DNA from: Escherichia coli
GTDB lineage: Bacteria > Pseudomonadota > Gammaproteobacteria > Enterobacterales > Enterobacteriaceae
NCBI RefSeq assembly: GCF_003018235.1
Contig: NZ_CP027437.1
DNA length: 64,000 nucleotides
Direction: 5' to 3' (one strand)
Below the pieces are notes generated by a model. That model was given only the letters and a program-made list of their open reading frames with translations, made no database searches and was not told the origin of the DNA. The position numbers and the translations under genes were made by a program. Below are positions 1 through 64,000 of the stretch, piece after piece (positions within the stretch are counted from its first letter, which is position 1; the number at the start of each line of letters is the position of its first letter).

Positions 1-836
1 TTGTCGACGTTAAACAATGCCCCATTTTAGTGCCCCAACTTGAAGCATTGCTGCCCAAAGTCAGGGCATGCCTGGACAGCTTACAAGCTATGCGCCATCT
101 TGGTCATGTTGAACTGGTACAGGCAACCAGCGGCACGCTGATGATTTTGCGCCATACCGCACCGCTAAGTTCGGCTGATCGCGAAAAACTGGAACGCTTT
201 TCGCATTCTGAAGGCCTGGATCTGTATCTCGCCCCCGATAGTGAGATACTCGAAACCGTCGCTGGTGAGATGCCCTGGTATGACTCAAACGGGTTGCGCT
301 TAACTTTTAGCCCGCGCGATTTTATTCAGGTCAATGCGGGTGTGAACCAAAAAATGGTAGCGCGTGCGTTGGAATGGCTGGATGTGCAACCTGAAGATCG
401 CGTACTGGATCTGTTCTGCGGTATGGGCAACTTTACACTGCCATTGGCGACACAAGCTGCCAGTGTGGTGGGTGTAGAAGGCGTTCCGGCGCTGGTGGAA
501 AAAGGCCAGCAGAATGCGCGTCTTAATGGCTTACACAATGTGACGTTTTATCACGAAAATCTTGAAGAAGATGTCACAAAGCAGCCGTGGGCGAAAAACG
601 GCTTCGATAAAGTGTTGCTGGACCCGGCGCGAGCAGGTGCCGCAGGTGTTATGCAGCAAATTATAAAACTGGAACCTATTCGTATAGTTTATGTATCCTG
701 TAACCCTGCAACGCTGGCTCGGGATAGCGAAGCGTTATTAAAAGCAGGATATACCATTGCGCGACTGGCGATGCTGGATATGTTCCCACACACGGGACAT
801 CTGGAATCGATGGTACTTTTCTCGCGCGTTAAATAG
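1..836 (+). CDS. rlmD: 23S rRNA (uracil-C5)-methyltransferase RlmD/RumA, 3' part only; gene start lies upstream of the window
   Basis: Frame open from window edge to stop at 834-836; SAM-methyltransferase motif ([14 protein letters not shown]); sits directly upstream of relA. Confidence 0.9.
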
Positions 837-883
837 TTACGATTTGCCGATTTCGGCAGGTCTGGTCCCTAAAGGAGAGGACG

Positions 884-3118
884 ATGGTTGCGGTAAGAAG
901 TGCACATATCAATAAGGCTGGTGAATTTGATCCGGAAAAATGGATCGCAAGTCTGGGTATTACCAGCCAGAAGTCGTGTGAGTGCTTAGCCGAAACCTGG
1001 GCGTATTGTCTGCAACAGACGCAGGGGCATCCGGATGCCAGTCTGTTATTGTGGCGTGGTGTTGAGATGGTGGAGATCCTCTCGACATTAAGTATGGACA
1101 TTGACACGCTGCGGGCGGCGCTGCTGTTCCCTCTGGCCGATGCCAACGTAGTCAGCGAAGATGTGCTGCGTGAGAGCGTCGGTAAGTCGGTCGTTAACCT
1201 TATTCACGGTGTGCGTGATATGGCGGCGATCCGCCAGCTGAAAGCGACGCATACCGATTCTGTTTCCTCCGAACAGGTCGATAACGTTCGCCGGATGTTA
1301 TTGGCGATGGTCGATGATTTTCGCTGCGTGGTCATCAAACTGGCAGAGCGTATTGCTCATCTGCGCGAAGTAAAAGACGCGCCGGAAGATGAACGCGTAC
1401 TGGCGGCAAAAGAGTGCACCAATATCTACGCGCCGTTGGCGAACCGTCTTGGGATTGGACAACTGAAATGGGAGCTGGAAGATTACTGCTTCCGTTATCT
1501 CCACCCGACCGAATACAAACGCATCGCAAAACTGCTGCATGAACGCCGTCTCGACCGCGAACACTATATCGAAGAGTTTGTCGGTCATCTGCGCGCTGAG
1601 ATGAAAGCTGAAGGCGTTAAAGCTGAAGTGTATGGTCGTCCGAAACACATCTACAGCATCTGGCGCAAAATGCAGAAAAAGAACCTCGCCTTCGATGAGC
1701 TGTTTGATGTGCGTGCGGTACGTATTGTCGCCGAGCGTTTACAGGATTGTTATGCCGCACTGGGGATAGTGCACACTCACTATCGCCACCTGCCGGATGA
1801 GTTTGACGATTACGTCGCTAACCCGAAACCAAACGGTTATCAGTCTATTCATACCGTGGTTCTGGGACCAGGTGGCAAAACCGTAGAGATCCAAATCCGC
1901 ACCAAACAGATGCATGAAGATGCAGAGTTGGGTGTTGCTGCGCACTGGAAATATAAAGAAGGCGCGGCAGCTGGCGGCGCACGTTCGGGACATGAAGACC
2001 GAATTGCCTGGCTGCGTAAACTGATTGCGTGGCAGGAAGAGATGGCTGATTCCGGCGAAATGCTCGACGAAGTACGCAGCCAGGTCTTTGACGACCGGGT
2101 GTATGTCTTTACGCCGAAAGGTGATGTCGTTGATTTGCCTGCGGGATCAACACCGCTGGACTTCGCTTACCACATCCACAGTGATGTCGGACACCGCTGC
2201 ATCGGGGCAAAAATTGGCGGGCGCATTGTGCCGTTCACCTACCAGCTGCAGATGGGCGACCAGATTGAAATTATCACCCAGAAACAGCCGAACCCCAGCC
2301 GTGACTGGTTAAACCCAAACCTCGGTTACGTCACAACCAGCCGTGGGCGTTCGAAAATTCACGCCTGGTTCCGTAAACAGGACCGTGACAAAAACGTTCT
2401 GGCTGGGCGGCAAATCCTTGACGACGAGCTGGAACATCTGGGGATCAGCCTGAAAGAAGCAGAAAAACATCTGCTGCCGCGTTACAACTTCAATGATGTC
2501 GACGAGTTGCTGGCGGCGATTGGTGGCGGGGATATCCGTCTCAATCAGATGGTGAACTTCCTGCAATCGCAATTTAATAAGCCGAGTGCCGAAGAGCAGG
2601 ACGCCGCCGCGCTGAAGCAACTTCAGCAAAAAAGCTACACGCCGCAAAACCGCAGTAAAGATAACGGTCGTGTGGTGGTTGAAGGTGTCGGTAACCTGAT
2701 GCACCACATCGCGCGCTGCTGCCAGCCGATTCCTGGAGATGAGATTGTCGGCTTCATTACCCAGGGACGCGGTATTTCAGTACACCGCGCCGATTGCGAA
2801 CAACTGGCGGAACTGCGCTCCCATGCGCCAGAACGCATTGTTGACGCGGTATGGGGTGAGAGCTACTCCGCCGGATATTCGCTGGTGGTCCGCGTGGTGG
2901 CTAATGATCGTAGTGGGTTGTTACGTGATATCACGACCATTCTTGCCAACGAGAAGGTGAACGTACTTGGCGTTGCCAGCCGTAGCGACACCAAACAGCA
3001 ACTGGCGACTATCGACATGACCATTGAGATTTACAATCTGCAAGTGCTGGGCCGCGTGCTGGGTAAACTCAATCAGGTGCCAGACGTTATCGACGCGCGT
3101 CGGTTGCACGGGAGTTAG
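884..3118 (+). CDS. relA: GTP pyrophosphokinase, (p)ppGpp synthetase I
   Basis: 744-aa ORF with RBS aaggagagg upstream; RelA/SpoT family sequence; synteny with mazEF. Confidence 0.95.
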   Translation: MVAVRSAHINKAGEFDPEKWIASLGITSQKSCECLAETWAYCLQQTQGHPDASLLLWRGVEMVEILSTLSMDIDTLRAALLFPLADANVVSEDVLRESVGKSVVNLIHGVRDMAAIRQLKATHTDSVSSEQVDNVRRMLLAMVDDFRCVVIKLAERIAHLREVKDAPEDERVLAAKECTNIYAPLANRLGIGQLKWELEDYCFRYLHPTEYKRIAKLLHERRLDREHYIEEFVGHLRAEMKAEGVKAEVYGRPKHIYSIWRKMQKKNLAFDELFDVRAVRIVAERLQDCYAALGIVHTHYRHLPDEFDDYVANPKPNGYQSIHTVVLGPGGKTVEIQIRTKQMHEDAELGVAAHWKYKEGAAAGGARSGHEDRIAWLRKLIAWQEEMADSGEMLDEVRSQVFDDRVYVFTPKGDVVDLPAGSTPLDFAYHIHSDVGHRCIGAKIGGRIVPFTYQLQMGDQIEIITQKQPNPSRDWLNPNLGYVTTSRGRSKIHAWFRKQDRDKNVLAGRQILDDELEHLGISLKEAEKHLLPRYNFNDVDELLAAIGGGDIRLNQMVNFLQSQFNKPSAEEQDAAALKQLQQKSYTPQNRSKDNGRVVVEGVGNLMHHIARCCQPIPGDEIVGFITQGRGISVHRADCEQLAELRSHAPERIVDAVWGESYSAGYSLVVRVVANDRSGLLRDITTILANEKVNVLGVASRSDTKQQLATIDMTIEIYNLQVLGRVLGKLNQVPDVIDARRLHGS

Positions 3119-3134
3119 GCCGAAATTAGCTCGT

Positions 3135-3173
3135 ATCTACAATGTAGATTGATATATACTGTATCTACATATG
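3135..3173 (+). promoter_or_regulatory. mazEF promoter/operator region with palindromic repeats
   Basis: Perfect palindrome atctacaatgtagat at 3135-3149 and repeated tatctacat at 3161-3170; -10-like tatact at 3155-3160; directly upstream of mazE. Confidence 0.6.
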
Positions 3174-3195
3174 ATAGCGGTTTGAGGAAAGGGTT

Positions 3196-3444
3196 ATGAT
3201 CCACAGTAGCGTAAAGCGTTGGGGAAATTCACCGGCGGTGCGGATCCCGGCTACGTTAATGCAGGCGCTCAATCTGAATATTGATGATGAAGTGAAGATT
3301 GACCTGGTGGATGGCAAATTAATTATTGAGCCAGTACGTAAAGAGCCCGTATTTACGCTTGCTGAACTGGTCAACGACATCACGCCGGAAAACCTCCACG
3401 AGAATATCGACTGGGGGGAGCCGAAAGATAAGGAAGTCTGGTAA
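3196..3444 (+). CDS. mazE: Antitoxin MazE
   Basis: 82-aa [22 protein letters not shown]..., AbrB/MazE fold; overlaps mazF start (ATGGTAA). Confidence 0.95.
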
Positions 3445-3779
3445 TGGTAAGCCGATACGTACCCGATATGGGCGATCTGATTTGGGTTGATTTTGACCCG
3501 ACAAAAGGTAGCGAGCAAGCCGGACATCGTCCGGCTGTTGTCCTGAGTCCGTTCATGTACAACAACAAAACAGGTATGTGTCTGTGTGTTCCTTGTACAA
3601 CGCAATCAAAAGGATATCCGTTCGAAGTTGTTTTATCCGGTCAGGAACGTGATGGCGTAGCGTTAGCTGATCAGGTAAAAAGTATCGCCTGGCGGGCAAG
3701 AGGAGCAACGAAGAAAGGAACGGTTGCCCCAGAGGAATTACAGCTCATTAAAGCCAAAATTAACGTGCTGATTGGGTAG
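3444..3779 (+). CDS. mazF: Endoribonuclease toxin MazF
   Basis: 111-aa [25 protein letters not shown]..., PemK/MazF family. Confidence 0.95.
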   Translation: MVSRYVPDMGDLIWVDFDPTKGSEQAGHRPAVVLSPFMYNNKTGMCLCVPCTTQSKGYPFEVVLSGQERDGVALADQVKSIAWRARGATKKGTVAPEELQLIKAKINVLIG

Positions 3780-3850
3780 GTGTTACTAACTCACTTCTAT
3801 TCTGGTCACAGGTTTCCACCTGACAGACCCGCAATTTTCAGGACATTCTA

Positions 3851-4642
3851 ATGAATCAAATCGACCGTTTGCTCACTATTATGCAGCGCCTGCGCGACCC
3901 GGAAAACGGCTGCCCGTGGGATAAAGAGCAGACATTTGCCACCATTGCACCTTACACCCTTGAAGAAACCTACGAAGTGCTGGACGCTATTGCCCGTGAA
4001 GATTTTGACGATCTGCGCGGTGAACTCGGCGATCTACTGTTCCAGGTGGTTTTTTACGCACAAATGGCCCAGGAAGAAGGGCGCTTTGATTTTAATGATA
4101 TTTGCGCCGCGATTAGCGATAAATTAGAACGTCGCCATCCGCATGTTTTTGCTGACAGTTCTGCCGAAAACAGTAGTGAAGTGCTTGCCCGTTGGGAGCA
4201 AATCAAAACCGAAGAGCGCGCGCAGAAAGCGCAGCATTCGGCGCTGGACGATATTCCTCGTAGTTTACCAGCCTTAATGCGTGCACAAAAAATCCAGAAA
4301 CGTTGCGCCAACGTTGGTTTTGACTGGACGACGCTTGGTCCGGTAGTCGATAAAGTCTACGAAGAGATCGACGAGGTGATGTACGAGGCACGGCAGGCTG
4401 TTATCGACCAGGCTAAACTGGAGGAGGAAATGGGCGACCTGCTGTTTGCCACGGTCAATCTGGCTCGTCATTTAGGGACAAAAGCGGAAATCGCATTGCA
4501 AAAAGCGAACGAAAAATTCGAGCGTCGTTTTCGCGAAGTGGAGCGTATTGTTGCCGCGCGTGGACTGGAAATGACAGGTGTTGACCTCGAAACAATGGAA
4601 GAAGTCTGGCAACAGGTAAAACGGCAGGAAATTGATCTCTAA
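3851..4642 (+). CDS. mazG: Nucleoside triphosphate pyrophosphohydrolase MazG
   Basis: 263-aa ORF, MazG NTP-PPase family; downstream of mazEF. Confidence 0.93.
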   Translation: MNQIDRLLTIMQRLRDPENGCPWDKEQTFATIAPYTLEETYEVLDAIAREDFDDLRGELGDLLFQVVFYAQMAQEEGRFDFNDICAAISDKLERRHPHVFADSSAENSSEVLARWEQIKTEERAQKAQHSALDDIPRSLPALMRAQKIQKRCANVGFDWTTLGPVVDKVYEEIDEVMYEARQAVIDQAKLEEEMGDLLFATVNLARHLGTKAEIALQKANEKFERRFREVERIVAARGLEMTGVDLETMEEVWQQVKRQEIDL

Positions 4643-4655
4643 GGGAATTACGTGG

Positions 4656-4697
4656 TCAAGCGCGATTTGTGTCATTTTTTAAATGACAAGCGCTTGA
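4656..4697 (+). repeat. Inverted repeat / stem-loop in the mazG-pyrG spacer (possible mazG terminator or pyrG leader element)
   Basis: tcaagcgc...tgtcattt ttt aaatgaca...gcgcttga, nested inverted repeat; no clean T-tract. Confidence 0.3.
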
Positions 4698-4784
4698 TTT
4701 GCGTCAAAAACATTTACCCCAAAGGGGCTATTTTCTCACTCCTGATTTCAATAGTGCGCTGGCGAAGAGGAGGGATAATGAAAG

Positions 4785-4814
4785 TTTGTGGCACAGGTCA
4801 TGTTCGGGTATACT
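4785..4814 (+). promoter_or_regulatory. Candidate sigma70 promoter for pyrG
   Basis: -10-like tatact at 4809-4814 with weak -35 tttgtg about 18 bp upstream; about 55 bp before the pyrG start. Confidence 0.3.
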
Positions 4815-4854
4815 GCTTTCCCGTCCTGGTTATTCCATCGTCTTTTCAACCTAA

Positions 4855-6507
<1,653 letters not shown>

Positions 6508-6526
6508 GTAAAAAAGTTAGAACGGC

Positions 6527-6558
6527 AACGCGTACCCTGGGTACGCGTTGTTTGTCTG
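6527..6558 (+). terminator. Stem-loop between pyrG and eno (partial terminator or processing site)
   Basis: aacgcgtac cctgg gtacgcgtt hairpin followed by gtttgtctgg; T-tract imperfect. Confidence 0.4.
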
Positions 6559-6579
6559 GAGTTTCAGTTTAACTAGTGA

Positions 6580-7893
<1,314 letters not shown>

Positions 7894-7912
7894 GTCTGAC
7901 TTTATCTGATTT

Positions 7913-7944
7913 AAAAATGCCAGCCTTCGGGCTGGCATTTTTTA
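7913..7944. terminator. Bidirectional rho-independent terminator between convergent eno and ygcG
   Basis: aaaaatgccagcc ttcg ggctggcatttttt: GC stem flanked by A-run and T-run. Confidence 0.85.
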
Positions 7945-7952
7945 TGGTTGAG

Positions 7953-8825
7953 TTACCAGCGACCGGACGCGCCGCCACCGCCAGAAGAACCGCCCCCGCC
8001 GCTAAATCCGCCGCCACTTGAGCCGCCACCGGAACCGCTGTTGTCTGAATGATAACTTCTACCAGATGCTTTTTTCTGAAGTACACATAAACAGGTAAAG
8101 ACCATAATGGTGGTGAAAGTAAAAAAGAAGAAAAATACAGCAATGGAAAAAGTTTTATCGGAGAACAGGAATAAATCTAAAAGATAGATTGCTGAAATAC
8201 AGACACTGCTTTTACATGCGCGACAAAAATTACTGCCTTGATGAAAAAACCAGAAAGGGAAGAACATCACTGCAAATACCCAAAAAATAGCAAAGTAGTA
8301 ATGATCGCTGGAATACGCTGATTCACTTTCTGAAGGATTAGCCGAATATTGGTGTTGTGAAGTGAGTTGGTTATTTAAAGCGATTATAGCTAACTCTAAT
8401 CCCTTAGCTAATTTTTGTTGTTTAAATGCGGGTATCATGTTGCTACGGATGATATCTCCAGCCAGAGCATCGGTTACCTTTTCTTCCAGCCCATAACCTA
8501 CCTGGATGCGGACAGCACGATCCGACAAGGCAACAATGATCAGTATCCCATCATTGCGTTTGGCATCTCCTAAACGCCAATTGTTAAAAACCCTTGTAGC
8601 ATATTGTTCAATTGTCTCGTCTTTGGTTGTGGGAATAATTAATACAGCAATTTGTACTTGGGTATTATTGAAAATAGATTCTAACTTCCGCGTCAGTTCT
8701 TTCTTTTCTTGTGAGTTTAAGCTACTCGTAAGATCCGTAACTTGTTGCTGTAATGATGGGACAATAGTTGGTTGGGCTGCAACAAAGGAACACACGAATG
8801 TAAACATTAGTATGAAATAGCGCAT
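7953..8825 (-). CDS. ygcG: TPM-domain membrane protein with Gly/Ser-rich C-terminal tail
   Basis: ORF 7953-8894; start set at [18 protein letters not shown] (signal-peptide-like) giving 290 aa; C-terminus [20 protein letters not shown]. Confidence 0.8.
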
Positions 8826-9118
8826 TATAAATTTCTCATTAAATCTGGATAAATAAATTGACGGCGGCATCGGTAATTTGAGATTCGTTATCATTAAAAA
8901 CGAACACAGAAAAAATAAATATAAATTTGGTGAATGTTTTTGACATGATTAAATCCCTTTACTTTATTTATTTCTGACATAATACGTTACTCCCTTTTAT
9001 TATTAACGATCTGTTTCTCATTTTTCTTTAAACCTGCCTGTAACAGAATGTTAATAAGACATGATTGTTGTGGCAGGATCTGCAATAATTAACAATTATC
9101 CACTTCACAGAGAATGCT

Positions 9119-9790
9119 ATGCAGTACCCGATTAACGAGATGTTCCAGACCCTGCAAGGTGAGGGTTACTTTACCGGCGTCCCCGCTATTTTTATTCGTT
9201 TACAGGGATGCCCGGTCGGCTGTGCCTGGTGCGACACCAAACACACATGGGAAAAGCTTGAGGATCGGGAAGTTTCCCTTTTCAGCATTCTGGGTAAAAC
9301 GAAAGAGAGTGATAAGTGGGGAGCAGCAAGCAGTGAAGACTTACTCGCAGTCATCGGTCGTCAGGGATACACCGCGCGTCACGTGGTGATTACGGGTGGT
9401 GAGCCTTGCATTCATGATTTGCTACCACTGACTGATCTGCTCGAAAAGAACGGTTTTAGCTGCCAGATCGAAACCAGTGGTACTCATGAGGTACGCTGCA
9501 CACCGAATACCTGGGTTACCGTATCACCAAAGCTGAACATGCGCGGCGGCTATGAAGTGTTGTCACAGGCACTGGAGCGAGCCAACGAAATCAAGCATCC
9601 AGTGGGACGCGTACGTGATATTGAAGCACTGGATGAACTTTTGGCGACGCTGACCGATGATAAACCGCGAGTCATTGCACTGCAGCCGATTAGCCAAAAG
9701 GATGATGCCACACGATTGTGCATTGAAACCTGCATTGCGCGTAATTGGCGTTTGTCGATGCAAACACATAAATATCTAAATATTGCCTGA
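9119..9790 (+). CDS. queE: 7-carboxy-7-deazaguanine synthase (radical SAM), queuosine biosynthesis
   Basis: 223-aa ORF with CPVGCAWCDTKH radical-SAM cysteine motif. Confidence 0.93.
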   Translation: MQYPINEMFQTLQGEGYFTGVPAIFIRLQGCPVGCAWCDTKHTWEKLEDREVSLFSILGKTKESDKWGAASSEDLLAVIGRQGYTARHVVITGGEPCIHDLLPLTDLLEKNGFSCQIETSGTHEVRCTPNTWVTVSPKLNMRGGYEVLSQALERANEIKHPVGRVRDIEALDELLATLTDDKPRVIALQPISQKDDATRLCIETCIARNWRLSMQTHKYLNIA

Positions 9791-9999
9791 TTAAACATTT
9801 ATAAGCGTTATAAATGGGTGGAACCTGTAAAGATTTCTACTCATTTATATTGTTTGTCGCCTCTGAAAACTCCTCCATTTTACCCATCCAGGGCTAATCA
9901 TTAGCATTCTCTACAAATTCTGCGGCATTAATTTTTCGCTGGAGTGAAAATTATTGCGGTAAAGTTTGGTAGATTTTAGTCGGTATAGGATTACTTTAA

Positions 10000-10128
10000 A
10001 TATTTAGCTTTTCAATCAATGAATTAAGTGCTCTTTAACATAATGGATGTGTTGTTTGTGTGATACTGTAAAGTTGGTAGATTGTGACTGGCTTAAAAAA
10101 TCATTAATTAATAATAGGTTATGTTTAG
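10000..10128 (+). promoter_or_regulatory. AT-rich CRISPR leader (approximate bounds)
   Basis: AT-rich non-coding stretch abutting the first, leader-proximal repeat; the degenerate repeat is at the opposite end of the array. Confidence 0.5.
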
Positions 10129-10400
10129 AGAGTTCCCCGCGCGAGCGGGGATAAACCGGCCGTCGCCGGATCAGCCTGGCTATGCCAGCAGAGTTCCCCG
10201 CGCCAGCGGGGATAAACCGGACGAACAAAATAAAAACCAACTGAATGATGCGAGTTCCCCGCGCCAGCGGGGATAAACCGCGAACCCTTGAACCGATAAG
10301 GGCGCTGTTTTGGAGTTCCCCGCGCCAGCGGGGATAAACCGGATAGGTGTTACACATATGACCTGGCACTGGCGAGTTTCCCGCGCCAGCGGGGATAACC
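10129..10400 (+). CRISPR. Type I-E-style CRISPR array, 5 repeats and 4 spacers
   Basis: 29-nt repeat gagttccccgcgccagcggggataaaccg at 10129 (variant cgcgag), 10190, 10251, 10312, plus degenerate terminal repeat at 10373-10400; four 32-nt spacers at 10158-10189, 10219-10250, 10280-10311, 10341-10372. Confidence 0.95.
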
Positions 10401-10447
10401 ATTCAGGTATGTTCAGGCCGGGCAGTTTCCCGCCCGGCCTTCCTCAC

Positions 10448-11925
10448 TTACGCATTCGACCAGCTCTGGATCGAATCCGCATTCCCCAATTCCCCATGCA
10501 TCACTTCATACGATTTTTTCAGGATTACATCAGTATGTTTGGTTAACTCCTTGAAAATGCTTTTATTCATCGCGTCGTAGCGTTTGGCACTGTTCTCAAC
10601 AGGCATAAAGATATCTTTCACGCGAACCATTTTGTCGACAGCCGTTGCGTAATCCGGGTATAGCCCCAGACCTACCGCCGTATTAATCGCTGCCCCCAGA
10701 CTTGCACAACCATTAATGGCGTTACGGCGTGCCGGAAGGTTGAACACGTCGGCAAAAATCTGCATAAACAGATCGCTGTTCGAACCGCCGCCAGTAATGA
10801 TCACATGCTTTGCAAAGTGATTCATTTCATTACACATATTGTCGTAATTGTTCTTCAGCGTCAGGCCACGCTTTCCAGTATCGAACGATATATCCATGCG
10901 TAATCCATGCTGGAATCAAAGCCAATCATAATCCCGCGTTTGTACGGTTCCCACGGATTGGTCAGCCAGTCCAGCACCGTCATCAGACCATTACAGCCTG
11001 GCGGCACACAAGACGCTTTTTTGTTGAGCAAATCTTCCGGTGAAAGATCCTGTGCTTTGGCATCCTGAATTAACGACTCGCCTAACATGTCGCGTAGCCA
11101 GCTCACCGTCCACATGCCTTTGCGAATACCGTAACCTTCATACAGCAAGGTTTGCGGAATAGAAGACATAATCGGCCAGTACGCTACCGGATCTTTCGGT
11201 AGTAATTTGCCGTTCATCATCAACGCGATGTAAGTGCCAAGAGAAATTACCGCAGTTTCATCATCCAGTAACCCGGCTCCCAGTGCTTCTACCGGTTTAT
11301 CACTGGTGGTACAAACAACCGGCAGCCCAGCCGGGAAATGTGTCGCCAGCGCGGCTTGAGGAGTGATATGCCCAAGAACAGTGCCCGGCATTTGCACATC
11401 AAACAGCATATGACGGGGGATATTAAACTTCTCCATGACTGCGGCATCTTCACTCCATGCCCAGGTCTTATAATCCACCGGCCACTGACCAAAATAGTTG
11501 GCGATATTGTCTTTAAACTCGCCGGTTAAGCGATGCGTCAGATAACCTGAAAAAGAGGTGACATATGCCACGTCAGGATTCGTATGTTCGTAAGGGCGTG
11601 TAACGCGTGCATCCTGCCAGCTAATCAACGGCGCAGCTGGCGTGCCATCGGCTTTCAATAACGCACGGCAGCAACGGATGGATCCCAGACCAATACCGAC
11701 AATATCTTCTTTATTCCCGGCAAACTGACTCATCAAATCGTGACCGGCAAAACATAATGATGCCCATAAATCGTCGTCAGGATGTTCTGCGGTATCGGCA
11801 TCTGGCGTGTGCATCGGCTGCAATAAGCCTTTGCCTTCGCAAACCACATTACCTTCCAGATCATACATCACCACTTTTGTGCTCTGACTTCCGCCATCAA
11901 TCCCTATGATGTATTTTTTCGACAT
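10448..11925 (-). pseudogene. ygcE: FGGY-family sugar kinase gene split by a frameshift (two ORFs overlapping at 10861-10897)
   Basis: N-terminal ORF 10861-11925 ends ...YRSILESVA*; the other frame continues ...LTLKNNYDNM... to 10448; restoring one C in the minus-strand run gtggcc-ctgacg rejoins them into a 492-codon frame. Confidence 0.7.
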
Positions 11926-11951
11926 GATTTTTCTCCTGTAATTTTCTGGAC

Positions 11952-13229
11952 TTACTTGCTGCTAGCCATAGCAGGGGCGCTATCAGCAGTACGAATTTTT
12001 TGGAACAGCAAAAAGGTAAAGACGATCACCATGGCAAGCGCCGCCATGCCCATCAGCCACATATTGCGGTAGGCTTCTGCAGCGGGCAGGGTGTCTTGCC
12101 AGTAGCCGATAATCGGGTAAACGAAGACATCCGGCAGGAATCCAATCACCGAACAAATACCTACCGTGGTGCCCATAATGTAAGACGGTGTTCTCGCTTC
12201 GCCAGGGCAGGCCCAGTACAGCCCGCGTGAGGCGTAACAGGTGAATCCCAGCAGTAAAATCAGGCCAATCCCCATCGCGACCGATTGCGGGTTAGAGTTC
12301 GTGACGAGCAGGGCAGTTAACGCCAGCAAGCCGAGTACGGAAAGGATTTGGATCACGCGGGTAGGGGATTTCACTTTGCTGTAAGTGGTGATAATGCCGC
12401 CAAGCGGACCGCACAGTGCGCGGAAGATTTTGTTGATCACAATCCCCATGTAGCTCGCCGCCACCAGCGACATACCGTACATTTCGGTCAGATAGTTGGT
12501 GGAGTAACTCAGAATGGCGTAGATGGTGAAGACACCAAAAATCACCATGCTGCAATACCAGGTGGTGCTGATGCGCAAAACGGCCAGGATGTCGCTAAGC
12601 TGGAATGACTGTTTTTCTTCGTTATTGGTATTGCGTAGGTTGTTGTTATCGCTAACAAAAAACCAACACAAAATGCCCAGCAGAATGTAAACCACACTAT
12701 AGATAATAATGACCGTTTTCAGGCTGGCGCTGTCATCCGGTGCAAAGCGAGAAAAGACCCACATGGTAAACACCGCCAGCGACATTACACCGACGCCGCG
12801 CAGCCCTTCCATCCAGCCCATAATTTTCCCTTGCTCGCTATGATCGCCCAGCAACGATGCGGCTTTAATCGACACCGACCACAGCATTAAAATCGTCGTT
12901 ATCGCAAAGGCGACCTGAATACAGAGCATTACCCACAGCGGTGGATATGTTGCCATTAACAGACCCAGTAATCCGGTAATGATCATCGCGGAAGTAATCA
13001 TTTTGCGGTGTGAAAATTTATCGGCAATAACGCCGCTGGGGGCATAAAGAATAATAGCCGCAATACCAAAGGTACTCATTATTAAACCTATCTCGGTATT
13101 GCTGAATCCCATAAATTTCGCCATGGGAATTTGATAAATATAACGTAAATAAGCCAGGTCGAAACTAACGCCGCCGCTAAAACTAATTATCGCGAGGGTT
13201 ATCCAACGGCGATATGAGTTGTGTTGCAT
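11952..13229 (-). CDS. yqcE: MFS-family transporter
   Basis: 425-aa ORF with multiple hydrophobic helices; synteny next to ygcE. Confidence 0.85.
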   Translation of the reverse strand: MQHNSYRRWITLAIISFSGGVSFDLAYLRYIYQIPMAKFMGFSNTEIGLIMSTFGIAAIILYAPSGVIADKFSHRKMITSAMIITGLLGLLMATYPPLWVMLCIQVAFAITTILMLWSVSIKAASLLGDHSEQGKIMGWMEGLRGVGVMSLAVFTMWVFSRFAPDDSASLKTVIIIYSVVYILLGILCWFFVSDNNNLRNTNNEEKQSFQLSDILAVLRISTTWYCSMVIFGVFTIYAILSYSTNYLTEMYGMSLVAASYMGIVINKIFRALCGPLGGIITTYSKVKSPTRVIQILSVLGLLALTALLVTNSNPQSVAMGIGLILLLGFTCYASRGLYWACPGEARTPSYIMGTTVGICSVIGFLPDVFVYPIIGYWQDTLPAAEAYRNMWLMGMAALAMVIVFTFLLFQKIRTADSAPAMASSK

Positions 13230-13407
13230 ATCGTATTCCCATTTGTAATAGACAAAAAAAAGAGAAAAGTAAGCCGCCCTTTCAGGTGGATTACTTTTCT
13301 CAGGTCTCTAGTAATTGCAATAAGAAATAACATGGAAAGTAGTGGTGTTGTGTGAGAGTAATCACGCTTCTGCTTTTTAAAATTATTTGACAATTCGAAT
13401 ATCACAC

Positions 13408-13423
13408 TGTGATTACGATCACA
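13408..13423. promoter_or_regulatory. Candidate CRP binding site in the yqcE/ygcW divergent region
   Basis: tgtgattacgatcaca = TGTGA-N6-TCACA, perfect match to both CRP consensus half-sites. Confidence 0.5.
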
Positions 13424-13440
13424 TTAGCGATTATGCCCTT

Positions 13441-13523
13441 ATGATAAAAATTATCTCCAGTTACCAGAGATAATGAGAAAGGTAACTTCCCTCTCGCGGG
13501 GGAAGTTACCTTTCTTTTTTTTT
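13441..13523 (+). promoter_or_regulatory. Attenuator-like leader upstream of ygcW: hairpin, alternative pairing, intrinsic terminator, possible 10-codon leader ORF
   Basis: Hairpin 1 attatctc/gagataat (13450-13474); terminator stem ggtaacttccc/gggaagttacc (13481-13510) followed by a 13-nt T-rich tract (tttc + 9 T, 13511-13523); agttacc in the hairpin-1 loop is complementary to the terminator 5' arm; ORF MIKIISSYQR at 13441-13473. Confidence 0.45.
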
Positions 13524-13547
13524 GCCTTACGGAAATTGGAGCTAACT

Positions 13548-14333
13548 ATGTCAATCGAATCTCTCAATGCGTTCTCAATGGATTTTTTCTCCCTGAAAGG
13601 TAAAACCGCAATTGTTACCGGCGGGAATAGCGGTTTAGGCCAGGCATTTGCCATGGCGCTGGCCAAAGCAGGCGCAAATATCTTTATTCCAAGCTTCGTT
13701 AAAGATAACGGTGAAACAAAGGAAATGATTGAAAAACAGGGTGTTGAGGTGGACTTCATGCAGGTGGATATCACCGCAGAAGGCGCGCCGCAGAAGATAA
13801 TCGCCGCCTGTTGCGAACGTTTCGGTACCGTCGATATTCTGATTAACAATGCCGGTATTTGTAAGCTGAATAAGGTGCTGGACTTCGGTCGTGCCGACTG
13901 GGACCCGATGATTGATGTGAACCTGACCGCCGCATTCGAGTTAAGCTATGAAGCTGCAAAAATTATGATCCCGCAGAAAAGCGGTAAAATCATTAATATC
14001 TGTTCATTATTCTCTTACTTAGGTGGACAATGGTCACCTGCATATTCTGCCACTAAACATGCTCTTGCCGGGTTCACCAAAGCTTATTGTGATGAACTAG
14101 GTCAATATAATATTCAGGTAAATGGTATTGCTCCGGGATATTACGCTACCGATATCACTCTGGCGACCCGTAGTAATCCAGAAACTAACCAGCGCGTTCT
14201 TGATCATATTCCGGCAAACCGTTGGGGCGATACTCAGGATTTAATGGGCGCAGCCGTATTCCTCGCAAGTCCGGCATCGAATTATGTCAACGGACATTTA
14301 TTAGTGGTTGATGGCGGTTATTTAGTGCGCTAA
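13548..14333 (+). CDS. ygcW: Short-chain dehydrogenase/reductase (SDR) family oxidoreductase
   Basis: Start set at MSIESLNAF... (261 aa) with RBS ggag; TGGNSGLG Rossmann motif. Confidence 0.85.
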   Translation: MSIESLNAFSMDFFSLKGKTAIVTGGNSGLGQAFAMALAKAGANIFIPSFVKDNGETKEMIEKQGVEVDFMQVDITAEGAPQKIIAACCERFGTVDILINNAGICKLNKVLDFGRADWDPMIDVNLTAAFELSYEAAKIMIPQKSGKIINICSLFSYLGGQWSPAYSATKHALAGFTKAYCDELGQYNIQVNGIAPGYYATDITLATRSNPETNQRVLDHIPANRWGDTQDLMGAAVFLASPASNYVNGHLLVVDGGYLVR

Positions 14334-14402
14334 TCCATAACGGTGGTTTCTGTTTTCTCTTATTAATGATTATTCCATTTTTATTATCAGGAAGGAATTA
14401 CT

Positions 14403-15857
14403 ATGTCTTTATCTCGCGCAGCGATTGTCGACCAGCTAAAGGAAATTGTTGGTGCAGATCGCGTAATTACCGATGAAACAGTATTAAAGAAGAACAGTAT
14501 TGACCGTTTTCGCAAATTTCCGGATATTCATGGCATTTATACTTTGCCGATTCCGGCAGCGGTCGTAAAACTCGGTTCCACAGAACAAGTATCCCGTGTG
14601 CTGAATTTTATGAATGCGCACAAAATTAACGGTGTGCCGCGTACCGGTGCTTCCGCTACCGAAGGTGGGCTGGAAACCGTTGTGGAAAACTCGGTGGTGC
14701 TCGACGGCTCTGCCATGAATCAAATCATTAATATTGATATTGAGAATATGCAGGCCACGGCGCAATGCGGAGTTCCGCTGGAAGTGCTGGAAAACGCGTT
14801 GCGTGAAAAAGGTTACACCACGGGGCATTCTCCGCAGTCAAAGCCGCTGGCGCAGATGGGCGGCCTGGTAGCAACCCGCAGTATCGGGCAGTTCTCCACA
14901 CTCTACGGCGCAATCGAAGATATGGTCGTTGGTCTGGAAGCAGTATTGGCTGATGGCACCGTAACACGCATTAAAAACGTACCACGCCGCGCGGCAGGCC
15001 CGGACATTCGTCACATCATCATCGGCAACGAAGGTGCATTGTGCTATATCACTGAAGTAACTGTGAAAATCTTTAAGTTCACCCCGGAAAACAACCTCTT
15101 CTACGGCTATATCCTGGAAGACATGAAAACCGGCTTCAACATCCTGCGTGAAATCATGGTGGAAGGGTATCGTCCGTCGATCGCTCGTTTGTATGACGCT
15201 GAAGATGGCACCCAACACTTCACCCATTTTGCTGACGGAAAATGCGTGCTGATCTTTATGGCTGAAGGTAACCCTCGCATTGCGAAGGCGACGGGCGAAG
15301 GGATTGCTGAAATCGTGGCACGTTACCCGCAATGCCAGCGAGTGGACAGCAAGCTGATCGAAACCTGGTTTAACAACCTGAACTGGGGACCGGATAAAGT
15401 GGCCGCTGAACGTGTGCAGATCCTCAAAACCGGCAACATGGGCTTTACCACCGAAGTGTCCGGCTGCTGGAGCTGCATCCACGAAATCTACGAAAGCGTT
15501 ATTAACCGTATTCGTACCGAGTTCCCGCACGCCGACGACATCACCATGCTGGGCGGTCACTCCTCTCACAGCTACCAGAACGGCACCAACATGTACTTCG
15601 TTTACGACTACAACGTTGTTGACTGTAAGCCGGAAGAGGAAATCGACAAGTACCACAATCCGCTCAACAAAATCATCTGCGAAGAAACCATTCGCCTCGG
15701 CGGTTCGATGGTGCACCACCACGGTATTGGTAAACATCGCGTTCACTGGAGCAAACTGGAACACGGCAGCGCGTGGACGTTGCTGGAAGGTCTGAAAAAA
15801 CAGTTCGATCCTAACGGCATTATGAATACGGGTACTATCTATCCGATTGAAAAATAA
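14403..15857 (+). CDS. ygcU: FAD-linked oxidase (alkyl-DHAP synthase-like)
   Basis: 484-aa ORF; FAD-binding PCMH-type domain. Confidence 0.85.
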   Translation: MSLSRAAIVDQLKEIVGADRVITDETVLKKNSIDRFRKFPDIHGIYTLPIPAAVVKLGSTEQVSRVLNFMNAHKINGVPRTGASATEGGLETVVENSVVLDGSAMNQIINIDIENMQATAQCGVPLEVLENALREKGYTTGHSPQSKPLAQMGGLVATRSIGQFSTLYGAIEDMVVGLEAVLADGTVTRIKNVPRRAAGPDIRHIIIGNEGALCYITEVTVKIFKFTPENNLFYGYILEDMKTGFNILREIMVEGYRPSIARLYDAEDGTQHFTHFADGKCVLIFMAEGNPRIAKATGEGIAEIVARYPQCQRVDSKLIETWFNNLNWGPDKVAAERVQILKTGNMGFTTEVSGCWSCIHEIYESVINRIRTEFPHADDITMLGGHSSHSYQNGTNMYFVYDYNVVDCKPEEEIDKYHNPLNKIICEETIRLGGSMVHHHGIGKHRVHWSKLEHGSAWTLLEGLKKQFDPNGIMNTGTIYPIEK

Positions 15858-15950
15858 TGTGTGAGGCAGCGTTCCGCTATGACGGGGCGTTGCCTTTTCG
15901 GCTTCTCAGGCGAGAAGCCGTTCTTATTACCGGACAATGAAGGGGTAAAG

Positions 15951-17288
15951 ATGAACACTTCACCGGTGCGAATGGATGATTTACCGCTTAACCGTTTTCA
16001 CTGTCGAATTGCTGCGCTCACTTTCGGCGCGCACCTGACCGACGGTTATGTTCTCGGCGTCATTGGTTACGCCATTATTCAGCTTACGCCCGCCATGCAA
16101 CTGACGCCGTTAATGGCGGGAATGATTGGCGGCTCGGCGCTCCTTGGTTTGTTTCTTGGCAGCCTGGTTCTTGGATGGATCTCCGACCATATTGGTCGGC
16201 AAAAAATCTTCACCTTCAGCTTTTTGCTGATTACGCTCGCTTCGTTTTTACAATATTTTGCCACCACGCCAGAGCATCTTATAGGACTACGCATTTTGAT
16301 TGGCATTGGTCTGGGAGGCGATTACTCAGTAGGTCACACTTTGCTGGCTGAATTTTCTCCGCGCCGCCATCGCGGTGTTTTGCTGGGCGCGTTCAGCGTG
16401 GTGTGGACCGTAGGCTATGTGTTAGCAAGTATTGCCGGACATCACTTTATTAGCGAAAGCCCGGAGGCCTGGCGCTGGCTGCTGGCATCGGCAGCTCTGC
16501 CCGCGTTGTTGATTACGTTATTACGCTGGGGAACGCCAGAATCGCCACGCTGGCTACTGCGCCAGGGGCGTTTTGCAGAAGCTCACGCTATCGTGCATCG
16601 CTATTTTGGTCCCCATGTTTTACTGGGCGATGAAGTGGCAACGGCGACCCATAAACACATCAAAACCTTGTTCTCTTCGCGCTACTGGCGGCGCACAGCG
16701 TTTAACAGCGTCTTCTTTGTCTGCCTCGTAATCCCATGGTTTGTGATTTATACCTGGCTGCCAACTATCGCCCAGACTATTGGACTGGAAGATGCGCTGA
16801 CTGCCAGCCTGATGCTTAATGCGTTGTTAATTGTGGGCGCGCTGTTGGGATTAGTTCTGACGCACCTGCTGGCACATCGCAAATTTTTGCTGGGAAGTTT
16901 TTTGCTGCTGGCGGCAACGCTGGTCGTGATGGCCTGTTTGCCTTCCGGCAGTTCATTAACGCTGCTGCTTTTTGTTCTCTTCAGCACCACCATTTCGGCA
17001 GTCAGTAATCTGGTGGGCATTTTGCCTGCGGAAAGTTTTCCTACTGACATTCGCTCGCTGGGCGTCGGTTTTGCCACCGCCATGAGTCGACTTGGCGCGG
17101 CGGTAAGTACTGGCCTGCTGCCGTGGGTGCTGGCGCAGTGGGGAATGCAAGTCACCTTATTGCTCCTGGCGGCAGTGTTGTTGGTTGGTTTTGTTGTGAC
17201 CTGGCTATGGGCACCAGAAACCAAAGCACTCCCGCTGGTGGCGGCGGGAAATGTAGGAGGTGCGAATGAACATTCTGTTAGCGTTTAA
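15951..17288 (+). CDS. ygcS: MFS-family transporter
   Basis: ORF 15861-17288; start set at MNTSPVRMDDLPLNRF (445 aa); 12-TM-like hydrophobic profile. Confidence 0.8.
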   Translation: MNTSPVRMDDLPLNRFHCRIAALTFGAHLTDGYVLGVIGYAIIQLTPAMQLTPLMAGMIGGSALLGLFLGSLVLGWISDHIGRQKIFTFSFLLITLASFLQYFATTPEHLIGLRILIGIGLGGDYSVGHTLLAEFSPRRHRGVLLGAFSVVWTVGYVLASIAGHHFISESPEAWRWLLASAALPALLITLLRWGTPESPRWLLRQGRFAEAHAIVHRYFGPHVLLGDEVATATHKHIKTLFSSRYWRRTAFNSVFFVCLVIPWFVIYTWLPTIAQTIGLEDALTASLMLNALLIVGALLGLVLTHLLAHRKFLLGSFLLLAATLVVMACLPSGSSLTLLLFVLFSTTISAVSNLVGILPAESFPTDIRSLGVGFATAMSRLGAAVSTGLLPWVLAQWGMQVTLLLLAAVLLVGFVVTWLWAPETKALPLVAAGNVGGANEHSVSV

Positions 17289-18045
17289 AGCCGAACCGGA
17301 TGCCGGAATGCTGGCGGAAAAAGAGTGGCAGGCGGCGGCTCAGGGTAATAGCGGACCGGATGTTTCGCTACTGCGAAGTTTACTCGGTGCTGATGAACAG
17401 GCTGCCGCCGCGCTGCTGTTGGCGCAGAGAAAAAACGGTACGTCGATGTCTTTAACCGCGTTGAGCATGGGGGATGAACGGGCGTTGCACTGGCTGCGCT
17501 ATCTCATGGCTCTTGGGTTTGAGGAAGCTGTATTGCTGGAGACGGCGGCAGATCTGCGCTTTGCGCCGGAATTTGTCGCTCGCCATATTGCCGAATGGCA
17601 GCGTCAGAATCCGCTGGATCTGATAATTACCGGCTGCCAAAGCAGCGAAGGGCAGAATGGGCAAACGCCATTTTTGCTGGCGGAAATGCTGGGCTGGCCC
17701 TGCTTCACCCAGGTGGAGCGTTTCACTCTCGACGCGCCGTTTATCACCCTCGAACAGCGTACTGAACATGGGCTGCGCTGTTGCCGGGTTCGCTTGCCTG
17801 CGGTGATTGCCGTGCGTCAGTGCGGTGAAGTGGCCTTGCCAGTACCGGGAATGCGTCAGCGAATGGCGGCGGGGAAAGCAGAAATTATCCGTAAAACTGT
17901 TGCTGCCGAATCGCCAGCGATGCTGTGTCTGCAACTGGCAAGAGCAGAGCAACGACGCGGAGCGACGCTGATTGATGGGCAAACGGTAGCAGAAAAAGCG
18001 CAAAAGCTATGGCAGGACTATTTACGCCAAAGGATGCAGCCATGA
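17266..18045 (+). CDS. ygcR: Electron-transfer flavoprotein beta-subunit-like protein (FixA-like)
   Basis: ORF 17260-18045; start set at MNILLAFK; ETF-beta family; overlaps ygcQ start. Confidence 0.8.
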   Translation: MNILLAFKAEPDAGMLAEKEWQAAAQGNSGPDVSLLRSLLGADEQAAAALLLAQRKNGTSMSLTALSMGDERALHWLRYLMALGFEEAVLLETAADLRFAPEFVARHIAEWQRQNPLDLIITGCQSSEGQNGQTPFLLAEMLGWPCFTQVERFTLDAPFITLEQRTEHGLRCCRVRLPAVIAVRQCGEVALPVPGMRQRMAAGKAEIIRKTVAAESPAMLCLQLARAEQRRGATLIDGQTVAEKAQKLWQDYLRQRMQP

Positions 18046-18902
18046 ATATCGCAATTGTGACAATAAATCAGGAGAATGCCGCAATAGTGAGCTGGCTGGC
18101 AGAACAGGATTTCAGCGGTTGTACCCTGGCACACTGGCAGATTGAACCTCAGCCCGCTGTGGCGGAACAGGTACTGGATGCGCTGGTGGAACAGTGGCAG
18201 CGAACGCCTGCGGACGTTGTTATCTTTCCGCCGGGAACGTTTGGCGATGAACTGTCGACCCGGCTGGCCTGGCGTTTACATGGTGCAAGCATCTGCCAGG
18301 TGACTTCGTTAGATATTCCAACCGTAAGCGTGCGCAAATCCCACTGGGGAAATGCGCTAACGGCGACGCTGCAAACAGAAAAACGCCCGCTATGCCTTTC
18401 GCTGGCACGTCAGGCGGGAGCAGATAAAAACGCCACGTTGCCCTCTGGTATGCAGCAACTGAACATTGTCCCAGGTGCGCTTCCCGACTGGCTGGTTAGC
18501 ATAGAAAACCTGAAAAATGTTACCCGCGACCCATTAGCTGAAGCCAGACGGGTGCTGGTGGTGGGGCAGGGCGGAGAGGCAGATAACCAGGAAATCGCTA
18601 TGCTGGTAGAAAAGCTGGGAGCCGAAGTGGGCTACAGTCGGGCGCGAGTGATGAACGGTGGCGTTGATGCCGAAAAAGTGATTGGTATTTCCGGACATTT
18701 GCTGGCACCTGAGGTGTGTATTGTTGTTGGCGCTTCCGGCGCAGCAGCGTTAATGGCGGGCGTACGCAATAGCAAGTTTGTGGTGGCGATTAATCATGAC
18801 GCCAGTGCAGCGGTATTTTCACAGGCAGATGTTGGCGTGGTTGATGACTGGAAAGTGGTGCTGGAGGCACTGGTGACAAACATTCACGCAGATTGCCAAT
18901 AA
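18042..18902 (+). CDS. ygcQ: Electron-transfer flavoprotein alpha-subunit-like protein (FixB-like)
   Basis: ORF 18009-18902; start set at MNIAIVTINQ; ETF-alpha C-terminal FAD-binding region. Confidence 0.8.
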   Translation: MNIAIVTINQENAAIVSWLAEQDFSGCTLAHWQIEPQPAVAEQVLDALVEQWQRTPADVVIFPPGTFGDELSTRLAWRLHGASICQVTSLDIPTVSVRKSHWGNALTATLQTEKRPLCLSLARQAGADKNATLPSGMQQLNIVPGALPDWLVSIENLKNVTRDPLAEARRVLVVGQGGEADNQEIAMLVEKLGAEVGYSRARVMNGGVDAEKVIGISGHLLAPEVCIVVGASGAAALMAGVRNSKFVVAINHDASAAVFSQADVGVVDDWKVVLEALVTNIHADCQ

Positions 18903-18904
18903 CG

Positions 18905-19015
18905 TGCAGCCGGATGATCCTGCCTACGGTTCTGGGCTGGGGACTTGTAAGCCTGATAAGACGCGTCAAGCGTCGCATCAGGCGCTGAATGTCGGATGTG
19001 GCGTGCAGCCTACAA
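18905..19015. repeat. REP/BIME-type palindromic repeats between convergent ygcQ and ygcP
   Basis: gcctgataagacgcgtcaagcgtcgcatcaggc and cggatgtggcgtgcagcctac-type REP units. Confidence 0.7.
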
Positions 19016-19049
19016 ATCACACCAAATTCAACTTGTTACGATTATCCCG

Positions 19050-19625
19050 TCAAAGCAATTTTTTCGCTAACGTCCAGACCCCGGTATTCGTGGTGGAAAG
19101 CGCCACGACACCTGCGTTAATCGCATTACGCGCATCTTCTTCATCGCACACCAGCCCGCCAGCAATCAGCGGTTGGCGGATTTTCTCCGTTACCCAGCCC
19201 AGCACTTTGGGCATACAGCCAGGCAGGATCTCAATACAATCCGGATTCGATTGCGCAACTTGCTTATCAATGTTGTGAAACGAAATCGAATCAACAATAA
19301 ACAGGCGATGAATACAGAAAAAACCTTCCGCTCTTGCCGCTTTCAGCATTGAGGCTTTGGTACTGATAATGCCGTCCGCCTCGGTCACCAGTTTCAGAAA
19401 CTGAATCACCACTTCTTTGTTCGATGCGCCTTCCAGCAAATCAACATGAATAAAGGCATATTTTCCGGCGTGTTTAATCTTTTTCACGATTTGACTAATG
19501 GTGCAGATATTGCCGTACAACACGGAAATAAACTGGCATTCAGAATCGATTGCCAGTTGCAGGCTGGCATTATCTTTAACGGCAGCAATCACCGGATTCT
19601 GGCGGAGCAGGTGTAAGAGGGGCAT
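19050..19625 (-). CDS. ygcP: GlpP-like antiterminator-family regulatory protein
   Basis: 191-aa ORF; G3P-antiterminator (GlpP) family similarity. Confidence 0.8.
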   Translation of the reverse strand: MPLLHLLRQNPVIAAVKDNASLQLAIDSECQFISVLYGNICTISQIVKKIKHAGKYAFIHVDLLEGASNKEVVIQFLKLVTEADGIISTKASMLKAARAEGFFCIHRLFIVDSISFHNIDKQVAQSNPDCIEILPGCMPKVLGWVTEKIRQPLIAGGLVCDEEDARNAINAGVVALSTTNTGVWTLAKKLL

Positions 19626-19641
19626 AAATTATCCTTATTAT

Positions 19642-19902
19642 TTATCCAAAGCGGTAGGTGATGCCGAATCCGGAAGGCGGATAGCGCCACTGTTGTAGTG
19701 TTGATTCGTCACACAGCAAACGGCAGGTGCCACACTCCAGGCAGCCGCGATAATCAACGCGTAAGTCACCTTCCGGTGTGAGCGAAAAAAGACCTGCCGG
19801 ACAGGCGTTAATCAACCGTTGTACCATCTGACGCTCAACGGAGTCAGCCGGAACAATGTGCGGCGCATCGGCAACGCGCCAGAGATTACGGGCTACAGAC
19901 AT
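19642..19902 (-). CDS. ygcO: Ferredoxin-like protein (FixX-like)
   Basis: ORF 19642-19938; start set at MSVARNLW (86 aa); CxxC...C cysteine pattern. Confidence 0.75.
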   Translation of the reverse strand: MSVARNLWRVADAPHIVPADSVERQMVQRLINACPAGLFSLTPEGDLRVDYRGCLECGTCRLLCDESTLQQWRYPPSGFGITYRFG

Positions 19903-21164
19903 CGCAGACTCCTGATAACATCGCCCGCCAGATGCCACAGGCCGTGACGACGTAAATGACGCCAGAATAACTGGCGCAGCGATGGAACAGGTTTATCACC
20001 CTGATCCCATAAATCGCGGGAAATATCCTGCATTAACGCAGGCCACGCACGGTACCATCCAGGGCGTTGCAAAAGCGCCGGAACATGCTGATAACGTTGT
20101 AGAACATCCCATAGCAGGCTGCGCTCGACGTTGTGATGATAAAGCGGAAACAGATTTTGCGGCTCGCGGTGCTGGCAGGCGCTTATCAGCGTTTGTGCCG
20201 CCGCCTGTGCGCCAGCCAGCGCCATATCCATACCGCGCACGGAAATTCCGGTATTGACGCAACTGCGCAACGCATCGCCCACCAGCAGCCAGCCGTTACC
20301 GGCGTATTGCACTGGCATACTGTGCAAGCCACCTTCTGGCACCAGATGCGCACCATACTCCAGTGATTCCGTGTTTTTGATAAGCGGGCGCACTGCCGGA
20401 TGCGTTTTAAAGCGAGCCAGCAGCTCGCTTGCCGGAACACGACTTTGCGTAAGGGAAGAGAGCGGGCAAACAATCCCTAACGAGAGCGTTTGTTGATTAG
20501 TATAAAGAAATGCGCCGCCGGGTAAGTCATCACAGATCCTGCCGCTGAACAGCAACGCTGCGCCTTCGTTATTCTCCAGATGAAAACGTTCTTCAATAGC
20601 GGATGTTTCCAGCGACAGCACTTCTTTGATCCCCAACGCCATCGCTTCGCCAGCAGGACGAGTCACTAACCCGTGACGTTCAGCCAGGACGCTGTTGGCA
20701 CCTTCTGCCAGCACCACATAACGGGCGCGGAGAATATCGTCACCACAAATGACACCACACACCCTGCCGTTTTCTTCATACAGCGCATCCACCGTCGCAC
20801 CAGGGATGCATTCGACACCTTCTTTTTCGGCTTCGGCAACCAGCCACGGATCGAACCGTGCACGTAATACACTCCAGGATTCACCGCCGGGCTGTAAGCT
20901 GGAAAACGTCGTTGCGCCATCCGGCGTTAGCAGAGAAAGGCTTTCGTGAGTGATGCGTCGTTCAAGAGGCGCGGTCAGATGAAATTGCGGGAGGAGTTCC
21001 GCGAGTGCATGGGTATATAACCGCCCGCCGGAAAGATTTTTGCTGCCGGGGATTTCAGCGCGTTCCAGTAACAAAACGGATAAACCCGCTCGCGCGCAGT
21101 GTAACGCGCAAGCGGTGCCTGCAATACCGGCACCAATAATAATAATGTCGCAGTCGTCTTCCAT
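19893..21164 (-). CDS. ygcN: FAD-dependent oxidoreductase (FixC/ETF-QO-like)
   Basis: ORF 19893-21194; start set at MEDDCDIIIIGAGIAGTACAL (FAD-binding GxGxxG). Confidence 0.8.
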   Translation of the reverse strand: MEDDCDIIIIGAGIAGTACALHCARAGLSVLLLERAEIPGSKNLSGGRLYTHALAELLPQFHLTAPLERRITHESLSLLTPDGATTFSSLQPGGESWSVLRARFDPWLVAEAEKEGVECIPGATVDALYEENGRVCGVICGDDILRARYVVLAEGANSVLAERHGLVTRPAGEAMALGIKEVLSLETSAIEERFHLENNEGAALLFSGRICDDLPGGAFLYTNQQTLSLGIVCPLSSLTQSRVPASELLARFKTHPAVRPLIKNTESLEYGAHLVPEGGLHSMPVQYAGNGWLLVGDALRSCVNTGISVRGMDMALAGAQAAAQTLISACQHREPQNLFPLYHHNVERSLLWDVLQRYQHVPALLQRPGWYRAWPALMQDISRDLWDQGDKPVPSLRQLFWRHLRRHGLWHLAGDVIRSLRCL

Positions 21165-21241
21165 GTCATGCCCCGGATATCCAGAACACAACACCCTAAC
21201 ATAGCGTTACTTAAGGGAAATTGACCGCCGACATACTCTTA

Positions 21242-21607
21242 TCATTCGCCGCGATAGATGCAACCTGCGGTGCAGGTTTCTTTCACCATAACCGCACTTA
21301 ACAGCGGAACAACCGGTTTAACCTGATCCCAAATCCATTTTGCTAAAACTTCGCTGGTTGGGTTTTCCAGACCTGGAATATCATTGAGATAATGGTGATC
21401 GAGGCGCTCATAAGTTGGCTTAAACGCCGCTTTCAGTTCAGCGAAATCGATAATCCAGCCCGTATGCGGATCGACTTCCCCGGTAATTTCCAGTCGCACC
21501 ATAAAGGAATGCCCGTGCAGGCGACCACATTTATGCCCTTCCGGGACGTGTGGTAAGCGGTGAGCGGCTTCGAAGGTGAAATCTTTAAATAACGTGGTGG
21601 ACATCAT
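21242..21607 (-). CDS. queD: 6-carboxy-5,6,7,8-tetrahydropterin synthase (queuosine biosynthesis)
   Basis: ORF 21242-21691; start set at [18 protein letters not shown] (121 aa); PTPS family CxxxHGH motif. Confidence 0.9.
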
Positions 21608-21922
21608 AATTTCTCTACAGGACGATAAAACCGCCGTAGAGTACCGGAAAGGCTGTTTTTTCGCATTATCTAAAACGACTTTGTTGCGCAAAATCGCTGA
21701 TTTATCTTAATGATTGGCTAAATTCATTTGTTTTTCATTGGGTTGGTTAATCTGTTTTGTTGTTAAAGACTATTGCTAAAACAGGTTAGTCGATTTGGTT
21801 ATTAGTTATCGCTATCCCGTCTTTAATCCACACCGTTCACCCCGTTAACCTTACCTTCTCTTCTGTTTTATGGGCGCTGACAGGGCGCAGAAACAGCTTT
21901 GCTTACTGGAACATAACGACGC

Positions 21923-23722
21923 ATGACGACACAGGTCCCACCTTCCGCGTTGCTTCCGTTGAACCCGGAGCAACTGGCACGCCTTCAGGCGGCCACGACC
22001 GATTTAACTCCCACCCAGCTTGCCTGGGTTTCTGGCTATTTCTGGGGCGTGCTCAACCAGCAGCCTGCTGCGCTTGCAGCGACGCCAGCGCCCGCCGCAG
22101 AAATGCCGGGTATAACTATTATCTCCGCTTCGCAAACCGGCAATGCGCGCCGGGTTGCTGAAGCATTACGCGATGATTTATTAGCGGCAAAACTGAACGT
22201 TAAGCTGGTGAACGCGGGCGACTATAAATTCAAACAAATCGCCAGCGAAAAACTGCTTATCGTGGTGACGTCAACGCAAGGGGAAGGGGAACCGCCGGAA
22301 GAAGCCGTCGCGCTGCATAAGTTCCTGTTCTCCAAAAAAGCGCCAAAGCTGGAAAACACCGCGTTTGCCGTGTTTAGCCTCGGCGATAGTTCTTATGAAT
22401 TTTTCTGCCAGTCCGGGAAAGATTTTGACAGTAAGCTGGCGGAACTGGGCGGTGAACGCCTGCTCGACCGTGTCGATGCCGACGTTGAATACCAGGCTGC
22501 TGCCAGCGAGTGGCGCGCCCGCGTGGTTGATGCGCTTAAATCGCGTGCGCCTGTCGCGGCACCTTCGCAATCCGTCGCTACTGGCGCGGTAAATGAAATC
22601 CACACCAGCCCGTACAGCAAAGACGCGCCGCTGGTGGCGAGCCTCTCTGTTAACCAGAAAATTACCGGGCGTAACTCTGAAAAAGACGTTCGCCATATCG
22701 AAATTGACTTAGGTGACTCTGGCCTGCGTTACCAGCCGGGTGACGCGCTGGGCGTCTGGTATCAGAACGATCCGGCACTGGTGAAAGAACTTGTCGAACT
22801 GCTGTGGCTGAAAGGCGATGAAACTGTCACCGTTGACGGCAAAACCCTGCCGCTGAACGAAGCGCTACAGTGGCACTTCGAACTGACCGTCAACACCGCC
22901 AACATTGTTGAGAACTATGCCACGCTTACCCGCAGCGAAACGCTGCTGCCGCTGGTGGGCGATAAAGCGAAGTTACAGCATTACGCCGCGACCACGCCGA
23001 TTGTCGACATGGTGCGTTTCTCTCCGGCGCAACTGGATGCCGAAGCGCTGATTAATCTGCTGCGCCCGCTGACCCCGCGCCTGTATTCCATCGCCTCCTC
23101 GCAGGCGGAAGTCGAGAACGAAGTACACGTCACCGTTGGTGTGGTGCGTTACGACGTGGAAGGCCGCGCCCGTGCCGGTGGTGCCTCCAGCTTCCTCGCG
23201 GACCGCGTGGAAGAAGAGGGCGAAGTCCGCGTATTTATCGAACATAACGACAACTTCCGCCTGCCAGCCAACCCAGAAACCCCGGTGATTATGATTGGCC
23301 CAGGCACCGGCATCGCGCCGTTCCGAGCCTTTATGCAGCAGCGCGCCGCTGACGAAGCGCCGGGTAAAAACTGGCTGTTCTTTGGCAATCCGCACTTTAC
23401 GGAAGATTTCCTCTACCAGGTGGAATGGCAGCGCTACGTCAAAGAGGGCGTGCTGACGCGTATCGATCTTGCCTGGTCGCGCGATCAAAAAGAAAAAATT
23501 TACGTACAAGACAAACTGCGCGAACAGGGCGCGGAGCTGTGGCGCTGGATCAATGACGGTGCCCACATTTATGTCTGCGGCGACGCTAATCGCATGGCGA
23601 AAGACGTTGAGCAGGCACTTCTGGAAGTGATTGCCGAATTTGGTGGCATGGACACCGAAGCGGCGGATGAATTTTTAAGTGAGCTGCGCGTAGAGCGCCG
23701 TTATCAGCGAGATGTCTACTAA
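21923..23722 (+). CDS. cysJ: Sulfite reductase [NADPH] flavoprotein alpha subunit
   Basis: 599-aa ORF with flavodoxin and FAD/NADPH-binding domains; stop overlaps cysI start. Confidence 0.97.
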
Positions 23723-25434
23723 TGAGCGAAAAACATCCAGGGCCTTCAGTGGTCGAAGGAAAACTGACAGACGCCGAGCGCATGAAGCTTGAAAGCAACT
23801 ACCTGCGCGGCACCATTGCGGAAGATTTAAACGACGGTCTGACCGGTGGTTTTAAGGGCGACAACTTCCTGCTGATCCGCTTCCACGGCATGTATCAGCA
23901 GGATGACCGCGACATCCGCGCCGAACGTGCTGAACAGAAGCTGGAGCCACGTCATGCAATGCTGTTGCGCTGTCGTCTGCCGGGTGGGGTGATTACCACC
24001 AAACAGTGGCAGGCGATCGATAAATTTGCCGGTGAAAACACCATCTATGGCAGCATTCGCCTGACCAACCGCCAGACGTTTCAGTTCCACGGCATTCTGA
24101 AAAAGAACGTCAAACCGGTGCACCAGATGCTGCACTCGGTCGGTCTTGATGCGCTGGCGACTGCTAACGACATGAACCGTAACGTGCTGTGCACTTCGAA
24201 CCCGTTCGAGTCGCAGCTGCACGCGGAAGCCTATGAATGGGCGAAGAAAATCTCTGAACATCTGCTGCCTCGTACCCGCGCGTATGCAGAGATCTGGCTC
24301 GATCAGGAAAAAGTCGCCACTACTGATGAAGAGCCGATCCTTGGTCAGACCTACCTGCCGCGTAAGTTCAAAACCACGGTAGTGATCCCGCCGCAGAACG
24401 ATATCGATCTGCACGCCAACGACATGAACTTCGTGGCGATCGCCGAAAACGGCAAGCTGGTGGGCTTTAACCTGCTGGTGGGCGGTGGGCTTTCCATCGA
24501 GCACGGCAACAAGAAAACCTACGCCCGCACCGCGAGTGAGTTTGGCTATCTGCCGCTGGAGCATACACTGGCAGTGGCGGAAGCCGTCGTGACAACTCAG
24601 CGTGACTGGGGTAACCGAACCGATCGTAAAAATGCCAAAACCAAATACACGCTGGAGCGCGTGGGGGTTGAGACGTTTAAAGCGGAAGTGGAGCGTCGCG
24701 CGGGGATCAAATTTGAACCGATCCGTCCGTATGAGTTCACCGGACGCGGCGATCGTATTGGTTGGGTTAAGGGCATTGATGATAACTGGCACCTGACGCT
24801 GTTTATCGAAAATGGTCGCATCCTTGATTATCCGGGGCGTCCGCTGAAAACTGGCCTGCTGGAGATCGCGAAGATCCACAAAGGTGATTTCCGCATTACG
24901 GCGAACCAGAATCTGATCATCGCCGGTGTGCCGGAAAGCGAGAAAGCGAAGATCGAGAAGATCGCCAAAGAGAGCGGGTTAATGAATGCCGTCACGCCGC
25001 AGCGTGAAAACTCAATGGCCTGCGTGTCATTCCCGACTTGCCCGCTGGCGATGGCCGAAGCCGAGCGTTTCCTGCCGTCTTTTATCGACAACATCGATAA
25101 TTTAATGGCGAAACATGGTGTCAGCGATGAGCATATCGTGATGCGTGTAACAGGCTGCCCGAACGGTTGTGGTCGCGCGATGCTGGCGGAAGTGGGCCTG
25201 GTGGGTAAAGCGCCGGGTCGCTACAACCTGCATCTTGGCGGCAACCGCATTGGGACACGTATCCCACGGATGTATAAAGAAAACATCACCGAGCCGGAAA
25301 TCCTGGCGTCGCTTGATGAACTGATAGGGCGCTGGGCGAAAGAGCGCGAAGCGGGTGAAGGCTTCGGCGACTTTACGGTGCGTGCGGGCATCATTCGCCC
25401 GGTGCTCGATCCGGCGCGCGATTTGTGGGATTAA
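23722..25434 (+). CDS. cysI: Sulfite reductase [NADPH] hemoprotein beta subunit
   Basis: 570-aa ORF; nitrite/sulfite reductase siroheme Fe-S family. Confidence 0.97.
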
Positions 25435-25450
25435 CCATCAGCCCGGTCTT

Positions 25451-25486
25451 GTAGGCCTGATAAGACGCGTGAGCGTCGCATCAGGC
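25451..25486. repeat. REP element between cysI and cysH
   Basis: gtaggcctgataagacgcgtgagcgtcgcatcaggc palindromic unit. Confidence 0.7.
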
Positions 25487-25507
25487 AAGGCAAACAGTGA
25501 GGAATCT

Positions 25508-26242
25508 ATGTCCAAACTCGATCTAAACGCCCTGAACGAACTGCCGAAGGTAGATCGCATTCTGGCGCTGGCAGAAACTAACGCCGAACTGGAAAAACTG
25601 GATGCTGAAGGCCGCGTTGCCTGGGCGCTGGATAATCTGCCCGGTGAATATGTACTTTCTTCCAGTTTCGGCATTCAGGCGGCGGTGAGCCTGCATCTGG
25701 TGAATCAGATTCACCCGGATATCCCGGTGATCCTGACCGATACGGGTTATCTGTTCCCGGAAACCTACCGCTTTATTGACGAGTTAACGGACAAACTCAA
25801 GCTCAACCTGAAAGTGTACCGCGCTACCGAAAGCGCCGCCTGGCAGGAAGCGCGCTACGGCAAACTGTGGGAGCAGGGTGTTGAAGGCATTGAAAAGTAC
25901 AATGACATCAACAAAGTCGAACCGATGAACCGGGCGCTGAAAGAACTGAATGCGCAAACGTGGTTTGCTGGCCTGCGCCGCGAACAATCCGGCAGTCGCG
26001 CCAATTTACCGGTGCTGGCAATTCAGCGTGGCGTATTTAAAGTGCTGCCGATTATCGACTGGGATAACCGAACGATATATCAGTATCTGCAAAAACATGG
26101 CCTGAAATATCACCCATTATGGGACGAAGGATATTTATCGGTCGGTGATACCCATACAACCCGTAAATGGGAACCCGGCATGGCGGAAGAAGAAACGCGT
26201 TTCTTTGGCTTAAAAAGAGAATGTGGTTTACACGAAGGGTAA
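25508..26242 (+). CDS. cysH: Phosphoadenosine phosphosulfate (PAPS) reductase
   Basis: ORF 25355-26242; start set at [14 protein letters not shown] (244 aa); C-terminal ECGLH motif. Confidence 0.95.
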
Positions 26243-26260
26243 ATGTTATCCGGATAAATT

Positions 26261-26299
26261 AAACGCCTCTGTCAGAAATGATGGGGGCGTTTTTATTTT
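26261..26299 (+). terminator. Rho-independent terminator after cysH
   Basis: aaacgcc...ggcgttt stem followed by ttttatttt. Confidence 0.6.
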
Positions 26300-26409
26300 G
26301 CGAGCAGCATTCCTGATTTTAAACGTGAACGCCGCTGGAAGAATCAACAGGTATAGAATGGTGTCGGGTGCTTGAGGCTGTCTGGCGTTAAGCATTCGCG
26401 AGGTTCCAG

Positions 26410-26514
26410 ATGGACAAAAGCCCCAGGCGATATTTCTATCAACCTGAGGCCAGCGTTCGAACCCAAACAATTCGAATGTTAGTCTCTTCTTTGCAGGGAG
26501 GCAAGACATGCTGA
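26410..26514 (+). CDS. mok-like leader ORF overlapping the hok-like start (34 codons)
   Basis: ATG at 26410, stop TGA at 26512-26514 overlapping the downstream ATG (acATGcTGA); translation [34 protein letters not shown]. Confidence 0.4.
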
Positions 26515-26660
26515 CAAAATATGCCCTTGTGGCAATCATAGTGCTGTGTTTTACAGTACTGGGATTCACGCTGATGGTAGGCGACTCGTTGTGTGAGTTG
26601 AGTATCAGAGAACGTGGTATGGAGTTTAAGGCAGTTCTCGCTTACGAATCGAAGAAGTAG
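26508..26660 (+). CDS. Hok/Gef-family membrane toxin (type I toxin-antitoxin), 50 aa
   Basis: [50 protein letters not shown]: single TM helix plus conserved LCEL..R.G..E..A..AYES.K tail; below the ORF-track size cutoff. Confidence 0.8.
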
Positions 26661-26786
26661 CCACCACGCGGGGGTAAAACCCCGCGTACTGAATTGTTAA
26701 AGTTTGGCCTCCTGCACCCCTTTTTTATACTCTGTTTCTGGTGGCATTGATTTCCTGCAGGCAAGGGAGTAATCATTTCAAACCCA

Positions 26787-27824
26787 TCAAGACGCCTTCG
26801 CCAGCTCCTTCACCAGCGGTAGCATTATCCGCATAACATCACGGCAGCGACGTTCTATTCTTCCTGGAAGTGCCTTATCAATATGTTGTTGATTATCCAG
26901 TCTTACGTCATGCCAGCTATTTCCCGCAGGGAATGCAGCTGTTTTTGCGCGTTGCTGATAACCATCCTTATTCCCAAGATTCCAATTTGTTGCTTCTACC
27001 GAAAGTACGGCAATACCGGCTTTGTCGAAAACTTCGGCGTCATTACAACAGCCAGTACCCTTCGGATAATTTTTATTCAAACCCGGATTGGTCGTTGCGG
27101 CAATTCCATGACTACGCGCAATTGCCAGCGCCCTGTCGCGCGTTAATTTCCTTACTGCTTCAGGGGTTTTTACGCCGCTGTTGAAATACAATTTATCGCC
27201 AACAATTAAGTTATCGAGATTAATCACCAGCAGCGTATTTTTCTTTTCGGTGTCACTCATCCGCTTGAGTAAATTCTCAGCACCTAATTTCCCTTCCTCT
27301 TCACCACTGGTCGCCACAAATCGAATACCATACTCGGTAGGCGTATTTTTCAGGCGTTCTGCCAATTCCAGCATGACACCTAAACCTGCAGCGTTATCAT
27401 CCATTCCTTGTAACGTCAGTCCGCCGAGATTGGCATCGGCGTCAGCATCGCTCAGCGGGGCGTAAGTATCCAGATGCGCCATAATGATGATCTGCTGCGG
27501 CGCTTTGCCTTCATGAGCGGCAATCACCGTACTTCCCGTCACGTTATGCCAGCTCTTGCGATTATCGCGGGCGGTATAAATATACCGACTATTAAATGTC
27601 CGAATATCACTGCGATAACCCATTTGCTGAAACTGTTGGCGAATATAATCGGCAGATAACATTTCTGCTGGAGTTCCGGTCATGCGTCCCGGAAAGAAAG
27701 TAGCAATATGTCGTGCCTGAGTATTAGCAAAATCGCCAGGTTTAGATGACGAGGCGTGTACGGGGAGAATAAAGCATACGCCGAGCGCCAGGGCAGCGGT
27801 ACGGTGGCGCAATGCGGAAAACAT
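26787..27824 (-). CDS. iap: Alkaline phosphatase isozyme conversion aminopeptidase
   Basis: 345-aa ORF with signal peptide; M28 peptidase family; convergent with cysH. Confidence 0.9.
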   Translation of the reverse strand: MFSALRHRTAALALGVCFILPVHASSSKPGDFANTQARHIATFFPGRMTGTPAEMLSADYIRQQFQQMGYRSDIRTFNSRYIYTARDNRKSWHNVTGSTVIAAHEGKAPQQIIIMAHLDTYAPLSDADADANLGGLTLQGMDDNAAGLGVMLELAERLKNTPTEYGIRFVATSGEEEGKLGAENLLKRMSDTEKKNTLLVINLDNLIVGDKLYFNSGVKTPEAVRKLTRDRALAIARSHGIAATTNPGLNKNYPKGTGCCNDAEVFDKAGIAVLSVEATNWNLGNKDGYQQRAKTAAFPAGNSWHDVRLDNQQHIDKALPGRIERRCRDVMRIMLPLVKELAKAS

Positions 27825-28075
27825 AGTGAGTCCTTAAATACCATGCAAATTTTTTTACCGCCATAGTATGAAACTGCCGATGCGCTAAAACAATTTCAAA
27901 TCTTCCTAAACGCCCGAAATCCGGTGCCTTAAGCACTTTTTGATATTAGCTTTGCCAAATCGTTATTCCGTTAAGGAACTACTCATTCTAATTGGTAATT
28001 TCATTCGTTCTCCTGCGCTCCCTATAGTCGAAACATCTGATGGCAAGAAAATAGCGGTATTGCAAAGGAACGGTT

Positions 28076-28984
28076 ATGGATCAAAAACGACTTACTCACC
28101 TGCGGCAACTGGAGGCGGAAAGCATCCACATTATTCGCGAGGTGGCGGCAGAATTCTCAAATCCGGTGATGCTCTACTCTATCGGTAAAGATTCCAGCGT
28201 CATGCTGCATCTGGCGCGCAAGGCGTTTTATCCAGGTACGCTGCCTTTCCCGTTGCTGCATGTCGATACCGGCTGGAAATTCCGCGAGATGTATGAGTTC
28301 CGCGATCGTACGGCTAAAGCCTACGGCTGCGAGCTGCTGGTGCATAAAAACCCGGAAGGCGTGGCGATGGGGATTAATCCATTCGTTCATGGCAGCGCGA
28401 AACATACCGATATTATGAAAACTGAAGGCCTGAAACAGGCGCTGAATAAATACGGTTTTGATGCCGCCTTCGGTGGTGCACGCCGCGACGAAGAGAAATC
28501 CCGCGCTAAAGAGCGAATCTACTCTTTCCGTGACCGCTTCCATCGCTGGGATCCGAAAAATCAGCGCCCGGAGCTGTGGCACAACTACAACGGGCAAATT
28601 AACAAAGGCGAAAGCATTCGCGTCTTCCCGCTCTCTAACTGGACCGAGCAGGATATCTGGCAATACATCTGGCTGGAAAATATCGATATTGTTCCGCTGT
28701 ATCTCGCTGCGGAACGACCGGTTCTGGAACGCGACGGTATGTTGATGATGATTGATGACAACCGTATCGACCTGCAACCGGGCGAAGTGATTAAAAAACG
28801 GATGGTGCGTTTCCGTACGCTGGGCTGCTGGCCGCTGACCGGCGCGGTGGAGTCAAATGCGCAAACACTGCCGGAGATCATCGAAGAGATGCTGGTCTCC
28901 ACCACCAGTGAACGTCAGGGCCGCGTGATTGACCGCGACCAGGCGGGGTCTATGGAGCTGAAAAAACGTCAGGGGTATTTTTAA
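28076..28984 (+). CDS. cysD: Sulfate adenylyltransferase subunit 2
   Basis: 302-aa ORF; PAPS-reductase-like fold. Confidence 0.97.
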
Positions 28985-28985
28985 G

Positions 28986-30413
28986 ATGAACACCGCACTT
29001 GCACAACAAATCGCCAATGAAGGCGGCGTCGAAGCCTGGATGATTGCGCAACAACATAAAAGCCTGCTGCGTTTTCTGACCTGTGGTAGCGTCGATGACG
29101 GCAAAAGTACCCTGATTGGTCGCCTGTTGCACGATACCCGCCAAATCTACGAAGATCAGCTCTCATCGCTGCATAACGACAGTAAACGTCACGGCACCCA
29201 GGGCGAAAAACTGGATCTGGCACTGCTGGTGGACGGCCTGCAAGCTGAGCGCGAACAGGGCATCACCATTGACGTGGCTTACCGTTATTTCTCTACCGAG
29301 AAGCGTAAATTTATTATCGCCGATACCCCAGGGCACGAGCAGTACACTCGCAATATGGCGACTGGCGCATCGACATGTGAACTGGCGATCTTACTGATCG
29401 ATGCCCGTAAAGGCGTGCTCGATCAAACCCGTCGTCACAGTTTTATCTCCACACTGTTGGGGATCAAACATCTGGTCGTGGCGATCAACAAAATGGATCT
29501 GGTGGATTACAGTGAAGAGACGTTCACCCGTATTCGTGAAGATTATTTGACCTTTGCCGGGCAGCTGCCGGGTAATCTGGATATCCGCTTTGTGCCGCTC
29601 TCTGCACTGGAAGGCGACAACGTGGCTTCGCAAAGTGAAAGTATGCCGTGGTACAGCGGTCCGACACTGCTCGAAGTGCTGGAAACCGTGGAGATCCAGC
29701 GAGTGGTGGATGCCCAGCCAATGCGCTTCCCGGTGCAGTACGTTAATCGCCCGAATCTCGATTTTCGTGGCTACGCCGGAACGCTGGCATCCGGTCGCGT
29801 GGAAGTCGGGCAACGTGTAAAAGTGCTGCCCTCTGGTGTGGAATCAAACGTCGCGCGGATCGTGACTTTTGATGGCGATTGCAAAGAAGCCTTTGCCGGA
29901 GAAGCGATCACCCTGGTGCTGACGGATGAGATCGACATCAGCCGTGGCGATCTGCTGCTGGCGGCAGACGAAGCGTTACCGGCTGTGCAGAGCGCGTCGG
30001 TGGATGTGGTATGGATGGCGGAACAGCCGCTTTCCCCGGGCCAGAGTTATGACATCAAAATTGCCGGTAAGAAGACGCGTGCTCGTGTTGATGGCATTCG
30101 TTATCAGGTTGATATTAATAACCTTACCCAACGCGAAGTTGAAAACCTGCCGCTGAACGGCATCGGCCTGGTGGATCTCACTTTTGACGAGCCACTGGTG
30201 TTAGATCGTTATCAGCAAAATCCGGTTACCGGTGGGCTGATTTTTATCGATCGCCTGAGCAATGTGACCGTGGGTGCCGGTATGGTGCACGAGCCAGTTA
30301 GCCAGGCAACTGCTGCGCCATCTGAATTCAGTGCATTCGAACTGGAATTGAATGCCCTGGTTCGTCGCCACTTTCCGCACTGGGGCGCGCGCGATTTGCT
30401 GGGGGATAAATAA
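28986..30413 (+). CDS. cysN: Sulfate adenylyltransferase subunit 1 (GTPase)
   Basis: 475-aa ORF with GTP-binding motifs ([18 protein letters not shown]). Confidence 0.97.
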
Positions 30414-31018
30414 TGGCGCTGCATGACGAAAACGTCGTCTGGCATAGCCATCCGGTCACTGTGCAACAACGCGAGCTACACCACGGTCATCGTGGTGTAG
30501 TGCTGTGGTTTACCGGCCTCTCCGGGTCCGGTAAATCAACGGTCGCCGGGGCGCTGGAGGAGGCGTTACATAAACTCGGCGTCAGTACGTATCTGCTGGA
30601 TGGCGACAATGTTCGCCACGGATTATGCAGCGATCTCGGTTTTAGCGATGCCGATCGTAAAGAGAATATCCGTCGCGTCGGTGAAGTGGCGAATTTGATG
30701 GTTGAAGCCGGACTGGTGGTGCTGACCGCATTCATCTCGCCACACCGCGCCGAACGCCAGATGGTTCGTGAACGCGTAGGAGAAGGGCGCTTTATCGAAG
30801 TGTTTGTCGATACGCCGCTGGCGATTTGCGAAGCCCGCGATCCAAAAGGCTTATATAAGAAAGCGCGTGCCGGTGAACTGCGCAACTTTACGGGAATAGA
30901 TTCCGTTTACGAAGCGCCTGAATCGGCAGAAATTCATCTCAATGGTGAACAATTAGTAACAAATTTGGTACAGCAATTATTAGATCTGTTGAGACAGAAC
31001 GATATTATCAGATCCTGA
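30413..31018 (+). CDS. cysC: Adenylylsulfate (APS) kinase
   Basis: 201-aa ORF with P-loop GLSGSGKST; start overlaps cysN stop. Confidence 0.97.
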
Positions 31019-31067
31019 GACACCACCGGGTTTCCATGCCCGGTTCGTCAAAGTAACAGGATCAAAT

Positions 31068-31391
31068 ATGCGTAATAGCCATAACATTACACTAACAAAT
31101 AACGACAGCCTTACTGAGGATGAAGAAACCACATGGTCACTGCCTGGTGCCGTGGTCGGTTTTATCTCCTGGTTATTTGCGCTGGCGATGCCGATGTTGA
31201 TTTATGGCTCTAACACGCTGTTTTTCTTTATCTACACCTGGCCTTTCTTTCTGGCACTGATGCCTGTCGCGGTAGTGGTGGGGATTGCGCTGCATTCATT
31301 GATGGACGGAAAGCTACGCTACAGTATTGTTTTCACCCTGGTGACAGTAGGCATTATGTTTGGCGCACTGTTTATGTGGCTACTGGGCTAA
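31068..31391 (+). CDS. ygbE: Small inner-membrane protein YgbE
   Basis: 107-aa ORF with hydrophobic helices; synteny. Confidence 0.8.
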   Translation: MRNSHNITLTNNDSLTEDEETTWSLPGAVVGFISWLFALAMPMLIYGSNTLFFFIYTWPFFLALMPVAVVVGIALHSLMDGKLRYSIVFTLVTVGIMFGALFMWLLG

Positions 31392-31584
31392 TTTGTACTT
31401 TCTTGTCTCCTCTGTTCATAATTCAAACCGTAACTAATAATGAGATTATGTTCTGCACGCCCTGGGTATACGTAACAATGGACAAATGTGGTACATTTGC
31501 CCGCGTTGTCGCGGTATCCCCAACAGAGGATGTAGAGTCGTCTTCGGATGCATGGGATGATGATGCCGTTTTTCAGGGGGCAGG

Positions 31585-31896
31585 ATGGGTAAACTAACGC
31601 TGCTGTTGCTGGCTATTCTGGTCTGGCTACAGTATTCGCTGTGGTTCGGTAAGAACGGTATACATGACTATACCCGCGTCAATGATGATGTGGCGGCACA
31701 GCAAGCTACAAACGCGAAACTTAAAGCGCGAAACGATCAACTTTTTGCCGAAATTGACGATCTCAATGGCGGCCAGGAGGCGCTCGAAGAGCGTGCGCGT
31801 AATGAACTCAGCATGACCAGGCCGGGCGAAACTTTTTATCGTCTGGTGCCTGACGCGTCGAAGCGCGCACAGTCTGCGGGGCAAAACAATCGATAA
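31585..31896 (+). CDS. ftsB: Cell division protein FtsB
   Basis: 103-aa ORF, N-terminal TM then coiled coil. Confidence 0.9.
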
Positions 31897-31914
31897 ATCA
31901 GCCCGGGAATTAAC

Positions 31915-32625
31915 ATGGCAACCACTCATTTGGATGTTTGCGCCGTGGTTCCGGCGGCCGGATTTGGCCGTCGAATGCAAACGGAATGTCCTAAGCAATA
32001 TCTCTCAATCGGTAATCAAACCATTCTTGAACACTCGGTGCATGCGCTGCTGGCGCATCCCCGGGTGACACGTGTCGTCATTGCCATAAGTCCTGGCGAT
32101 AGCCGTTTTGCAAAACTTCCTCTGGCGAATCATCCGCAAATCACCGTTGTAGATGGCGGTGATGAGCGTGCCGATTCCGTGCTGGCAGGTCTGAAAGCCG
32201 CTGGCGACGCGCAGTGGGTATTGGTGCATGACGCCGCTCGTCCTTGTCTGCATCAGGATGACCTCGCGCGATTGTTGGCGTTGAGCGAAACCAGCCGCAC
32301 GGGGGGGATCCTCGCCGCACCAGTGCGCGATACGATGAAACGTGCCGAACCGGGCAAAAATGCCATTGCTCATACCGTTGATCGCAACGGCTTATGGCAC
32401 GCGCTGACGCCGCAATTTTTCCCTCGTGAGCTGTTACATGACTGCCTGACGCGCGCTCTAAATGAAGGCGCTACCATTACCGACGAAGCCTCGGCGCTGG
32501 AATATTGCGGATTTCATCCGCAGTTGGTCGAAGGCCGCGCGGATAACATTAAAGTCACGCGCCCGGAAGATTTGGCACTGGCCGAGTTTTACCTCACCCG
32601 AACCATCCATCAGGAGAATACATAA
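31915..32625 (+). CDS. ispD: 2-C-methyl-D-erythritol 4-phosphate cytidylyltransferase
   Basis: 236-aa ORF; synteny with ispF. Confidence 0.95.
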
Positions 32626-33104
32626 TGCGAATTGGACACGGTTTTGACGTACACGCCTTTGGCGGTGAAGGCCCAATTATCATTGGTGGCGTACGCATTC
32701 CTTACGAAAAAGGATTGCTGGCGCATTCTGATGGCGACGTGGCGCTCCATGCGTTGACCGATGCATTGCTTGGCGCGGCGGCGCTGGGGGATATCGGCAA
32801 ACTGTTCCCGGATACCGATCCGGCATTTAAAGGTGCCGATAGCCGCGAGCTGCTACGCGAAGCCTGGCGTCGTATTCAGGCGAAGGGTTATACCCTTGGC
32901 AACGTCGATGTCACTATCATCGCTCAGGCACCGAAGATGTTGCCGCACATTCCACAAATGCGCGTGTTTATTGCCGAAGATCTCGGCTGCCATATGGATG
33001 ATGTTAACGTGAAAGCCACTACTACGGAAAAACTTGGATTTACCGGACGTGGGGAAGGGATTGCCTGTGAAGCGGTGGCGCTACTCATTAAGGCAACAAA
33101 ATGA
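32625..33104 (+). CDS. ispF: 2-C-methyl-D-erythritol 2,4-cyclodiphosphate synthase
   Basis: 159-aa [16 protein letters not shown]... Confidence 0.95.
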
Positions 33105-34130
33105 TTGAGTTTGATAATCTCACTTACCTCCACGGTAAACCGCAAGGCACCGGGCTGCTGAAAGCCAATCCGGAAGACTTTGTGGTGGTGGAAGATTTGG
33201 GCTTTGAGCCTGATGGTGAAGGTGAGCATATTCTGGTTAGAATCCTCAAAAACGGCTGCAATACCCGTTTTGTGGCGGATGCACTGGCGAAATTCCTGAA
33301 AATTCATTCCCGTGAAGTCAGCTTCGCTGGGCAAAAAGACAAACATGCTGTTACGGAACAGTGGTTATGCGCTCGCGTGCCGGGCAAGGAAATGCCCGAT
33401 CTGAGCGCCTTTCAACTGGAAGGCTGCCAGGTGCTGGAGTATGCGCGGCACAAGCGCAAGCTGCGTTTAGGCGCGCTGAAAGGTAACGCCTTTACCCTGG
33501 TTCTGCGCGAAGTGAGCAATCGCGATGACGTTGAACAACGTCTGATCGATATTTGCGTAAAAGGTGTACCGAACTACTTCGGTGCCCAACGTTTTGGGAT
33601 TGGCGGTAGCAACTTGCAGGGCGCGCTGCGCTGGGCGCAAACCAATACTCCGGTGCGCGATCGCAATAAACGGAGTTTTTGGTTGTCGGCAGCCCGCAGT
33701 GCGTTGTTTAATCAGATTGTTGCTGAGCGCCTCAAAAAAGCAGACGTTAATCAAGTTGTTGACGGCGATGCGCTACAATTAGCCGGACGTGGTAGCTGGT
33801 TTGTCGCAACCACCGAAGAACTGGCGGAATTACAGCGTCGCGTCAACGATAAAGAGCTGATGATAACCGCCGCATTGCCGGGCAGTGGCGAATGGGGAAC
33901 TCAGCGTGAAGCGTTGGCATTCGAACAAGCAGCTGTCGCCGCAGAAACTGAATTACAAGCCTTACTGGTGCGCGAAAAAGTTGAAGCCGCGCGCAGAGCG
34001 ATGCTGCTGTATCCGCAACAATTAAGCTGGAACTGGTGGGATGACGTCACCGTAGAAATCCGTTTCTGGCTTCCGGCGGGAAGTTTTGCAACCAGCGTTG
34101 TCAGGGAACTTATCAACACAACAGGTGATT

Positions 34131-34150
<20 letters not shown>
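33101..34150 (+). CDS. truD: tRNA pseudouridine13 synthase
   Basis: 349-aa ORF; TruD family. Confidence 0.93.
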
Positions 34151-35512
<1,362 letters not shown>

Positions 35513-35651
35513 AACGTGAGGAAATACCTGGATTTTTCCTGGTTATTTTGCCGCAGGTCAGCGTATCGTGAACATCTTTTCCAGTGTTCAGTATGGTGCC
35601 TTGCACGGTAATTATGTCACTGGTTATTAACCAATTTTTCCTGGGGGATAA

Positions 35652-36791
35652 ATGAGCGCGGGAAGCCCAAAATTCACCGTTCGCCGCATTGCGGCTTTGT
35701 CACTGGTTTCGCTATGGCTGGCAGGCTGTTCTGACACTTCAAATCCACCGGCACCGGTCAGCTCCGTTAATGGCAATGCGCCTGCAAATACCAATTCTGG
35801 TATGTTGATTACGCCGCCGCCGAAAATGGGGACGACGTCTACAGCGCAGCAACCGCAAATTCAGCCGGTACAGCAGCCACAAATTCAGGCTACTCAACAA
35901 CCGCAAATCCAGCCAGTACAGCCAGTAGCTCAGCAGCCGGTACAGATGGAAAACGGACGCATCGTCTATAACCGTCAGTATGGGAACATTCCGAAAGGCA
36001 GTTATAGCGGCAGTACCTATACCGTGAAAAAAGGCGACACACTTTTCTATATCGCCTGGATTACTGGCAACGATTTCCGTGACCTTGCTCAGCGCAACAA
36101 TATTCAGGCACCATACGCGCTGAACGTCGGTCAGACCTTACAGGTGGGGAATGCTTCCGGTACTCCAATCACTGGCGGAAATGCCATTACTCAGGCCGAC
36201 GCAGCAGAGCAAGGAGTTGTGATCAAGCCTGCACAAAATTCCACCGTTGCTGTTGCTTCGCAACCGACAATTACGTATTCTGAGTCTTCGGGTGAACAGA
36301 GTGCTAACAAAATGTTGCCGAACAACAAGCCAACTGCGACCACGGTCACAGCGCCTGTAACGGTACCAACAGCAAGCACAACCGAGCCGACTGTCAGCAG
36401 TACATCAACCAGTACGCCTATCTCCACCTGGCGCTGGCCGACTGAGGGCAAAGTGATCGAAACCTTTGGCGCTTCTGAGGGGGGCAACAAGGGGATTGAT
36501 ATCGCAGGCAGCAAAGGACAGGCAATTATCGCGACCGCAGATGGCCGCGTTGTTTATGCCGGTAACGCGCTGCGCGGCTACGGTAATCTGATTATCATCA
36601 AACATAATGATGATTACCTGAGTGCCTACGCCCATAACGACACAATGCTGGTCCGGGAACAACAAGAAGTGAAGGCGGGGCAAAAAATAGCAACCATGGG
36701 TAGCACCGGAACCAGTTCAACACGCTTGCATTTTGAAATTCGTTACAAGGGGAAATCCGTAAACCCGCTGCGTTATTTGCCGCAGCGATAA
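35652..36791 (+). CDS. nlpD: Murein hydrolase activator lipoprotein NlpD (LysM plus M23 domains); the rpoS promoter is expected inside its 3' half
   Basis: 379-aa ORF with lipobox LAGCS, Q/P-rich repeats, LysM and C-terminal M23 peptidase-like domain. Confidence 0.95.
35851..35940 (+). repeat. In-frame tandem repeats encoding QQPQIQ(P/A)V units within nlpD
   Basis: Three to four imperfect ~24-nt direct repeats (cagcaaccgcaaattcagccggta ...). Confidence 0.8.
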
Positions 36792-36853
36792 ATCGGCGGA
36801 ACCAGGCTTTTGCTTGAATGTTCCGTCAAGGGATCACGGGTAGGAGCCACCTT

Positions 36854-37846
36854 ATGAGTCAGAATACGCTGAAAGTTCATGATTTAAATGAAGATGCGGA
36901 ATTTGATGAGAACGGAGTTGAGGTTTTTGACGAAAAGGCCTTAGTAGAAGAGGAACCCAGTGATAACGATTTGGCCGAAGAGGAACTGTTATCGCAGGGA
37001 GCCACACAGCGTGTGCTGGACGCGACTCAGCTTTACCTTGGTGAGATTGGTTATTCACCACTGTTAACGGCCGAAGAAGAAGTTTATTTTGCGCGTCGCG
37101 CACTGCGTGGAGATGTTGCCTCCCGCCGCCGGATGATCGAGAGTAACTTGCGTCTGGTGGTAAAAATTGCCCGCCGTTATGGCAATCGTGGTCTGGCGTT
37201 GCTGGACCTGATCGAAGAGGGCAACCTGGGGCTGATCCGCGCGGTAGAGAAGTTTGACCCGGAACGTGGTTTCCGCTTCTCAACATACGCAACCTGGTGG
37301 ATTCGCCAGACGATCGAACGGGCGATTATGAACCAAACCCGTACTATTCGTTTGCCTATTCACATCGTAAAGGAGCTGAACGTTTACCTGCGAACCGCAC
37401 GCGAGTTGTCCCATAAACTGGACCACGAACCAAGTGCGGAAGAGATCGCAGAGCAACTGGATAAGCCAGTTGATGACGTCAGCCGTATGCTTCGTCTTAA
37501 CGAGCGCATTACCTCGGTAGACACCCCGCTGGGTGGTGATTCCGAAAAAGCGTTGCTGGACATCCTGGCCGATGAAAAAGAGAACGGTCCGGAAGATACC
37601 ACGCAAGATGACGATATGAAGCAGAGCATCGTCAAATGGCTGTTCGAGCTGAACGCCAAACAGCGTGAAGTACTGGCACGTCGATTCGGTTTGCTGGGGT
37701 ACGAAGCGGCAACACTGGAAGATGTAGGTCGTGAAATTGGCCTCACCCGTGAACGTGTTCGCCAGATTCAGGTTGAAGGCCTGCGCCGTTTGCGCGAAAT
37801 CCTGCAAACGCAGGGGCTGAATATCGAAGCGCTGTTCCGCGAGTAA
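36854..37846 (+). CDS. rpoS: RNA polymerase sigma factor RpoS (sigma-38)
   Basis: ORF 36818-37846; start set at [17 protein letters not shown] (330 aa); codon 33 is GAG (Glu) at 36950-36952. Confidence 0.97.
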
Positions 37847-37861
37847 GTAAGCATCTGTCAG

Positions 37862-37898
37862 AAAGGCCAGTCTCAAGCGAGGCTGGCCTTTTTCTTTT
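37862..37898 (+). terminator. rpoS rho-independent terminator
   Basis: aaaggccagtctc aagc gaggctggccttt stem followed by tttcttttg. Confidence 0.85.
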
Positions 37899-37965
37899 GG
37901 TTGGGGAGCCGGTGTGTTTGTGGGCTGGATAAGCCGCAATAGCGTCTCATCCGGCAATTTGCACC

Positions 37966-38373
37966 CTATGTGTTCATCATCTTGCGCACTAGCTGCATAA
38001 ACAGCTCCTGCTCTTCTCCACTCAAACGCCCCAAAAATTCCTCATCCACGCTGTCACCTATCGGTATCGCCGCAGCAAGTATCTTTTCGCCTTCGGCAGT
38101 CAGCCAGACAAAGCGTCGCCGCTTGTCAGCGGCGTCATGTTCACGTCTGACTAAGCCACGATTTTCCATTCTTGCCAACATTTCTGCCAGCGTTGCTTTG
38201 GTGCTGACGGCTGCTTCCATCAGTGCCACCTGTTCGATACCAGGTTTATCAGCAATGGCGCGCATCACCGCGTACTGTGGTTTGGTCAGATCAGGTAACT
38301 CGTGCTGCCAGCGGGCCGTGTGTTGCTGAAAAAGCTGTCGTAACTGATGGAACGCTTTATTTCGTAACGCCAT
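37966..38373 (-). CDS. MarR/SlyA-family transcriptional regulator
   Basis: 135-aa ORF with winged-helix MarR-like region; divergent from the decarboxylase operon. Confidence 0.8.
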   Translation of the reverse strand: MALRNKAFHQLRQLFQQHTARWQHELPDLTKPQYAVMRAIADKPGIEQVALMEAAVSTKATLAEMLARMENRGLVRREHDAADKRRRFVWLTAEGEKILAAAIPIGDSVDEEFLGRLSGEEQELFMQLVRKMMNT

Positions 38374-38488
38374 GTAAACTCCGGGCTAATTCTCTGTCGC
38401 TATCATAGCGGTTTTTCAGTGACGAAGAAGATGTTGTTACTTTTCAATCCTTGCCGCTGTGGAAATGAAGGAGTATGTTAATAATAAC

Positions 38489-38502
38489 GTTCGTATACGA
38501 AC
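38489..38502. promoter_or_regulatory. Candidate operator: 14-bp perfect palindrome between the regulator and decarboxylase operon
   Basis: gttcgtatacgaac is its own reverse complement; 18 bp upstream of the UbiX-like start. Confidence 0.45.
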
Positions 38503-38519
38503 AATTAAGAGAGTAAGCA

Positions 38520-39113
38520 ATGAAACTGATCGTCGGGATGACAGGGGCTACCGGTGCGCCTCTTGGTGTGGCATTACTGCAAGCGCTGCGGGAGATGCCG
38601 AATGTCGAGACTCATCTGGTGATGTCGAAGTGGGCGAAAACCACTATTAAACTGGAAACGCCTTACAGCGCTCGCGATGTTGCCGCCCTCGCAGACTTCA
38701 GCCATAACCCGGCGGATCAGGCGGCGACTATCTCTTCCGGCTCCTTTCGTACCGACGGCATGATCGTTATTCCATGCAGTATGAAAACGCTCGCCGGTAT
38801 CCGCGCTGGTTACGCCGATGGCCTGGTGGGGCGCGCGGCGGACGTCGTGCTCAAAGAAGGCCGCAAACTGGTGCTGGTGCCGCGTGAAATGCCGCTTAGC
38901 ACAATCCATCTCGAAAATATGCTCGCACTTTCGCGCATGGGCGTGGCGATGGTGCCGCCGATGCCTGCCTTTTATAACCATCCCGAAACGGTAGATGACA
39001 TTGTCCACCACGTGGTAGCCCGCGTGCTGGATCAATTTGGCCTCGAACATCCTCACGCCAGGCGCTGGCAAGGATTGCCGCAGGCCCGGAATTTTTCTCA
39101 GGAGAATGAATAA
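38520..39113 (+). CDS. ecdB: UbiX-like flavin prenyltransferase (Pad1 / decarboxylase B subunit)
   Basis: 197-aa ORF MKLIVGMTGATGAPLGVALLQAL...; symbol from memory of O157-type annotation. Confidence 0.85.
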   Translation: MKLIVGMTGATGAPLGVALLQALREMPNVETHLVMSKWAKTTIKLETPYSARDVAALADFSHNPADQAATISSGSFRTDGMIVIPCSMKTLAGIRAGYADGLVGRAADVVLKEGRKLVLVPREMPLSTIHLENMLALSRMGVAMVPPMPAFYNHPETVDDIVHHVVARVLDQFGLEHPHARRWQGLPQARNFSQENE

Positions 39114-40540
39114 TGGCATTTGATGATTTACGCAGCTTTTTACAGGCGCTTGATGACCACGGCCAGTTACTGAAAATCAGCGAAGAGGTGAACGCGGAAC
39201 CGGATCTGGCAGCCGCAGCCAACGCCACCGGGCGTATCGGCGACGGCGCGCCCGCGCTTTGGTTTGATAATATTCGCGGCTTTATCGATGCCCGCGTGGC
39301 AATGAACACCATCGGTTCCTGGCAGAACCACGCGATTTCCCTCGGCCTGCCGCCAAACACCCCGGTTAAAAAACAGATTGATGAGTTTATCCGCCGCTGG
39401 GATAACTTCCCCATTACCCCGGAGCGCCGCGCTAATCCAGCCTGGGCGCAGAACACCGTCGATGGCGACGAGATCAACCTGTTCGATATTCTGCCGCTGT
39501 TTCGTTTAAACGACGGTGATGGCGGTTTCTATCTCGATAAAGCGTGCGTGGTTTCCCGCGATCCGCTCGACCCGGATAACTTCGGCAAGCAGAACGTCGG
39601 CATCTACCGCATGGAAGTGAAGGGCAAACGTAAGCTCGGCCTGCAACCGGTGCCGATGCACGATATCGCTCTGCATCTGCATAAAGCGGAAGAACGCGGT
39701 GAAGATCTGCCGATTGCCATCACCCTGGGTAACGATCCGATCATCACCCTGATGGGCGCCACGCCGCTGAAATACGATCAGTCTGAGTACGAAATGGCGG
39801 GCGCGCTGCGCGAAAGCCCGTACCCGATCGCCACCGCCCCGCTGACCGGTTTTGATGTGCCGTGGGGCTCGGAAGTGATCCTCGAAGGGGTTATCGAAAG
39901 TCGTAAACGTGAGATTGAAGGGCCGTTCGGTGAGTTTACCGGCCACTACTCCGGCGGGCGTAACATGACCGTGGTGCGTATCGATAAAGTCTCTTACCGT
40001 ACCAAACCGATTTTCGAATCGCTCTATCTTGGTATGCCGTGGACCGAAATCGACTACCTGATGGGGCCTGCCACCTGCGTGCCGCTGTATCAGCAACTGA
40101 AAGCCGAGTTCCCGGAAGTGCAGGCGGTAAACGCCATGTACACCCACGGCCTGTTGGCGATTATCTCCACCAAAAAACGCTACGGCGGCTTTGCCCGCGC
40201 GGTGGGCCTGCGTGCAATGACCACGCCGCACGGTCTGGGCTACGTGAAGATGGTGATTATGGTCGATGAAGACGTTGATCCGTTCAACCTGCCGCAGGTG
40301 ATGTGGGCGCTCTCCTCGAAAGTGAACCCGGCAGGCGACCTGGTGCAGTTGCCAAATATGTCCGTGCTGGAACTCGACCCTGGCTCAAGCCCGGCGGGGA
40401 TCACCGACAAGCTGATTATCGACGCCACCACGCCTGTCGCCCCGGACAACCGTGGTCACTACAGCCAGCCGGTGGTGGATTTACCGGAAACCAAAGCCTG
40501 GGCTGAAAAACTGACCGCTATGCTGGCCGCACGTAAATAA
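39113..40540 (+). CDS. ecdC: UbiD-family (prFMN-dependent) aromatic acid decarboxylase, C subunit
   Basis: 475-aa ORF, UbiD family; start overlaps the UbiX-like stop; symbol from memory. Confidence 0.85.
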   Translation: MAFDDLRSFLQALDDHGQLLKISEEVNAEPDLAAAANATGRIGDGAPALWFDNIRGFIDARVAMNTIGSWQNHAISLGLPPNTPVKKQIDEFIRRWDNFPITPERRANPAWAQNTVDGDEINLFDILPLFRLNDGDGGFYLDKACVVSRDPLDPDNFGKQNVGIYRMEVKGKRKLGLQPVPMHDIALHLHKAEERGEDLPIAITLGNDPIITLMGATPLKYDQSEYEMAGALRESPYPIATAPLTGFDVPWGSEVILEGVIESRKREIEGPFGEFTGHYSGGRNMTVVRIDKVSYRTKPIFESLYLGMPWTEIDYLMGPATCVPLYQQLKAEFPEVQAVNAMYTHGLLAIISTKKRYGGFARAVGLRAMTTPHGLGYVKMVIMVDEDVDPFNLPQVMWALSSKVNPAGDLVQLPNMSVLELDPGSSPAGITDKLIIDATTPVAPDNRGHYSQPVVDLPETKAWAEKLTAMLAARK

Positions 40541-40550
40541 GGAGAACAAG

Positions 40551-40787
40551 ATGATTTGTCCACGTTGTGCCGATGAACAGATTGAAGTGATGGCGAAATC
40601 GCCGGTAAAAGATGTCTGGACGGTCTACCAGTGCCAGCATTGCCTCTATACCTGGCGCGATACCGAACCGCTACGCCGCACCAGCCGCGAACATTATCCC
40701 GAAGCGTTCCGCATGACGCAGAAAGATATTGATGACGCGCCGATGGTGCCGAGCATCCCGCCGCTGCTGGCGGAAGGTAAGCGCTAA
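40551..40787 (+). CDS. ecdD: Decarboxylase small subunit D (Cys-rich, zinc-ribbon-like)
   Basis: 78-aa ORF MICPRCADEQ...CQHC; typical third gene of bsdBCD/kpdBCD-type operons; symbol from memory. Confidence 0.75.
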   Translation: MICPRCADEQIEVMAKSPVKDVWTVYQCQHCLYTWRDTEPLRRTSREHYPEAFRMTQKDIDDAPMVPSIPPLLAEGKR

Positions 40788-40790
40788 ATA

Positions 40791-40818
40791 AAAAGTCCGA
40801 TGCCCATCGGACCTTTTT
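40791..40818. terminator. Bidirectional terminator between the decarboxylase operon and convergent ygbN
   Basis: aaaa gtccgatg ccc atcggac ctttttatt: hairpin flanked by A- and T-runs. Confidence 0.7.
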
Positions 40819-40825
40819 ATTAAGG

Positions 40826-42190
40826 TCAAATTACCGCCCATACGCACCAGGTAATTAAGAATCCGGTAAAACCGAGAATGGTCGTTAACACTGTCCAGGT
40901 TTTCAGACCGTCTGCTACCGACAACCCCAGATATTTGGTCACAATCCAGAACCCTGAGTCATTAATATGTGACGCGCCAAGCCCACCAAAGCAGGCTGCC
41001 AGCGTCACCAATACGCACTGAATCGGATTCAATCCCATCACCGCTTCTGAGAGTAACCCGCCGGTTGTCAGGATTGCTACGGTTGCTGACCCCTGCGATG
41101 CACGCAGCGCCAGTGAAATAATAAATGCGGCTGGTAACAGAGGCAGGTCAATCATTTGTAGCATGTTGGCAAGGGCTTTGCCGACGCCCGATTCCACCAG
41201 CACTTTGCCAAATACCCCTCCAGCACCAGTAACCAAAATCACTACCGCCGCAGTGGGAAGGGCTGAGCCCATAATGTCGCTGGTGTGTTGTAAGCTCCAG
41301 CCGCGACGTAAAGCCAATAACCAGAATGCCAGCACCAGCGCAATCATTAGAGCTACCATTGGTGAGCCGATCAGCTGTAGCGTACCAAGCAGGGGATGCG
41401 AAGGCGGCATCAGTGTTGCGGAAACCGTACCCGCCATGATAATCGCGATAGGAATAACAATTAGCGAGGTGACCAGCGCGACGCCCGGTGGATTTATTTT
41501 ATCGCTTAATTTTGTCGCGCCTTCCTCACTGGCCGGAGCCAGTTGCATCTGTTCCAGTACTTCCACCGACATCGCATATTGGCGCTTATTGATTATTTTC
41601 GCTGCAAAGTAGCCAACAATCCCTACTGGAATAGAAATCGCAATACCGATGATGGTTAGCCAGCCGATGTCTGCGTGGAGTAACCCCGCTGCGGCGACAG
41701 GGCCTGGATGCGGCGGTACCGCCACATGAACAGTTAGCATGATTCCAGCGACAGGCAGGCCAAATTTGAGTGGCGATATTTTGGCAACCTTGGCAAAACC
41801 GTAAATGATTGGCGCAAGAATAATAAAGCCGACATCAAAGAAGACGGGAATACCGAGGAAGAACGCTGCCAGAGTCAGCGCAGCGATAGTTCGTTTGTCA
41901 CCTAACTTGCGACTGAAATAATTAGCCAGTGACTCTGCACCACCAGAGTGTTCGATCATACGCCCCAGCATAGCACCCAGACCAATAATAATAGTGACGG
42001 AACCAAGCACACCGCCCATCCCGGCGATCATCACTTTACCCACTTCGCCCGCTGGTATACCCGCCGCAAGTGCGACTAACAGGCTGACGAGGAGCAGAGC
42101 AACGAATGGTTGTACCTTTGCCTTGATGACCAGCAGCAACAGCATGATTACGCCAGTTAACGCAATGCATAACAATGTAATTGTGGACAT
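40826..42190 (-). CDS. ygbN: GntP-family permease (putative acid-sugar transporter)
   Basis: 454-aa polytopic membrane ORF; synteny with ygbM-ygbI. Confidence 0.88.
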   Translation of the reverse strand: MSTITLLCIALTGVIMLLLLVIKAKVQPFVALLLVSLLVALAAGIPAGEVGKVMIAGMGGVLGSVTIIIGLGAMLGRMIEHSGGAESLANYFSRKLGDKRTIAALTLAAFFLGIPVFFDVGFIILAPIIYGFAKVAKISPLKFGLPVAGIMLTVHVAVPPHPGPVAAAGLLHADIGWLTIIGIAISIPVGIVGYFAAKIINKRQYAMSVEVLEQMQLAPASEEGATKLSDKINPPGVALVTSLIVIPIAIIMAGTVSATLMPPSHPLLGTLQLIGSPMVALMIALVLAFWLLALRRGWSLQHTSDIMGSALPTAAVVILVTGAGGVFGKVLVESGVGKALANMLQMIDLPLLPAAFIISLALRASQGSATVAILTTGGLLSEAVMGLNPIQCVLVTLAACFGGLGASHINDSGFWIVTKYLGLSVADGLKTWTVLTTILGFTGFLITWCVWAVI

Positions 42191-42278
42191 GGGAAACCCT
42201 GTCTGAAAGTTATAGTTAACCTACCCCATCCGTAGATGGGGGGATGTATGGGTACGTTGTAATTAGGGATTTAACGAA

Positions 42279-43055
42279 TTAGCGCCAGGCGTCAAACCAG
42301 CCAAGCCCTTCTTCGGTGAGGCCACGAGGTTTATATTCACAACCGATCCAGCCCTGATATCCCACCTCATCGAACAGGCGGAACAGCCACGGATAGTTGA
42401 TTTCTCCATCGTCCGGTTCATGTCGATCAGGTAGTCCGGCAATTTGTACGTGCGCATATTTCCCGGCGTAGTCGCGGATTAAATGCGTCAGGTTGCCATC
42501 TACTTTTTGCGCATGAAAAGTATCTAGTTGAATAAACACGTTATCTCGCGCAACTTCTTCAACAATAGCCAGTGCCTGATACTGGCTGGAGAAGAGATAA
42601 TGAGGCTTAACGCCGGGGCTGAGTGCTTCAACTAATATTCGCTTGCCGTGTGGCGCAAAGCGGTCGGCAGCGTAGCGGAGATTATCGATAAATACTGCCC
42701 TGTACCGTTCAGCATCTTCGCCAGCGGGCACGACGCCTGCCATCACATGGACTTGTTCACAATTGAGCGCCAATGCATATTCCAGTGCCAGGTCGATGTC
42801 TGCGTGTGCTTCGTGCTCACGTCCGGGAAGGGCGGATAATCCCCATTCCCCCGCATTAATATCTCCGGGAGCGGTATTGAACAGCGCCAGTGTCAGATGG
42901 TTTTGCTCCAGTTGCTTTTGGATTTGCAGGGTGGAGTAGTCATAGGGAAACAGAAATTCCACAGCATCGAACCCGGCTTTTCGCGCTGCGGCGAAGCGTT
43001 CAATAAAAGGCACTTCGGTGAACATCATGGATAAATTAGCTGCAAAACGAGGCAT
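42279..43055 (-). CDS. otnI: 2-oxo-tetronate isomerase (hydroxypyruvate isomerase family)
   Basis: 258-aa ORF; xylose-isomerase-like TIM barrel; former ygbM. Confidence 0.85.
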
Positions 43056-43059
43056 TGCA

Positions 43060-43698
43060 TTAACTCCTTAATTCCGCAATTTCACCTGCGGTCAGATAAC
43101 GGATCGGGCGATCACCGAGAATAAAAATCAGCTTTGCCGTTTCCTCCAGCTCTTCCATATTGTTGGCGGCTTCTTGCAGGCTTTCACCGCAAACCACTGG
43201 GCCATGATTTGCCAGTAAAAAAGCCTGATTGTCTGCTGCCAGTTCCGCCAGATCCTGTGCGATGCGTTTATCGCCCGGTCGGTAATAAGGCACCAGCGGG
43301 ATATTTCCCATCCGCATCACCACGTATGGTGTGAACGGACGAATAACGTTGCTGCTGTCCAGCCCTTGCAGGCAGGAAAGCGCCGTCGACCATGTGCTGT
43401 GCAAATGCACCACCGCTTTACAGCGCGGATTGTTGCGATACAGCGCCAGATGAAAGAGCACCTCTTTCGAGGGTTTGTCACCACTTAACCATTCGCCATC
43501 CGCGGCGACTTTGGAAAGCCGCTGCGGATCGAGATTGCCCAGGCATGAACCTGTCGGTGTCGCCAGTAAATTCCCGTCAGGTAAAAGCAGCGACAGATTG
43601 CCAGCCGAACCGGTTGCATAGCCGCGCTGAAAGAATGAACTGGCAATCCGCGTCATCTCCTCTCGCAAAGACTGCTCTACTTTTGCGAAATCGCTCAT
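43060..43698 (-). CDS. otnC: 3-oxo-tetronate 4-phosphate decarboxylase (class II aldolase/adducin family)
   Basis: 212-aa ORF; former ygbL. Confidence 0.85.
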
Positions 43699-44957
43699 GA
43701 TAAAAACTCTCTTTGGGCTCGTGAAAAAAAGGCGTCATCACCGAAGTTGCCAGATTTAAGGGCGAGTGAGACAGGCTTATCCAGTGCGTTTACCCACGGC
43801 ACGCCGGGGGAAATGGTTGGGCCAATATGAAACCCTTTTATTCCCAGGCTCTGTGTGACTACGCCGGAGGTCTCACCGCCTGCGACAATAAAGCGTGTTA
43901 CGCCTTCCGCGGCTAACCGCGTCGCTAGTTGAGAAAACAGTGTTTCTACTGCCTGACTGGCTTTTTGTGCACCGTATTGCTGTTGAATTGCTGCCAATGC
44001 GTCAGTGCTGGCGGTGGCAAAAACCAGTGGAGCAAGTACACTTTCCTGGCCCAGAACCCACTCTGCCAGTTCGTGTGCATAAGCGGCCAGAGTTTCAATT
44101 GAGAGGCAGCGTGCCACATCAACTTCACGGGCTGGTGCAATTTGACGGTAATGTGCTACCTGGCGGTTGGTCATTTGAGAGCATGAACCGGAGAGCACTA
44201 CGCCGCGCCCAGCGAGCGGATGCCCTGCTTTGCGAGCCTGGTTACCGTTTTCTTGCGCCCACTGCCGGGCAAGGCCAATCGCCAGACCAGAACCGCCCGT
44301 TACCAGTGGGGCATCGCGCAAGGCTTCTCCCTGAATTTCCAGATGGTGTTCGGTCAGCGCATCAAGCACCGCGTAGCGGTAGCCCTCTTGCTGTAAGCGA
44401 GCCAGCTCTTGACGAACGGCATCCACACCTTGTTCGAAAACATGTGCCGAAACGACGCCGCAGCGCCCTGTGGATTGCGCTTCAACCAGACGGGGAAGAT
44501 AGCTGTCGGTCATGGGATTTACCGGGTGATGGCGCATCCCGGATTCGGCCAGCAGTTGATTCATTACGAACAAATACCCCTGATAAACCGTACGTCCGTT
44601 GACCGGCAGGGCCGGAGAGAAGACCGTAAACGGCGTGTCGAGAGCATCCATTAATGCATCGGTAACCGGGCCGATATTACCTTTCGCCGTACTGTCGAAA
44701 GTAGAGCAGTATTTGAAATAGATCTGTTTGCAACCTTGCTGTTGCAACCAGCTCAGAGCCGCCAGCGATTGCTGTGTGGCTTCAACCACCGGACAGGAAC
44801 GCGTTTTCAGGCTGATCACCAGTGCGTCGATTGCTTCCGGCATTTTACTTGTTGGAACACCGTTAATTTGTACCGTTGGTAGACCGTTTTCCACCAGAAA
44901 ACTGGCGATATCCGTCGCGCCGGTAAAATCATCGGCGATAACGCCAATCTTGATCAT
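43695..44957 (-). CDS. otnK: 3-oxo-tetronate kinase (four-carbon acid sugar kinase family)
   Basis: 420-aa ORF starting MIKIGVIADDFTGATD; former ygbK; exact start not verified. Confidence 0.8.
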   Translation of the reverse strand: MIKIGVIADDFTGATDIASFLVENGLPTVQINGVPTSKMPEAIDALVISLKTRSCPVVEATQQSLAALSWLQQQGCKQIYFKYCSTFDSTAKGNIGPVTDALMDALDTPFTVFSPALPVNGRTVYQGYLFVMNQLLAESGMRHHPVNPMTDSYLPRLVEAQSTGRCGVVSAHVFEQGVDAVRQELARLQQEGYRYAVLDALTEHHLEIQGEALRDAPLVTGGSGLAIGLARQWAQENGNQARKAGHPLAGRGVVLSGSCSQMTNRQVAHYRQIAPAREVDVARCLSIETLAAYAHELAEWVLGQESVLAPLVFATASTDALAAIQQQYGAQKASQAVETLFSQLATRLAAEGVTRFIVAGGETSGVVTQSLGIKGFHIGPTISPGVPWVNALDKPVSLALKSGNFGDDAFFSRAQREFLS

Positions 44958-45862
44958 GATTTCGCTCCCGGTAGAGTGATGCCAGAGAAAATCTTGATAA
45001 CTGCGCTATCGTCTTCTTTCCCGTAACCCGCGTTACTGGCGCTGGTGAACATATTCAATGCTGTTGAGGCCAATGGCAGCGGGAAGTGCAGGGCTTTGGC
45101 TGTATCGGCAACCAGACCAAGATCCTTAACAAAAATATCGACGGCTGAATGCGGGGTGTAATCGCCATCCACCACATGACGCATCCGGTTTTCGAACATC
45201 CAGGAATTTCCGGCGGCATTGGTCACGACGTCATACATCACATCCAGCGGGATCCCCGCACGGGCTGCAAGTGCCATCGCTTCGGCTCCGGCAGCAATAT
45301 GTACGCCCGCTAACAACTGGTGAATAATTTTTACGGTCGAACCTAGTCCCGGTTCTGCACCTATGCGATAAACTTTTCCGGCAACGGCTTCCAGCACAGG
45401 TGCCAGTCGTTCAAAGGCAATATCGCTACCGGAGGCCATGACAGTCATTTCACCGTTAGCGGCTTTTACTGCACCACCAGAAACTGGCGCATCCAGCATT
45501 TCCAGATCGAATCCAGCCAGAGCGGTAGCAATTTCTTGCGCATCAGCACTAGCGATAGTGGAAGAAACCATTACTGCCGTACCGGGTTTCAGATGTTGTG
45601 CAACGCCTGTTTCACCAAACAGCACCTGTTTAACCTGGGCCGCATTGACCACCAGCACCAGCAGAGCGTCCAGTTTTTCGGCAAACGTCGCGGCGTTATC
45701 AGAAACCCCGCAAGCACCTGCCTCTTTCAACGTAGCGCAGGCATTGCTGTTCAGGTCTGCGCCCCAGGTAGAAAGACCTGCGCGGACACATGACAGTGCT
45801 GCTCCCATTCCCATTGACCCTAAGCCAACGATACCGACATGAAACTCAGATCCCGTTTTCAT
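44954..45862 (-). CDS. ltnD: L-threonate dehydrogenase (3-hydroxyisobutyrate dehydrogenase family)
   Basis: 302-aa ORF with N-terminal Rossmann GLGSMGMG; former ygbJ. Confidence 0.85.
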   Translation of the reverse strand: MKTGSEFHVGIVGLGSMGMGAALSCVRAGLSTWGADLNSNACATLKEAGACGVSDNAATFAEKLDALLVLVVNAAQVKQVLFGETGVAQHLKPGTAVMVSSTIASADAQEIATALAGFDLEMLDAPVSGGAVKAANGEMTVMASGSDIAFERLAPVLEAVAGKVYRIGAEPGLGSTVKIIHQLLAGVHIAAGAEAMALAARAGIPLDVMYDVVTNAAGNSWMFENRMRHVVDGDYTPHSAVDIFVKDLGLVADTAKALHFPLPLASTALNMFTSASNAGYGKEDDSAVIKIFSGITLPGAKS

Positions 45863-46027
45863 CTGCTCTCCTTGTTAATTTAAGTGATATTTTGTTTGAT
45901 ATTGTGAATATAAGCGCTGGAAGATAACGATATGGTGAGCTGATTCACATAAATTAACATTGCGTGTTATTTTATGTGAACTAAGTGTTAGTTGCGCCGC
46001 GCACGTTTCGCAGGCAAATAGCGTAGA

Positions 46028-46825
46028 ATGTCAGCAGGACAAAGGAAGGAGCAAAAGTTGATACCCGTAGAGCGTCGCCAAATCATCCTTGAGATGGTAG
46101 CTGAAAAAGGCATTGTCAGTATTGCTGAACTAACGGACAGAATGAATGTGTCACATATGACCATTCGTCGGGATTTACAAAAACTGGAGCAGCAGGGAGC
46201 CGTTGTGCTGGTGTCCGGAGGCGTCCAGTCTCCGGGACGCGTGGCGCATGAACCTTCTCATCAGGTAAAAACTGCGCTGGCAATGACGCAAAAAGCGGCT
46301 ATTGGCAAGCTGGCGGCAAGTCTTGTTCAGCCGGGACGTTGTATCTATCTGGATGCGGGAACGACCACGCTAGCGATAGCACAGCATCTGATTCACATGG
46401 AGTCACTGACTGTGGTCACAAACGATTTCGTTATTGCGGACTACTTGCTCGACAACAGTAATTGCACAATTATTCACACTGGCGGTGCAGTGTGTCGGGA
46501 AAACCGTTCCTGTGTCGGGGAAGCCGCTGCGACCATGCTGCGCAGCCTGATGATTGATCAGGCTTTTATTTCTGCATCGTCATGGAGTGTGCGGGGGATT
46601 TCTACGCCAGCGGAAGATAAAGTCACGGTGAAACGGGCGATTGCCAGTGCCAGCCGCCAGCGAGTTTTGGTCTGTGATGCGACGAAATATGGTCAGGTGG
46701 CGACATGGCTGGCGTTACCATTAAGCGAGTTTGATCAGATTATTACAGACGACGGTTTGCCGGAGAGTGCCAGTCGCGCGCTGGCGAAGCAGGATCTCTC
46801 TTTGCTGGTAGCGAAAAATGAATAA
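46028..46825 (+). CDS. ygbI: DeoR-family transcriptional regulator
   Basis: 265-aa ORF with HTH (VSHMTIRRDL); an alternative TTG start 30 bp downstream would give 255 aa. Confidence 0.85.
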   Translation: MSAGQRKEQKLIPVERRQIILEMVAEKGIVSIAELTDRMNVSHMTIRRDLQKLEQQGAVVLVSGGVQSPGRVAHEPSHQVKTALAMTQKAAIGKLAASLVQPGRCIYLDAGTTTLAIAQHLIHMESLTVVTNDFVIADYLLDNSNCTIIHTGGAVCRENRSCVGEAAATMLRSLMIDQAFISASSWSVRGISTPAEDKVTVKRAIASASRQRVLVCDATKYGQVATWLALPLSEFDQIITDDGLPESASRALAKQDLSLLVAKNE

Positions 46826-46848
46826 TGGCCTGCAATAACACCGGGTTA

Positions 46849-46888
46849 CTCATGCTTCACAGAAGAAGCATGAGACTACTTTATTTTA
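46849..46888. terminator. Terminator hairpin between convergent ygbI and pphB
   Basis: ctcatgcttc acagaa gaagcatgag perfect 10-bp stem followed by ctactttatttta. Confidence 0.7.
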
Positions 46889-47532
46889 TAAAATGACAGC
46901 CGCCCGCTTTTCGGCGATCCGGTATCAATATAAATCTGGTTTGCGAACGTCTGAATGTTATCAAACATCATATGTCCAAATATAAAATAATCAGCGCCGT
47001 TTATTTGTTGTAACTCGCCATTAAGCGATTTCTGCACACGATCATCAGGCCAGAGTAATTCTCTCTCCGCTATTTCTTTGCCAAAGAGATATTCACTCCC
47101 CGGATAATCTGCATGTGCGATGACATATTTTATTATGTCGTTAGTGATTTCAATAATATGTGGAAGGCGATGAAATTTCAGCAACAGATTTATTGCTTCT
47201 TGTTGTTCCGTCTCATTTAATTCAAAGAACCAGTCGCCGCCGCTGGCAAGCCACATATTTCCATCGCCAGTTTCGAATGCCTCAAGCGCCATCGCTTCAT
47301 GGTTGCCTTTAACCGATGTAAACCAGGGCTGGTTTAACAGGCGTAGTACGTTAAGACTCTCCGGCCCACGATCAATATTATCGCCGACAGAAATAAGTAA
47401 GTCGGTTTCAGGGCAAAAAGAGAGTTGATGTAAGCGGGATTGTAATAATTGATAGTCACCATGAATATCACCAACGGCCCATATATAACGATAGTGATGG
47501 GCATTAATTTTTTGATAGCGTGTAGATGGCAT
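46876..47532 (-). CDS. pphB: Serine/threonine protein phosphatase 2
   Basis: 218-aa ORF with metallophosphatase motifs GDIHG, GDNIDRG, GNHE. Confidence 0.9.
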   Translation of the reverse strand: MPSTRYQKINAHHYRYIWAVGDIHGDYQLLQSRLHQLSFCPETDLLISVGDNIDRGPESLNVLRLLNQPWFTSVKGNHEAMALEAFETGDGNMWLASGGDWFFELNETEQQEAINLLLKFHRLPHIIEITNDIIKYVIAHADYPGSEYLFGKEIAERELLWPDDRVQKSLNGELQQINGADYFIFGHMMFDNIQTFANQIYIDTGSPKSGRLSFYKIK

Positions 47533-47637
47533 GGTTTTACCCTGTAAAATAAGATTTCCTATTATACAGGGTATTTTTATTTGATTCGTCAGTTGTCGTT
47601 AATATTCCCGATAGCAAAAGACTATCGGGAATTGTTA

Positions 47638-50199
47638 TTACACCAGACTCTTCAAGCGATAAATCCACTCCAGCGCCTGACGCGGAGTCAGTGAATCCGG
47701 GTCGAGATTTTCCAGTGCTTCGACCGCAGGCGAAGTTTCTTCTGGCACTGACAGCAAAGACATTTGCGTACCATCCACTTGCGTAGCGGCGGCGTTCGGC
47801 GAAATGCTTTCCAGCTCACGCAGTTTTTGCCGTGCGCGCTTAATAACCTCTTTTGGCACGCCCGCCAGAGCTGCAACTGCCAGGCCGTAGCTTTTGCTCG
47901 CCGCGCCATCCTGCACGCTGTGCATAAAGGCAATGGTGTCGCCGTGCTCCAGTGCATCGAGATGCACGTTAGCCACGCCTTCCATTTTCTCCGGTAACTG
48001 GGTCAGCTCGAAATAATGGGTAGCAAACAACGTCAACGCTTTAATCTTATTCGCCAGATTTTCCGCGCACGCCCACGCCAGCGACAGACCATCGTAAGTG
48101 GAAGTTCCACGCCCAATCTCATCCATCAGCACCAGACTGTACTCGGTGGCGTTATGCAGAATATTGGCGGTTTCGGTCATTTCCACCATAAAGGTTGAAC
48201 GCCCGGATGCCAGATCATCCGCTGCCCCTACGCGGGTAAAGATGCGATCGATAGGTCCAATCTCGACTTTTTGTGCCGGTACATAGCTGCCGATGTAGGC
48301 CATCAGCGCAATCAGTGCGGTCTGGCGCATATAGGTACTTTTACCGCCCATATTCGGACCGGTAATGATCAACATGCGACGTTGCGGCGACAGGTTCAGC
48401 GGGTTGGCGATAAACGGCTCATTCAGCACCTGTTCAACCACCGGATGGCGGCCTTCGGTGATGCGAATACCCGGTTTATCAATAAAGGTCGGGCAGGTGT
48501 AGTTCAGCGTATAGGCCCGTTCTGCCAGGTTCACCAGCACGTCGAGTTCCGCCAGCGCGCTCGCGCTCTGTTGCAACGCTTCCAGATGCGGCAACAGCAG
48601 GTCGAACAACTCTTCATAAAGCTGTTTTTCCAGTGCCAGTGCTTTGCCTTTTGAAGTGAGAACTTTGTCTTCGTACTCTTTTAGCTCTGGAATAATGTAG
48701 CGCTCGGCGTTTTTCAGCGTCTGGCGACGCATGTAATTGATGGGTGCCAGATGGCTTTGTCCACGGCTGATCTGAATGTAATAACCATGAACCGCGTTAA
48801 AGCCGACTTTCAGCGTGTCCAGGCCAGTACGTTCACGCTCGCGGACTTCCAGACGCTCCAGATAATCGGTCGCGCCGTCAGCCAGCGCGCGCCACTCATC
48901 CAGCTCTTCGTTATAGCCCGGTGCGATAACACCACCGTCGCGTACCAGCACTGGCGGTGTGTCGATGATTGCTCGCTCCAGCAGATCGCGCAGCTCGGCA
49001 AACTCGCCCATTTTTTCACGCAGCGCCTGTACCGGAGCGCTATCGACATTTTCTAATAGCGCACGCAGCTCCGGCAGTTGCTGGAAAGCGTGACGCATAC
49101 GGGCCAGATCGCGTGGGCGAGCAGTTCGTAAAGCCAGACGCGCCAGAATACGTTCCAGGTCGCCGACCTGACGCAGTACCGGCTGCAGCTCGGCGGTGAA
49201 ATCCTGCAATGCGCCAATAGTTTGCTGGCGCTCAAGCAAGACGCGGGTATCGCGCACTGGCATATGCAGCCAGCGTTTCAGCATACGGCTGCCCATCGGC
49301 GTGACGGTGCAGTCGAGCACAGAAGCCAGCGTATTTTCCGCACCACCCGCCAGGTTCTGGGTGATTTCCAGATTACGACGCGTCGCGGCATCCATAATGA
49401 TGCTGTCCTGCTCACGTTCCATGGTGATGGAACGAATATGCGGCAGAGTCGTACGTTGGGTATCTTTCGCATACTGCAACAGACAACCGGCAGCACAAAG
49501 TCCGCGCGGCGCGTTCTCGACGCCAAAACCGACCAGATCGCGGGTGCCAAATTGCAGATTCAACTGCTGGCGCGCGGTGTCGATTTCAAACTCCCACAGC
49601 GGGCGACGGCGCAGGCCGCGACGGCCTTCAATTAACGACATTTCAGCAAAATCTTCTGCATACAGCAGTTCCGCCGGATTAGTGCGTTGCAGTTCTGCCG
49701 CCATCGTTTCCCGGTCAGCCGGTTCGCTCAGGCGAAAACGACCGGAACTGATATCCAGCGTCGCGTAGCCGAAACCTTTGCTGTCCTGCCAGATAGCCGC
49801 CAGCAGGTTATCCTGACGCTCCTGCAACAGCGCTTCATCGCTGATGGTGCCCGGCGTAACGATACGCACAACTTTGCGCTCAACCGGACCTTTGCTGGTC
49901 GCTGGATCGCCAATTTGTTCGCAGATGGCAACGGACTCGCCCTGATTCACCAGTTTGGCGAGGTAGTTTTCCACCGCATGGTAGGGGATCCCCGCCATCG
50001 GGATCGGCTCTCCCGCCGAAGCACCGCGTTTGGTCAGTGAAATATCCAGCAGTTGCGACGCGCGTTTTGCGTCGTCATAAAACAGTTCATAAAAATCACC
50101 CATCCGGTAAAACAGCAGGATCTCGGGATGCTGGGCTTTCAGCTTGAGATATTGCTGCATCATGGGCGTATGGGCATCGAAATTTTCTATTGCACTCAT
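47638..50199 (-). CDS. mutS: DNA mismatch repair protein MutS
   Basis: 853-aa ORF; Walker [10 protein letters not shown]. Confidence 0.98.
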
Positions 50200-50445
50200 G
50201 GGGTTATGTCCGGTTCCCTGATATTAAATGGGGTGTGATGGTTTTTATTTTCGTTGTAATCACATAAGGCGCACATGATACCGGAGTTAATCATTTCAGG
50301 GGAAGAAGCGAACGGCGAGTTCTTGATGCTGGTTCCGGGAAAGATGCTGTTTTGCAGCTTTTGCGTGATGCTTATGAAGCAAGTACGCAAAATTGTATCG
50401 GTTGGCTAACCCTTCTTCTTTAGAGTCATAGTGCCCTTTAAGATT

Positions 50446-50468
50446 AAGTTGTAATATAAATGCATCTT
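50446..50468. promoter_or_regulatory. Candidate NsrR operator upstream of ygbA
   Basis: aagttgtaata t aaatgcatctt: right half matches the NsrR half-site AAATGCATCTT, left half is a 7/11 match. Confidence 0.45.
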
Positions 50469-50485
50469 AATGAGGTGGAGGCAGC

Positions 50486-50830
50486 ATGTCCGGCAAGCGT
50501 ATCTCTCGTGAAAAACTGACGATTAAAAAAATGATCGATCTTTATCAAGCGAAATGCCCGCAGGCGTCAGCGGAGCCGGAGCATTACGACGCGCTGTTTG
50601 CCTACGCGCAAAAGCGGCTGGATAAATGTGTGTTCGGCGAAGAGAAACCAGCCTGTAAGCAGTGTCCGGTGCACTGTTACCAGCCTGCAAAGCGTGAAGA
50701 GATGAAACAGATTATGCGTTGGGCCGGGCCGAGAATGCTGTGGCGTCATCCGATCTTAACCGTGCGTCATCTCATCGATGACAAGCGTCCGGTGCCGGAG
50801 TTGCCAGAAAAATATCGTCCAAAGAAATAA
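50486..50830 (+). CDS. ygbA: Nitrosative-stress-associated protein YgbA
   Basis: 114-aa ORF with cysteine motifs CPQ...CKQCPVHC. Confidence 0.85.
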   Translation: MSGKRISREKLTIKKMIDLYQAKCPQASAEPEHYDALFAYAQKRLDKCVFGEEKPACKQCPVHCYQPAKREEMKQIMRWAGPRMLWRHPILTVRHLIDDKRPVPELPEKYRPKK

Positions 50831-50868
50831 ATCTGCCGGAGAGCCATACTCTCCGGCAAATAAGGCGT

Positions 50869-51297
50869 TTACGCTTTGGTGGCAATCAGGATGGCTGATG
50901 CTTTGATCAATGCAATAACGCGCGAGCCAGTGGTGAGTTTCATTTCATCCTGACTTTCATTTGTTACCACTGCCACAATTTCAAAACCCGCATCCGTTTT
51001 GATATGGACAGTGGCGTTCACTGCGCCTTCGGTGATTGTCGACACGCTGCCAGCAAACTGGTTGCGAGCAGAGAATTTTAGTCCACAGTCTTCCGTTGCC
51101 AGCGTTACCCACGGGGCTTTAATCAGGGCAATCGCTTCTTTCCCTTTCGCCAGACCCAGCGCTTGCTGGCTGCTGTGAGTCACAATTGCCACCAGCTTTG
51201 CACCACCTGCCAGCGTCAGTTCTACTTCATCATTCACAGCGCCCATTGCTACTGCGCTAACTGTTCCGGTTAATTGATTTCTTGCTGAAACTGCCAT
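50869..51297 (-). CDS. Di-Mop (tandem TOBE) molybdate/tungstate-binding protein, molbindin
   Basis: ORF 50869-51336; start set at MAVSARNQLTG with RBS aaggagg (142 aa); two ~70-aa halves each beginning SARNQ(L/F)(T/A)G...V. Confidence 0.8.
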   Translation of the reverse strand: MAVSARNQLTGTVSAVAMGAVNDEVELTLAGGAKLVAIVTHSSQQALGLAKGKEAIALIKAPWVTLATEDCGLKFSARNQFAGSVSTITEGAVNATVHIKTDAGFEIVAVVTNESQDEMKLTTGSRVIALIKASAILIATKA

Positions 51298-51341
51298 ACT
51301 GCCTCCTTTCATTGAATGTTGATCGAGTATAACCACATCTG

Positions 51342-53420
51342 TTAAATCAATGCCGATTTATCAATTCCAAGCCGCTTCATCCGTGACAGCAGGGTCGTGC
51401 GTTTCAGCCCCAGACGTTGCGCAGCGCCTTTAGGCCCGGCAACCACGCCGTTGGTTTCTTTCAGCACGCGAACAATCAACTGATATTCATCTTCGCCCTC
51501 CTGGGCGACAACCGTTGCGGCAGGCGGCGTTTCAGGCTCCGGTAAAGCAATATCAGGCAATGACAGCTGCAGCACGTTGCCGCGTGTTAGCAATACCGCG
51601 CGCTCAATGACATTTTCCAGTTCGCGTACGTTACCCGGCCACTCCATGTTGCTCAAGGTGCGCAGCGTCTCCGCAGGAATGCTGTCGATATTGCGCCCCA
51701 GACGACGGGCAATTTTGAAGGTAAAGGCTTTCGCCAGCAGCGGAATATCTTCCGGACGCTCGCGTAGTGGCGGCAGGTGGATCGGGAATACATTCAGGCG
51801 GTAATAGAGATCGCTACGGAACTCACGGTCGGCGACCATTTTTTTCAGATCGCGGTTAGTTGCGGCGATTAGACGCACGTCCGTCTGAATGATTTTGTTG
51901 CTGCCGAGACGTTCAAACTCCTGTTCCTGTAATACACGCAGCAACTTCGGCTGTAACTCCAGTGGCATATCGCCCACTTCGTCGAGGAACAGGGAGCTTT
52001 TATCCGCCAGTTCAAAACGACCGATACGCTGGGCGCTGGCACCGGTAAAAGCCCCACGCTCATGACCAAACAGATCGCTCTCCAGCAATCCGGCAGGCAT
52101 TGCCGCGCAGTTCATTTTGACCATGCGGCGATTATTACGCCCACTGAGATTATGGATAGCACGGGCAATCAGCTCTTTACCCGTGCCAGTTTCACCGAGG
52201 ATCAGCACGGTACTGTCACTTTGCGCCACCATTTCAACTTGTTTAAGTACGCTGTACATGGCTTCGCTGCGGCCAATAATCTCGCCAAATTCACTATCAA
52301 CATTGTTGAGCTGCTCGGTCAGGGCGAGGTTTTCATCAACCAGCCGTTCTTTCAGACGATGAATTTCCTGATAGGCGAGGGCGTTATCGACAGCGATTGC
52401 CACACGTTCGGCAATCTGGCGCAGTAAGCTCAGATTGGTAGTGGTAAATACTTTCTCTTCGCATTGCGCCAGTTTCAGCACGCCCAGCATGGTGTTGCCA
52501 GACATCAGCGGTAACAGGCACAAGGTTTGAATCTGGTTGCCCCAGGTGTCGAACAACATGCGTTCATAGGGGGCTAAATCGTCCCGCTCGTGGAGATTAA
52601 TCAACAACATCTCTTTACTTTTGAACACGCGTTCGGTGAGGGTTCCGGCTTCATCGACTTCGCTCTGTTCGTGGGCGGGATGTTGTTTATCAAGATAGTG
52701 AGTGGAGTAGATGTTGAGTTTGTTTTTACGGTGGCTGCGTAAGACAATGCTGATATCGTCAATGTCGAAATAGTAATGGATTTCTTTGGCGACTTCGCTG
52801 ACCAGTTCGTCCATATCCAGGCGGGAAAGCACCGCGTTGGTAATGGCAACCAGGATGCGGAAGTTATCGCGCTCCCGGCATAACAACTCATAGTCGACAT
52901 TATTGACGACGCGGCTCTGGATTTGTTCGGTGACGACAGAAACGATCTGCGTAAATGTTTGCAGACGATTGAACTCTTTTTCGCTCCAGGGGCGATCGTC
53001 ATAACGAATAAATTCACAGCCACCAAAAATATGCCCTTCCGCCGCCAGTGGCATCAGGCAATAGTGACCAAATTTTGGGTATAGCCCACCTGCGGCCAGC
53101 TGCGGCCAGGTTTCACAAAATTCTTCGTAACTGCAATGCAGCGTATCAGGGCGCGACAAAATGCTGCGTACCGGACCGTGTGCCAGAACAGTTTCGTCTT
53201 CATATTTAATGGGGGTGTCTTTTTCACGCGATGCGTAATAAGACGCACGTTGAGTCTGCGCTTGCCACAACACAATAGCCGCGTTGTCGGCGAGCGCAGA
53301 ACGCTTTACCAGTTGCGAAAGAGCCTCACACAGCGAGGCCAGATCGGGCTGCTGCAATAGTGTCCGAGTGATGTCGAACAACCCTTGTTGTCCGAGATCA
53401 CTCATCGGTGTATATGACAT
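51342..53420 (-). CDS. fhlA: Formate hydrogenlyase transcriptional activator (sigma54-dependent)
   Basis: ORF 51342-53456; start set at MSYTPMSDLGQQGLFD; GAF domains, AAA+ sigma54-interaction domain (GETGTGKE, GAFTGA) and C-terminal HTH. Confidence 0.95.
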   Translation of the reverse strand: MSYTPMSDLGQQGLFDITRTLLQQPDLASLCEALSQLVKRSALADNAAIVLWQAQTQRASYYASREKDTPIKYEDETVLAHGPVRSILSRPDTLHCSYEEFCETWPQLAAGGLYPKFGHYCLMPLAAEGHIFGGCEFIRYDDRPWSEKEFNRLQTFTQIVSVVTEQIQSRVVNNVDYELLCRERDNFRILVAITNAVLSRLDMDELVSEVAKEIHYYFDIDDISIVLRSHRKNKLNIYSTHYLDKQHPAHEQSEVDEAGTLTERVFKSKEMLLINLHERDDLAPYERMLFDTWGNQIQTLCLLPLMSGNTMLGVLKLAQCEEKVFTTTNLSLLRQIAERVAIAVDNALAYQEIHRLKERLVDENLALTEQLNNVDSEFGEIIGRSEAMYSVLKQVEMVAQSDSTVLILGETGTGKELIARAIHNLSGRNNRRMVKMNCAAMPAGLLESDLFGHERGAFTGASAQRIGRFELADKSSLFLDEVGDMPLELQPKLLRVLQEQEFERLGSNKIIQTDVRLIAATNRDLKKMVADREFRSDLYYRLNVFPIHLPPLRERPEDIPLLAKAFTFKIARRLGRNIDSIPAETLRTLSNMEWPGNVRELENVIERAVLLTRGNVLQLSLPDIALPEPETPPAATVVAQEGEDEYQLIVRVLKETNGVVAGPKGAAQRLGLKRTTLLSRMKRLGIDKSALI

Positions 53421-53493
53421 TTTGTTCTTCCAGGAAAGCACCGCAAAGCGGTGCAAAAGGTCATTGACTAACTATAGGAGATTTAGAATTTTA

Positions 53494-54504
53494 TTAGCAT
53501 ATACGCGGAAGCGGTTCGGCGTGCGGTAGATCGAGGGTTCGTTTCACGCCATACAGACCGGCAAGACGAACACCTTTACGTTCCACCACTTCACCAATCA
53601 GCGCCGCGTCTTTCCCCAGTGGATGGGAATGTAACGCTGCCAAAACTTGCTCTGCCGCGTTGCGTTCAACGGCGATCACCAGTTTGCCTTCGTTGGCAAA
53701 GTTAAGTGCGTCCAGTCCCAGCAGTTCGCAAACGCCGCGCACAGCAGGTTTAACCGGCAGTGCCGCTTCTGAAAGTTCAATACCACAACCGCAGGCTGCC
53801 GCGAACTCATGTACCACCGCGTTTACACCACCACGGGTGGCATCACGCAGCGCTTTCACGCCGGGAATGTCACGCAGCGTCTGAATAAGCGGCGTTAGTA
53901 CCGCACAGTCGCTGACCAGTTCGCCATCCAGCCCCAGCTGCTCACGCAGGTTAAGGATAGTCGCCCCGTGATCGCCGAGCGTGCCGCTCACCAGCAATAC
54001 ATCGCCTGCGGTTAGCGTCTGTGCGCCCCAGTGAATATTCGCCGGAATTGCGCCCATGCCAGCGGTGTTGATAAACAGTTTATCTGCCGCGCCGCGCTGC
54101 ACCACTTTAGTATCGCCAGTGACGATGGCAATGCCTGCCGCGCGCGCGGTTTCTGCCATGCTGGTCACGACGGCTTTCAGTGTCTCCATCGGCAATCCTT
54201 CTTCGAGGATAAAGCCACAGGAGAGATAGCGCGGAATAGCGCCACTGACCGCAACGTCATTGGCTGTGCCGCAAATCGCCAGATTGCCGATATTACCGCC
54301 AGGAAAGAACAGCGGGTCAATGACGTAACTGTCGGTGGAGAACGCCAGACGGTCGCCTTCCGCTACCAGCTGCGCCAGATCAAGACGGGCCTGATCTTCC
54401 TGCTCTGCCAGCCACGGGTTGGCAAAGGCTTCCATAAACAGGCTGTTGATTAATTGCTGCATCGCCTGGCCGCCGCTGCCGTGGGCGAGTTGGATATTCT
54501 TCAC
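53494..54504 (-). CDS. hypE: Hydrogenase maturation protein HypE
   Basis: 336-aa ORF ending in ...PRIC. Confidence 0.95.
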   Translation of the reverse strand: MKNIQLAHGSGGQAMQQLINSLFMEAFANPWLAEQEDQARLDLAQLVAEGDRLAFSTDSYVIDPLFFPGGNIGNLAICGTANDVAVSGAIPRYLSCGFILEEGLPMETLKAVVTSMAETARAAGIAIVTGDTKVVQRGAADKLFINTAGMGAIPANIHWGAQTLTAGDVLLVSGTLGDHGATILNLREQLGLDGELVSDCAVLTPLIQTLRDIPGVKALRDATRGGVNAVVHEFAAACGCGIELSEAALPVKPAVRGVCELLGLDALNFANEGKLVIAVERNAAEQVLAALHSHPLGKDAALIGEVVERKGVRLAGLYGVKRTLDLPHAEPLPRIC

Positions 54505-55622
54505 GCTTCACTCTCCTGCTGACGATACTGATACCACGCGGCGCACGCTCCTTCGGAGGAAACCATCAGCGCACCAAACGCGGTTTGAGGATTACAGGTG
54601 TTACCAAACAGCGGGCATTGATGCGGCTTACATTTGCCCGTTAATACTTCGCCACAACGTGCGCGCGGGTCATCGCAGACCTGCTGCGGTGCCGGGCGGA
54701 AATGCGCTTCGGCATCGAATCGTTGATAATCCGGCGTCAGGTGTACACCAGAAGATTCAATCACGCCTAAGCCGCGCCATTCGCTGTCGCCGTTGACACA
54801 GAACACATCGGCAATCGCCTGTTGCGCCAGCAGGTTACCGGCATCCGGCACCACCCGACGATACTGATTCTCTACCTTGCTGTGGGCCGCTATTTTCTGC
54901 TCCACCAGCATGACCACGCCTTGCAGTAGATCAAGCGGTTCGAAACCAGCCACCACCAGCGGACGATGAAAATCGCTGGCGATAAAATTATAGGCATCAG
55001 TGCCGATCACCATACTGACGTGGCCGGGCGCGAGGAACGCGTCGATACCGTTATCCGGCTCTTCCAGCAAACTGCGCAGCGTCGGGATAAGCGTAATATG
55101 CTGGCAGAAGAAGTAAAAATTCTGCACATCACGCGCTTTCGCCTGTTGCAGAGTGATGGCCGTCGTCGGCATGGTGGTTTCAAAACCTAAGCCGAAGAAC
55201 ACCACTTTGCGGGTTGGATTCTCCTGCGCCAGTTTCAACGCATCCATCGGCGAGTAAACGATGCGCACATCGGCACCGCGTGCTTTTGCCTGCAACAGCG
55301 ATCCCTGTTTCCCCGGCACGCGCATGGCGTCGCCAAAGGTACAGAAGATGACTTCCGGATGGCTGGCAATCTCCACGCAGGTGTCGATTCTACCCATCGG
55401 CAGTACACACACCGGGCAACCGGGACCGTGGATAAACTCAACGTTTTCCGGTAGCAACTGGTCGAGGCCGAATTTAAAAATGGCGTGGGTATGACCTCCA
55501 CACACTTCCATAATCCGCAGAGGGCGTTCGGCGGTGTAAGAGAGATGTGAAGCACGTTCGCGCAGATGCTCAATTAACTGCATCACCTGTTCCGGCGCGC
55601 GATATTCATCAACAAAACGCAT
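54501..55622 (-). CDS. hypD: Hydrogenase maturation protein HypD
   Basis: 373-aa ORF with CGxH and CPVC motifs. Confidence 0.95.
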   Translation of the reverse strand: MRFVDEYRAPEQVMQLIEHLRERASHLSYTAERPLRIMEVCGGHTHAIFKFGLDQLLPENVEFIHGPGCPVCVLPMGRIDTCVEIASHPEVIFCTFGDAMRVPGKQGSLLQAKARGADVRIVYSPMDALKLAQENPTRKVVFFGLGFETTMPTTAITLQQAKARDVQNFYFFCQHITLIPTLRSLLEEPDNGIDAFLAPGHVSMVIGTDAYNFIASDFHRPLVVAGFEPLDLLQGVVMLVEQKIAAHSKVENQYRRVVPDAGNLLAQQAIADVFCVNGDSEWRGLGVIESSGVHLTPDYQRFDAEAHFRPAPQQVCDDPRARCGEVLTGKCKPHQCPLFGNTCNPQTAFGALMVSSEGACAAWYQYRQQESEA

Positions 55623-55894
55623 TATTTTTCCTCGCCATACAACAGCGCACCGACATCCGGCTCAACGTCAAACATGTTTTGTAAGGCGTCGAGAGTGTCG
55701 CGCGCTTCGGCTTCATTAATTACGCTCATGGCAAAGCCAACGTGGACCAGTACCCACTGGCCCACGCGTGGCTGACCGTTTTCATCGCAGCTGCCGACTA
55801 GCGTTAAATCGACATCGCGCTGAATGCCGCAGACGTCGACTTTCGCCTGGTTGCCGTCAATGGTGCGGATCTGGCCGGGAACGCCTATGCACAT
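55622..55894 (-). CDS. hypC: Hydrogenase maturation chaperone HypC
   Basis: ORF 55622-55921; start set at MCIGVPGQ (90 aa). Confidence 0.9.
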
Positions 55895-56757
55895 CGCTGT
55901 GTCTCCAGCCAGTTCAGCCACTGGTCCATCCCTTCGCCGCTGGTGGCGGAAATAAGGATGATTTCAATTTCTGGATTGACTTCGCGGGCGCAGGCGATGC
56001 ACTTCTCAACGTCAAAGTTGAGATACGGCAGCAAGTCAACTTTGTTGAGCAGCATCAGCGAAGCTGCGGCAAACATATGCGGATATTTCAGCGGTTTGTC
56101 TTCACCTTCGGTAACGGAAAGCACCGCCACTTTGTGTTTTTCACCGAGATCGAAGCTGGCCGGGCACACGAGGTTGCCGACGTTTTCGATAAACAGAATA
56201 CCGTTATCGTCCAGTGGCAGGCGCGGCGCGGCGTCGGCAATCATCTGTGCGTCAAGATGGCAGCCTTTACCGGTGTTCACCTGAATCGCTGGTGTGCCGG
56301 TAGCGCGAATGCGTGCGGCATCGTTCACGGTTTGCTGGTCGCCTTCAATAACCGCGCACGGAACGCTGTCTTTCAGGCGCATTAAGGTTTCCGTCAGCAG
56401 GGTGGTTTTACCGGAACCAGGGCTGGAAACCAGGTTGAGCACCAGTTGCTTGCGGGCAGCAAAGCGCGCGCGGTTGCGTTCAGCCAGACGGTTGTTTTTG
56501 TCCAGCACGTCAATTTCAACTTCCAGCATCCGGCGCTGGCTCATGCCCGGCGCGTGAGTGCCCGCTTCGCCATGACCGTAATGCAGGTCGCCTTCTTCAG
56601 TCTGGCTGGGGGTAAATTCAGGCGTTTTAATGCCGGTGATTTTCATCTTCGGGCGTGCCGCCGGGGCAAATGGCGCGCTACGAAACGCGGAATGAGGGTT
56701 ATGTTCATCACCCTCGATATACAGGTTGCCTTCACCGCAACCGCATGTTGTACACAT
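55885..56757 (-). CDS. hypB: Hydrogenase nickel incorporation GTPase HypB
   Basis: 290-aa ORF with N-terminal CxxCGC metal motif and G-domain. Confidence 0.95.
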
Positions 56758-56760
56758 CGC

Positions 56761-57111
56761 TCACTCCTGGTCTATTTCTATCCGCCGAATCTGTAAACCG
56801 TCGTCTGCCACAATCTGTAGCATGTCACCATGACACTGTGGACAGCGGCGGACGCGCTGGGTCAGTAGCGTCACATACTGTTGGCATGTTTCACACCAGC
56901 ATTCGGCCTCTTGTTCTTCGAGGTGCAGTTTACAACCTTCCGCCACGCTGCCGCGGCAAACCAGATCAAAACAAAAGGCAAGAGAGCTGGTTTCGACACA
57001 AGAAAATGCGCCAATTTTGAGCCAGACCCCAGTTACGCGTTTTGCGCCGTGTTTTGCGGCCTGCTGTTCGATCAATTCCAGTGCCCGTTGGCAGAGGGTT
57101 ATTTCGTGCAT
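56761..57111 (-). CDS. hypA: Hydrogenase nickel incorporation protein HypA
   Basis: ORF 56761-57123; start set at MHEITLCQ (116 aa); zinc motif CxxC...CxxC. Confidence 0.93.
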   Translation of the reverse strand: MHEITLCQRALELIEQQAAKHGAKRVTGVWLKIGAFSCVETSSLAFCFDLVCRGSVAEGCKLHLEEQEAECWCETCQQYVTLLTQRVRRCPQCHGDMLQIVADDGLQIRRIEIDQE

Positions 57112-57141
57112 ATCGCCTCCCATTAACTATTGCCAGCTACA

Positions 57142-57158
57142 AGCAATAATTGTGCCAG
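57142..57158 (-). promoter_or_regulatory. Sigma54 (-24/-12) promoter for the hyp operon
   Basis: Minus-strand ctGGcacaattattGCttg (GG-N10-GC with TTGC), about 30 bp upstream of hypA. Confidence 0.7.
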
Positions 57159-57192
57159 TGTTGATTATCCCTGCAGTGAATAATGTCGATGA

Positions 57193-57213
57193 TGTCGAAA
57201 TGACACGTCGACA
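57193..57213. promoter_or_regulatory. Inverted repeat between the divergent sigma54 promoters (candidate FhlA upstream activating site)
   Basis: tgtcga aatgacacg tcgaca inverted repeat. Confidence 0.45.
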
Positions 57214-57270
57214 CGGCGACGAAATTCATCTTTAGCTTAAAAATCGCTTTAATAACAATGAATTAAAAGT

Positions 57271-57286
57271 TGGCACAGAAAATGCT
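57271..57286 (+). promoter_or_regulatory. Sigma54 (-24/-12) promoter for the hyc operon
   Basis: tGGcacagaaaatGCt (GG-N10-GC), about 37 bp upstream of hycA. Confidence 0.7.
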
Positions 57287-57322
57287 TAAAGCTGGCATCT
57301 CTGTTAAACGGGTAACCTGACA

Positions 57323-57784
57323 ATGACTATTTGGGAAATAAGCGAGAAAGCCGATTACATCGCACAGCGGCATCGTCGCCTACAGGACCAGTGGCACATC
57401 TACTGCAATTCGCTGGTTCAGGGGATCACGTTATCGAAAGCGCGCCTGCATCACGCCATGAGCTGCGCGCCGGACAAAGAACTCTGTTTCGTCCTTTTTG
57501 AACATTTTCGTATTTACGTCACCCTGGCGGATGGCTTTAACAGCCACACCATCGAGTATTACGTCGAAACAAAAGATGGTGAAGACAAACAGCGGATTGC
57601 GCAGGCGCAACTGAGCATTGACGGCATGATTGATGGCAAGGTCAACATCCGCGATCGCGAACAGGTTCTGGAACACTATCTCGAAAAAATCGCTGGCGTT
57701 TACGACAGCTTATACACCGCCATTGAAAACAATGTGCCGGTGAATTTAAGCCAACTGGTAAAGGGACAAAGCCCGGCAGCATGA
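57323..57784 (+). CDS. hycA: Formate hydrogenlyase regulatory protein HycA
   Basis: 153-aa ORF; first gene of hyc operon by synteny. Confidence 0.9.
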   Translation: MTIWEISEKADYIAQRHRRLQDQWHIYCNSLVQGITLSKARLHHAMSCAPDKELCFVLFEHFRIYVTLADGFNSHTIEYYVETKDGEDKQRIAQAQLSIDGMIDGKVNIRDREQVLEHYLEKIAGVYDSLYTAIENNVPVNLSQLVKGQSPAA

Positions 57785-57908
57785 GCTGAGGCTTTGCCCG
57801 TTTTGCAGGCGTTACGCCTGTTTGGGGATGGGCGTGTCGATGAGTGTCGAAAATGACATTTCATCGGCATGTTTTCGTCAAAAATGACAATCACCTGAGG
57901 AATGCCTG

Positions 57909-58520
57909 GTGAATCGTTTTGTAATTGCTGACTCCACGCTCTGTATCGGCTGCCACACCTGTGAGGCCGCCTGTTCAGAGACGCATCGCCAGCACGGCCT
58001 GCAATCAATGCCGCGCCTGCGAGTGATGCTCAATGAAAAAGAATCTGCGCCGCAGCTCTGTCACCACTGTGAAGATGCGCCCTGTGCGGTGGTTTGCCCG
58101 GTTAACGCCATCACCCGCGTTGATGGGGCCGTGCAGTTGAATGAAAGTCTGTGCGTAAGCTGCAAACTGTGCGGCATCGCCTGCCCGTTTGGCGCAATTG
58201 AATTTTCCGGCAGCCGTCCGCTGGATATTCCTGCAAATGCCAATACCCCGAAAGCGCCACCGGCACCGCCTGCTCCGGCGCGTGTCAGCACATTGCTTGA
58301 CTGGGTGCCAGGTATTCGCGCGATCGCCGTCAAATGTGACCTTTGTAGTTTTGATGAACAAGGTCCGGCCTGCGTGCGGATGTGCCCGACTAAAGCCCTG
58401 CATCTGGTGGATAACACCGATATCGCCCGCGTCAGCAAACGTAAGCGTGAGCTGACCTTTAACACGGACTTTGGCGATCTCATCTTGTTTCAGCAGGCTC
58501 AAAGTGGAGAGGCTAAATGA
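57909..58520 (+). CDS. hycB: Formate hydrogenlyase 4Fe-4S ferredoxin subunit
   Basis: 203-aa ORF with multiple CxxCxxCxxxCP motifs. Confidence 0.95.
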   Translation: MNRFVIADSTLCIGCHTCEAACSETHRQHGLQSMPRLRVMLNEKESAPQLCHHCEDAPCAVVCPVNAITRVDGAVQLNESLCVSCKLCGIACPFGAIEFSGSRPLDIPANANTPKAPPAPPAPARVSTLLDWVPGIRAIAVKCDLCSFDEQGPACVRMCPTKALHLVDNTDIARVSKRKRELTFNTDFGDLILFQQAQSGEAK

Positions 58521-60343
58521 GCGCAATTTCCCTGATCAATAGCGGCGTGGCGTGGTTTGTCGCCGCCGCTGTTCTGGCATTTCTCTTTTCTTTTCAAAAG
58601 GCGCTAAGCGGCTGGATAGCCGGAATTGGCGGCGCGGTGGGTAGTCTGTATACGGCAGCCGCGGGCTTCACTGTACTGACTGACGCGGTTGGCGTGAGCG
58701 GTGCGCTGTCGCTGGTAAGCTACGATGTGCAAATCTCTCCGCTTAACGCGATTTGGCTGATTACGCTCGGTCTGTGCGGTCTGTTTGTCAGCCTCTACAA
58801 CATTGACTGGCATCGCCACGCGCAGGTGAAGTGCAACGGCTTGCAGATCAATATGTTGATGGCTGCCGCCGTCTGCGCCGTCATCGCCAGCAACCTCGGC
58901 ATGTTCGTGGTAATGGCTGAAGTCATGGCCTTGTGTGCGGTGTTCCTTACCAGCAACAGCAAAGAGGGCAAACTGTGGTTTGCGCTGGGGCGTCTTGGCA
59001 CTCTGCTGCTGGTGATTGCTTGCTGGCTGCTGTGGCAGCGTTACGGCACGCTGGATCTGCGCCTGCTGGATATGCGTATGCAACAGCTGCCGCTCGGTTC
59101 CGATATCTGGCTGCTCGGTGTGATTGGCTTTGGCCTGCTGGCCGGGATTATTCCGCTGCACGGCTGGGTGCCGCAGGCACATGCTAACGCCTCTGCGCCA
59201 GCTGCCGCGTTGTTTTCTACGGTGGTGATGAAAATCGGCCTGCTGGGCATTTTAACCCTGTCGCTGCTGGGCGGTAACGCACCGCTGTGGTGGGGGATCG
59301 CGCTGCTGGTGCTCGGCATGATCACCGCGTTCGTCGGCGGTCTGTATGCGTTGATGGAACATAATATCCAACGTTTGCTGGCTTACCACACCCTGGAGAA
59401 TATCGGCATTATCCTGCTGGGGCTGGGCGCTGGCGTAACGGGTATCGCGCTCGAACAACCGGCGCTGATTGCCCTTGGTCTGGTCGGTGGTCTGTACCAT
59501 CTGCTTAACCATAGCCTGTTCAAAAGCGTACTGTTCCTCGGGGCGGGGAGCGTCTGGTTCCGTACCGGGCATCGCGATATCGAAAAACTCGGTGGTATTG
59601 GCAAGAAAATGCCGGTTATCTCCATCGCCATGTTAGTCGGGCTGATGGCAATGGCTGCGCTGCCGCCGCTGAACGGGTTTGCCGGGGAATGGGTTATCTA
59701 TCAATCCTTCTTCAAACTGAGCAATAGTGGCGCGTTTGTTGCCCGTCTGCTGGGGCCGCTGCTCGCTGTGGGGCTGGCAATTACCGGTGCGCTGGCAGTG
59801 ATGTGTATGGCGAAAGTCTATGGCGTCACGTTCCTCGGCGCGCCGCGTACCAAAGAAGCCGAAAACGCCACCTGTGCGCCGCTCCTGATGAGCGTAAGCG
59901 TAGTGGCACTGGCGATTTGCTGCGTAATTGGCGGTGTTGCTGCGCCGTGGCTGCTGCCGATGCTCTCTGCTGCTGTACCTCTGCCGCTGGAGCCTGCTAA
60001 CACCACCGTTTCTCAACCCATGATCACATTGCTGCTGATTGCCTGCCCGCTGCTGCCATTCATCATTATGGCTATTTGCAAAGGCGATCGCTTGCCGTCG
60101 CGTTCCCGCGGCGCGGCCTGGGTGTGCGGCTACGACCATGAAAAATCAATGGTGATTACTGCTCACGGTTTTGCCATGCCGGTGAAACAGGCGTTTGCGC
60201 CGGTGCTGAAACTGCGCAAATGGCTGAATCCGGTGTCGCTGGTACCGGGCTGGCAGTGCGAGGGGAGTGCGTTGCTGTTCCGCCGGATGGCGCTGGTTGA
60301 ACTGGCGGTGCTGGTGGTGATTATTGTTTCACGAGGAGCCTGA
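58517..60343 (+). CDS. hycC: Formate hydrogenlyase membrane subunit 3 (NuoL/Mrp antiporter-like)
   Basis: 608-aa polytopic membrane ORF. Confidence 0.95.
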   Translation: MSAISLINSGVAWFVAAAVLAFLFSFQKALSGWIAGIGGAVGSLYTAAAGFTVLTDAVGVSGALSLVSYDVQISPLNAIWLITLGLCGLFVSLYNIDWHRHAQVKCNGLQINMLMAAAVCAVIASNLGMFVVMAEVMALCAVFLTSNSKEGKLWFALGRLGTLLLVIACWLLWQRYGTLDLRLLDMRMQQLPLGSDIWLLGVIGFGLLAGIIPLHGWVPQAHANASAPAAALFSTVVMKIGLLGILTLSLLGGNAPLWWGIALLVLGMITAFVGGLYALMEHNIQRLLAYHTLENIGIILLGLGAGVTGIALEQPALIALGLVGGLYHLLNHSLFKSVLFLGAGSVWFRTGHRDIEKLGGIGKKMPVISIAMLVGLMAMAALPPLNGFAGEWVIYQSFFKLSNSGAFVARLLGPLLAVGLAITGALAVMCMAKVYGVTFLGAPRTKEAENATCAPLLMSVSVVALAICCVIGGVAAPWLLPMLSAAVPLPLEPANTTVSQPMITLLLIACPLLPFIIMAICKGDRLPSRSRGAAWVCGYDHEKSMVITAHGFAMPVKQAFAPVLKLRKWLNPVSLVPGWQCEGSALLFRRMALVELAVLVVIIVSRGA

Positions 60344-60345
60344 GA

Positions 60346-61269
60346 ATGAGTGTTTTATATCCGTTAATTCAGGCGCTGGTGTTATTTGCCGTTGCGCCGC
60401 TGCTCTCCGGTATAACCCGCGTGGCGCGCGCCCGCTTGCATAACCGTCGCGGGCCGGGCGTGTTGCAGGAGTATCGCGACATTATCAAACTACTGGGTCG
60501 CCAGAGCGTTGGCCCGGATGCCTCCGGCTGGGTGTTCCGCCTGACGCCGTATGTGATGGTGGGCGTCATGCTGACTATCGCTACTGCGCTGCCGGTGGTG
60601 ACCGTTGGTTCTCCGCTGCCGCAGCTGGGCGATTTGATCACTTTACTGTATCTCTTTGCCATCGCGCGTTTCTTCTTTGCCATTTCCGGTCTGGATACCG
60701 GTAGCCCGTTTACCGCTATCGGCGCGAGCCGTGAAGCGATGCTTGGCGTGCTGGTCGAACCGATGCTGCTGCTTGGTCTGTGGGTTGCCGCACAGGTTGC
60801 CGGTTCCACCAACATCAGCAACATCACCGACACCGTTTATCACTGGCCGCTGAGCCAGAGCATTCCGCTGGTGCTGGCGCTTTGTGCCTGTGCGTTCGCC
60901 ACTTTTATCGAAATGGGCAAACTGCCGTTCGACCTGGCGGAAGCCGAGCAGGAGTTGCAGGAAGGTCCGCTCTCTGAGTATAGCGGCAGCGGCTTTGGCG
61001 TCATGAAATGGGGCATCAGCCTGAAACAGCTGGTGGTGTTGCAGATGTTCGTCGGGGTGTTTATTCCGTGGGGACAAATGGAAACCTTCACCGTCGGTGG
61101 GCTGCTGCTGGCGCTGGTGATTGCCATCGTCAAACTGGTGGTCGGCGTCCTGGTTATCGCGCTGTTCGAAAACAGCATGGCCCGTCTGCGTCTTGATATT
61201 ACTCCGCGCATTACCTGGGCTGGGTTTGGCTTTGCATTTTTAGCGTTCGTCTCCTTGCTGGCGGCGTGA
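60346..61269 (+). CDS. hycD: Formate hydrogenlyase membrane subunit 4 (NuoH-like)
   Basis: 307-aa membrane ORF. Confidence 0.95.
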   Translation: MSVLYPLIQALVLFAVAPLLSGITRVARARLHNRRGPGVLQEYRDIIKLLGRQSVGPDASGWVFRLTPYVMVGVMLTIATALPVVTVGSPLPQLGDLITLLYLFAIARFFFAISGLDTGSPFTAIGASREAMLGVLVEPMLLLGLWVAAQVAGSTNISNITDTVYHWPLSQSIPLVLALCACAFATFIEMGKLPFDLAEAEQELQEGPLSEYSGSGFGVMKWGISLKQLVVLQMFVGVFIPWGQMETFTVGGLLLALVIAIVKLVVGVLVIALFENSMARLRLDITPRITWAGFGFAFLAFVSLLAA

Positions 61270-61286
61270 TTAAAGAGAGTTTGAGC

Positions 61287-62996
61287 ATGTCTGAAGAAAA
61301 ATTAGGTCAACATTATCTCGCCGCGCTGAATGAGGCATTTCCGGGCGTCGTGCTGGACCACGCCTGGCAGACCAAAGATCAGCTGACTGTCACCGTAAAG
61401 GTGAACTATCTGCCGGAAGTAGTGGAGTTTCTCTATTACAAGCAGGGTGGCTGGCTGTCGGTGCTGTTTGGTAACGACGAACGCAAACTGAATGGTCATT
61501 ACGCCGTTTATTACGTGCTGTCAATGGAGAAGGGGACTAAGTGCTGGGTAACGGTGCGCGTCGAAGTTGACGCCAACAAACCGGAATATCCGTCCGTAAC
61601 GCCGCGCGTTCCGGCGGCGGTATGGGGCGAGCGTGAAGTGCGCGATATGTACGGTTTGATTCCGGTAGGGCTGCCGGATGAACGTCGTCTGGTGCTGCCG
61701 GATGACTGGCCGGATGAACTTTATCCGCTGCGTAAAGACAGCATGGATTATCGTCAACGTCCGGCACCGACTACCGATGCTGAAACCTACGAGTTCATCA
61801 ACGAACTGGGCGACAAGAAAAACAACGTCGTGCCGATTGGTCCGCTGCACGTCACTTCCGACGAACCGGGTCACTTCCGTCTGTTCGTCGATGGCGAAAA
61901 CATTATCGACGCCGACTACCGCCTGTTCTATGTCCATCGCGGCATGGAAAAACTGGCGGAAACCCGCATGGGTTACAACGAAGTGACCTTCCTCTCTGAC
62001 CGTGTGTGCGGGATCTGCGGCTTTGCTCACAGCACCGCCTACACCACGTCGGTGGAAAACGCGATGGGTATTCAGGTGCCAGAACGTGCGCAGATGATCC
62101 GCGCCATTCTGCTGGAGGTGGAACGCCTGCACTCGCATCTGCTCAACCTCGGCCTCGCCTGCCACTTTACCGGCTTTGACTCCGGCTTTATGCAGTTCTT
62201 CCGCGTGCGTGAAACCTCCATGAAAATGGCAGAGATCCTTACCGGTGCGCGTAAAACCTACGGCCTGAACCTGATCGGCGGGATTCGTCGCGATCTGCTG
62301 AAAGATGACATGATCCAGACCCGCCAGCTGGCGCAACAGATGCGTCGTGAAGTGCAGGAGCTGGTGGATGTGCTGCTGAGCACACCGAACATGGAACAAC
62401 GCACCGTCGGTATTGGTCGTCTGGACCCGGAAATCGCTCGCGACTTCAGTAACGTTGGCCCGATGGTCCGTGCCAGCGGTCACGCCCGTGATACCCGTGC
62501 CGATCACCCGTTTGTTGGTTATGGCCTGCTGCCAATGGAAGTCCACAGCGAGCAGGGCTGCGACGTTATTTCCCGTCTGAAAGTGCGTATCAACGAGGTC
62601 TATACCGCGCTGAACATGATCGACTACGGTCTGGATAACTTGCCGGGCGGCCCGCTGATGGTGGAAGGCTTTACCTACATTCCGCACCGTTTCGCGCTGG
62701 GCTTTGCCGAAGCGCCGCGCGGCGACGATATCCACTGGAGCATGACCGGCGACAACCAGAAGCTGTACCGCTGGCGCTGCCGTGCGGCGACCTACGCGAA
62801 CTGGCCGACCCTGCGCTACATGCTGCGCGGCAACACCGTTTCCGATGCGCCGCTGATTATCGGTAGCCTGGACCCTTGCTACTCCTGTACCGACCGCATG
62901 ACGGTGGTCGATGTACGTAAGAAGAAGAGCAAAGTGGTGCCGTACAAAGAACTCGAGCGCTACAGCATTGAGCGTAAAAACTCGCCGCTGAAATAA
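61287..62996 (+). CDS. hycE: Hydrogenase 3 [NiFe] large subunit
   Basis: ORF 61266-62996; start set at MSEEKLGQHYL (569 aa); RxCGxCxxxH and DPCxSC nickel-binding motifs. Confidence 0.95.
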   Translation: MSEEKLGQHYLAALNEAFPGVVLDHAWQTKDQLTVTVKVNYLPEVVEFLYYKQGGWLSVLFGNDERKLNGHYAVYYVLSMEKGTKCWVTVRVEVDANKPEYPSVTPRVPAAVWGEREVRDMYGLIPVGLPDERRLVLPDDWPDELYPLRKDSMDYRQRPAPTTDAETYEFINELGDKKNNVVPIGPLHVTSDEPGHFRLFVDGENIIDADYRLFYVHRGMEKLAETRMGYNEVTFLSDRVCGICGFAHSTAYTTSVENAMGIQVPERAQMIRAILLEVERLHSHLLNLGLACHFTGFDSGFMQFFRVRETSMKMAEILTGARKTYGLNLIGGIRRDLLKDDMIQTRQLAQQMRREVQELVDVLLSTPNMEQRTVGIGRLDPEIARDFSNVGPMVRASGHARDTRADHPFVGYGLLPMEVHSEQGCDVISRLKVRINEVYTALNMIDYGLDNLPGGPLMVEGFTYIPHRFALGFAEAPRGDDIHWSMTGDNQKLYRWRCRAATYANWPTLRYMLRGNTVSDAPLIIGSLDPCYSCTDRMTVVDVRKKKSKVVPYKELERYSIERKNSPLK

Positions 62997-63005
62997 GGAA
63001 TCGCC

Positions 63006-63548
63006 ATGTTTACCTTTATCAAAAAAGTTATCAAAACCGGCACGGCGACCTCGTCTTATCCGCTGGAGCCGATTGCGGTTGATAAAAACTTCCGTGGTAA
63101 GCCAGAGCAGAACCCGCAGCAGTGCATCGGCTGCGCGGCCTGCGTCAATGCCTGCCCGTCAAACGCCTTAACGGTTGAAACTGACATCGCCACAGGAGAG
63201 CTGGCCTGGGAGTTTAATCTCGGGCGCTGCATCTTCTGTGGACGCTGCGAAGAAGTTTGCCCGACGGCGGCGATCAAACTGTCGCAAGAGTACGAACTGG
63301 CGGTGTGGAAGAAAGAAGACTTCCTGCAACAGTCCCGCTTCGCGCTGTGCAACTGCCGCGTCTGCAATCGTCCTTTCGCCGTCCAGAAAGAGATCGACTA
63401 CGCCATTGCGCTGCTTAAGCACAATGGTGACAGCCGCGCGGAAAACCACCGCGAAAGCTTTGAGACTTGCCCGGAATGTAAGCGCCAGAAATGCCTGGTG
63501 CCGTCCGACCGTATTGAACTGACTCGCCATATGAAAGAGGCCATCTGA
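63006..63548 (+). CDS. hycF: Formate hydrogenlyase iron-sulfur subunit
   Basis: 180-aa ORF with two 4Fe-4S motifs (CIGCAAC..CP, CIFCGRC..CP). Confidence 0.95.
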
Positions 63549-64000
63549 TGAGCAATTTATTAGGCCCCCGTGACGCCAACGGCATTCCGGTCCCGATGAC
63601 GGTGGATGAATCCATCGCCAGCATGAAGGCGTCGTTACTGAAAAAAATCAAACGTTCTGCCTACGTTTACCGCGTGGACTGCGGCGGCTGCAACGGCTGC
63701 GAAATCGAAATTTTCGCCACGCTTTCGCCGCTGTTTGATGCAGAACGCTTCGGCATTAAAGTCGTTCCTTCACCGCGTCATGCGGATATTTTACTGTTTA
63801 CCGGCGCGGTCACCCGTGCAATGCGATCCCCTGCGCTGCGTGCGTGGCAGTCCGCGCCGGACCCGAAAATCTGTATCTCCTACGGTGCCTGCGGTAACAG
63901 TGGCGGGATCTTCCACGATCTCTACTGCGTGTGGGGCGGTACGGATAAAATCGTCCCGGTAGATGTCTACATCCCTGGCTGCCCACCAACGCCTGCCGCT
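63548..64000 (+). CDS. hycG: Hydrogenase 3 small subunit, 5' part (runs off window end)
   Basis: ATG at 63548 overlaps hycF stop (ATGA); translation [17 protein letters not shown]... with [10 protein letters not shown]; no stop before window end. Confidence 0.9.

Follow-up and report, generated by a model that had tools for sequence, protein, structure and literature searches.

The interval between relA and mazG in the DNA analysed here, a window of 64,000 nucleotides of Escherichia coli sequence, almost certainly carries mazEF (chpA), a chromosomal type II toxin-antitoxin operon of this species, in an intact, wild-type form, and nothing in its sequence speaks against this reading. The locus is already known and ordinary, few toxin-antitoxin modules having been studied as intensively, and its use here is as an annotation anchor, identifying the window as the relA-mazEFG-pyrG-eno region of E. 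coli. As such, it helps in interpreting more interesting neighbours, namely an orphan CRISPR array and a junction of cysH, hok and iap that is devoid of cas genes. The corrections made below to a first-pass annotation of the same DNA, regarding the extent of the operator and the geometry of the CRISPR-Cas loci, are refinements and not discoveries. The features under consideration are:

884-3118, plus strand: relA (GTP diphosphokinase), a 744-aa ORF with the Pfam domains HD_4, RelA_SpoT, TGS and ACT, annotated as relA in matching genomes.
3130-3179, no strand: operator region (the 'cab' fragment with three MazE-dimer sites), the only place in the window matched, and matched exactly, by nucleotides 1-50 of the 'cab' oligonucleotide printed in PMC4333400.
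3135-3149, no strand: site 'c' palindrome ATCTACAATGTAGAT (ATCTACA-A-TGTAGAT), an inverted repeat with 7-nt arms that are 100% complementary and a 1-nt centre.
3149-3162, no strand: site 'a' TTGATATATACTGT, read from the sequence, with a central ATATAT palindrome at 3152-3157; the site is as in PMC4333400.
3163-3170, no strand: core of site 'b' ATCTACAT, forming with ATGTAGAT (3142-3149) an inverted repeat with 8-nt arms that are 100% complementary.
3184-3193, plus strand: purine-rich tract GAGGAAAGGG before the mazE ATG, read from the sequence as a putative Shine-Dalgarno-like element.
3196-3444, plus strand: mazE, antitoxin, an 82-aa ORF.
3444-3779, plus strand: mazF, an 111-aa ORF, predicted from its identity to be the ACA-specific endoribonuclease toxin.
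3851-4642, plus strand: mazG (nucleoside triphosphate pyrophosphohydrolase), a 263-aa ORF matching PF03819 with 133.9 bits and so annotated.
3484→3085, minus strand: position equivalent to the antisense RNA aMEF (K-12 ncRNA ameF, b4844), which has no Rfam family, so that the coordinates derive solely from the K-12 annotation (2911051-2911450), mapped via alignment.

The first-pass annotation had recognized a canonical mazE-mazF pair downstream of relA at 3135-3779, and this identification is borne out by synteny, profile scores and complete protein identity, to a degree that chance could not plausibly produce. The comparison with annotated mazEF loci that it had proposed as a check was run, and confirmed the assignment against both K-12 and other annotated genomes. 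The bounds are exact, the first position being the first base of a palindrome and the last the final base of the mazF stop codon. The antitoxin gene comes first, on the same strand as the toxin gene, and both the sequence and the ORF listing place the mazE stop and the mazF start in a 1-nt overlap (TAATG). Spacers of 77 nt and 71 nt lie between relA and mazE and between mazF and mazG, respectively. The gene order relA-mazE-mazF-mazG-pyrG-eno matches that of annotated E. coli genomes; in the genome VCSW7 the annotated neighbourhood reads barA, rlmD, relA, mazE, mazF, mazG, pyrG and eno.

At the protein level, MazE matches the Pfam family MazE_antitoxin (PF04014) over residues 6-51 with 52.9 bits (cutoff 24.7), and thus possesses the AbrB-type N-terminal DNA-binding domain. 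MazF matches PemK_toxin (PF02452) over residues 10-109 with 84.8 bits (cutoff 23.1), which places it in the PemK/MazF family. The NCBIfam equivalog models 'antitoxin MazE' (NF007312, 196.2 bits, cutoff 113) and 'endoribonuclease MazF' (NF007386, 227.4 bits, cutoff 120) narrow these assignments further. MazF is the same, residue for residue, as the chain 3NFC_A of the PDB (E = 1.9e-73), and MazE likewise as 1MVF_D (E = 4.8e-52). Structural work on MazF has shown that R29 and T52 are needed for activity, and direct reading of the translation, a chain identical to 3NFC_A, shows both of these residues along with E24. The mutant E24A is inactive (PMC5888573). Cleavage at ACA, neutralisation by MazE and lability of MazE to proteases would all be expected of the products encoded here, given their identity to the assayed proteins (PMC5888573, PMC4333400). 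As both proteins and the operator are 100% identical to those of the published assays, a failure of MazF or MazE activity, or of operator binding, is not expected.

The control region is equally well preserved. The window contains a single copy of the 50-nt operator string, where 100 shuffles give an expectation of 0, and the whole of 3130-3179 is identical to its K-12 counterpart, the sole difference in the relA-mazE spacer, at 3128, falling outside it. Within it a direct repeat, GTATCTACA, occupies 3133-3141 and 3161-3169, and the middle arm TGTAGAT (3143-3149) has two alternative partners, in the form of an ATCTACA on either side of it, the second at 3163-3169. A paper of Marianovsky et al. 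from 2001 names an 'alternating palindrome' in its title, and a single middle arm with two possible partners would fit the structure so designated in the literature. The sequence match therefore recovers a three-site autoregulatory 'cab' operator with the alternating palindrome, corresponding to the 47-bp operator with the three MazE-dimer sites c, a and b of Zorzini et al. 2015 (PMC4333400). Site 'a' was the one used for MazE binding and structural work, and MazF was found to enhance the binding of MazE to the operator (PMC4333400). The palindromic promoter/operator of the first-pass annotation thus needs to be extended: the palindrome at 3135-3149 is real, but it represents only site 'c', the upstream third of the published operator.

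Signals that might delimit the transcription unit were sought in the two spacers. A terminator scan combined with folding detected nothing resembling a terminator on the plus strand in either the relA-mazE or the mazF-mazG spacer. The folds of the two spacers, the latter taken as 3770-3855, are no stabler than those of shuffled sequences (z = 0.36 and 0.41, respectively), which we read as no terminator and no structured leader. The absence of a terminator from both spacers agrees with the relA-mazEFG operon that has been described previously (PMC7167474). The same review reports a Fis site at mazEF (PMC7167474). A scan for the sigma-70 consensus yielded only two weak matches, each 9 of 12, which is no more than shuffles yield; the one in the spacer (3171-3200) extends into the mazE start codon, and no convincing promoter could be picked out there. 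The scan hence neither locates nor contradicts the published mazEF promoters. Rfam models at gathering thresholds found nothing in 3000-3900.

The mechanism outlined here is drawn from the literature on proteins of exactly the same sequence and is carried over by that identity. Under it, mazE and mazF would be cotranscribed from promoters in the relA-mazE spacer, supplemented by read-through from relA, and the 1-nt overlap is of a type of arrangement associated with translational coupling, which may operate here too. The MazF dimer is predicted to act as a ribosome-independent endoribonuclease, cutting single-stranded RNA at ACA and thereby shutting down translation, and a MazE dimer would block two dimers of MazF by means of its C-terminal tails, which are disordered. 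The N-terminal domain of MazE would bind the three-site operator, with MazF strengthening the binding, such that the complex represses its own transcription. Given that MazE is labile to ClpAP and Lon (PMC8749433, PMC5888573), a drop in its synthesis would be expected to set MazF free. Free MazF would probably also cleave the mazEF mRNA at its ACA sites, and aMEF, as it does in K-12, may additionally tune expression.

The last two of these layers are where the present allele could differ from that of K-12. As mapped, aMEF (400 nt in K-12) has its 5' end within mazF, crosses mazE and the operator and reaches into the 3' end of relA. It raises the production of both MazE and MazF in an RNase III-independent manner and is transcribed from a non-canonical promoter inside mazF (PMC8749433). 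Three silent changes relative to K-12, at 3521, 3533 and 3551, are located no more than 75 bp upstream of this 5' end, and fine regulation could therefore differ slightly. MazF cleavage of its own mRNA at ACA constitutes a further autoregulatory loop (PMC5888573); the ACA sites number 2 in mazE and 8 in mazF, versus 2 and 9 in K-12, the missing one being due to an A to G change at 3722. The same region also contains a 146-aa minus-strand ORF (3165-3605, TTG start) antisense to mazE and mazF, which begins upstream of the mapped aMEF 5' end and is without any match in Pfam up to E = 1; we reject it as a mechanical ORF that is probably no gene.

Direct alignment shows both proteins to be 100% identical to those of K-12 MG1655. 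The coding differences amount to 8 nucleotides (2 in mazE and 6 in mazF), every one of them a silent third-position change, and the noncoding ones, in addition to that at 3128, comprise one extra base after the mazF stop and three just before the mazG start. DNA identity of mazEF to K-12 is 98-99%; downstream, mazG is notably more diverged (96.2%) than mazE (99.2%). A megablast search with 3100-3800 recovered the stretch, always on the chromosome, in 4418 of 5426 complete E. coli genomes, 4415 of them at 95% identity or more. Three complete genomes, VCSW7, VCSW5 and 18KM2445, are 100% identical in DNA over this stretch, and among the matches listed all are annotated relA, mazE and mazF. Relatedness is mosaic, in that mazEF is 100% identical to that of VCSW7 and the remaining window only ~97.6-98.4%; over 2500-4500 no complete E. 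coli genome reaches 99% identity.

Presence of the module is itself polymorphic. A 2-kb query from the 3' end of relA to mazG matches 5425 genomes, with coverage of at least 80% in 4415. In the remaining genomes, which include Nissle 1917, the relA-mazG span is 1364 bp versus 2001 bp, so that ~19% of complete genomes are without mazEF. Alignment of the Nissle 1917 locus reveals that ~700 bp, from just past the relA stop to ~35 nt before mazG, are replaced by ~60 nt of unrelated sequence. The operator, mazE and mazF thus behave together as a single cassette of discrete extent. The polymorphism is real and already described in the literature: UTI89 has the mazEF-less allele, and in strains without mazEF relA and mazG form an undisturbed operon (PMC7167474). 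Within this ~60-nt segment of the Nissle 1917 relA-mazG spacer (L006 905-1015) lies a strong hairpin of the type GCTGGATACGGC...GCCATATCCAGC (-35.3 kcal/mol, z = -4.45), perhaps a REP-like element or a terminator of relA, and a possible mark of the ancestral empty site.

Such a distribution bears on what the module is for, an issue that remains contested, the proposals being stress-induced arrest of growth, programmed death, exclusion of phages, and a selfish insertion that does nothing for the host (PMC7167474). A host-level role, be it a stress-induced reversible arrest of translation, altruistic death, or abortive infection against phages such as P1, has in our estimate a little under an even chance of being the principal explanation. 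Deletion of mazEF is reported to increase P1 infection loads; against this stand the contradictory results and failed replications recorded in the same review (PMC7167474), and the content of the window cannot discriminate among the proposed host roles. A serious contender, to which we give somewhat less than an even chance, is that mazEF is chiefly a selfish or neutral element inserted between relA and mazG and serves the host in no dedicated way. That relA adjoins mazG without mazEF in Nissle 1917 and other strains, ~1010 of the 5425 complete genomes in all, speaks in its favour, as does the reported lack of a fitness defect in strains with multiple toxin-antitoxin deletions, and the review argues likewise (PMC7167474). 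Opposed to it is the conjunction of silent-only divergence from K-12 with retention in 81% of genomes, a pattern that shows MazE and MazF to be under purifying selection, though addiction alone could also yield it.

The neighbourhood offers a second toxin-type locus, as had been pointed out in the first-pass annotation, and among the genes annotated in the homologous region only mazEF and a gene of the Hok/Gef family are indeed of this type; a higBA-like pair in the closest genome lies past the end of the window. The accompanying proposal, that the two flank the regions which in K-12 hold the CRISPR-Cas system, holds for one element of that system: an orphan array does lie between mazEF and hok, but the cas site lies beyond hok, on the hok-iap side. 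The array is of type I-E and occupies 10132-10400, between queE and ygcE, with its repeats read on the minus strand. Four repeats match CGGTTTATCCCCGCTGGCGCGGGGAAC with 0-1 mismatch and a 61-nt period, a degenerate copy follows at ~10375-10400, and an AT-rich leader-like stretch is seen at ~10060-10130. Its position is presumably that of the K-12 CRISPR-II site. No cas genes were found in the window.

The hok/sok type I locus (26366-26660) is intact and sits between cysH and iap, with an Rfam sok match of 111 bits at 26366-26523 and a 50-aa Hok ORF at 26508-26660 whose product, at 57.7 bits, falls short of the 89 bits required by the NCBIfam equivalog model of HokA. The place of cas3-cas2 in K-12 is between sokX and iap. 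K-12 is homologous to the window over cysH and sokX as far as the ATG of hok, where the homology breaks off and the cas3 region begins; K-12 has therefore kept sokX and lost the toxin ORF, and the cas site belongs on the far side of hok, not in the interval between mazEF and hok. At the cas-less junction (26243-26790) cysH, hok and iap are contiguous, and the K-12 genes cas3-casABCDE-cas1-cas2 are absent. This junction recurs, with coverage of at least 80%, in 1195 of 5426 complete genomes, other genomes keeping hok beside cas3. By inclusion-exclusion on the 4415 mazEF-positive genomes and the 1195 junctions, mazEF and the cas-less junction must coincide in at least 184 complete genomes, a combination that is a minority state and not unique. 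The window is otherwise collinear with VCSW7 at ~98% identity, except for ~8.5 kb extra in the rpoS-mutS region. This segment (38302-46877), absent from VCSW7, is 99.5% identical to other E. coli genomes, and among the genes annotated in it are ygbN, otnK, ltnD, ygbM and those for subunits of hydroxyarylic acid decarboxylase.

The co-occurrence of intact mazEF and intact hok/sok in one 25-kb neighbourhood with loss of the cas operon is the sole basis of a further conjecture, which we regard as very unlikely, that the two modules might act as residual abortive-infection defences compensating for the lost type I-E cas genes, and that the silent changes, through the loss of one ACA site from mazF and the three substitutions upstream of the aMEF start, could shift the threshold at which MazF becomes active.

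As to the identity of the locus, a decaying or inactive remnant, disabled by frameshift, truncation, or loss of a catalytic residue or of the operator, is extremely improbable. Chromosomal toxin-antitoxin loci are often degraded, as the truncation of the neighbouring hok in K-12 illustrates, but both ORFs are full length here and encode K-12-identical proteins with silent substitutions only, the operator is unaltered and E24, R29 and T52 are in place. The remnant reading is thus refuted at the sequence level, and silencing could come about only via a trans-acting defect elsewhere in the genome. Weaker still, to the point of being negligible, is the reading as some other pair of the PemK family, be it the paralogue chpBS or a pemIK/kis-kid module of the plasmid type: the same Pfam families do cover all of these, the NCBIfam models of ChpB and ChpS match weakly and Kid (1M1F) is a detectable relative, but ChpB and ChpS score 55.2 bits (cutoff 129) and 34.6 bits (cutoff 101), which rejects membership in ChpBS, against 227/196 bits for the MazF/MazE equivalogs. 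Kid is matched at E = 7.6e-9, whereas the MazF of E. coli is matched at 1.9e-73. Of the 4421 places where the stretch was matched in complete genomes, every one is on a chromosome and none on a plasmid, and the exact relA/mazG synteny speaks against either identity.

The intact E. coli mazEF operon recognized here can accordingly be set beside three known systems. The mazEF of K-12 (chpAI/chpAK, b2783/b2782) is like that of the window in its proteins, gene order, overlap, neighbours and 50-nt operator, and differs by the 8 silent coding changes, one of which deletes an ACA site in the mazF of the window. The mazEF-less relA-mazG allele of Nissle 1917 has the same flanks, relA to its last codons and the sequence from ~35 nt before the mazG start, whereas the operator, mazE and mazF are absent, with the ~60-nt replacement instead. 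Finally, chpBS and the kis-kid/pemIK modules of the plasmids R1/R100 share with mazEF the PemK/MazF toxin fold family and the operon logic of antitoxin followed by toxin, but they are distant paralogues found at different genomic locations, with scores far under the cutoffs.

Follow-up and report, generated by a model that had tools for sequence, protein, structure and literature searches.

Introduction

What is the short open reading frame (ORF) lying between ygcG and queE in Escherichia coli, and does its product matter to the cell? We addressed this question in a 64,000-nt stretch of contig NZ_CP027437.1 (assembly GCF_003018235.1), called the window below, in which the DNA around the locus has the E. 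coli order pyrG-eno-ygcG-queE-CRISPR. A preliminary description of this DNA had pointed to a minus-strand ORF of 35 codons upstream of ygcG, which could be a small membrane protein or a leader peptide, or might be there by chance.

Results

The ORF and its surroundings

The ORF opens with an ATG at 8946-8944 and closes with a TAA at 8841-8839, as both the ORF listing and the sequence have it, and its length and translation are identical to those first reported. Between the stop codon and the ygcG ATG at 8825 lies a spacer of 13 nt (8838-8826), again as described, and the AGGGA-like sequence mentioned upstream is AAGGGA (Table 1). Overlooked in that description was a second ATG at 8980, preceded by a stronger Shine-Dalgarno-like motif, AAGGGAG; it opens an ORF of 28 codons that overlaps the start of the 35-codon ORF in a different frame, and the exact product of which is absent from a collection of 15 billion proteins.

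Table 1. Features of the yqcG locus and its flanks, in window coordinates
Feature	Position	Strand	Remarks
35-codon ORF	8839..8946	minus	yqcG body, apparently read from the ancestral lemA start codon in the lemA frame
yqcG locus, whole	8839..8980	minus	142 nt; RefSeq "hypothetical protein, frameshifted" in near-identical strains
28-codon ORF	8894..8980	minus	begins at the yqcG start codon of K-12; the frameshift ends it early
ATG common to the ORF and the lemA start codon	8944..8946	minus	= L005:3805
AAGGGA Shine-Dalgarno-like motif	8954..8959	minus	7 nt before ATG 8946
AAGGGAG Shine-Dalgarno-like motif	8990..8996	minus	9 nt before ATG 8980; kept in nearly all alleles
A5 homopolymer run	8937..8941	minus	A4 in K-12 and BL21
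T6 run	8910..8915	minus	second indel-variable homopolymer inside the ORF; run length varies across alleles
Ungapped homology block to the lemA-type haplotype	8877..9300	minus	86% identity, 424 nt; = L005 3451..3874
Junction segment	8778..8876	minus	ORF 3' end, 13-nt spacer and first 16 ygcG codons; suggestive lemA-TPM1 homology
ygcG, TPM-domain protein, 290 aa	7953..8825	minus	PF04536, E = 3.7e-36
queE	9119..9790	plus	transcribed divergently from the spacer that holds the ORF

The region is AT-rich, as the preliminary description had it: the GC content is 27.8% in the ORF and 29.0% in the ygcG-queE spacer, against 52.3% in the window. When the 293-nt spacer was shuffled with its dinucleotides preserved, a complete ATG-started ORF of at least 35 codons appeared in 1062 of 3000 shuffles (35%), so that the length of the ORF is by itself no more than chance would give.

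Two further features were seen beyond queE. Just past the queE 3' end lies a CRISPR array (10129-10406) of five repeats with a 61-nt period and the core GAGTTCCCCGCGCCAGCGGGGATAAACCG, and RefSeq marks an array at the same place in strains XJ6.1 and BL21. Next to it, ygcE (FGGY-family kinase; 10448-11925, minus strand) is split into overlapping ORFs of 354 and 149 aa by a 1-nt deletion at ~10864/10865, where the window reads GTGGC-CTGACG and the intact allele GTGGCGCTGACG; the gene may be a frameshifted pseudogene, or the split may stem from an error of assembly.

The ORF is an allele of yqcG

The region was compared by megablast with 5,426 complete E. coli genomes, where RefSeq annotates a gene, yqcG, in the ygcG-queE spacer. 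It is intact in BL21 and in a K-12 derivative (141 nt, encoding 46 aa), while the 142-nt form is flagged "frameshifted" in XJ6.1 (99.8% identical to the window), S9, A1_136 and THO-015. Aligned with BL21 yqcG, the window DNA has a mean column identity of 96%, and in the C-terminal part of K-12/BL21 YqcG 29 of 33 residues are identical to the last 33 of the 35-codon ORF. The ORF must be considered real because of this homology and of that to lemA of other E. coli strains described below; rather than a chance frame, as had been allowed for, it is the 3' three-quarters of an annotated small-protein gene.

A single nucleotide, A5 versus A4, decides which of the two ATGs, 8980 or 8946, reads the YqcG body. 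Because the window has A5 and not A4, the K-12 start codon at 8980 reads only 28 codons before a stop, no uninterrupted 46-codon frame runs from it in the window, and the remainder of the YqcG frame is opened by the internal ATG 8946. The locus thus resembles that of K-12 YqcG (WP_001288228.1, YQCG_ECOLI) in lying between queE and ygcG and in its stop codon, but differs in that the body can be reached only through the internal ATG; the resulting 35 aa are without the N-terminal stretch MSEENKENGFNHV of 13 residues.

Run lengths, starts and motifs were compared across 14 sampled alleles. The T run of the window is T7 in MS15047 and T5 in 14EC001, and an extra T lies in the same stretch of MSHS133. 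AAGGGA is found in every A5 allele sampled and in lemA-type strains, whereas A4 alleles have AATGGA. According to allele-specific queries of 31-32 nt, which given the 28-mer requirement of megablast produce no cross-hits, at least 1,109 of the 5,426 complete genomes have A5 and at least 2,722 have A4; in ~1,329 others, about a quarter, lemA is found and yqcG is absent. An evenly spaced sample of 60 genomes, with 17 full-length matches of A5 type and 42 annotated yqcG genes, agrees with these counts. Since A5 recurs in this many genomes and the sample is concordant, the extra A cannot be put down to sequencing error and represents a stable allele.

These results bear directly on the view that the ORF arose by chance in AT-rich DNA, or that the extra A is an error in a K-12-like yqcG. 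An ORF as long does occur in 35% of shuffled spacers, homopolymer runs are error-prone, and some assemblies, MSHS133 among them, carry further indels; yet neither the specific homology to yqcG and lemA nor the linkage of A5 to other substitutions (AAGGGA versus AATGGA) would be expected from chance or error. Both versions are refuted by the alignments and by the recurrence of A5, and we give them almost no weight.

The exact 35-aa product is already present at NCBI on 139 contigs, named "membrane stress resistance protein" by one submitter and otherwise "hypothetical protein". All relatives of YqcG in the protein databases come from E. coli or Shigella, and scans against Pfam and NCBIfam assigned neither the 35-aa nor the 46-aa product to a family. 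The ORF is therefore the known gene yqcG in a known and already annotated allelic state, and as a discovery it is ordinary.

yqcG as a relic of lemA

The ~1,329 genomes without yqcG match the query only from queE to about window position 8912, at 80-90% identity, and carry at this place a gene annotated as "LemA family protein". In FDAARGOS_1304, for example, queE is followed by a divergently oriented lemA (202 aa), three TPM-domain genes and eno. The ungapped block shared with the lemA-type haplotype (Table 1) reaches from the 5' end of queE across the spacer and the lemA start into lemA, of which it takes in about 23 codons. Within it the start codon of the ORF is that of lemA, the AAGGGA motif is identical, the two frames are colinear codon by codon, and 12 of 30 residues are identical between the ORF and LemA residues 1-30. 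Nucleotide identity declines along the block, from 96% in queE and 88% in the spacer to 75% in the first 12 ORF codons and 53% in the next 12, and reaches background level past codon 24.

At the protein level, LemA starts with a lipoprotein signal peptide (MFRIFIAFIFIFNLSGC) whose lipobox, L-S-G-C, occupies residues 14-17. Its FIFIF core persists in the ORF, but V-F-V-F stands in the lipobox positions and there is no Cys anywhere, so that the pattern [LVI][ASTVI][GAS]C does not occur. The Pfam LemA domain (PF04011), which spans residues 32-195 of E. coli LemA, is missing entirely; hmmscan for this domain of ~150 residues found no match in the 35-aa or 46-aa product even at E <= 10. Since start codon, Shine-Dalgarno motif and frame of lemA coincide with those of the ORF, we regard yqcG as a lemA relic. 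Compared with the LemA lipoprotein gene of the E. coli/E. albertii lemA-TPM clusters (WP_000488375.1), it shares the position relative to queE, the initiation signals and frame, and the signal-peptide core, but without LemA domain and lipobox it is a remnant and not a family member.

A scan for QueE in species-representative genomes yielded 80 Enterobacteriaceae loci. Full-length lemA adjoins queE in E. albertii, E. whittamii and the GTDB representative of E. coli, and a yqcG-like sequence was found in none of the 80 species representatives, from which it follows that lemA came first and that yqcG is its stub. The A5 allele is ancestral in length and frame, because the lemA haplotype matches A5 gap-free, whereas one gap has to be introduced to align it with A4; the alignment thus identifies the 46-aa YqcG of K-12 as the derived form, in which loss of one A put the upstream ATG in frame. 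Our literature search retrieved no paper linking yqcG to lemA.

Between lemA-type (L005 and L007) and yqcG-type haplotypes, the megablast hits over the 5' end of queE and the spacer (window 8700-9250) show ~11-14% divergence, which seems high for differences within the species E. coli. The interval between queE and eno looks like a long-standing polymorphism, or else like DNA imported by recombination.

The 3' junction and ygcG

Evidence on the other end of the deletion is weaker. The junction segment (~100 nt) had no match in the lemA-type clusters of E. coli, local search there being no better than with shuffled sequence. In E. albertii its best local match within 3.7 kb is the 3' end of lemA, and in E. 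whittamii a weaker match falls on the lemA-TPM1 spacer and the start of TPM1. The targeted junction test gave z = 4.3 for E. albertii (3 of 500 shuffles), 2.1 for E. whittamii and 1.5 for two lemA-type sequences of E. coli. The gap between stop and start codon is 13 nt in both lemA-TPM1 and yqcG-ygcG.

In ygcG itself, the first residues (MRYFI...; ~16 codons) resemble TPM1, and from codon 17 on the gene has 88% DNA identity to the TPM gene that comes last in E. coli SCPM-O-B-8794. The ygcG of the window accordingly looks like a hybrid of paralogues, which suggests that recombination removed the intervening TPM genes. Taken together, the 3' part of the model, an internal deletion in lemA with fusion of TPM paralogues, is suggestive, and because the homology of the ORF 3' end to lemA is moderate the deletion breakpoint can be placed only between ORF codons 24 and 30. 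Separately, ygcG is flagged as a pseudogene with an internal stop in the K-12 derivative NEB10-beta, and 14EC001 has an IS1 insertion in ygcG along with a frameshifted yqcG.

Regulatory signals, RNA structure and the hydrophobic stretch

No terminator-like site was found between 8600 and 9400, RNA from 8800-9010 folds no better than shuffled sequences do (z = 0.13), and a permissive Rfam search of 7800-10600 left the yqcG region without a match; the four matches that it did return all scored far below the gathering scores. Runs of regulatory amino acids do not occur in the ORF. A promoter scan returned five promoter-like sites where 2.3 were expected, all of them weak consensus matches, and the sigma-70 motif TTAACA-18-GATAAT reported for yqcG-ygcG (PMC3946193) is not present in the spacer within two mismatches. 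By genomic SELEX, RNA polymerase holoenzyme bound in the yqcG spacer, which is also H-NS-bound according to one table (PMC3946193, PMC5493296).

In the sense of an attenuator, a leader peptide would control ygcG through ribosome stalling. The ORF resembles such leaders in being short and in ending right before a gene, but it has neither a terminator/antiterminator structure nor a regulatory codon run, no Rfam family covers it, and its position is already accounted for by the history of the gene remnant. This part of the preliminary description finds no support, and we consider an attenuator very improbable.

Less probable still is that programmed frameshifting or transcriptional slippage at A5 restores a K-12-like protein of 46/47 aa from ATG 8980. 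The homopolymer does sit exactly at the frame junction; however, A5 is much shorter than the runs known to support transcriptional slippage, and the context GTC AAA AAC matches no known slippery heptamer. There is no stimulatory structure, and the frame read in A5 is just that of the ancestral lemA.

Read from the sequence, the hydrophobic stretch of the ORF covers the ten uncharged residues F8-F17, between K7 and N18/D19. A segment that spans the bilayer needs ~18-20 uncharged hydrophobic residues. The stretch is closer in length to a signal-peptide core than to a membrane span and, judging by the alignment, descends from the signal peptide of the LemA lipoprotein. As for the small membrane protein first proposed, the K-12 orthologue is indeed a recognised small protein, but the stretch is short for a membrane span, and in the window the K-12 frame is broken by the extra A, RefSeq treating this form as a frameshifted pseudogene.

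Selection on the peptide

Frame conservation across strains, with synonymous set against nonsynonymous changes, had been named as a check on the ORF. The outcome argues against selection on the peptide. Strains differ in the frame, and among nine distinct alleles, in a test that treated sites as independent and used no tree, the 33 shared codons of the ORF have 14 nonsynonymous and 2 synonymous changes (pN/pS 1.7, p = 0.75 against neutral). The corresponding values are 17 and 13 in the first 130 codons of ygcG (pN/pS 0.38, p = 0.014), and 1 and 25 in the first 92 codons of queE (pN/pS 0.01, p = 6e-16). Segregating sites per site number 0.157 in the ORF, more than the 0.116 in the adjacent spacer, and the 13 codons specific to the K-12 form have six nonsynonymous changes and no synonymous one. 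The polymorphisms of the ORF look neutral, although with 33 codons and nine alleles this amounts to no evidence of peptide-level constraint and not to proof that constraint is absent.

Natural variants extend the picture. Indels in the A and T runs swap the frame of the core, replacing TFTKIIFIF by HSPKLYLFF; a 39-aa E. coli form whose core is frame-swapped (MDLIMSKHSPKLYLFF…) is present on 32 contigs. In Shigella sonnei, a 36-aa YqcG with a replaced C-terminus (…NDNESEVA) occurs on at least 1000 contigs.

One may still suppose that the 35-aa peptide has a function of its own as a small protein of the envelope or membrane, with the internal start giving a naturally shorter isoform of YqcG. The K-12 orthologue is catalogued as a small protein and named for envelope stress (PMC5821084), the ORF is intact in seven of the eight A5 alleles sampled and always has AAGGGA, one submitter's name for the exact product implies membrane stress resistance, and the ORF contains the hydrophobic core. 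Set against this are the apparently neutral substitutions at a diversity above that of the spacer, the shortness of the core (~10 residues), the common variants in which the core is swapped or the C-terminus truncated, and the roughly one quarter of E. coli genomes with lemA in place of yqcG. On balance we consider a functional isoform unlikely, although among the alternatives it is the one to be taken most seriously.

What does persist is the end of the ORF: in 12 of the 14 sampled alleles an ATG-started ORF, from one start or the other, runs to the TAA that lies 13 nt ahead of ygcG; in the remaining two, the assembly shows further damage at the locus. This fits selection, should there be any, for translation that reaches the ygcG start, and it fits equally a young relic that has not yet decayed.

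Discussion

The 46-aa YqcG of K-12 has reportedly been detected, and found to be stress-induced, in work of Hemm et al. from 2008 and 2010. First publication of yqcG dates from 2008, as cited through PMC5821084 (Hemm et al., its reference 52), and its EcoCyc name, cell envelope stress response protein (PMC5821084), is also used by RefSeq. As far as our literature search went, reports on the YqcG protein concern the K-12 allele only, and none was found for A5 strains. Deletion of yqcG in a ΔmgrB strain raises queE transcription, and PhoP binds both 300-bp segments tested upstream of queE, the farther of which was chosen because of the yqcG result (PMC4974570). The effect of ΔyqcG on queE is compatible with an effect in cis.

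With a probability of about 75%, we interpret the ORF as yqcG in the A5 state, a relic of lemA whose peptide has no sequence-specific role and in which at most translational coupling is selected. Ancestrally, a lemA-TPM-TPM-TPM operon separates queE from eno. The lemA of the yqcG-type haplotype has lost its whole LemA domain, leaving the Shine-Dalgarno motif, the ATG and ~23-30 signal-peptide codons from which the lipobox Cys is gone; that the relic also retains the final lemA codons, and with them the 13-nt distance to the gene that follows, is suggestive. The A5 allele keeps the ancestral length and frame, so that the 35-codon ORF begins at the old lemA ATG, whereas in K-12, BL21 and about half of the complete genomes one A is missing, which joins ATG 8980 to the body and gives rise to the 46-aa YqcG.

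In an A5 strain, translation of the 35-codon ORF is plausible given the inherited lemA Shine-Dalgarno motif and ATG, at which ribosomes could load. Ribosomes may also load at ATG 8980 and make the out-of-frame product of 28 aa, and by crossing the internal start these could suppress initiation at 8946. The 35-aa product would be a short hydrophobic peptide with no sequence-specific role, and what selection maintains, if anything, may be translation that ends only 13 nt short of the ygcG start: a coupling of yqcG to ygcG inherited from lemA-TPM1, which we infer from the layout of the two genes. Small ORFs left by gene decay and coupled upstream ORFs are alike in these respects, with initiation signals kept, no constraint on the amino acids and a stop near the next gene. 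The K-12 relic differs from them in having gained a new start codon by a 1-nt deletion and in that its product is a catalogued small protein.

That last point admits a further reading, namely that yqcG is a small-protein gene born from the lemA signal-peptide stub, still translated and since co-opted, with two lineage-specific isoforms. If this were so, ~20% of complete genomes would make the 35-aa form from the old lemA ATG, K-12 and about half would make the 46-aa form from the recruited ATG, and the label "frameshifted pseudogene" on A5 would be a K-12-centric error for a functional ancestral form. We hold co-option to be doubtful. A function of the peptide keeps some probability because the K-12 protein is reported as detected and stress-induced; conversely, the neutral amino-acid evolution of YqcG calls for caution in assigning it a peptide-level function.

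As yqcG is already annotated and deposited, the ORF needs no pursuit as a new gene. What the analysis adds is the view of yqcG as a lemA stub, of its "frameshifted" allele as the one with the ancestral frame, and of its peptide as lacking detectable constraint. A small protein catalogued under "stress response" looks like the signal-peptide stub of a deleted lemA, and phenotypes of yqcG deletion may act in cis on queE (cf. PMC4974570). For the ~1,100 genomes in which yqcG is called "frameshifted", the call shows no loss, because it is the K-12 reference allele that is derived.

Follow-up and report, generated by a model that had tools for sequence, protein, structure and literature searches.

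In type I-E CRISPR-Cas systems, Cas6e, Cascade and Cas3 are required for the maturation and use of crRNAs, and Cas1-Cas2 for growth of the array. In E. coli, arrays of the CRISPR2.2-3 form were reportedly also described by Diez-Villasenor in 2010 in strains without cas-E genes, and Almendros et al. are said to have found, in 2016, orphan CRISPR4 arrays (type I-F) that carry anti-cas spacers. The E. coli CRISPR-II locus consists either of two arrays, a leader-bearing CRISPR2.3 and a three-repeat CRISPR2.2 lying 0.5 kb apart, or occasionally of a single array, CRISPR2.2-3, and its leader (leader 2.3) is conserved in strains without cas-E (PMC3903273; PMC4489801). Almendros et al. attributed cas-less arrangements of the cysH-iap region that keep hok/sok to a deletion that removed the leader, the cas-E1 genes and the array CRISPR2.1 (PMC3903273). 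Repeats of type A go with the O157-type cas-E variant, for which the acquisition motif is CWT (AAG or ATG on the spacer strand), while the K-12 variant uses CTT only (Diez-Villasenor et al., PMC3737337).

The array described here lies in a 64-kb stretch of E. coli DNA, the whole of which is referred to as the window. Its closest relatives are the CRISPR2.2-3 arrays of strains 1190 and PCN033, which likewise have no cas-E genes. They share with it the position between queE and ygcE, the leader, the type-A repeat, the loop sequence GCGA in the first repeat (R1), the type of terminal repeat, the trailing sequence, the oldest spacer (31 of 32 nt) and the empty cysH-hok/sok-iap site. They differ in that the arrays of 1190 and PCN033 have GCGA throughout, whereas repeats R2-R4 of the window keep GCCA; in addition, the three leader-proximal spacers of the window are absent from this locus in 5,426 genomes, and the flanks are mosaic. 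CRISPR-II of K-12 is at the same locus, with the same repeat family and 61-nt period, is 99% identical over the leader-proximal 100 nt, and ends in a terminal repeat with the same 3' part as the last repeat of the window (R5), followed by identical trailing sequence. Unlike in the window, the leader-end repeats of K-12 are of type T (GTG...), and there are two arrays split by a 0.5-kb segment, other spacers, and a cas-E2 operon at cysH-iap that serves both CRISPR2.3 and CRISPR2.2. The orphan CRISPR4 arrays resemble the window in that an array is kept in a strain without matching cas genes (there are none in the 64 kb), but their repeat family and locus are different, and the four spacers of the window have no match to a cas gene.

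The array is the E. coli CRISPR-II locus, located between queE (ygcF) and ygcE, in the single-array CRISPR2.2-3 form. Along its full length the window is colinear with the annotated chromosome of E. coli strain 1190 (98.2-98.9% identity), and the gene order is rlmD, relA, mazEFG, pyrG, eno, ygcG, queE, CRISPR, ygcE, yqcE, ygcW...queD, cysJIH, hok, iap, cysDNC...rpoS...mutS...hyc (to hycG). A 3-kb query around the array finds a match at the queE-CRISPR-ygcE site in 5,422 of 5,426 complete E. coli genomes. Over 25 kb, no complete genome is more than 99.1% identical to the window, which indicates that the DNA belongs to E. coli, and to a lineage that has no near relative among the complete genomes. 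We propose that the array is very probably the fossil immune memory of a strain that has no cas genes. The features on which this proposal is based are as follows.

9119-9790, + strand: queE (ygcF), the upstream flanking gene of CRISPR-II; an open reading frame, with annotation transferred from colinear E. coli genomes
9791-10129, + strand: leader 2.3, AT-rich intergenic sequence, with a conserved leader-proximal part formed by its final 100 nt (10030-10129)
10130-10158, + strand: repeat R1, type A, with the loop variant GCGA (C14 to G)
10159-10190, + strand: spacer S1, the newest, 32 nt
10191-10219, + strand: repeat R2, consensus GAGTTCCCCGCGCCAGCGGGGATAAACCG
10220-10251, + strand: spacer S2, 32 nt
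10252-10280, + strand: repeat R3, consensus GAGTTCCCCGCGCCAGCGGGGATAAACCG
10281-10312, + strand: spacer S3, 32 nt
10313-10341, + strand: repeat R4, consensus GAGTTCCCCGCGCCAGCGGGGATAAACCG
10342-10373, + strand: spacer S4, the oldest, the anchor at the trailer end, 32 nt
10374-10402, + strand: terminal repeat R5, GAGTTTCCCGCGCCAGCGGGGATAACCAT, from comparison with K-12, ATCC 8739, HCP5S3_I2 and 1190
10416-10439: GC-rich hairpin GGCCGGGC-AGTTTCCC-GCCCGGCC, between the array and the ygcE stop codon
10448-11925, - strand: ygcE, the downstream flanking gene, frameshifted and present as two open reading frames
26243-26786: cysH-iap intergenic region, the usual site of the I-E cas operon and CRISPR2.1
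26366-26523: sok RNA (Rfam, 111 bits)
26508-26660: hok, 50 codons

The array proper occupies 10130-10402, and consists of five repeats, spaced at 61 nt from start to start in all four intervals, and four 32-nt spacers. The original prediction of five repeats and four spacers is thus confirmed, the spacer sequences being exactly as quoted there. The range given with it, 10000-10447, does contain the array, but adds about 130 nt of leader at one end and 45 nt of trailing sequence, with the GC-rich hairpin, at the other. This hairpin is probably the terminator of ygcE, and is also found in the trailing sequence of K-12 and of the 1190-type and PCN033-type arrays. Three of the repeats are exact copies of the consensus (R2-R4), one has a single mismatch (R1), and one is a degenerate terminal repeat (R5). 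All are of type A (GAG...). In R1 the change of C14 to G turns the loop GCCA into GCGA, and the predicted hairpin is identical to that of the consensus repeat, with a 7-bp stem and a tetraloop (-15.1 kcal/mol); the hairpin predicted for R5 is weaker (-12.2 kcal/mol). In its repeat, spacer length, period and PAM, the array belongs to the type I-E CRISPR2 repeat family.

When up to 3 mismatches were allowed, a pattern search found four copies of the repeat in the array, against 0.00 expected from 100 shuffles, and no further copies elsewhere in the 64 kb. Neither Tandem Repeats Finder nor Rfam (at gathering thresholds) made a call at the array. For Tandem Repeats Finder this is expected, because the spacers are mutually unrelated, and the silence of either tool carries no weight for a repeat that is interrupted by spacers.

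The two-array form of CRISPR-II, with a 503-nt AT-rich segment between the arrays, is found in K-12, ATCC 8739, HCP5S3_I2, TUM14771 and NY1601. This 0.5-kb segment is missing from the window, as it is from 1190, PCN033, MEI003, 06-00048 and SC418. R5 ends in ...GGGGATAACCAT and is followed by TCAGGTATGTTCAGGCCGGGC..., which is the end of CRISPR2.2 in the two-array strains, and both the 3' end of the terminal repeat and the trailing sequence are the same in K-12 and in the other strains whose array end was compared. R5 had been described as degenerate and taken as a sign that the array is not recently active. In fact it is the normal terminal repeat of the locus, and says nothing about decay, because this ending and the sequence that trails it are usual there.

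The leader falls into two parts. Its last 100 nt have 98-100% identity to six of seven strains (K-12, 1190, TUM14771, MEI003, SC418 and NY1601), among which K-12 and NY1601 are cas-positive, and 94.9% to the seventh, HCP5S3. The distal part (9791-10029) has 88-91% identity to five of the seven, 95.8% to K-12 and 99.6% to NY1601. A promoter scan of the leader gave no + strand match above background.

Alignment to the annotated strain 1190, from rlmD to hycG, shows no cas genes in the 64-kb window. The gene cysH ends at 26242 and iap starts at 26787, and the 544-nt gap between them holds the sok RNA and hok only; the I-E operon cas3-cse1-cse2-cas7-cas5-cas6e-cas1-cas2, whose place is between these two genes, is not there. 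By comparison, in the cas-positive strain NY1601 it is cas3, casA, casB and so on that come after cysH. A search with up to 3 mismatches found no remnant repeats at cysH-iap, and none were seen when the sequence was read by eye. The contiguous cysH-hok-iap layout is present in 1,435 of the 5,426 complete E. coli genomes. The window therefore fits the published cas-less hok/sok arrangement, and the array is indeed an orphan relative to the window, as originally predicted.

The four spacers have different histories, of which that of S2 is the clearest. It matches one IMG/VR viral contig and four NCBI draft assemblies at 32 of 32 positions, and in these five loci the protospacer is preceded by an ATG PAM. 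The protospacer comprises the first codons of a gene for a 241-aa protein (phrog_2600), located between kilR and xis/int in a lambdoid prophage that also has CI-like repressors, an O-like replication protein and a PAPS-reductase-like gene. Its integration site is icd, next to which the chromosome shows 98.2% identity to K-12 and up to 99.4% to other complete E. coli genomes. Homologues of the 241-aa protein in sequenced phages are only 27-35% identical. None of the 5,426 complete E. coli genomes has the kilR/241-aa module, while an index of the assembly collection lists the exact protein in 176 blocks. A different spacer, found in the CRISPR2.1 array of 231 complete genomes, matches the same phage at 32 of 32 positions, also with an ATG PAM, on the opposite strand and about 130 bp away (L007 5840-6035; also L004 and L008-L010). 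S2 thus marks an icd-integrating temperate phage as a past invader.

S1 shares a 28-nt core with a spacer found in 390 genomes, in a register shifted by 4 nt. The spacer in ATCC 8739 reads TAAG+GCCGTC...TATGCC, and S1 of the window reads GCCGTC...TATGCC+AGCA. The extra TAAG in ATCC 8739 implies that AAG lies directly upstream of the window's S1, which gives a deduced PAM. From their sequences, S1 and the ATCC 8739-type spacer are best read as two independent captures of the same source DNA, of which the window's copy would have the canonical PAM. Together, S1 and the 390-genome spacer (L003 1497-1528) rebuild a 36-nt protospacer, TAAGGCCGTCGCCGGATCAGCCTGGCTATGCCAGCA, for which there was no match in the databases searched.

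S3 has a 31/32 match to a spacer in the CRISPR2.1 array of one E. coli strain from a goat. In 36 complete genomes, the single-array form of this locus ends with a spacer that matches S4 at 31 of 32 positions. The arrays sharing S4 are of at least two types, the 1190 type with three other spacers upstream and the PCN033 type with one. The empty cysH-hok-iap site is present in many of these 36 genomes, and those checked have no cas genes. A shared S4 anchor followed by differing spacers in three lineages indicates that the system was active after these lineages split, with recombination as the alternative. S1-S3 are not found in their present form at CRISPR-II in any of the 5,426 complete genomes. 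The comparison of spacer content with other strains that had been suggested yields one old spacer that is shared with 36 genomes and a set of spacers that is new relative to these genomes, and that can be used as a lineage marker.

In the suggested comparison of the spacers with phage and plasmid databases, BLAST of all four against 50,697 phage and 72,556 plasmid records returned matches at chance level and one mislabelled E. coli chromosome, and it was IMG/VR and the draft assemblies that revealed the target of S2. No protospacers for S1, S3 or S4 were found in phages, plasmids or IMG/VR, the IMG/VR scans for these three allowing any base at every sixth position, and none for the S1 core or S3 in the GTDB representative genomes. 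In a metagenome scan with S4, the sole match was to another copy of the 1190-type array.

The loop variant of R1 gives some information on the timing. Repeats with GCGA are found in 40 of the 5,426 genomes, namely the 36 that share S4, together with MEI003 (17 GCGA copies), 06-00048 (13 copies), SC418 and Res13. In Res13-Lact-PER13-34 (1807-2384), the leader end has six GCGA repeats and the next three have GCCA, as would be expected if each acquisition duplicated a first repeat that had mutated. Decay as an explanation of the R1 variant was ruled out, the variant being propagated in long arrays elsewhere, in up to 17 copies. The original prediction had taken the substitution to mean that the array was not recently active. 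The inactivity stands, but the substitution is not a defect: active arrays copy GCGA, and the predicted hairpin is unchanged. What matters is that GCGA is present in R1 only, which implies that no spacer has been gained after the change in R1, be it mutational or recombinational in origin. Conservation of the leader-proximal 100 nt is too high for a breakpoint to be located that would distinguish mutation here from import. It is worth adding that the anchor spacers differ among the arrays that have the variant, and that these arrays include one-array as well as two-array layouts (Res13 and MEI003 among them). Judging by this distribution, it would either have arisen more than once, or have spread by recombination together with the leader-R1 segment.

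The AAG deduced for S1 and the ATG observed for S2 together correspond to CWT, and so fit the O157-type variant. We infer that the builder of the array was probably a Cas variant of this type, in keeping with loss of a cas-E1 operon.

The history that we propose is as follows. The array would have been built spacer by spacer by the Cas1-Cas2 of an O157-type (cas-E1/EO) variant, from DNA adjacent to AAG or ATG, with at least one spacer derived from an icd-integrating, temperate lambdoid phage. Deletion at cysH-iap would have removed the type I-E cas operon together with CRISPR2.1, leaving hok/sok. Without Cas6e, Cascade and Cas3, a leader-driven transcript would be neither cut to crRNAs nor used for interference, and without Cas1-Cas2 no new spacers would be added. 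By this analysis the array is almost certainly inert, and would at present be neither expressed nor processed. With its leader and repeats intact, it could probably function once more if cas-E genes were provided, or were regained by recombination. The intactness of the repeats and of the leader-proximal 100 nt could mean that the loss of cas was recent, or that there is some constraint.

Other explanations were also weighed. The leader-proximal 100 nt are intact, and so are all but one of the five repeats, as they would be in a working secondary array that is served in trans by I-E cas genes outside the window, on a plasmid or at another chromosomal site; and in cas-positive E. coli CRISPR-II is indeed served in trans by the cysH-iap operon (PMC3903273), which in K-12 is 24 kb away. 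However, cysH-iap is the only known I-E cas site in E. coli, and it is within the window and empty, as it is in the sampled genomes that share S4. The R1 variant has also not been propagated, meaning that there has been no adaptation since it arose. A working array is therefore very unlikely. Type I-F systems, at clpA-infA, have other repeats and another Cas6. Good preservation would equally be expected if the array were retained for a function independent of Cas, either through anti-cas spacers, for which the orphan I-F arrays of E. coli are a precedent, or as a regulatory RNA pairing with host transcripts. Special roles of both kinds had been suggested for these spacers, and the searches lend them no support. 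S2-S4 have no identical stretch of 21 nt or more outside CRISPR arrays in the 5,426 complete E. coli genomes, every cas variant included; strong matches to S1 are confined to CRISPR arrays (in the 390 genomes), the few that remain being weak; and the matches listed for the spacers against the complete genomes were all to CRISPR arrays, with no strong match to a cas gene or to any other chromosomal sequence. Within the window, the best off-target has 9 mismatches, and the target of S2 is plainly a phage gene. We consider that such a function has only a slight chance of being correct, smaller still than that of a working array.

Alternatively, the array might be a re-armable memory, with leader and repeats kept intact in cas-less lineages because cas-E modules are repeatedly lost and regained at cysH-iap by recombination. 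We regard this as improbable. If it were true, stored spacers such as S2 would become protective again each time that a module returned, and the independent capture by unrelated strains of protospacers that overlap or are neighbours (S1 and that of the 390 genomes; S2 and that of the 231 genomes, about 130 bp away) would identify phage regions that E. coli repeatedly samples. Finally, the array is short, and is without the 0.5-kb segment of most strains, as might result from a chance repeat or from a misassembly collapsing a longer array. No copies are expected by chance, and a metagenome contig as well as numerous independent complete genomes have this compact layout with the same trailing sequence, so that an artefact can practically be dismissed. 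The fossil memory of a cas-less strain thus provides the preferred explanation. Earlier work on E. coli has already documented the locus, the form with a single array, the cysH-hok/sok-iap arrangement without cas, and the fact that CRISPR-II persists in strains of this kind. The array is therefore ordinary for the species, and its importance beyond strain typing is slight.

The sequences flanking the array are mosaic. Compared to strain 1190, identity is 93.6% for queE, 87.9% for the distal intergenic region and 96.8% for ygcE; compared to NY1601 it is 99.6% for the distal intergenic region and 99.4% for ygcE. More generally, queE of the window has 92.0-98.2% identity to seven strains, and ygcE 99.3-99.4% identity to TUM14771, HCP5S3 and NY1601. 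By these values queE and the distal leader (9119-10029) are unusually polymorphic and mosaic among E. coli strains, which suggests recombination breakpoints around the array. Given this mosaicism with respect to the strains with which S4 is shared, recombination rather than acquisition in situ may account for part of the spacer history.

Some minor observations can be added. Part of S3 (10285-10312) was flagged by a terminator scan as a short hairpin followed by a T-run on the + strand. It might end transcripts early within the array, but is probably a chance occurrence. Within queE, 22 nt at 9659-9680 (GATAAACCGCGAGTCATTGCAC) have 82% identity to the junction of R3 and S3, with 12 consecutive matching bases, and this likeness is also probably due to chance. 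The sugar kinase gene ygcE is 1478 nt long as against 1479 nt, with a switch of frame near codon 355, and represents either a pseudogene or a sequencing error. Further along the window, in the rpoS-mutS interval (37966-40800, between rpoS and ygbN), there is a gene for a MarR-family regulator together with genes for subunits B, C and D of a non-oxidative hydroxyarylic acid decarboxylase, as annotated in strain 1190.

Follow-up and report, generated by a model that had tools for sequence, protein, structure and literature searches.

A conserved GC-rich hairpin between the CRISPR-II array and ygcE of Escherichia coli as a probable ancestral gene-end stem-loop

Introduction

The CRISPR-II array of Escherichia coli ends close to the stop codon of ygcE, and a GC-rich hairpin fills most of the short interval between the two. 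The question raised by this locus is whether the hairpin belongs to the array, as the decayed remnant of a repeat, or to the genes on either side of it, as a structure at the 3′ end of a transcript. Both ideas had been put forward in an original prediction for the 64,000-nt stretch of E. coli DNA analysed here, which is referred to as the window.

The locus in the window

The features of the window on which the account depends are the following:

9119-9790, plus strand: queE (ygcF), the convergent ancestral partner of ygcE, adjoining the leader region
9791-10129, plus strand: AT-rich leader region, from the queE stop to the first repeat
10130-10402, plus strand: CRISPR-II (CRISPR2.2-3) array, five repeats and four spacers with a 61-nt period
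10374-10402, plus strand: terminal degenerate type I-E repeat, GAGTTTCCCGCGCCAGCGGGGATAACCAT
10403-10414, plus strand: 12-nt linker from the terminal repeat to the hairpin, TCAGGTATGTTC
10415-10440, no strand assigned: GC-rich stem-loop, arms 10415-10423 and 10432-10440
10441-10447, minus strand: 7-nt linker from the ygcE stop to the hairpin, GUGAGGA in the ygcE sense
10441-10520, plus strand: tract rich in C and poor in G (29 C to 9 G), following the hairpin in the array sense
10448-11925, minus strand: ygcE (FGGY-family sugar kinase), stop codon TAA at 10448-10450
26366-26523: sok (RF01794), 111 bits
26508-26660: Hok ORF
26787-27824, minus strand: iap

The repeats start at 10130, 10191, 10252, 10313 and 10374, and the array is transcribed from the leader on the queE side towards the hairpin. 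The names CRISPR-II and CRISPR2.2-3 are taken from PMC3903273. The first, leader-proximal repeat (10130-10158) carries a C-to-G change in its loop (GCGCGAGCGGGG). The third spacer (10285-10312, plus strand) contains a terminator-like hairpin and a T-run, CCCTTGAACCGATAAGGG CGCTGTTTTG, on the transcribed strand. This is the only terminator-like site found by the scan in 9700-11000, and it could truncate the precursor RNA.

The array holds the only I-E repeats in the window. Further along, cysH, the hok/sok module and iap are directly adjacent (25355-27824), leaving no cas-E operon and no CRISPR2.1 array between cysH/hok-sok and iap. Within the window the CRISPR-II array thus has no I-E cas genes to accompany it and is an orphan. 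The ygcE gene has a 1-nt deletion near 10865 in comparison with K-12 (the G at nt 1062 of K-12 ygcE), which splits it into ORFs at 10448-10897 and 10861-11925, and it is probably a pseudogene here. It is likewise annotated as frameshifted in E. coli strain 2013C-3342. With ygcE split and both cas-E and CRISPR2.1 missing, the two transcription units that flank the hairpin are probably decaying in this genome. The hairpin itself was inherited and not newly made, and as ygcE is frameshifted and the window has no cas genes, it may now be without a purpose here.

Over 25 kb (positions 1-25000 of the window) the closest match among 5426 complete E. coli genomes reaches only ~98% identity, and the ygcE of the window differs from that of K-12 at 61 of 1479 nt. 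The lineage of the window is therefore not closely represented among the complete E. coli assemblies; it is possibly Shigella-like or a divergent clade.

Structure and position of the hairpin

On the plus strand, the left arm AGGCCGGGC (10415-10423) and the right arm GCCCGGCCT (10432-10440) form a perfect stem of 9 bp, eight of them G-C, around the 8-nt loop AGTTTCCC (10424-10431). The structure on the minus strand, the sense of ygcE, has 11 pairs including one G.U pair and is closed by a GAAA tetraloop. The centroid fold energies are -18.2 kcal/mol for the plus strand and -25.5 kcal/mol for the minus strand, with z-scores of -3.5 and -4.6, respectively, and none of 200 shuffles folded equally well. 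Distinct perfect hairpins of at least 9 bp are few, at only ~10 across the 64-kb window. One of the others, at 13476-13515, has a perfect stem of 16 bp and, going by the TUM14771 annotation, lies between the yqcE and ygcW orthologues.

The hairpin is thus separated from the terminal degenerate repeat by 12 nt and from the stop codon of ygcE by 7 nt. The GC-stem structure that had been described from the sequence is real, with a perfect 9-bp stem at the same site; the sequence had been read correctly, and the division into a 7-nt loop and a 10-nt right arm was one base off. An 11-mer had also been described as common to the hairpin and the terminal repeat. Ten of its 11 nt are shared, the exact common string being AGTTTCCCGC at 10375 and 10424, and the full CAGTTTCCCGC occurs only at 10423.

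The hairpin in other Enterobacteriaceae

Species-representative genomes were scanned with the YgcE protein, which yielded 31 Enterobacteriaceae loci. In all 26 of the non-Escherichia loci queE converges on ygcE at a distance of 36-122 nt, and the ygcE-queE interval is free of CRISPR repeats in each of them. The leader, the array and the 12-nt linker together make up a block that is missing from these loci. Most of them contain one GC-rich hairpin starting ~7-19 nt past the ygcE stop, with the queE stop 5-16 nt beyond the hairpin in these other genera. A hairpin of the form GCCGG...CCGGC occupies the corresponding place in 13 of the 26. The GC-rich hairpins past the ygcE stop include those of Citrobacter youngae (GCCGGGTGG-CGACAT-CCACCCGGC), Raoultella and one Enterobacter (GCCGGGTAG...CTACCCGGC), Superficieibacter (GCCGGATGG...CCATCCGGC) and Klebsiella spallanzanii (CACCGGGCGG...CCGCCCGGTG). 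Within Escherichia, the lineage L035 contains AGAGCGGGCGG-GAAA-CCGCCCGCTCT, which shows compensatory changes relative to E. coli, and its 138-nt ygcE-queE spacer has no repeat or array.

Seventeen sequences, four from Escherichia and 13 from other genera, can be aligned in register with an invariant CCGG/CCGG core. Across the 11-pair helix of this alignment 90.3% of the cells are paired, compared with 31-46% when the partner is slid, both-sided (compensatory) changes are found at 8 of the 11 pairs, and none of 500 shuffles reached the covariation score; the statistics are somewhat flattering, since the 17 were picked after the simple hairpin had been seen and the other 14 of the 31 loci were left out. 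Among the 14 are loci with REP-like inserts, with canonical terminators or with a hairpin that is different or imperfect, and two Escherichia lineages with a decayed or shortened version of this same hairpin. In several other genera the ygcE-queE intergenic region is occupied by REP-like elements. For sequences picked in this manner, the compensatory changes that keep the pairing across species point to a conserved structured element. Two loci from two genera (L019 and L020) carry a canonical bidirectional terminator, composed of an A-tract, a hairpin and a T-tract, at the very same site, which suggests that the role of the site is 3′-end formation.

Distribution in E. coli

The 42-nt hairpin segment is present in 4533 of the 5426 complete E. 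coli genomes and is identical in 2567 of the carriers, including the K-12 derivatives. On the K-12 chromosome the hairpin occupies ~2903382-2903407, 7 nt past the ygcE stop at 2903374. Searches with this 42-nt query found a median of one place per genome and a highest number of two, even at E<=10. A dispersed REP/BIME palindrome is ruled out by this single-copy occurrence. The hairpin is similar to REP/BIME elements in being a GC-rich extragenic palindrome at the 3′ end of a gene, and differs from them in being single-copy in E. coli genomes with no match elsewhere.

In ~850 genomes the matching sequence begins no earlier than the first base beyond the hairpin. In one of these strains a sugar-utilisation island replaces the queE/array side, and the hairpin past the ygcE stop is a different one, GCCGGG-12 nt-CCCGGC. 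The site is replaced by a different hairpin in B2-type strains, and some E. coli variants have a mismatch near the base of the stem. In strain SA31-1 an IS3 is found in the 3′ end of ygcE, ~25 nt from the hairpin.

K-12 (L005, 2440-3060), L092, L004 and others have two arrays, with a 0.5-kb AT-rich block between CRISPR2.3 and a short, decayed CRISPR2.2 beside the hairpin. The form in the window is a fused single array (CRISPR2.2-3), unlike that of K-12.

Relation to the CRISPR repeats

The first proposal was that the hairpin began as a type I-E repeat of an array once longer than today and has since decayed. Both the hairpin and the repeat, which belongs to type I-E (type 2) and includes the degenerate terminal ‘anchor’ form (PMC3903273), are GC-rich palindromes, the hairpin adjoins the oldest end of the array, and the 10-nt string is an exact match to the terminal repeat of the window. 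The local alignment score against this terminal repeat is 11, a value reached by only 0.75% of the controls (shuffled versions of the segment and 45-nt windows taken from the same 64 kb). With the consensus I-E repeat, however, the score falls to 9, which is equalled by 7% of windows and 9% of shuffles and is at chance level. The extra match to the terminal repeat is due to a lineage-specific C-to-T change (T at 10379, GAGTTTCCCG). The corresponding sequence in K-12 and nine other E. coli strains, which lack the change, is GTTCCCCGCG(T/C)CAGCGGGGATAAC(C/T)A.

The register of the array also argues against a repeat. The 61-nt period predicts the next repeat at 10435; the repeat-like string starts at 10423/10424, only 49-50 nt from the start of the terminal repeat. 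The linker in front of the hairpin, at 12 nt, is too short for a 32-nt spacer. The stem is not that of the repeat either, as the matching bases form the loop and 3′ arm of the hairpin, but the handle and 5′ arm of the repeat. Comparison with strains carrying longer arrays had been suggested as a check on the proposal, and the spacing between terminal repeat and hairpin core (GTT to GCCGGG) is 41 nt in every array compared, in strains with 2, 5, 9, 12, 15 and 15 repeats. This constancy agrees with the report that the flanks of CRISPR-II are invariant among strains (PMC3903273).

The proposal was to fall if orthologous regions showed the sequence to be unrelated to CRISPR repeats, and this is what they show. 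Homologous hairpins are found with no array at the locus in the 13 aligned non-Escherichia sequences and in L035. In comparison with the repeat, the hairpin is out of register, is built on another stem, resembles the consensus no more than expected by chance and occurs at loci that have no array. A remnant of a repeat is extremely improbable as its origin and is rejected; as judged from these sequence comparisons, the hairpin is not derived from a CRISPR repeat.

Features of a 3′ end and the evidence on strand

The second proposal was that of a structured 3′ end for ygcE. No U tract follows the stem on either strand, the tails being TCCTCACT (plus) and GAACATAC (minus), and a consensus terminator scan misses the hairpin on both. 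A canonical Rho-independent terminator was considered and rejected; the stable GC-rich stem-loop is there and the U-rich tract is not. As the tract is missing from both strands, canonical intrinsic termination is not expected. The hairpin resembles bidirectional intrinsic terminators, such as that of eno/ygcG, in that one hairpin stands in a short gap between convergent genes (ancestrally ygcE and queE), and differs from them in having no flanking A tract and T tract. The element between eno and ygcG (7913-7942) is a canonical bidirectional terminator, AAAAATGCCAGCC-TTCG-GGCTGGCATTTTT.

Among E. coli transcripts that terminate with Rho, a class has been described whose steady-state 3′ ends carry stable stem-loops with no U tract (Dar & Sorek 2018, PMC6061677). 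Such structures shield the RNA from PNPase and RNase II, and the sequence after them is enriched in C over G. The hairpin shares with them a stable GC-rich stem-loop located right after a gene, with neither a U tract nor an upstream A tract. Downstream of the hairpin the excess of C over G is strong in the plus sense (C/G of 2.06 over 120 nt, and 29:9 in the first 80 nt) but only mild in the minus (ygcE) sense (1.27, in a region structured by repeats). The plus-sense tract at 10441-10520 is antisense to the 3′ end of ygcE, and its composition could be described as rut-like by comparison with the architecture of PMC6061677. Unlike the members of this class, the hairpin stands between convergent units and could serve both. 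Since neither strand has a U tract, we infer a U-less 3′-end or protective stem-loop common to the convergent transcripts.

The evidence on strand points both ways. Among the wobble pairs of the 17 species, seven are sense-only and six are antisense-only. Two independent E. coli variants, C-to-T at 10435 and C-to-T at 10438, keep their pairing as G.U only in the plus sense. The G.U pair and the GAAA loop in Escherichia favour the ygcE (minus) sense.

The Term-seq and 3′-end supplements of PMC7815308 and PMC12207403 contain no entries for ygcE, queE or ygcF. No Rfam family reached its gathering score on the hairpin, sok being the only family to pass in the window, and nothing came near threshold over 10415-10440 under permissive settings. 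A literature search on ygcE with CRISPR, terminator and ygcF found no description of the hairpin.

Proposed origin and alternative explanations

The hairpin is probably an ancestral stem-loop of the ygcE-queE gene ends that is older than the array, has no U tract and may act in 3′-end formation or protection. It would have stood just past the ygcE stop, where the transcription of ygcE and queE converges, before a block made up of the CRISPR-II leader, the array and the 12-nt linker entered the interval on its queE side within the Escherichia lineage. Such a later insertion is the simplest reading of the sequences compared, in which the hairpin appears to predate the array, and by the insertion of this block the hairpin would now happen to sit 12 nt beyond the terminal repeat. 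A comparison by eye of the 12-nt linker with the 3′ end of queE, made in case a target had been duplicated, gave no convincing similarity. In RNA form it would be a very stable stem-loop with no U tract. On the minus strand it may mark the 3′ end of the ygcE mRNA and shield it against 3′-5′ exonucleases after transcription has stopped inefficiently or with the aid of Rho. On the other strand it may once have done the same for queE and may do so now for read-through CRISPR transcripts. The outcome would be to limit antisense transcription from either side into the other. We infer the function at the RNA level, the involvement of Rho and exonucleases and the strand that matters. Comparison supports the structured 3′ end proposed for ygcE, through the position of the hairpin, its conservation and the covariation of its stem, and the opposite strand may be served just as well. 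A separate AT-rich hairpin with a perfect 9-bp stem (CATTTATAAGCGTTATAAATG) is found at 9796-9816, 6 nt past the queE stop; it may now end the queE transcripts, the ancestral hairpin being ~620 nt away.

It is also conceivable that in Escherichia the hairpin acts mainly in the plus sense, as a 3′ end or terminator of the CRISPR-II precursor that is followed by a Rho-loading tract and insulates ygcE from antisense read-through. The hairpin is the first strong structure past the last repeat on the transcribed strand, the next 80 nt form a C-rich, G-poor (29 C to 9 G) untranslated antisense RNA, and the order of stem-loop and then rut is that of PMC6061677. The two C-to-T variants fit this sense, and the tail UUCCUCACUU holds some U, although a U tract is absent by the scan criteria. 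The hairpin is nevertheless older than the array, its plus-strand fold, which has an 8-nt loop, is the weaker one at -18.2 kcal/mol compared with -25.5 kcal/mol, the GAAA loop and the G.U pair seen in Escherichia point to the minus sense, and the C-rich composition may only mirror the coding constraints of ygcE. A mainly plus-sense role is unlikely, and it would be compatible with the ancestral gene-end stem-loop and not exclusive of it. Also unlikely is the suggestion that the hairpin was a landmark for the integration of the leader and array in the Escherichia ancestor and later took on the role of a bidirectional Rho-linked insulator, which sets the 3′ end of the CRISPR-II precursor and blocks antisense silencing of ygcE. 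If this were true, the hairpin would decide what becomes of the RNA sequence beyond the terminal degenerate repeat.

A structure with no present function in RNA, either a neutral GC-rich palindrome or a relic at the DNA level (for example the boundary of a recombination or insertion event) maintained by a low input of mutations, is improbable. It would account for a ygcE that is a pseudogene in the window and frameshifted in at least one other strain, for the tolerance of mismatches at the base of the stem in E. coli, and for the replacement of the site by a different hairpin in B2-type strains or by REP-like elements in several genera. It does not sit well with double compensatory changes at 8 of 11 pairs, or with 90% of cells paired against ~40% in the slid controls. 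The replacements found at the site are again hairpins or canonical terminators, which argues for selection on structure at this position.

Significance

The sequence past the terminal repeat of CRISPR-II holds no record of a longer ancestral array, and a false lead is thereby removed. The comparison also fixes the ygcE-side boundary of the Escherichia-only CRISPR-II block, which extends from 9791, just past the queE stop, to ~10414. The ancestral ygcE-queE intergenic region would have been a spacer of ~40 nt with one hairpin. On the evidence of the sequences, the hairpin is a real and conserved but ordinary gene-end stem-loop of an already known type, for which a 3′-end role is supported comparatively. 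As a routine structure of this kind, it is a further candidate for the stem-loops that stand at 3′ ends with no U tract, and it may be a natural insulator that separates a CRISPR array from the gene convergent with it.

Follow-up and report, generated by a model that had tools for sequence, protein, structure and literature searches.

YgcE of Escherichia coli (b2776 in K-12; WP_000039721.1) has been termed an uncharacterized sugar kinase (PMC8605246), and its gene is listed together with yqcE as one Crp-activated unit (PMC8085971). Intact YgcE carries both domains of the FGGY family (PF00370 and PF02782). In Pfam, FGGY_N extends over residues 5-216 (PF00370 at 5-110 and 121-216) and FGGY_C over residues 226-418.

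The nearest solved FGGY kinases are the autoinducer-2 kinase LsrK (PDB 5ya0) and the glycerol kinase GlpK, whose homology to YgcE is distant only. LsrK is the best solved relative (E = 6.5e-29), and by sequence YgcE has the same two-domain ASKHA/FGGY fold. The C-terminal GGGS loop of these enzymes is conserved in YgcE: the stretch ITGGGSNSDLF aligns with the GGGS of LsrK 5ya0, and the YgcE segment in that alignment is VIITGGGSNSDLFMQIFADV. We take this C-terminal glycine-rich loop (GGGS/GGA) to be the nucleotide-holding 'adenosine' motif of ASKHA kinases. YgcE was also compared with the NCBIfam equivalogs for xylulokinase, LsrK, GlpK, gluconokinase, ribulokinase, fuculokinase and rhamnulokinase. 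All 12 matches fell far below their cut-offs; the best was to XylB TIGR01312 (142 bits vs a cut-off of 380), and NF008187 reached 139 bits vs 528. The substrate of YgcE is therefore not transferable from any of these enzymes.

We examined the ygcE locus in a stretch of 64,000 nucleotides from an E. coli genome (NCBI RefSeq assembly GCF_003018235.1, contig NZ_CP027437.1), referred to below as the window. In this stretch the kinase gene is interrupted, and we considered whether the interruption is genuine, whether the gene could still function and how the allele relates to other ygcE alleles of the species.

Results

Identity and neighbourhood of the ygcE locus

A megablast search of 5,426 complete E. 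coli genomes with positions 10400-11980 of the window gave matches in 5,373. The top matches were 99.4% identical over 1,581 nt, and each of them measured 1,582 bases vs the 1,581 of the query. In these genomes the gene is annotated as ygcE and sits downstream of yqcE, which encodes an MFS transporter; FGGY-family carbohydrate kinase is the ygcE annotation in all matching E. coli records. Compared with E. coli ygcE, the window gene showed 99.2-99.4% nucleotide identity and the same gene order (ygcW, yqcE, ygcE, CRISPR array, queE). Identity and synteny, with yqcE upstream and the CRISPR2 array and queE downstream, both place the gene in the ygcE orthologue group. When repaired, the window product is also 492 aa long and contains FGGY_N and FGGY_C.

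The yqcE gene of the window (11952..13229, minus strand) is intact, with 1278 nt, no gaps and 99.3% identity to the reference. With only 26 nt between them, it and ygcE form an operon, in which yqcE is the upstream partner and ygcE the last gene. The native translation-initiation region of ygcE (11926..11950, minus strand) contains a strong AGGAG (near 11937..11933) that precedes the ATG by 7 nt. On its 3' side, ygcE is followed by the CRISPR array and then by the convergent queE, and no polar effect of its disruption on other genes is therefore expected. Directly after the ygcE stop codon, at 10416-10440 on the minus strand, lies a GC-rich inverted repeat (AGGCCGGGC ... GCCCGGCCT) with no T-run following it. 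It was not called by the terminator scan, and may form a hairpin, terminator-like or REP-like, where the operon ends.

The array between queE and ygcE, at 10129-10406, is an orphan CRISPR array of five type I-E-like repeats with 61-nt spacing (GAGTTCCCCGCGCCAGCGGGGATAAACCG, plus strand), of which the copy closest to ygcE is degenerate. It is retained though the window holds no cas genes: the type I-E cas operon (cas3, casA-E, cas1 and cas2) and the CRISPR1 array had no match in the window. In the reference strain TUM14771 the cas operon and CRISPR1 lie between cysH/hok and iap; at this place in the window (26660-26787) only about 130 bp separate a hok-like gene (26508-26660) from iap (26787-27824).

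A one-base deletion in codon 354

The sequence-only reading had described ygcE as split into a 354-codon ORF, ending in ILESVA and a stop, and a C-terminal ORF in another frame, and both the ORF list and the minus-strand sequence bear this out. The 5' part (10861..11925, minus strand; ORF A) comprises codons 1-354, ending ...YRSILESVA, followed by a premature TGA at 10863..10861. It codes for FGGY_N together with the initial ~129 residues of FGGY_C. The 3' remnant (10448..10864, minus strand) is shifted into the -1 frame with respect to the 5' part. It comprises original codons 355-492 (10864..10451) and the native TAA stop (10450..10448). Its 138 codons contain no internal stops and include the GGGS motif as well as the final part of FGGY_C. 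A further ORF of 149 aa, ORF B (10448..10897, minus strand), starts within the 5' part, at an ATG that is out of frame with it, and continues into the native C-terminal frame. Its translation reads MDISFDTGKRGLTLKNNYDNM...; the N-terminus is MDISFDTGKRG, after which it runs LTLKNNYDNMCNEMNHF... through to ...SIQSWSNA.

Three intact E. coli ygcE genes of 1479 nt (492 codons) were aligned with the window. The alignment contained exactly one gap column, between 10865 and 10864. The minus-strand junction in the window is GTGGCCTGACGCTGAAG, and the intact junction GTGGCGCTGACG stands against GTGGC-CTGACG in the window. Read in codons, intact GTG GCG CTG ACG has become GTG GC- CTG ACG. The deletion site (10864..10865, minus strand) thus has one G gone, with GGC-CTG in place of the intact GGC-G-CTG; viewed on the plus strand, a C is absent between G10864 and G10865.

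These results agree with the earlier proposal of a 1-bp deletion in a gene that, once restored, encodes a 492-codon protein. The missing base had been given as a C from a run, and here the proposal needed correction: it is the G of GCG, the codon for Ala354, that was lost. Insertion of a C would yield the same protein, yet would differ from the ancestral sequence. That ancestral context is GGCGCTG, with a C on either side of the deleted G, and so is no homopolymer; the window owes its CC pair to the deletion itself. A choice had been left between a pseudogene and a homopolymer sequencing error; the alignment context removes the basis for the homopolymer option, and the pseudogene is favoured.

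Predicted consequence for the protein

Once a G is lost from codon 354 (GCG CTG to GC- CTG), a ribosome that initiates at the normal start would read GCC and then TGA. The released protein of 354 residues would lack the last 138 residues, comprising about one third of FGGY_C and the GGGS nucleotide-binding loop. Pfam matched the 354-aa product to FGGY_N only and the 149-aa ORF B to FGGY_C only.

The 354-aa product is recorded with PF00370, and so has the N-terminal feature of the FGGY family. It does not have a complete FGGY_C on one polypeptide, as it ends after residue 354, inside 226-418. The GGGS loop lies downstream of the premature stop and is absent from the product, which should therefore not bind ATP properly. 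From its sequence, the 354-aa product almost certainly would have no kinase activity. The locus is best described as a member of the FGGY family by descent, in the form of a frameshifted pseudogene, and not as a functional member.

Evidence for a genuine deletion

The most probable reading, at roughly 0.88, is in our view that ygcE carries a real 1-bp deletion private to this strain and has thereby lost its function. The exact 354-aa and 149-aa products are recorded from one NCBI chromosome (5,012,557 bp) and from a read-derived Logan assembly of the SRA run SRR8930575; for the 354-aa product these are the only records. In the Logan assembly both lie on a contig of 8,668 bp that is present in 2 samples. 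It matches window positions 10314-14925 at 100.000% (4,612/4,612 bases), with the deletion included (GTGGCCTGACG), and terminates within a CRISPR repeat, where a short-k-mer graph built straight from reads would be expected to break off. The deletion thus survives a pipeline separate from that of the deposited genome.

The principal competing explanation is that ygcE is intact in the organism and that the missing base was introduced by base calling, assembly or polishing. Single-base indels are the commonest assembly error, and the allele was found in no other public genome searched, which is how a one-off error would look. The source assembly was itself outside the RefSeq complete set searched, in which identity peaked at 99.4% for the gene and at 98.1% across 25 kb. 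Against an artefact stand the GCGC context of the deletion, which offers no homopolymer, and its repetition in the separate de Bruijn-graph assembly, where the 4,612-base match is free of errors.

The quality of the surrounding sequence also bears on this explanation. We compared the window with E. coli TUM14771 over 62 alignable reference CDSs, from rlmD to hycC. A window-specific frameshift or premature stop was present in one of the 62, ygcE. The other 61 (~55 kb of coding sequence) had none, so this is not an indel-prone assembly. Taken with the alignment and the Logan match, we regard an artefact as unlikely. The NCBI assembly and the Logan assembly may derive from the same run; they are independent as assemblies, though perhaps not as libraries, and the deletion may be a library-level artefact or a mutation acquired in culture.

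The comparison with TUM14771 revealed two further cases of gene decay. The ygcR gene (17266-18045, plus strand), coding for the beta subunit of an electron-transfer flavoprotein, has an unbroken frame of 260 codons in the window and is frameshifted in TUM14771; it is another case of sporadic decay in the ygc cluster. Between queE and ygcG, 142 nt on the minus strand (8839-8980) hold a hypothetical-protein remnant with internal stops in the window. The same remnant is annotated as a pseudogene in E. coli GMF065 and in TUM14771, and is therefore old and shared. No interruption by an IS element was found among the 62 compared window genes; together with the 5.0-Mb size of the chromosome this speaks against Shigella, while the 98-99% identity and the synteny point to E. 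coli.

Distribution and divergence of the allele

An 81-nt segment spanning the mutant junction had an exact match in 0 of 5,364 complete E. coli genomes; the best match was 98.8%, the difference being the one gap. Exact-pattern scans found the 39-nt mutant junction in none of 100,044 GTDB species-representative genomes, and found the mutant junction in no JGI metagenome contig. The allele appears private to one isolate. At least 5,072 complete genomes (more than 94%) keep a one-piece ygcE locus. The possibility raised earlier that the two-ORF arrangement is the native state in orthologues does not hold against this distribution.

The two parts of the gene differed in their divergence from the nearest intact allele. 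The 5' part had 1 difference, synonymous, in 1,061 nt. Across the 417 nt of the 3' remnant, the closest of 5,372 genomes differed at 3 positions, one of them synonymous (S409, at 10700) and two nonsynonymous (N446S at 10590 and G456S at 10561). The two amino-acid changes are private to the window: none of the complete genomes had N446S or G456S in an otherwise matching 81-nt segment. This hints that the 3' part has evolved for some time without constraint, but the 3' vs 5' excess is not significant (Fisher p = 0.07), and recombination or descent from a divergent lineage could be enough to explain it.

Recoding, read-through and split expression

We also considered whether the allele could remain functional, either through -1 ribosomal frameshifting or transcriptional slippage that restores full-length YgcE, or through reassembly of the two ORFs into a split kinase. 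The 3' remnant is still open, with no further stops in its 138 codons, and a -1 shift following GCC would give back precisely ...SVALTLK.... The junction, G-TGG-CCT-GA, offers neither a slippery heptamer (X XXY YYZ) nor a run of one nucleotide, so a tRNA-Ala on GCC cannot re-pair on GGC. Read-through of the stop would be useless, since frame 0 continues TGA CGC TGA and thus has two stops one codon apart.

A split kinase would find some support in the Pfam assignment of ORF A to FGGY_N and of ORF B to FGGY_C. The break, however, falls inside FGGY_C (226-418) and not at the domain boundary, and no orthologue with the split arrangement was found among the 5,364 complete E. coli genomes. The 25 nt before the ORF B ATG (GCTTTGATTCCAGCATGGATTACGC) contain no GGAG, AGGA or GAGG. 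With no ribosome-binding site, the 3' remnant is probably not translated. A promoter and terminator scan of the yqcE-ygcE gap and the inside of ygcE gave nothing above shuffled expectation that would support separate expression of the 3' remnant.

On these grounds we rejected a programmed frameshift, read-through of the stop and expression as a split gene, and consider a functional allele very unlikely. It is similarly improbable that low-level -1 recoding at GCC-UGA, or non-covalent reassembly of the N- and C-terminal fragments, keeps the kinase active. If it did, ygcE would be a natural tolerated split within the FGGY_C domain.

Recurrent disruption of ygcE in E. coli

Disrupted forms of ygcE also occur elsewhere in the species. 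In E. coli GCA_002546565.1 (NNYC01000001.1, L008:2485-2590), 11 nt have been lost independently between GCATGGAT direct repeats; this lesion lies about 30 nt upstream of the one in the window. As in the window, a frameshift in the same ~40-nt stretch splits the gene into an FGGY_N ORF and an FGGY_C ORF, in this case of 361 aa and 140 aa. The two alleles differ in the type of lesion, that of GCA_002546565.1 being a slippage-type deletion between direct repeats. They differ also in distribution: the 361-aa product (P0013) was found in GCA_002546565.1 and on six further contigs (7 in total) and is common to several isolates, whereas the window allele is private.

Partial YgcE products P0030, P0021 and P0017 came from megabase-scale E. 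coli contigs, two of which are chromosomes of >4.5 Mb, and indicate further ygcE disruptions. In about 300 of 5,373 complete genomes, no single uninterrupted match reached 80% of the locus. Occasional decay of ygcE is thus normal in E. coli populations.

Such recurrence would be expected if loss of ygcE were adaptive, its inactivation being selected in some niches. The 11-nt deletion with its 7 contigs, the truncated P0030, P0021 and P0017, and the complete genomes with no one-piece match are all compatible with this view. More than 94% of complete genomes nevertheless keep the locus in one piece, the window allele is confined to one isolate, and neutral decay also predicts recurrent loss of a catabolic gene that is conditionally useless. 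We therefore hold adaptive loss to be highly improbable; together with a functional split or recoded gene it has only a few percent of our confidence. We infer that the loss of ygcE is selectively neutral.

Two aminoimidazole riboside kinases (P0003 and P0011), listed in the same 90% cluster as the YgcE fragment, were followed as a lead and discarded. They are only 24-26% identical, ribokinase-like and unrelated to YgcE; their presence in the cluster is apparently a quirk of its listing and no functional clue.

Discussion

The ygcE gene of the window is an ordinary strain-private frameshift pseudogene. The correct annotation is one frameshifted ygcE pseudogene, and not two separate kinase genes, and beyond this its significance is small. 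The strain is predicted to lose whatever sugar or polyol phosphorylation YgcE performs. Recurrent independent disruptions suggest that ygcE is dispensable in many niches, and this apparent dispensability may be mildly useful for assigning the function of YgcE.

Follow-up and report, generated by a model that had tools for sequence, protein, structure and literature searches.

Paired leader RNAs between ygcW and yqcE of Escherichia coli are likely targets of antitermination by the GlpP-family protein YgcP

The closest described relative of the control considered here is the GlpP system of Bacillus subtilis, in which a PF04309 protein acts with glycerol-3-phosphate on the glpD, glpFK and glpTQ leaders, each carrying an intrinsic terminator directly behind its promoter. 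In glpD, a proven GlpP target, a GA-rich loop of about 14 nucleotides sits on a short helix that runs into the terminator (GGUC-CUGAGAUGAGGAGA-GACC) and overlaps its 5′ arm. The binding site of PF04309 proteins has so far been studied only in B. subtilis; no consensus for it was defined in the literature found, and no Rfam model matches it. Protein-mediated antitermination of a catabolic operon is an established precedent in E. coli itself through BglG/SacY (E. coli bgl, B. subtilis sacB/sacPA), where the protein stabilizes a weak 5′ stem-loop, the RAT, that overlaps the 5′ arm of the leader terminator. Finally, recognition of repeated NAG/GAG triplets by HutP and TRAP also decides between a terminator and an alternative fold.

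In the stretch of E. coli DNA analyzed here (64,000 nucleotides, hereafter the window), ygcW and yqcE diverge from a 318-bp spacer which, judged by its sequence, is made up of two mirror-image control regions, each consisting of a CRP promoter and a conserved RNA stop signal. Few parts of the E. coli K-12 chromosome are as poorly understood as the ygc/yqc cluster, and a literature search returned no paper on YgcP or on the function of the cluster. The only regulator-like gene annotated in it by RefSeq is ygcP; the same annotation of the cluster contains no gene for an antiterminator of the CAT-PRD family, to which BglG and SacY belong. YgcP matches PF04309 (G3P_antiterm) across the whole 173-position model, with residues 12-184 and an E value of 2e-62, and Listeria GlpP (PDB 3KTS) matches YgcP at E 8e-28. 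The elements of the two leaders and their proposed regulator are as follows.

13457-13523, plus strand: ygcW leader RNA motif, full match to covariance model R1 (78.4 bits, E ~1e-13)
13459-13465, plus strand: segment A (AGUUACC), 5′ strand of the antiterminator helix, pairing with 13481-13487
13466-13480, plus strand: purine-rich loop AGAGAUAAUGAGAAA with conserved purines, proposed YgcP recognition element
13481-13487, plus strand: segment B (GGUAACU), common to the antiterminator helix and the 5′ arm of the terminator (from alignment and covariation)
13475-13516, plus strand: ygcW intrinsic terminator hairpin, 19 pairs and a 4-nt loop (from scan, fold and covariation)
13511-13523, plus strand: ygcW U-rich tract; the Term-seq 3′ end maps to 13510
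13538-13541 and 13548-13550, plus strand: ygcW Shine-Dalgarno sequence GGAG and start codon, by sequence; the RefSeq start agrees
13254-13318, minus strand: yqcE leader RNA motif, twin of the ygcW leader (R1, 77.0 bits)
13315-13310, 13309-13296 and 13295-13290, minus strand: segment A, loop and segment B of the yqcE leader
13301-13262 and 13261-13254, minus strand: terminator and U run of the yqcE leader
19050-19625, minus strand: ygcP, GlpP-family (PF04309) gene, proposed regulator of both leaders

The leader motif is 65-67 nt long. Upstream of ygcW it is present in 5063 of 5426 E. coli genomes and is without RefSeq annotation. The covariance model returned 116 matches, scoring 40-81 bits, in Enterobacterales and Firmicutes. 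A cmscan of positions 12800-14000 against Rfam 15, with E values up to 10, gave matches at chance level only, the best reaching 26 bits where the gathering score is 90; PyrG_leader, with a gathering score of 65, likewise stayed at chance level with 20.8 bits. Within the 64-kb window, R1 finds only the two leaders, of which the initial annotation had noted the one before ygcW, and there is no third copy before ygcN, which follows queD after a short spacer. The 12-nt core GAGAAARGTAAY is commoner in the window than chance would give, with 6 matches where 0.57 are expected. Some of the Firmicutes copies lie inside operons, between ygcE and ygcU, and others precede BCCT transporters, Opu-type transporters or an MttB-like methyltransferase.

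The initial annotation of this region had pointed to ygcP, a GlpP-like gene of the same cluster, and the distribution of the motif favors it as the candidate regulator. A ygcP homologue was found in 55 of the 58 motif-bearing loci that were fetched; the three discordant loci, all enterobacterial, comprise two truncated contigs and one genome that carries YgcP on another contig. Outside Enterobacterales, the motif occurs in 11/11 clusters with a ygcP homologue, as opposed to 0/15 without one (Fisher 1.3e-7, phylogeny ignored); the loci for this comparison were sampled via YgcW homology, and the counts are not phylogenetically independent.

The ygcW terminator is strongly marked both in the sequence and in published transcript data. 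The second hairpin of the initial annotation, ggtaacttccc/gggaagttacc, is present at 13481-13510 and was extended to 19 pairs (13475-13516) by the terminator scan, which found eight terminator-like sites where about one was expected. The T-rich tract noted at 13511-13523 does lie directly 3′ of it, and the distance from there to ygcW, given earlier as 25 nt, is corrected to 24 nt, as the ATG begins at 13548 and not at 13549. The ygcW leader folds at -45.4 kcal/mol, as compared to -25.1 +/- 3.5 for shuffled sequences (z = -5.8), and the yqcE leader folds with z = -4.2 relative to its shuffles. In the alignment, 90.2% of terminator cells are paired, with compensatory changes at 11/17 pairs. Pairing that is possible only as G-U was observed in the terminator columns as well (with counts of 27 at the basal pair and of 53 and 15 at two others), and because such pairs become C-A mismatches on the other strand, the terminator appears to be specific to the sense strand.

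In the Term-seq data of Adams et al. 2021 (supplementary file 3), the ygcW leader ends at 2900311(-), with 40,640 reads, a Rho score of 0.50 and an intrinsic terminator score of 15.8. The same study places a 3′ end of the yqcE leader at 2900556(+), with 1,557 reads and an intrinsic terminator score of 11.4. These ends, which come from K-12 grown in LB, were transferred to the window via MG1655 coordinates, and the yqcE-side end falls at window position 13265. Short terminated RNAs are thus seen in LB-grown E. coli: rather than a lack of termination near 13523, which the initial annotation had named as evidence against its proposal, there is a strong 3′ end at the hairpin. Neither end has a Rho signature, and both are classed as "orphan" in the published data; the two leader terminators would explain these abundant orphan 3′ ends. 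The mapped ends are 4-5 nt short of the U run, a gap for which exonuclease trimming is the proposed explanation. The TERMITe supplements hold no entry for the ygcW or yqcE genes.

Segment A lies upstream of this terminator. It had been noted earlier that AGTTACC could pair with the 5′ arm of the terminator, and the segment at 13459-13465 is indeed the exact complement of GGTAACT at 13481-13487. It had also been described as the loop of a first hairpin, with arms ATTATCTC (13450-13457) and GAGATAAT (13467-13474), and this description does not hold: the hairpin has all 8/8 pairs only in Escherichia, other genera having 1-6/8. Comparison across orthologous leaders thus retains the terminator hairpin and the complementarity of AGTTACC but not the first hairpin, and AGTTACC is best described, from the alignment, as the 5′-proximal strand of a conserved antiterminator helix.

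The A:B helix has 93.8% of its cells paired in alignment A3, as compared to at most 54% for slid controls, and shows compensatory changes at four pairs, so that both helices, A:B and terminator, show such changes among the orthologues. The second-to-last base of segment B (C13486 in the ygcW leader) covaries with the second base of segment A (GC 65, AU 33), and this B position is unpaired with its terminator partner in 69/101 sequences. Both folds, the terminator and the A:B helix, therefore appear from the alignment to be under selection. Within the loop, 101 distinct sequences show no variation in the G's of AGAG or in the GAG of GAGAAA, and almost none in the three A's that follow; the 3′ part of AGAGAUAAUGAGAAA doubles as the base of the terminator 5′ arm. 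These invariant purines in the loop and the 5′ arm point to sequence-specific recognition.

The calculated stabilities of the two folds are very different. The nascent A:B hairpins of the two leaders have energies of -6.7 and -1.4 kcal/mol and the terminator folds -31.2 (ygcW) and -20.7 kcal/mol, and the antiterminator fold alone is some 14-16 kcal/mol weaker than the terminator fold. As modeled, these energies are compatible with a switch that needs a protein. With the A:B helix as the only one formed, GAGAAA might yet engage the 3′ arm in a pseudoknot, and the block to termination would therefore depend on the assumed contact between the protein and the loop.

Both leaders are preceded by the elements of a CRP-dependent promoter.

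13408-13423, no strand: CRP site 1, TGTGAttacgaTCACA, centre 13415.5, ygcW promoter, perfect consensus
13442-13450, plus strand: extended -10-like element TGaTAAAAA of the putative class II ygcW promoter, conserved as (A/G)TG(C/T)TA
13351-13366, no strand: CRP site 2, TGTGAgagtaaTCACG, centre 13358.5, yqcE promoter, one mismatch, predicted by sequence
13324-13332, minus strand: extended -10-like element TGtTATTTC of the putative yqcE promoter, conserved as aTG(t/c)TA(t/c)T

The first site, which the initial annotation had recognized as a perfect CRP site, was already known before this analysis: it was predicted by PhyloScan in 2007, is bound in vivo in ETEC by ChIP-seq (PMC4287617), and is bound in vitro with a Kd of about 1.7 nM (PMC12871828). 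It is kept in 45/47 distinct enterobacterial sequences, 42.5-44.5 nt from segment A. The second site, absent from the initial annotation, is kept in 45/45 such sequences, 41.5-43.5 nt from the yqcE segment A, and yqcE-ygcE is listed as Crp-activated (PMC8085971). The CRP centre thus stands at a fixed 41.5-44.5 nt from the first base of segment A at both promoters, and both -10-like elements also keep a fixed position across genera and enterobacterial sequences. From this promoter geometry, together with the point at which conservation begins, the 5′ ends of the leaders are placed at about 13457-13459 for ygcW and 13316-13318 for yqcE, which correspond to MG1655 2900362-2900364 and 2900503-2900505.

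Both promoters look like class II, CRP-dependent promoters. As in galP1 and melAB-type promoters, the CRP site is about 41.5-43.5 nt upstream of the probable start, and there is an extended -10-like TG element with no evident -35. Unlike those promoters, ygcW and yqcE form a pair that stands back to back, 57 bp separating their CRP centres, and each leads into an attenuator. No entry for the ygcW-yqcE region is present in the Cappable-seq and SMRT-Cappable-seq supplements. Two promoters predicted from the Ishihama SELEX data were considered and set aside as consensus matches only: TTGACA-16-TGTGAT for ygcW, in which TTGACA is not conserved outside Escherichia, and TTCTCA-18-GATAAT for yqcE.

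Together, these observations make it likely that CRP-activated transcription is halted within the leader except when YgcP, with its ligand bound, locks the 5′ helix. CRP-dependent transcripts would start within about 0-2 nt of the 65-67-nt leader, and by default the long hairpin and U run would halt RNA polymerase ahead of the coding region. In the other fold, segment A, the first 6-7 nucleotides of the transcript, would pair with the start of the terminator 5′ arm (B), closing a purine-rich loop of 14-15 nt, AGAG-N3-5-GAGAAA, that holds the rest of the arm. Binding of ligand-carrying YgcP would lock this 5′ stem-loop, so that the terminator could not form and ygcWUSRQ and yqcE-ygcE would be transcribed. 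Initiation would thereby be set by cAMP-CRP and elongation by YgcP. The ligand is probably not glycerol-3-phosphate but a phosphorylated compound made by the FGGY kinase YgcE, since the regulon is without glp genes, has its own FGGY kinase, and in Firmicutes includes betaine/choline-type transporters.

The resemblance to the GlpP system extends from the protein, which belongs to the same family and has the full-length PF04309 domain, to the RNA. The ygcW element, AGUUACC-AGAGAUAAUGAGAAA-GGUAACU, shares with glpD the short helix, the GA-rich loop of about 14 nt and the overlap with the terminator 5′ arm, and the ygcW and yqcE leaders likewise place an intrinsic terminator directly behind the promoter. 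In both systems, several operons of one pathway carry a copy of the leader, and the effector could come from an FGGY kinase of the regulon. The likeness to glpD is architectural, the sequence similarity not being statistically significant.

There are also clear differences. YgcP occurs in a proteobacterium as well as in Firmicutes, its ligand is probably not glycerol-3-phosphate, and its presumed regulon is non-glp, comprising an SDR, an FAD oxidase, an ETF, an FGGY kinase and MFS/BCCT/Opu-type transporters. The ygc helix is longer than that of glpD, at 6-7 bp, and lies no more than about 2 nt from the probable start, whereas the glpD helix is about 14 nt downstream, and initiation in enterics is under CRP. 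Of five further PF04309 representatives examined, two have an adjacent leader with a glpD-like layout, including the GA-rich loop of about 14 nt; three loci (L083, which is GC-rich and showed nothing clear, L085 and L087) have no obvious adjacent target leader. On one of the two glpD-like leaders, R1 gave a weak match of 15.9 bits (E 0.12).

The other two systems are more distant. BglG and SacY share the principle of a protein-stabilized weak stem-loop, yet the protein family, the RNA sequence and the layout all differ from those of YgcP and its leaders, and BglG/SacY control is exerted by PTS phosphorylation and not by a small-molecule ligand. The single-stranded AGAG...GAGAAA next to the terminator recalls the triplets bound by HutP and TRAP, but the protein folds, the repeat number and the spacing differ, and TRAP promotes termination; this is a resemblance only.

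The initial annotation had left the choice between a riboswitch, leader-peptide attenuation and a protein antiterminator open. Co-occurrence with ygcP and the glpD-like layout favor the last of these, and the first two are disfavored. A small riboswitch, in which the 5′ stem-loop itself is the metabolite sensor and the RNA is not bound by YgcP, would account for a conserved RNA element that precedes metabolic genes and offers a terminator/antiterminator pair, and some known aptamers, such as preQ1-I, are equally small. However, there is no match to an Rfam family at E values up to 10, and what is conserved amounts to one helix and its purine-rich loop, as in the glpD leader, which is a protein target. 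In addition, the 15 non-enterobacterial ygcW/ygcE/ygcU clusters without ygcP all lack the motif, which argues against a riboswitch because a metabolite sensor should track the pathway and not the protein; this explanation is decidedly unlikely. Ribosome-mediated attenuation would rely on the 10-codon ORF MIKIISSYQR (13441-13473), which is present as first described, overlaps segment A, and has a similar ORF of 10-11 codons in 24/46 distinct enterobacterial leaders. The ORF is not conserved more widely, its counterparts in other genera running from 3 to 50 codons, and the codons that are conserved are merely the conserved RNA motif. The start codon falls on the TG of the -10-like element, which is conserved and lies upstream of the probable transcription start, the ORF has no Shine-Dalgarno sequence, and Firmicutes copies that directly follow promoters leave no space for an ORF. 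Attenuation of this type is thus scarcely credible.

Two further explanations take the hairpins themselves as the functional units. They might be constitutive, leaky attenuators whose short transcripts are functional, for example as trans-acting small RNAs, with no dedicated antiterminator. The abundance of the orphan 3′ ends in LB (40,640 reads for the ygcW leader) is in keeping with this, and so is the stable hairpin with its U tail, a common small-RNA feature, but the A:B helix, which covaries independently and competes with the terminator, the strict link to ygcP and the Firmicutes copies within operons (ygcE-ygcU) would all be left unexplained. This explanation is unlikely as a whole, although the leader may have a dual role in antitermination and as a small RNA. 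Alternatively, the palindromes might act as DNA, either as repressor operators or as bidirectional insulators: the region holds divergent promoters, both hairpins in it are nearly palindromic, and the model has weak matches on the reverse strand. The G-U-only columns break the symmetry of the DNA (C-A on the other strand), conservation of the asymmetric segment A and of the U run is confined to the sense strand, and RNA 3′ ends are seen in vivo, which makes a role at the DNA level very improbable.

Should antitermination by YgcP indeed operate here, an uncharacterised gene cluster would gain a testable on/off switch. The design would be a compact and symmetric one of two CRP promoters and two attenuators, for which it is proposed that carbon status acts on initiation and the pathway signal on elongation. 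The 116 instances, with two covarying alternative helices and an invariant purine core, provide a first comparative definition of a probable PF04309 RNA target. As the cis element is probably YgcP-responsive, it offers a direct route to the pathway, in which the ligand of YgcP would name an intermediate.

A wider reading, that of a hitherto undescribed RNA-protein switch shared across phyla, is put forward tentatively, as quite possible rather than likely. On this reading, E. coli K-12 would have a second class of protein-dependent antitermination besides BglG. The reading holds jointly that PF04309 proteins in general, those acting on the B. subtilis glp leaders among them, recognize a purine loop of about 14 nt closed by a short 5′ helix; that YgcP senses a YgcE-made ligand other than glycerol-3-phosphate; and that the regulon degrades a compound, which may be of the quaternary-ammonium or polyol type. 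This type of substrate is suggested because the Firmicutes copies precede BCCT/Opu-type transporters and the MttB-like methyltransferase.

Several other candidates in and around the leaders were rejected. The first hairpin (13450-13474, plus strand) has its 5′ arm between the -10-like element and the probable start, and this arm is probably promoter. MIKIISSYQR (plus strand) is probably not transcribed as an ORF, as it starts inside the -10-like element, and its length varies. An in-frame ygcW ORF of 286 codons from the ATG at 13473 is open and in frame in 12/43 leaders that have this ATG, and was taken to be a coincidence. A pattern scan of metagenomes matched mostly E. coli-like contigs; nine exact matches were without ygc genes and gave no full model match, and were considered partial or due to chance.

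The leader upstream of ygcW is real, and it forms half of a symmetric unit in which two promoters of probable CRP class II type are each followed by a putative YgcP-type attenuator. RefSeq annotates no feature in the spacer that holds this unit.

318-bp spacer: between yqcE (- strand, start 13229) and ygcW (+ strand, ATG 13548)
13351-13366: CRP site 2, TGTGAgagtaaTCACG, before the yqcE leader; centre 13358.5, 42.5 nt to A13316
13408-13423: CRP site 1, TGTGAttacgaTCACA, before the ygcW leader; centre 13415.5, 43.5 nt to A13459, the first base of segment A
13459-13465 and 13481-13487: segments A (AGTTACC) and B (GGTAACT), ygcW leader
13475-13516: full ygcW terminator hairpin, 19 pairs
13511-13523: T-rich tract
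Downstream of ygcW, + strand: ygcU, ygcS, ygcR, ygcQ
Downstream of the ygcW region, - strand: ygcP, ygcO, ygcN

CRP site 1, the hairpin ggtaacttccc/gggaagttacc at 13481-13510, the T-rich tract and the exact complementarity of segments A and B had all been proposed in the initial annotation and are confirmed in the sequence, the full hairpin being longer than noted there. The leader folds at -45.4 kcal/mol, against -25.1 +/- 3.5 for shuffled sequences (z = -5.8), and comparison with Rfam returned no matching family. The same build recurs on the - strand before yqcE as GAGAAAAGTAA...TTACTTTTCTC followed by eight T's, with 24 nt between the end of the T's and the yqcE ATG. Common to both leaders is TTACYAGAGA-N2-4-TGAGAAARGTAAY, and the window holds six matches to the 12-nt core where 0.57 would be expected; a third copy before ygcN, sought in the window through core matches and R1, a covariance model of the leader motif, was not found.

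Conservation was followed in 80 loci encoding YgcW relatives, taken from species-representative genomes. Across Enterobacterales the ygcW leader is almost invariant starting at CAGTTAC, and the sequence immediately 5' varies. The motif also precedes ygcW in Firmicutes (Sporomusa, Cohnella, Geosporobacter, Dethiosulfatibacter and several MAGs), where it comes straight after TTGACA-17-TATAAT-like promoters, with 6-9 nt from the end of the -10 hexamer to segment A. A simple pattern search yielded 112 copies (98 distinct), from which R1 was made; R1 then recovered 116 full-length copies scoring 40-81 bits. Each enterobacterial locus has two of these and each Firmicutes locus between one and three; the extra Firmicutes copies lie before ygcU within the operon or before BCCT-type transporters. 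The leader is found in 5063 of 5426 complete E. coli genomes, at two places per genome. In Limnobaculum eriocheiris (locus L031, 3094-3167) the yqcE-ygcW spacer is only ~130 nt and holds a single hairpin with A and T runs on either side, such as recombination between the two inverted leaders, with loss of both promoters, might leave; in a related species (L030) there are two leaders, and their hairpins are identical.

Across orthologous leaders, compensatory changes are seen in two competing folds. In A3, an alignment of 101 distinct motif sequences whose cells are non-independent events, 90.2% of terminator cells are paired (55-68% in slid controls) and both sides change at 11 of 17 pairs. 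Many of these pairs are kept solely as G-U, and the constraint therefore acts on the sense-strand RNA rather than on a DNA palindrome. The A:B helix (A3 columns 3-9 with 29-35), which was not included in the model that produced the alignment, has 93.8% of its cells paired, against at most 54% when slid. Its compensatory changes fall at four pairs (G-C 65/A-U 33; U-A 71/C-G 22; two more in one sequence each), and these switches are found repeatedly in distinct lineages, setting enteric yqcE leaders apart from those of Serratia-like genera and appearing also in several Firmicutes and in two single sequences, L024 and L061. In 69 of the 101 sequences the base of B that covaries with A does not pair with its partner in the terminator, and in the Firmicutes terminator the TAA of B sits in an internal loop; selection therefore acts on A:B itself, apart from the terminator.

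The predicted energies set these folds against each other. For ygcW, the nascent A:B hairpin is worth -6.7 kcal/mol, the terminator fold -31.2 and the fold with A:B forced -15.6; the corresponding yqcE values are -1.4, -20.7 and -6.5. Because the terminator fold is the stronger, and the hairpin that remains when A:B is forced no longer adjoins the U run, termination would be the default and a factor would be needed to hold A:B. Both G's of AGAG, the GAG of GAGAAA and the GU of B are invariant, a pattern that would fit sequence-specific contact by a protein.

Termination in vivo is recorded in published Term-seq data for MG1655 in LB at OD 0.4 (Adams et al. 2021, supplementary file 3; PMC7815308), which list two 3' ends here, neither with a "characterised element" note. 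The ygcW-leader end (2900311, - strand) lies 38 nt upstream of the start codon, with 40,640 reads, a Rho score of 0.50 and an intrinsic terminator score of 15.8; the yqcE-leader end (2900556, + strand) lies 36 nt upstream, with 1,557 reads and scores of 0.61 and 11.4, respectively (PMC7815308). By MG1655 coordinates, the first corresponds to window 13510, where GGGAAGUUACC ends, and the second to 13265, within CUUUUCUC. The former, at the hairpin, favours the termination that had been predicted near 13523. Both ends are 4-5 nt ahead of the U runs, an offset that we infer to be 3' trimming of terminated RNA.

CRP site 1 is not new: it was predicted in 2007 (PMC1794230), is bound in ETEC ChIP-seq (PMC4287617) and was measured in vitro at ~1.7 nM (PMC12871828). 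One transcriptome study gives yqcE-ygcE as Crp-activated (PMC8085971). A conserved CRP site precedes each leader, its centre at a fixed distance from where segment A starts, with a conserved (A/G)TG(C/T)TA element in between; this is the geometry of a class II promoter, and would place the start sites 0-2 nt before segment A. At 13401-13413, ATCACACTGTGAT forms a perfect 13-nt palindrome that runs into the left half of CRP site 1 and creates a third TCACA/TGTGA arrangement. It is confined to some Escherichia (the window, K-12 and L002), the left arm differing in other Escherichia and other genera.

YgcP matches PF04309 (G3P_antiterm) over its full length (E 2e-62), and is related to Listeria GlpP (PDB 3KTS, 8e-28); the cluster has no second annotated regulator. 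Outside Enterobacterales, 11 loci carry both YgcP and the motif, 15 carry neither and none carries one alone (Fisher test 1.3e-7, without correction for phylogeny); the 15 without ygcP still have ygcW/ygcE/ygcU genes. Among Enterobacterales-like loci the counts are 44 with both, none with YgcP only, three with the motif only and eight with neither. Of the three discordant loci, two are truncated contigs and the third is that of Serratia microhaemolytica, which encodes its YgcP homologue on a different contig. In a metagenome scan seeded with the motif, every complete motif lay on a contig with ygc genes or on one known to carry ygcP. That the motif thus goes with ygcP rather than with the pathway counts against a riboswitch.

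Control by a DNA operator is likewise disfavoured, since many pairs are kept as G-U and RNA 3' ends are observed, and a constitutive attenuator or small RNA, although a rival, would leave the A:B covariation unexplained. Leader-peptide attenuation is rejected. The 10-codon ORF of the initial annotation, which saw no clear ribosome-binding site for it, is present and has none, but it is not conserved: its counterparts can be as short as 3 codons or as long as 50, and its start coincides with the TG of the conserved -10-like element. Hairpin 1 fares similarly, with 8/8 pairs in Escherichia only and 1-6/8 elsewhere; AGTTACC, proposed as its loop, is therefore not a hairpin loop but the 5'-proximal antiterminator strand, and the antiterminator alternative itself stands. 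In E. coli, 13473-13547 can be read without a stop from an ATG in the loop of the leader, across the terminator and in frame into ygcW, which yields an ORF of 286 aa; since such an ORF is in frame and open in just 12 of the 43 leaders having that ATG, the match is probably a coincidence, which could mislead gene callers.

The likeliest mechanism, and one that we consider probable, is ligand-dependent antitermination by YgcP on top of CRP-dependent initiation. CRP would drive initiation, the terminator would form by default, and ligand-bound YgcP would act as the antiterminator that holds A:B. The system is assigned to GlpP-type antitermination, with RNA binding and an effector of YgcP putative. 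In Bacillus subtilis, the glpD 5' UTR alone suffices for GlpP- and glycerol-dependent control (PMC9604022). In that leader, GGUC[CUGAGAUGAGGAGA]GACC, a GA-rich loop of 14 nt is closed by a short helix, the terminator arm begins with the 3' part of the loop, and the sequence continues into a -40 kcal/mol terminator; the counterparts are AGUUACC[AGAGAUAAUGAGAAA]GGUAACU for ygcW and AUUACU[AGAGACCUGAGAAA]AGUAAU for yqcE. Two PF04309-adjacent leaders have the same layout before a terminator: CUGCUA[GAGAGAUGAGAGUA]UAGCGG in L082, a glpP-glpA/D-type locus, and GGG[UGUGAGAGUGAGAGAAU]CCCC in L084. R1 matches the L082 leader weakly (15.9 bits, E 0.12), and the likeness is architectural rather than a significant sequence match. 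A GC-rich metagenomic contig (L083, 3512-5558) has two PF04309 genes near each other within a glycerol/dihydroxyacetone cluster (FGGY kinase, DAO-type dehydrogenase, Dak); a GA-rich leader was looked for there, and no clear one was seen.

Extra Firmicutes copies (L140 6231-6292; L144 1424-1485; L054, L059, L061, L064, L080) precede BCCT transporters and an OpuC-like betaine/choline-type ABC transporter, and one precedes an operon for an MttB-family methyltransferase, a PanB-like enzyme and an Opu-type transporter; these neighbours hint that the ygc-pathway substrate may be related to quaternary-ammonium compounds. The ygcQRNO genes are likewise of ETF/ETF-QO type. In this strain, ygcE, an FGGY kinase gene, is split into 354-aa and 149-aa ORFs (10448-11925, - strand; indel ~10865) by a 1-nt deletion relative to K-12, GTGGCGCTG to GTGGC-CTG; if the deletion is real rather than a sequencing error, ygcE would be a pseudogene here. 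The CRISPR repeat array annotated between queE and ygcE in K-12 (L001 5185-5578) is absent from this strain, which has a ~650-nt spacer (9790-10448) without tandem repeats. Between the convergent ygcQ and ygcP lies a REP/BIME-like imperfect palindrome, gcctgataagacgcgtcaagcgtcgcatcaggcg (18940-19000).
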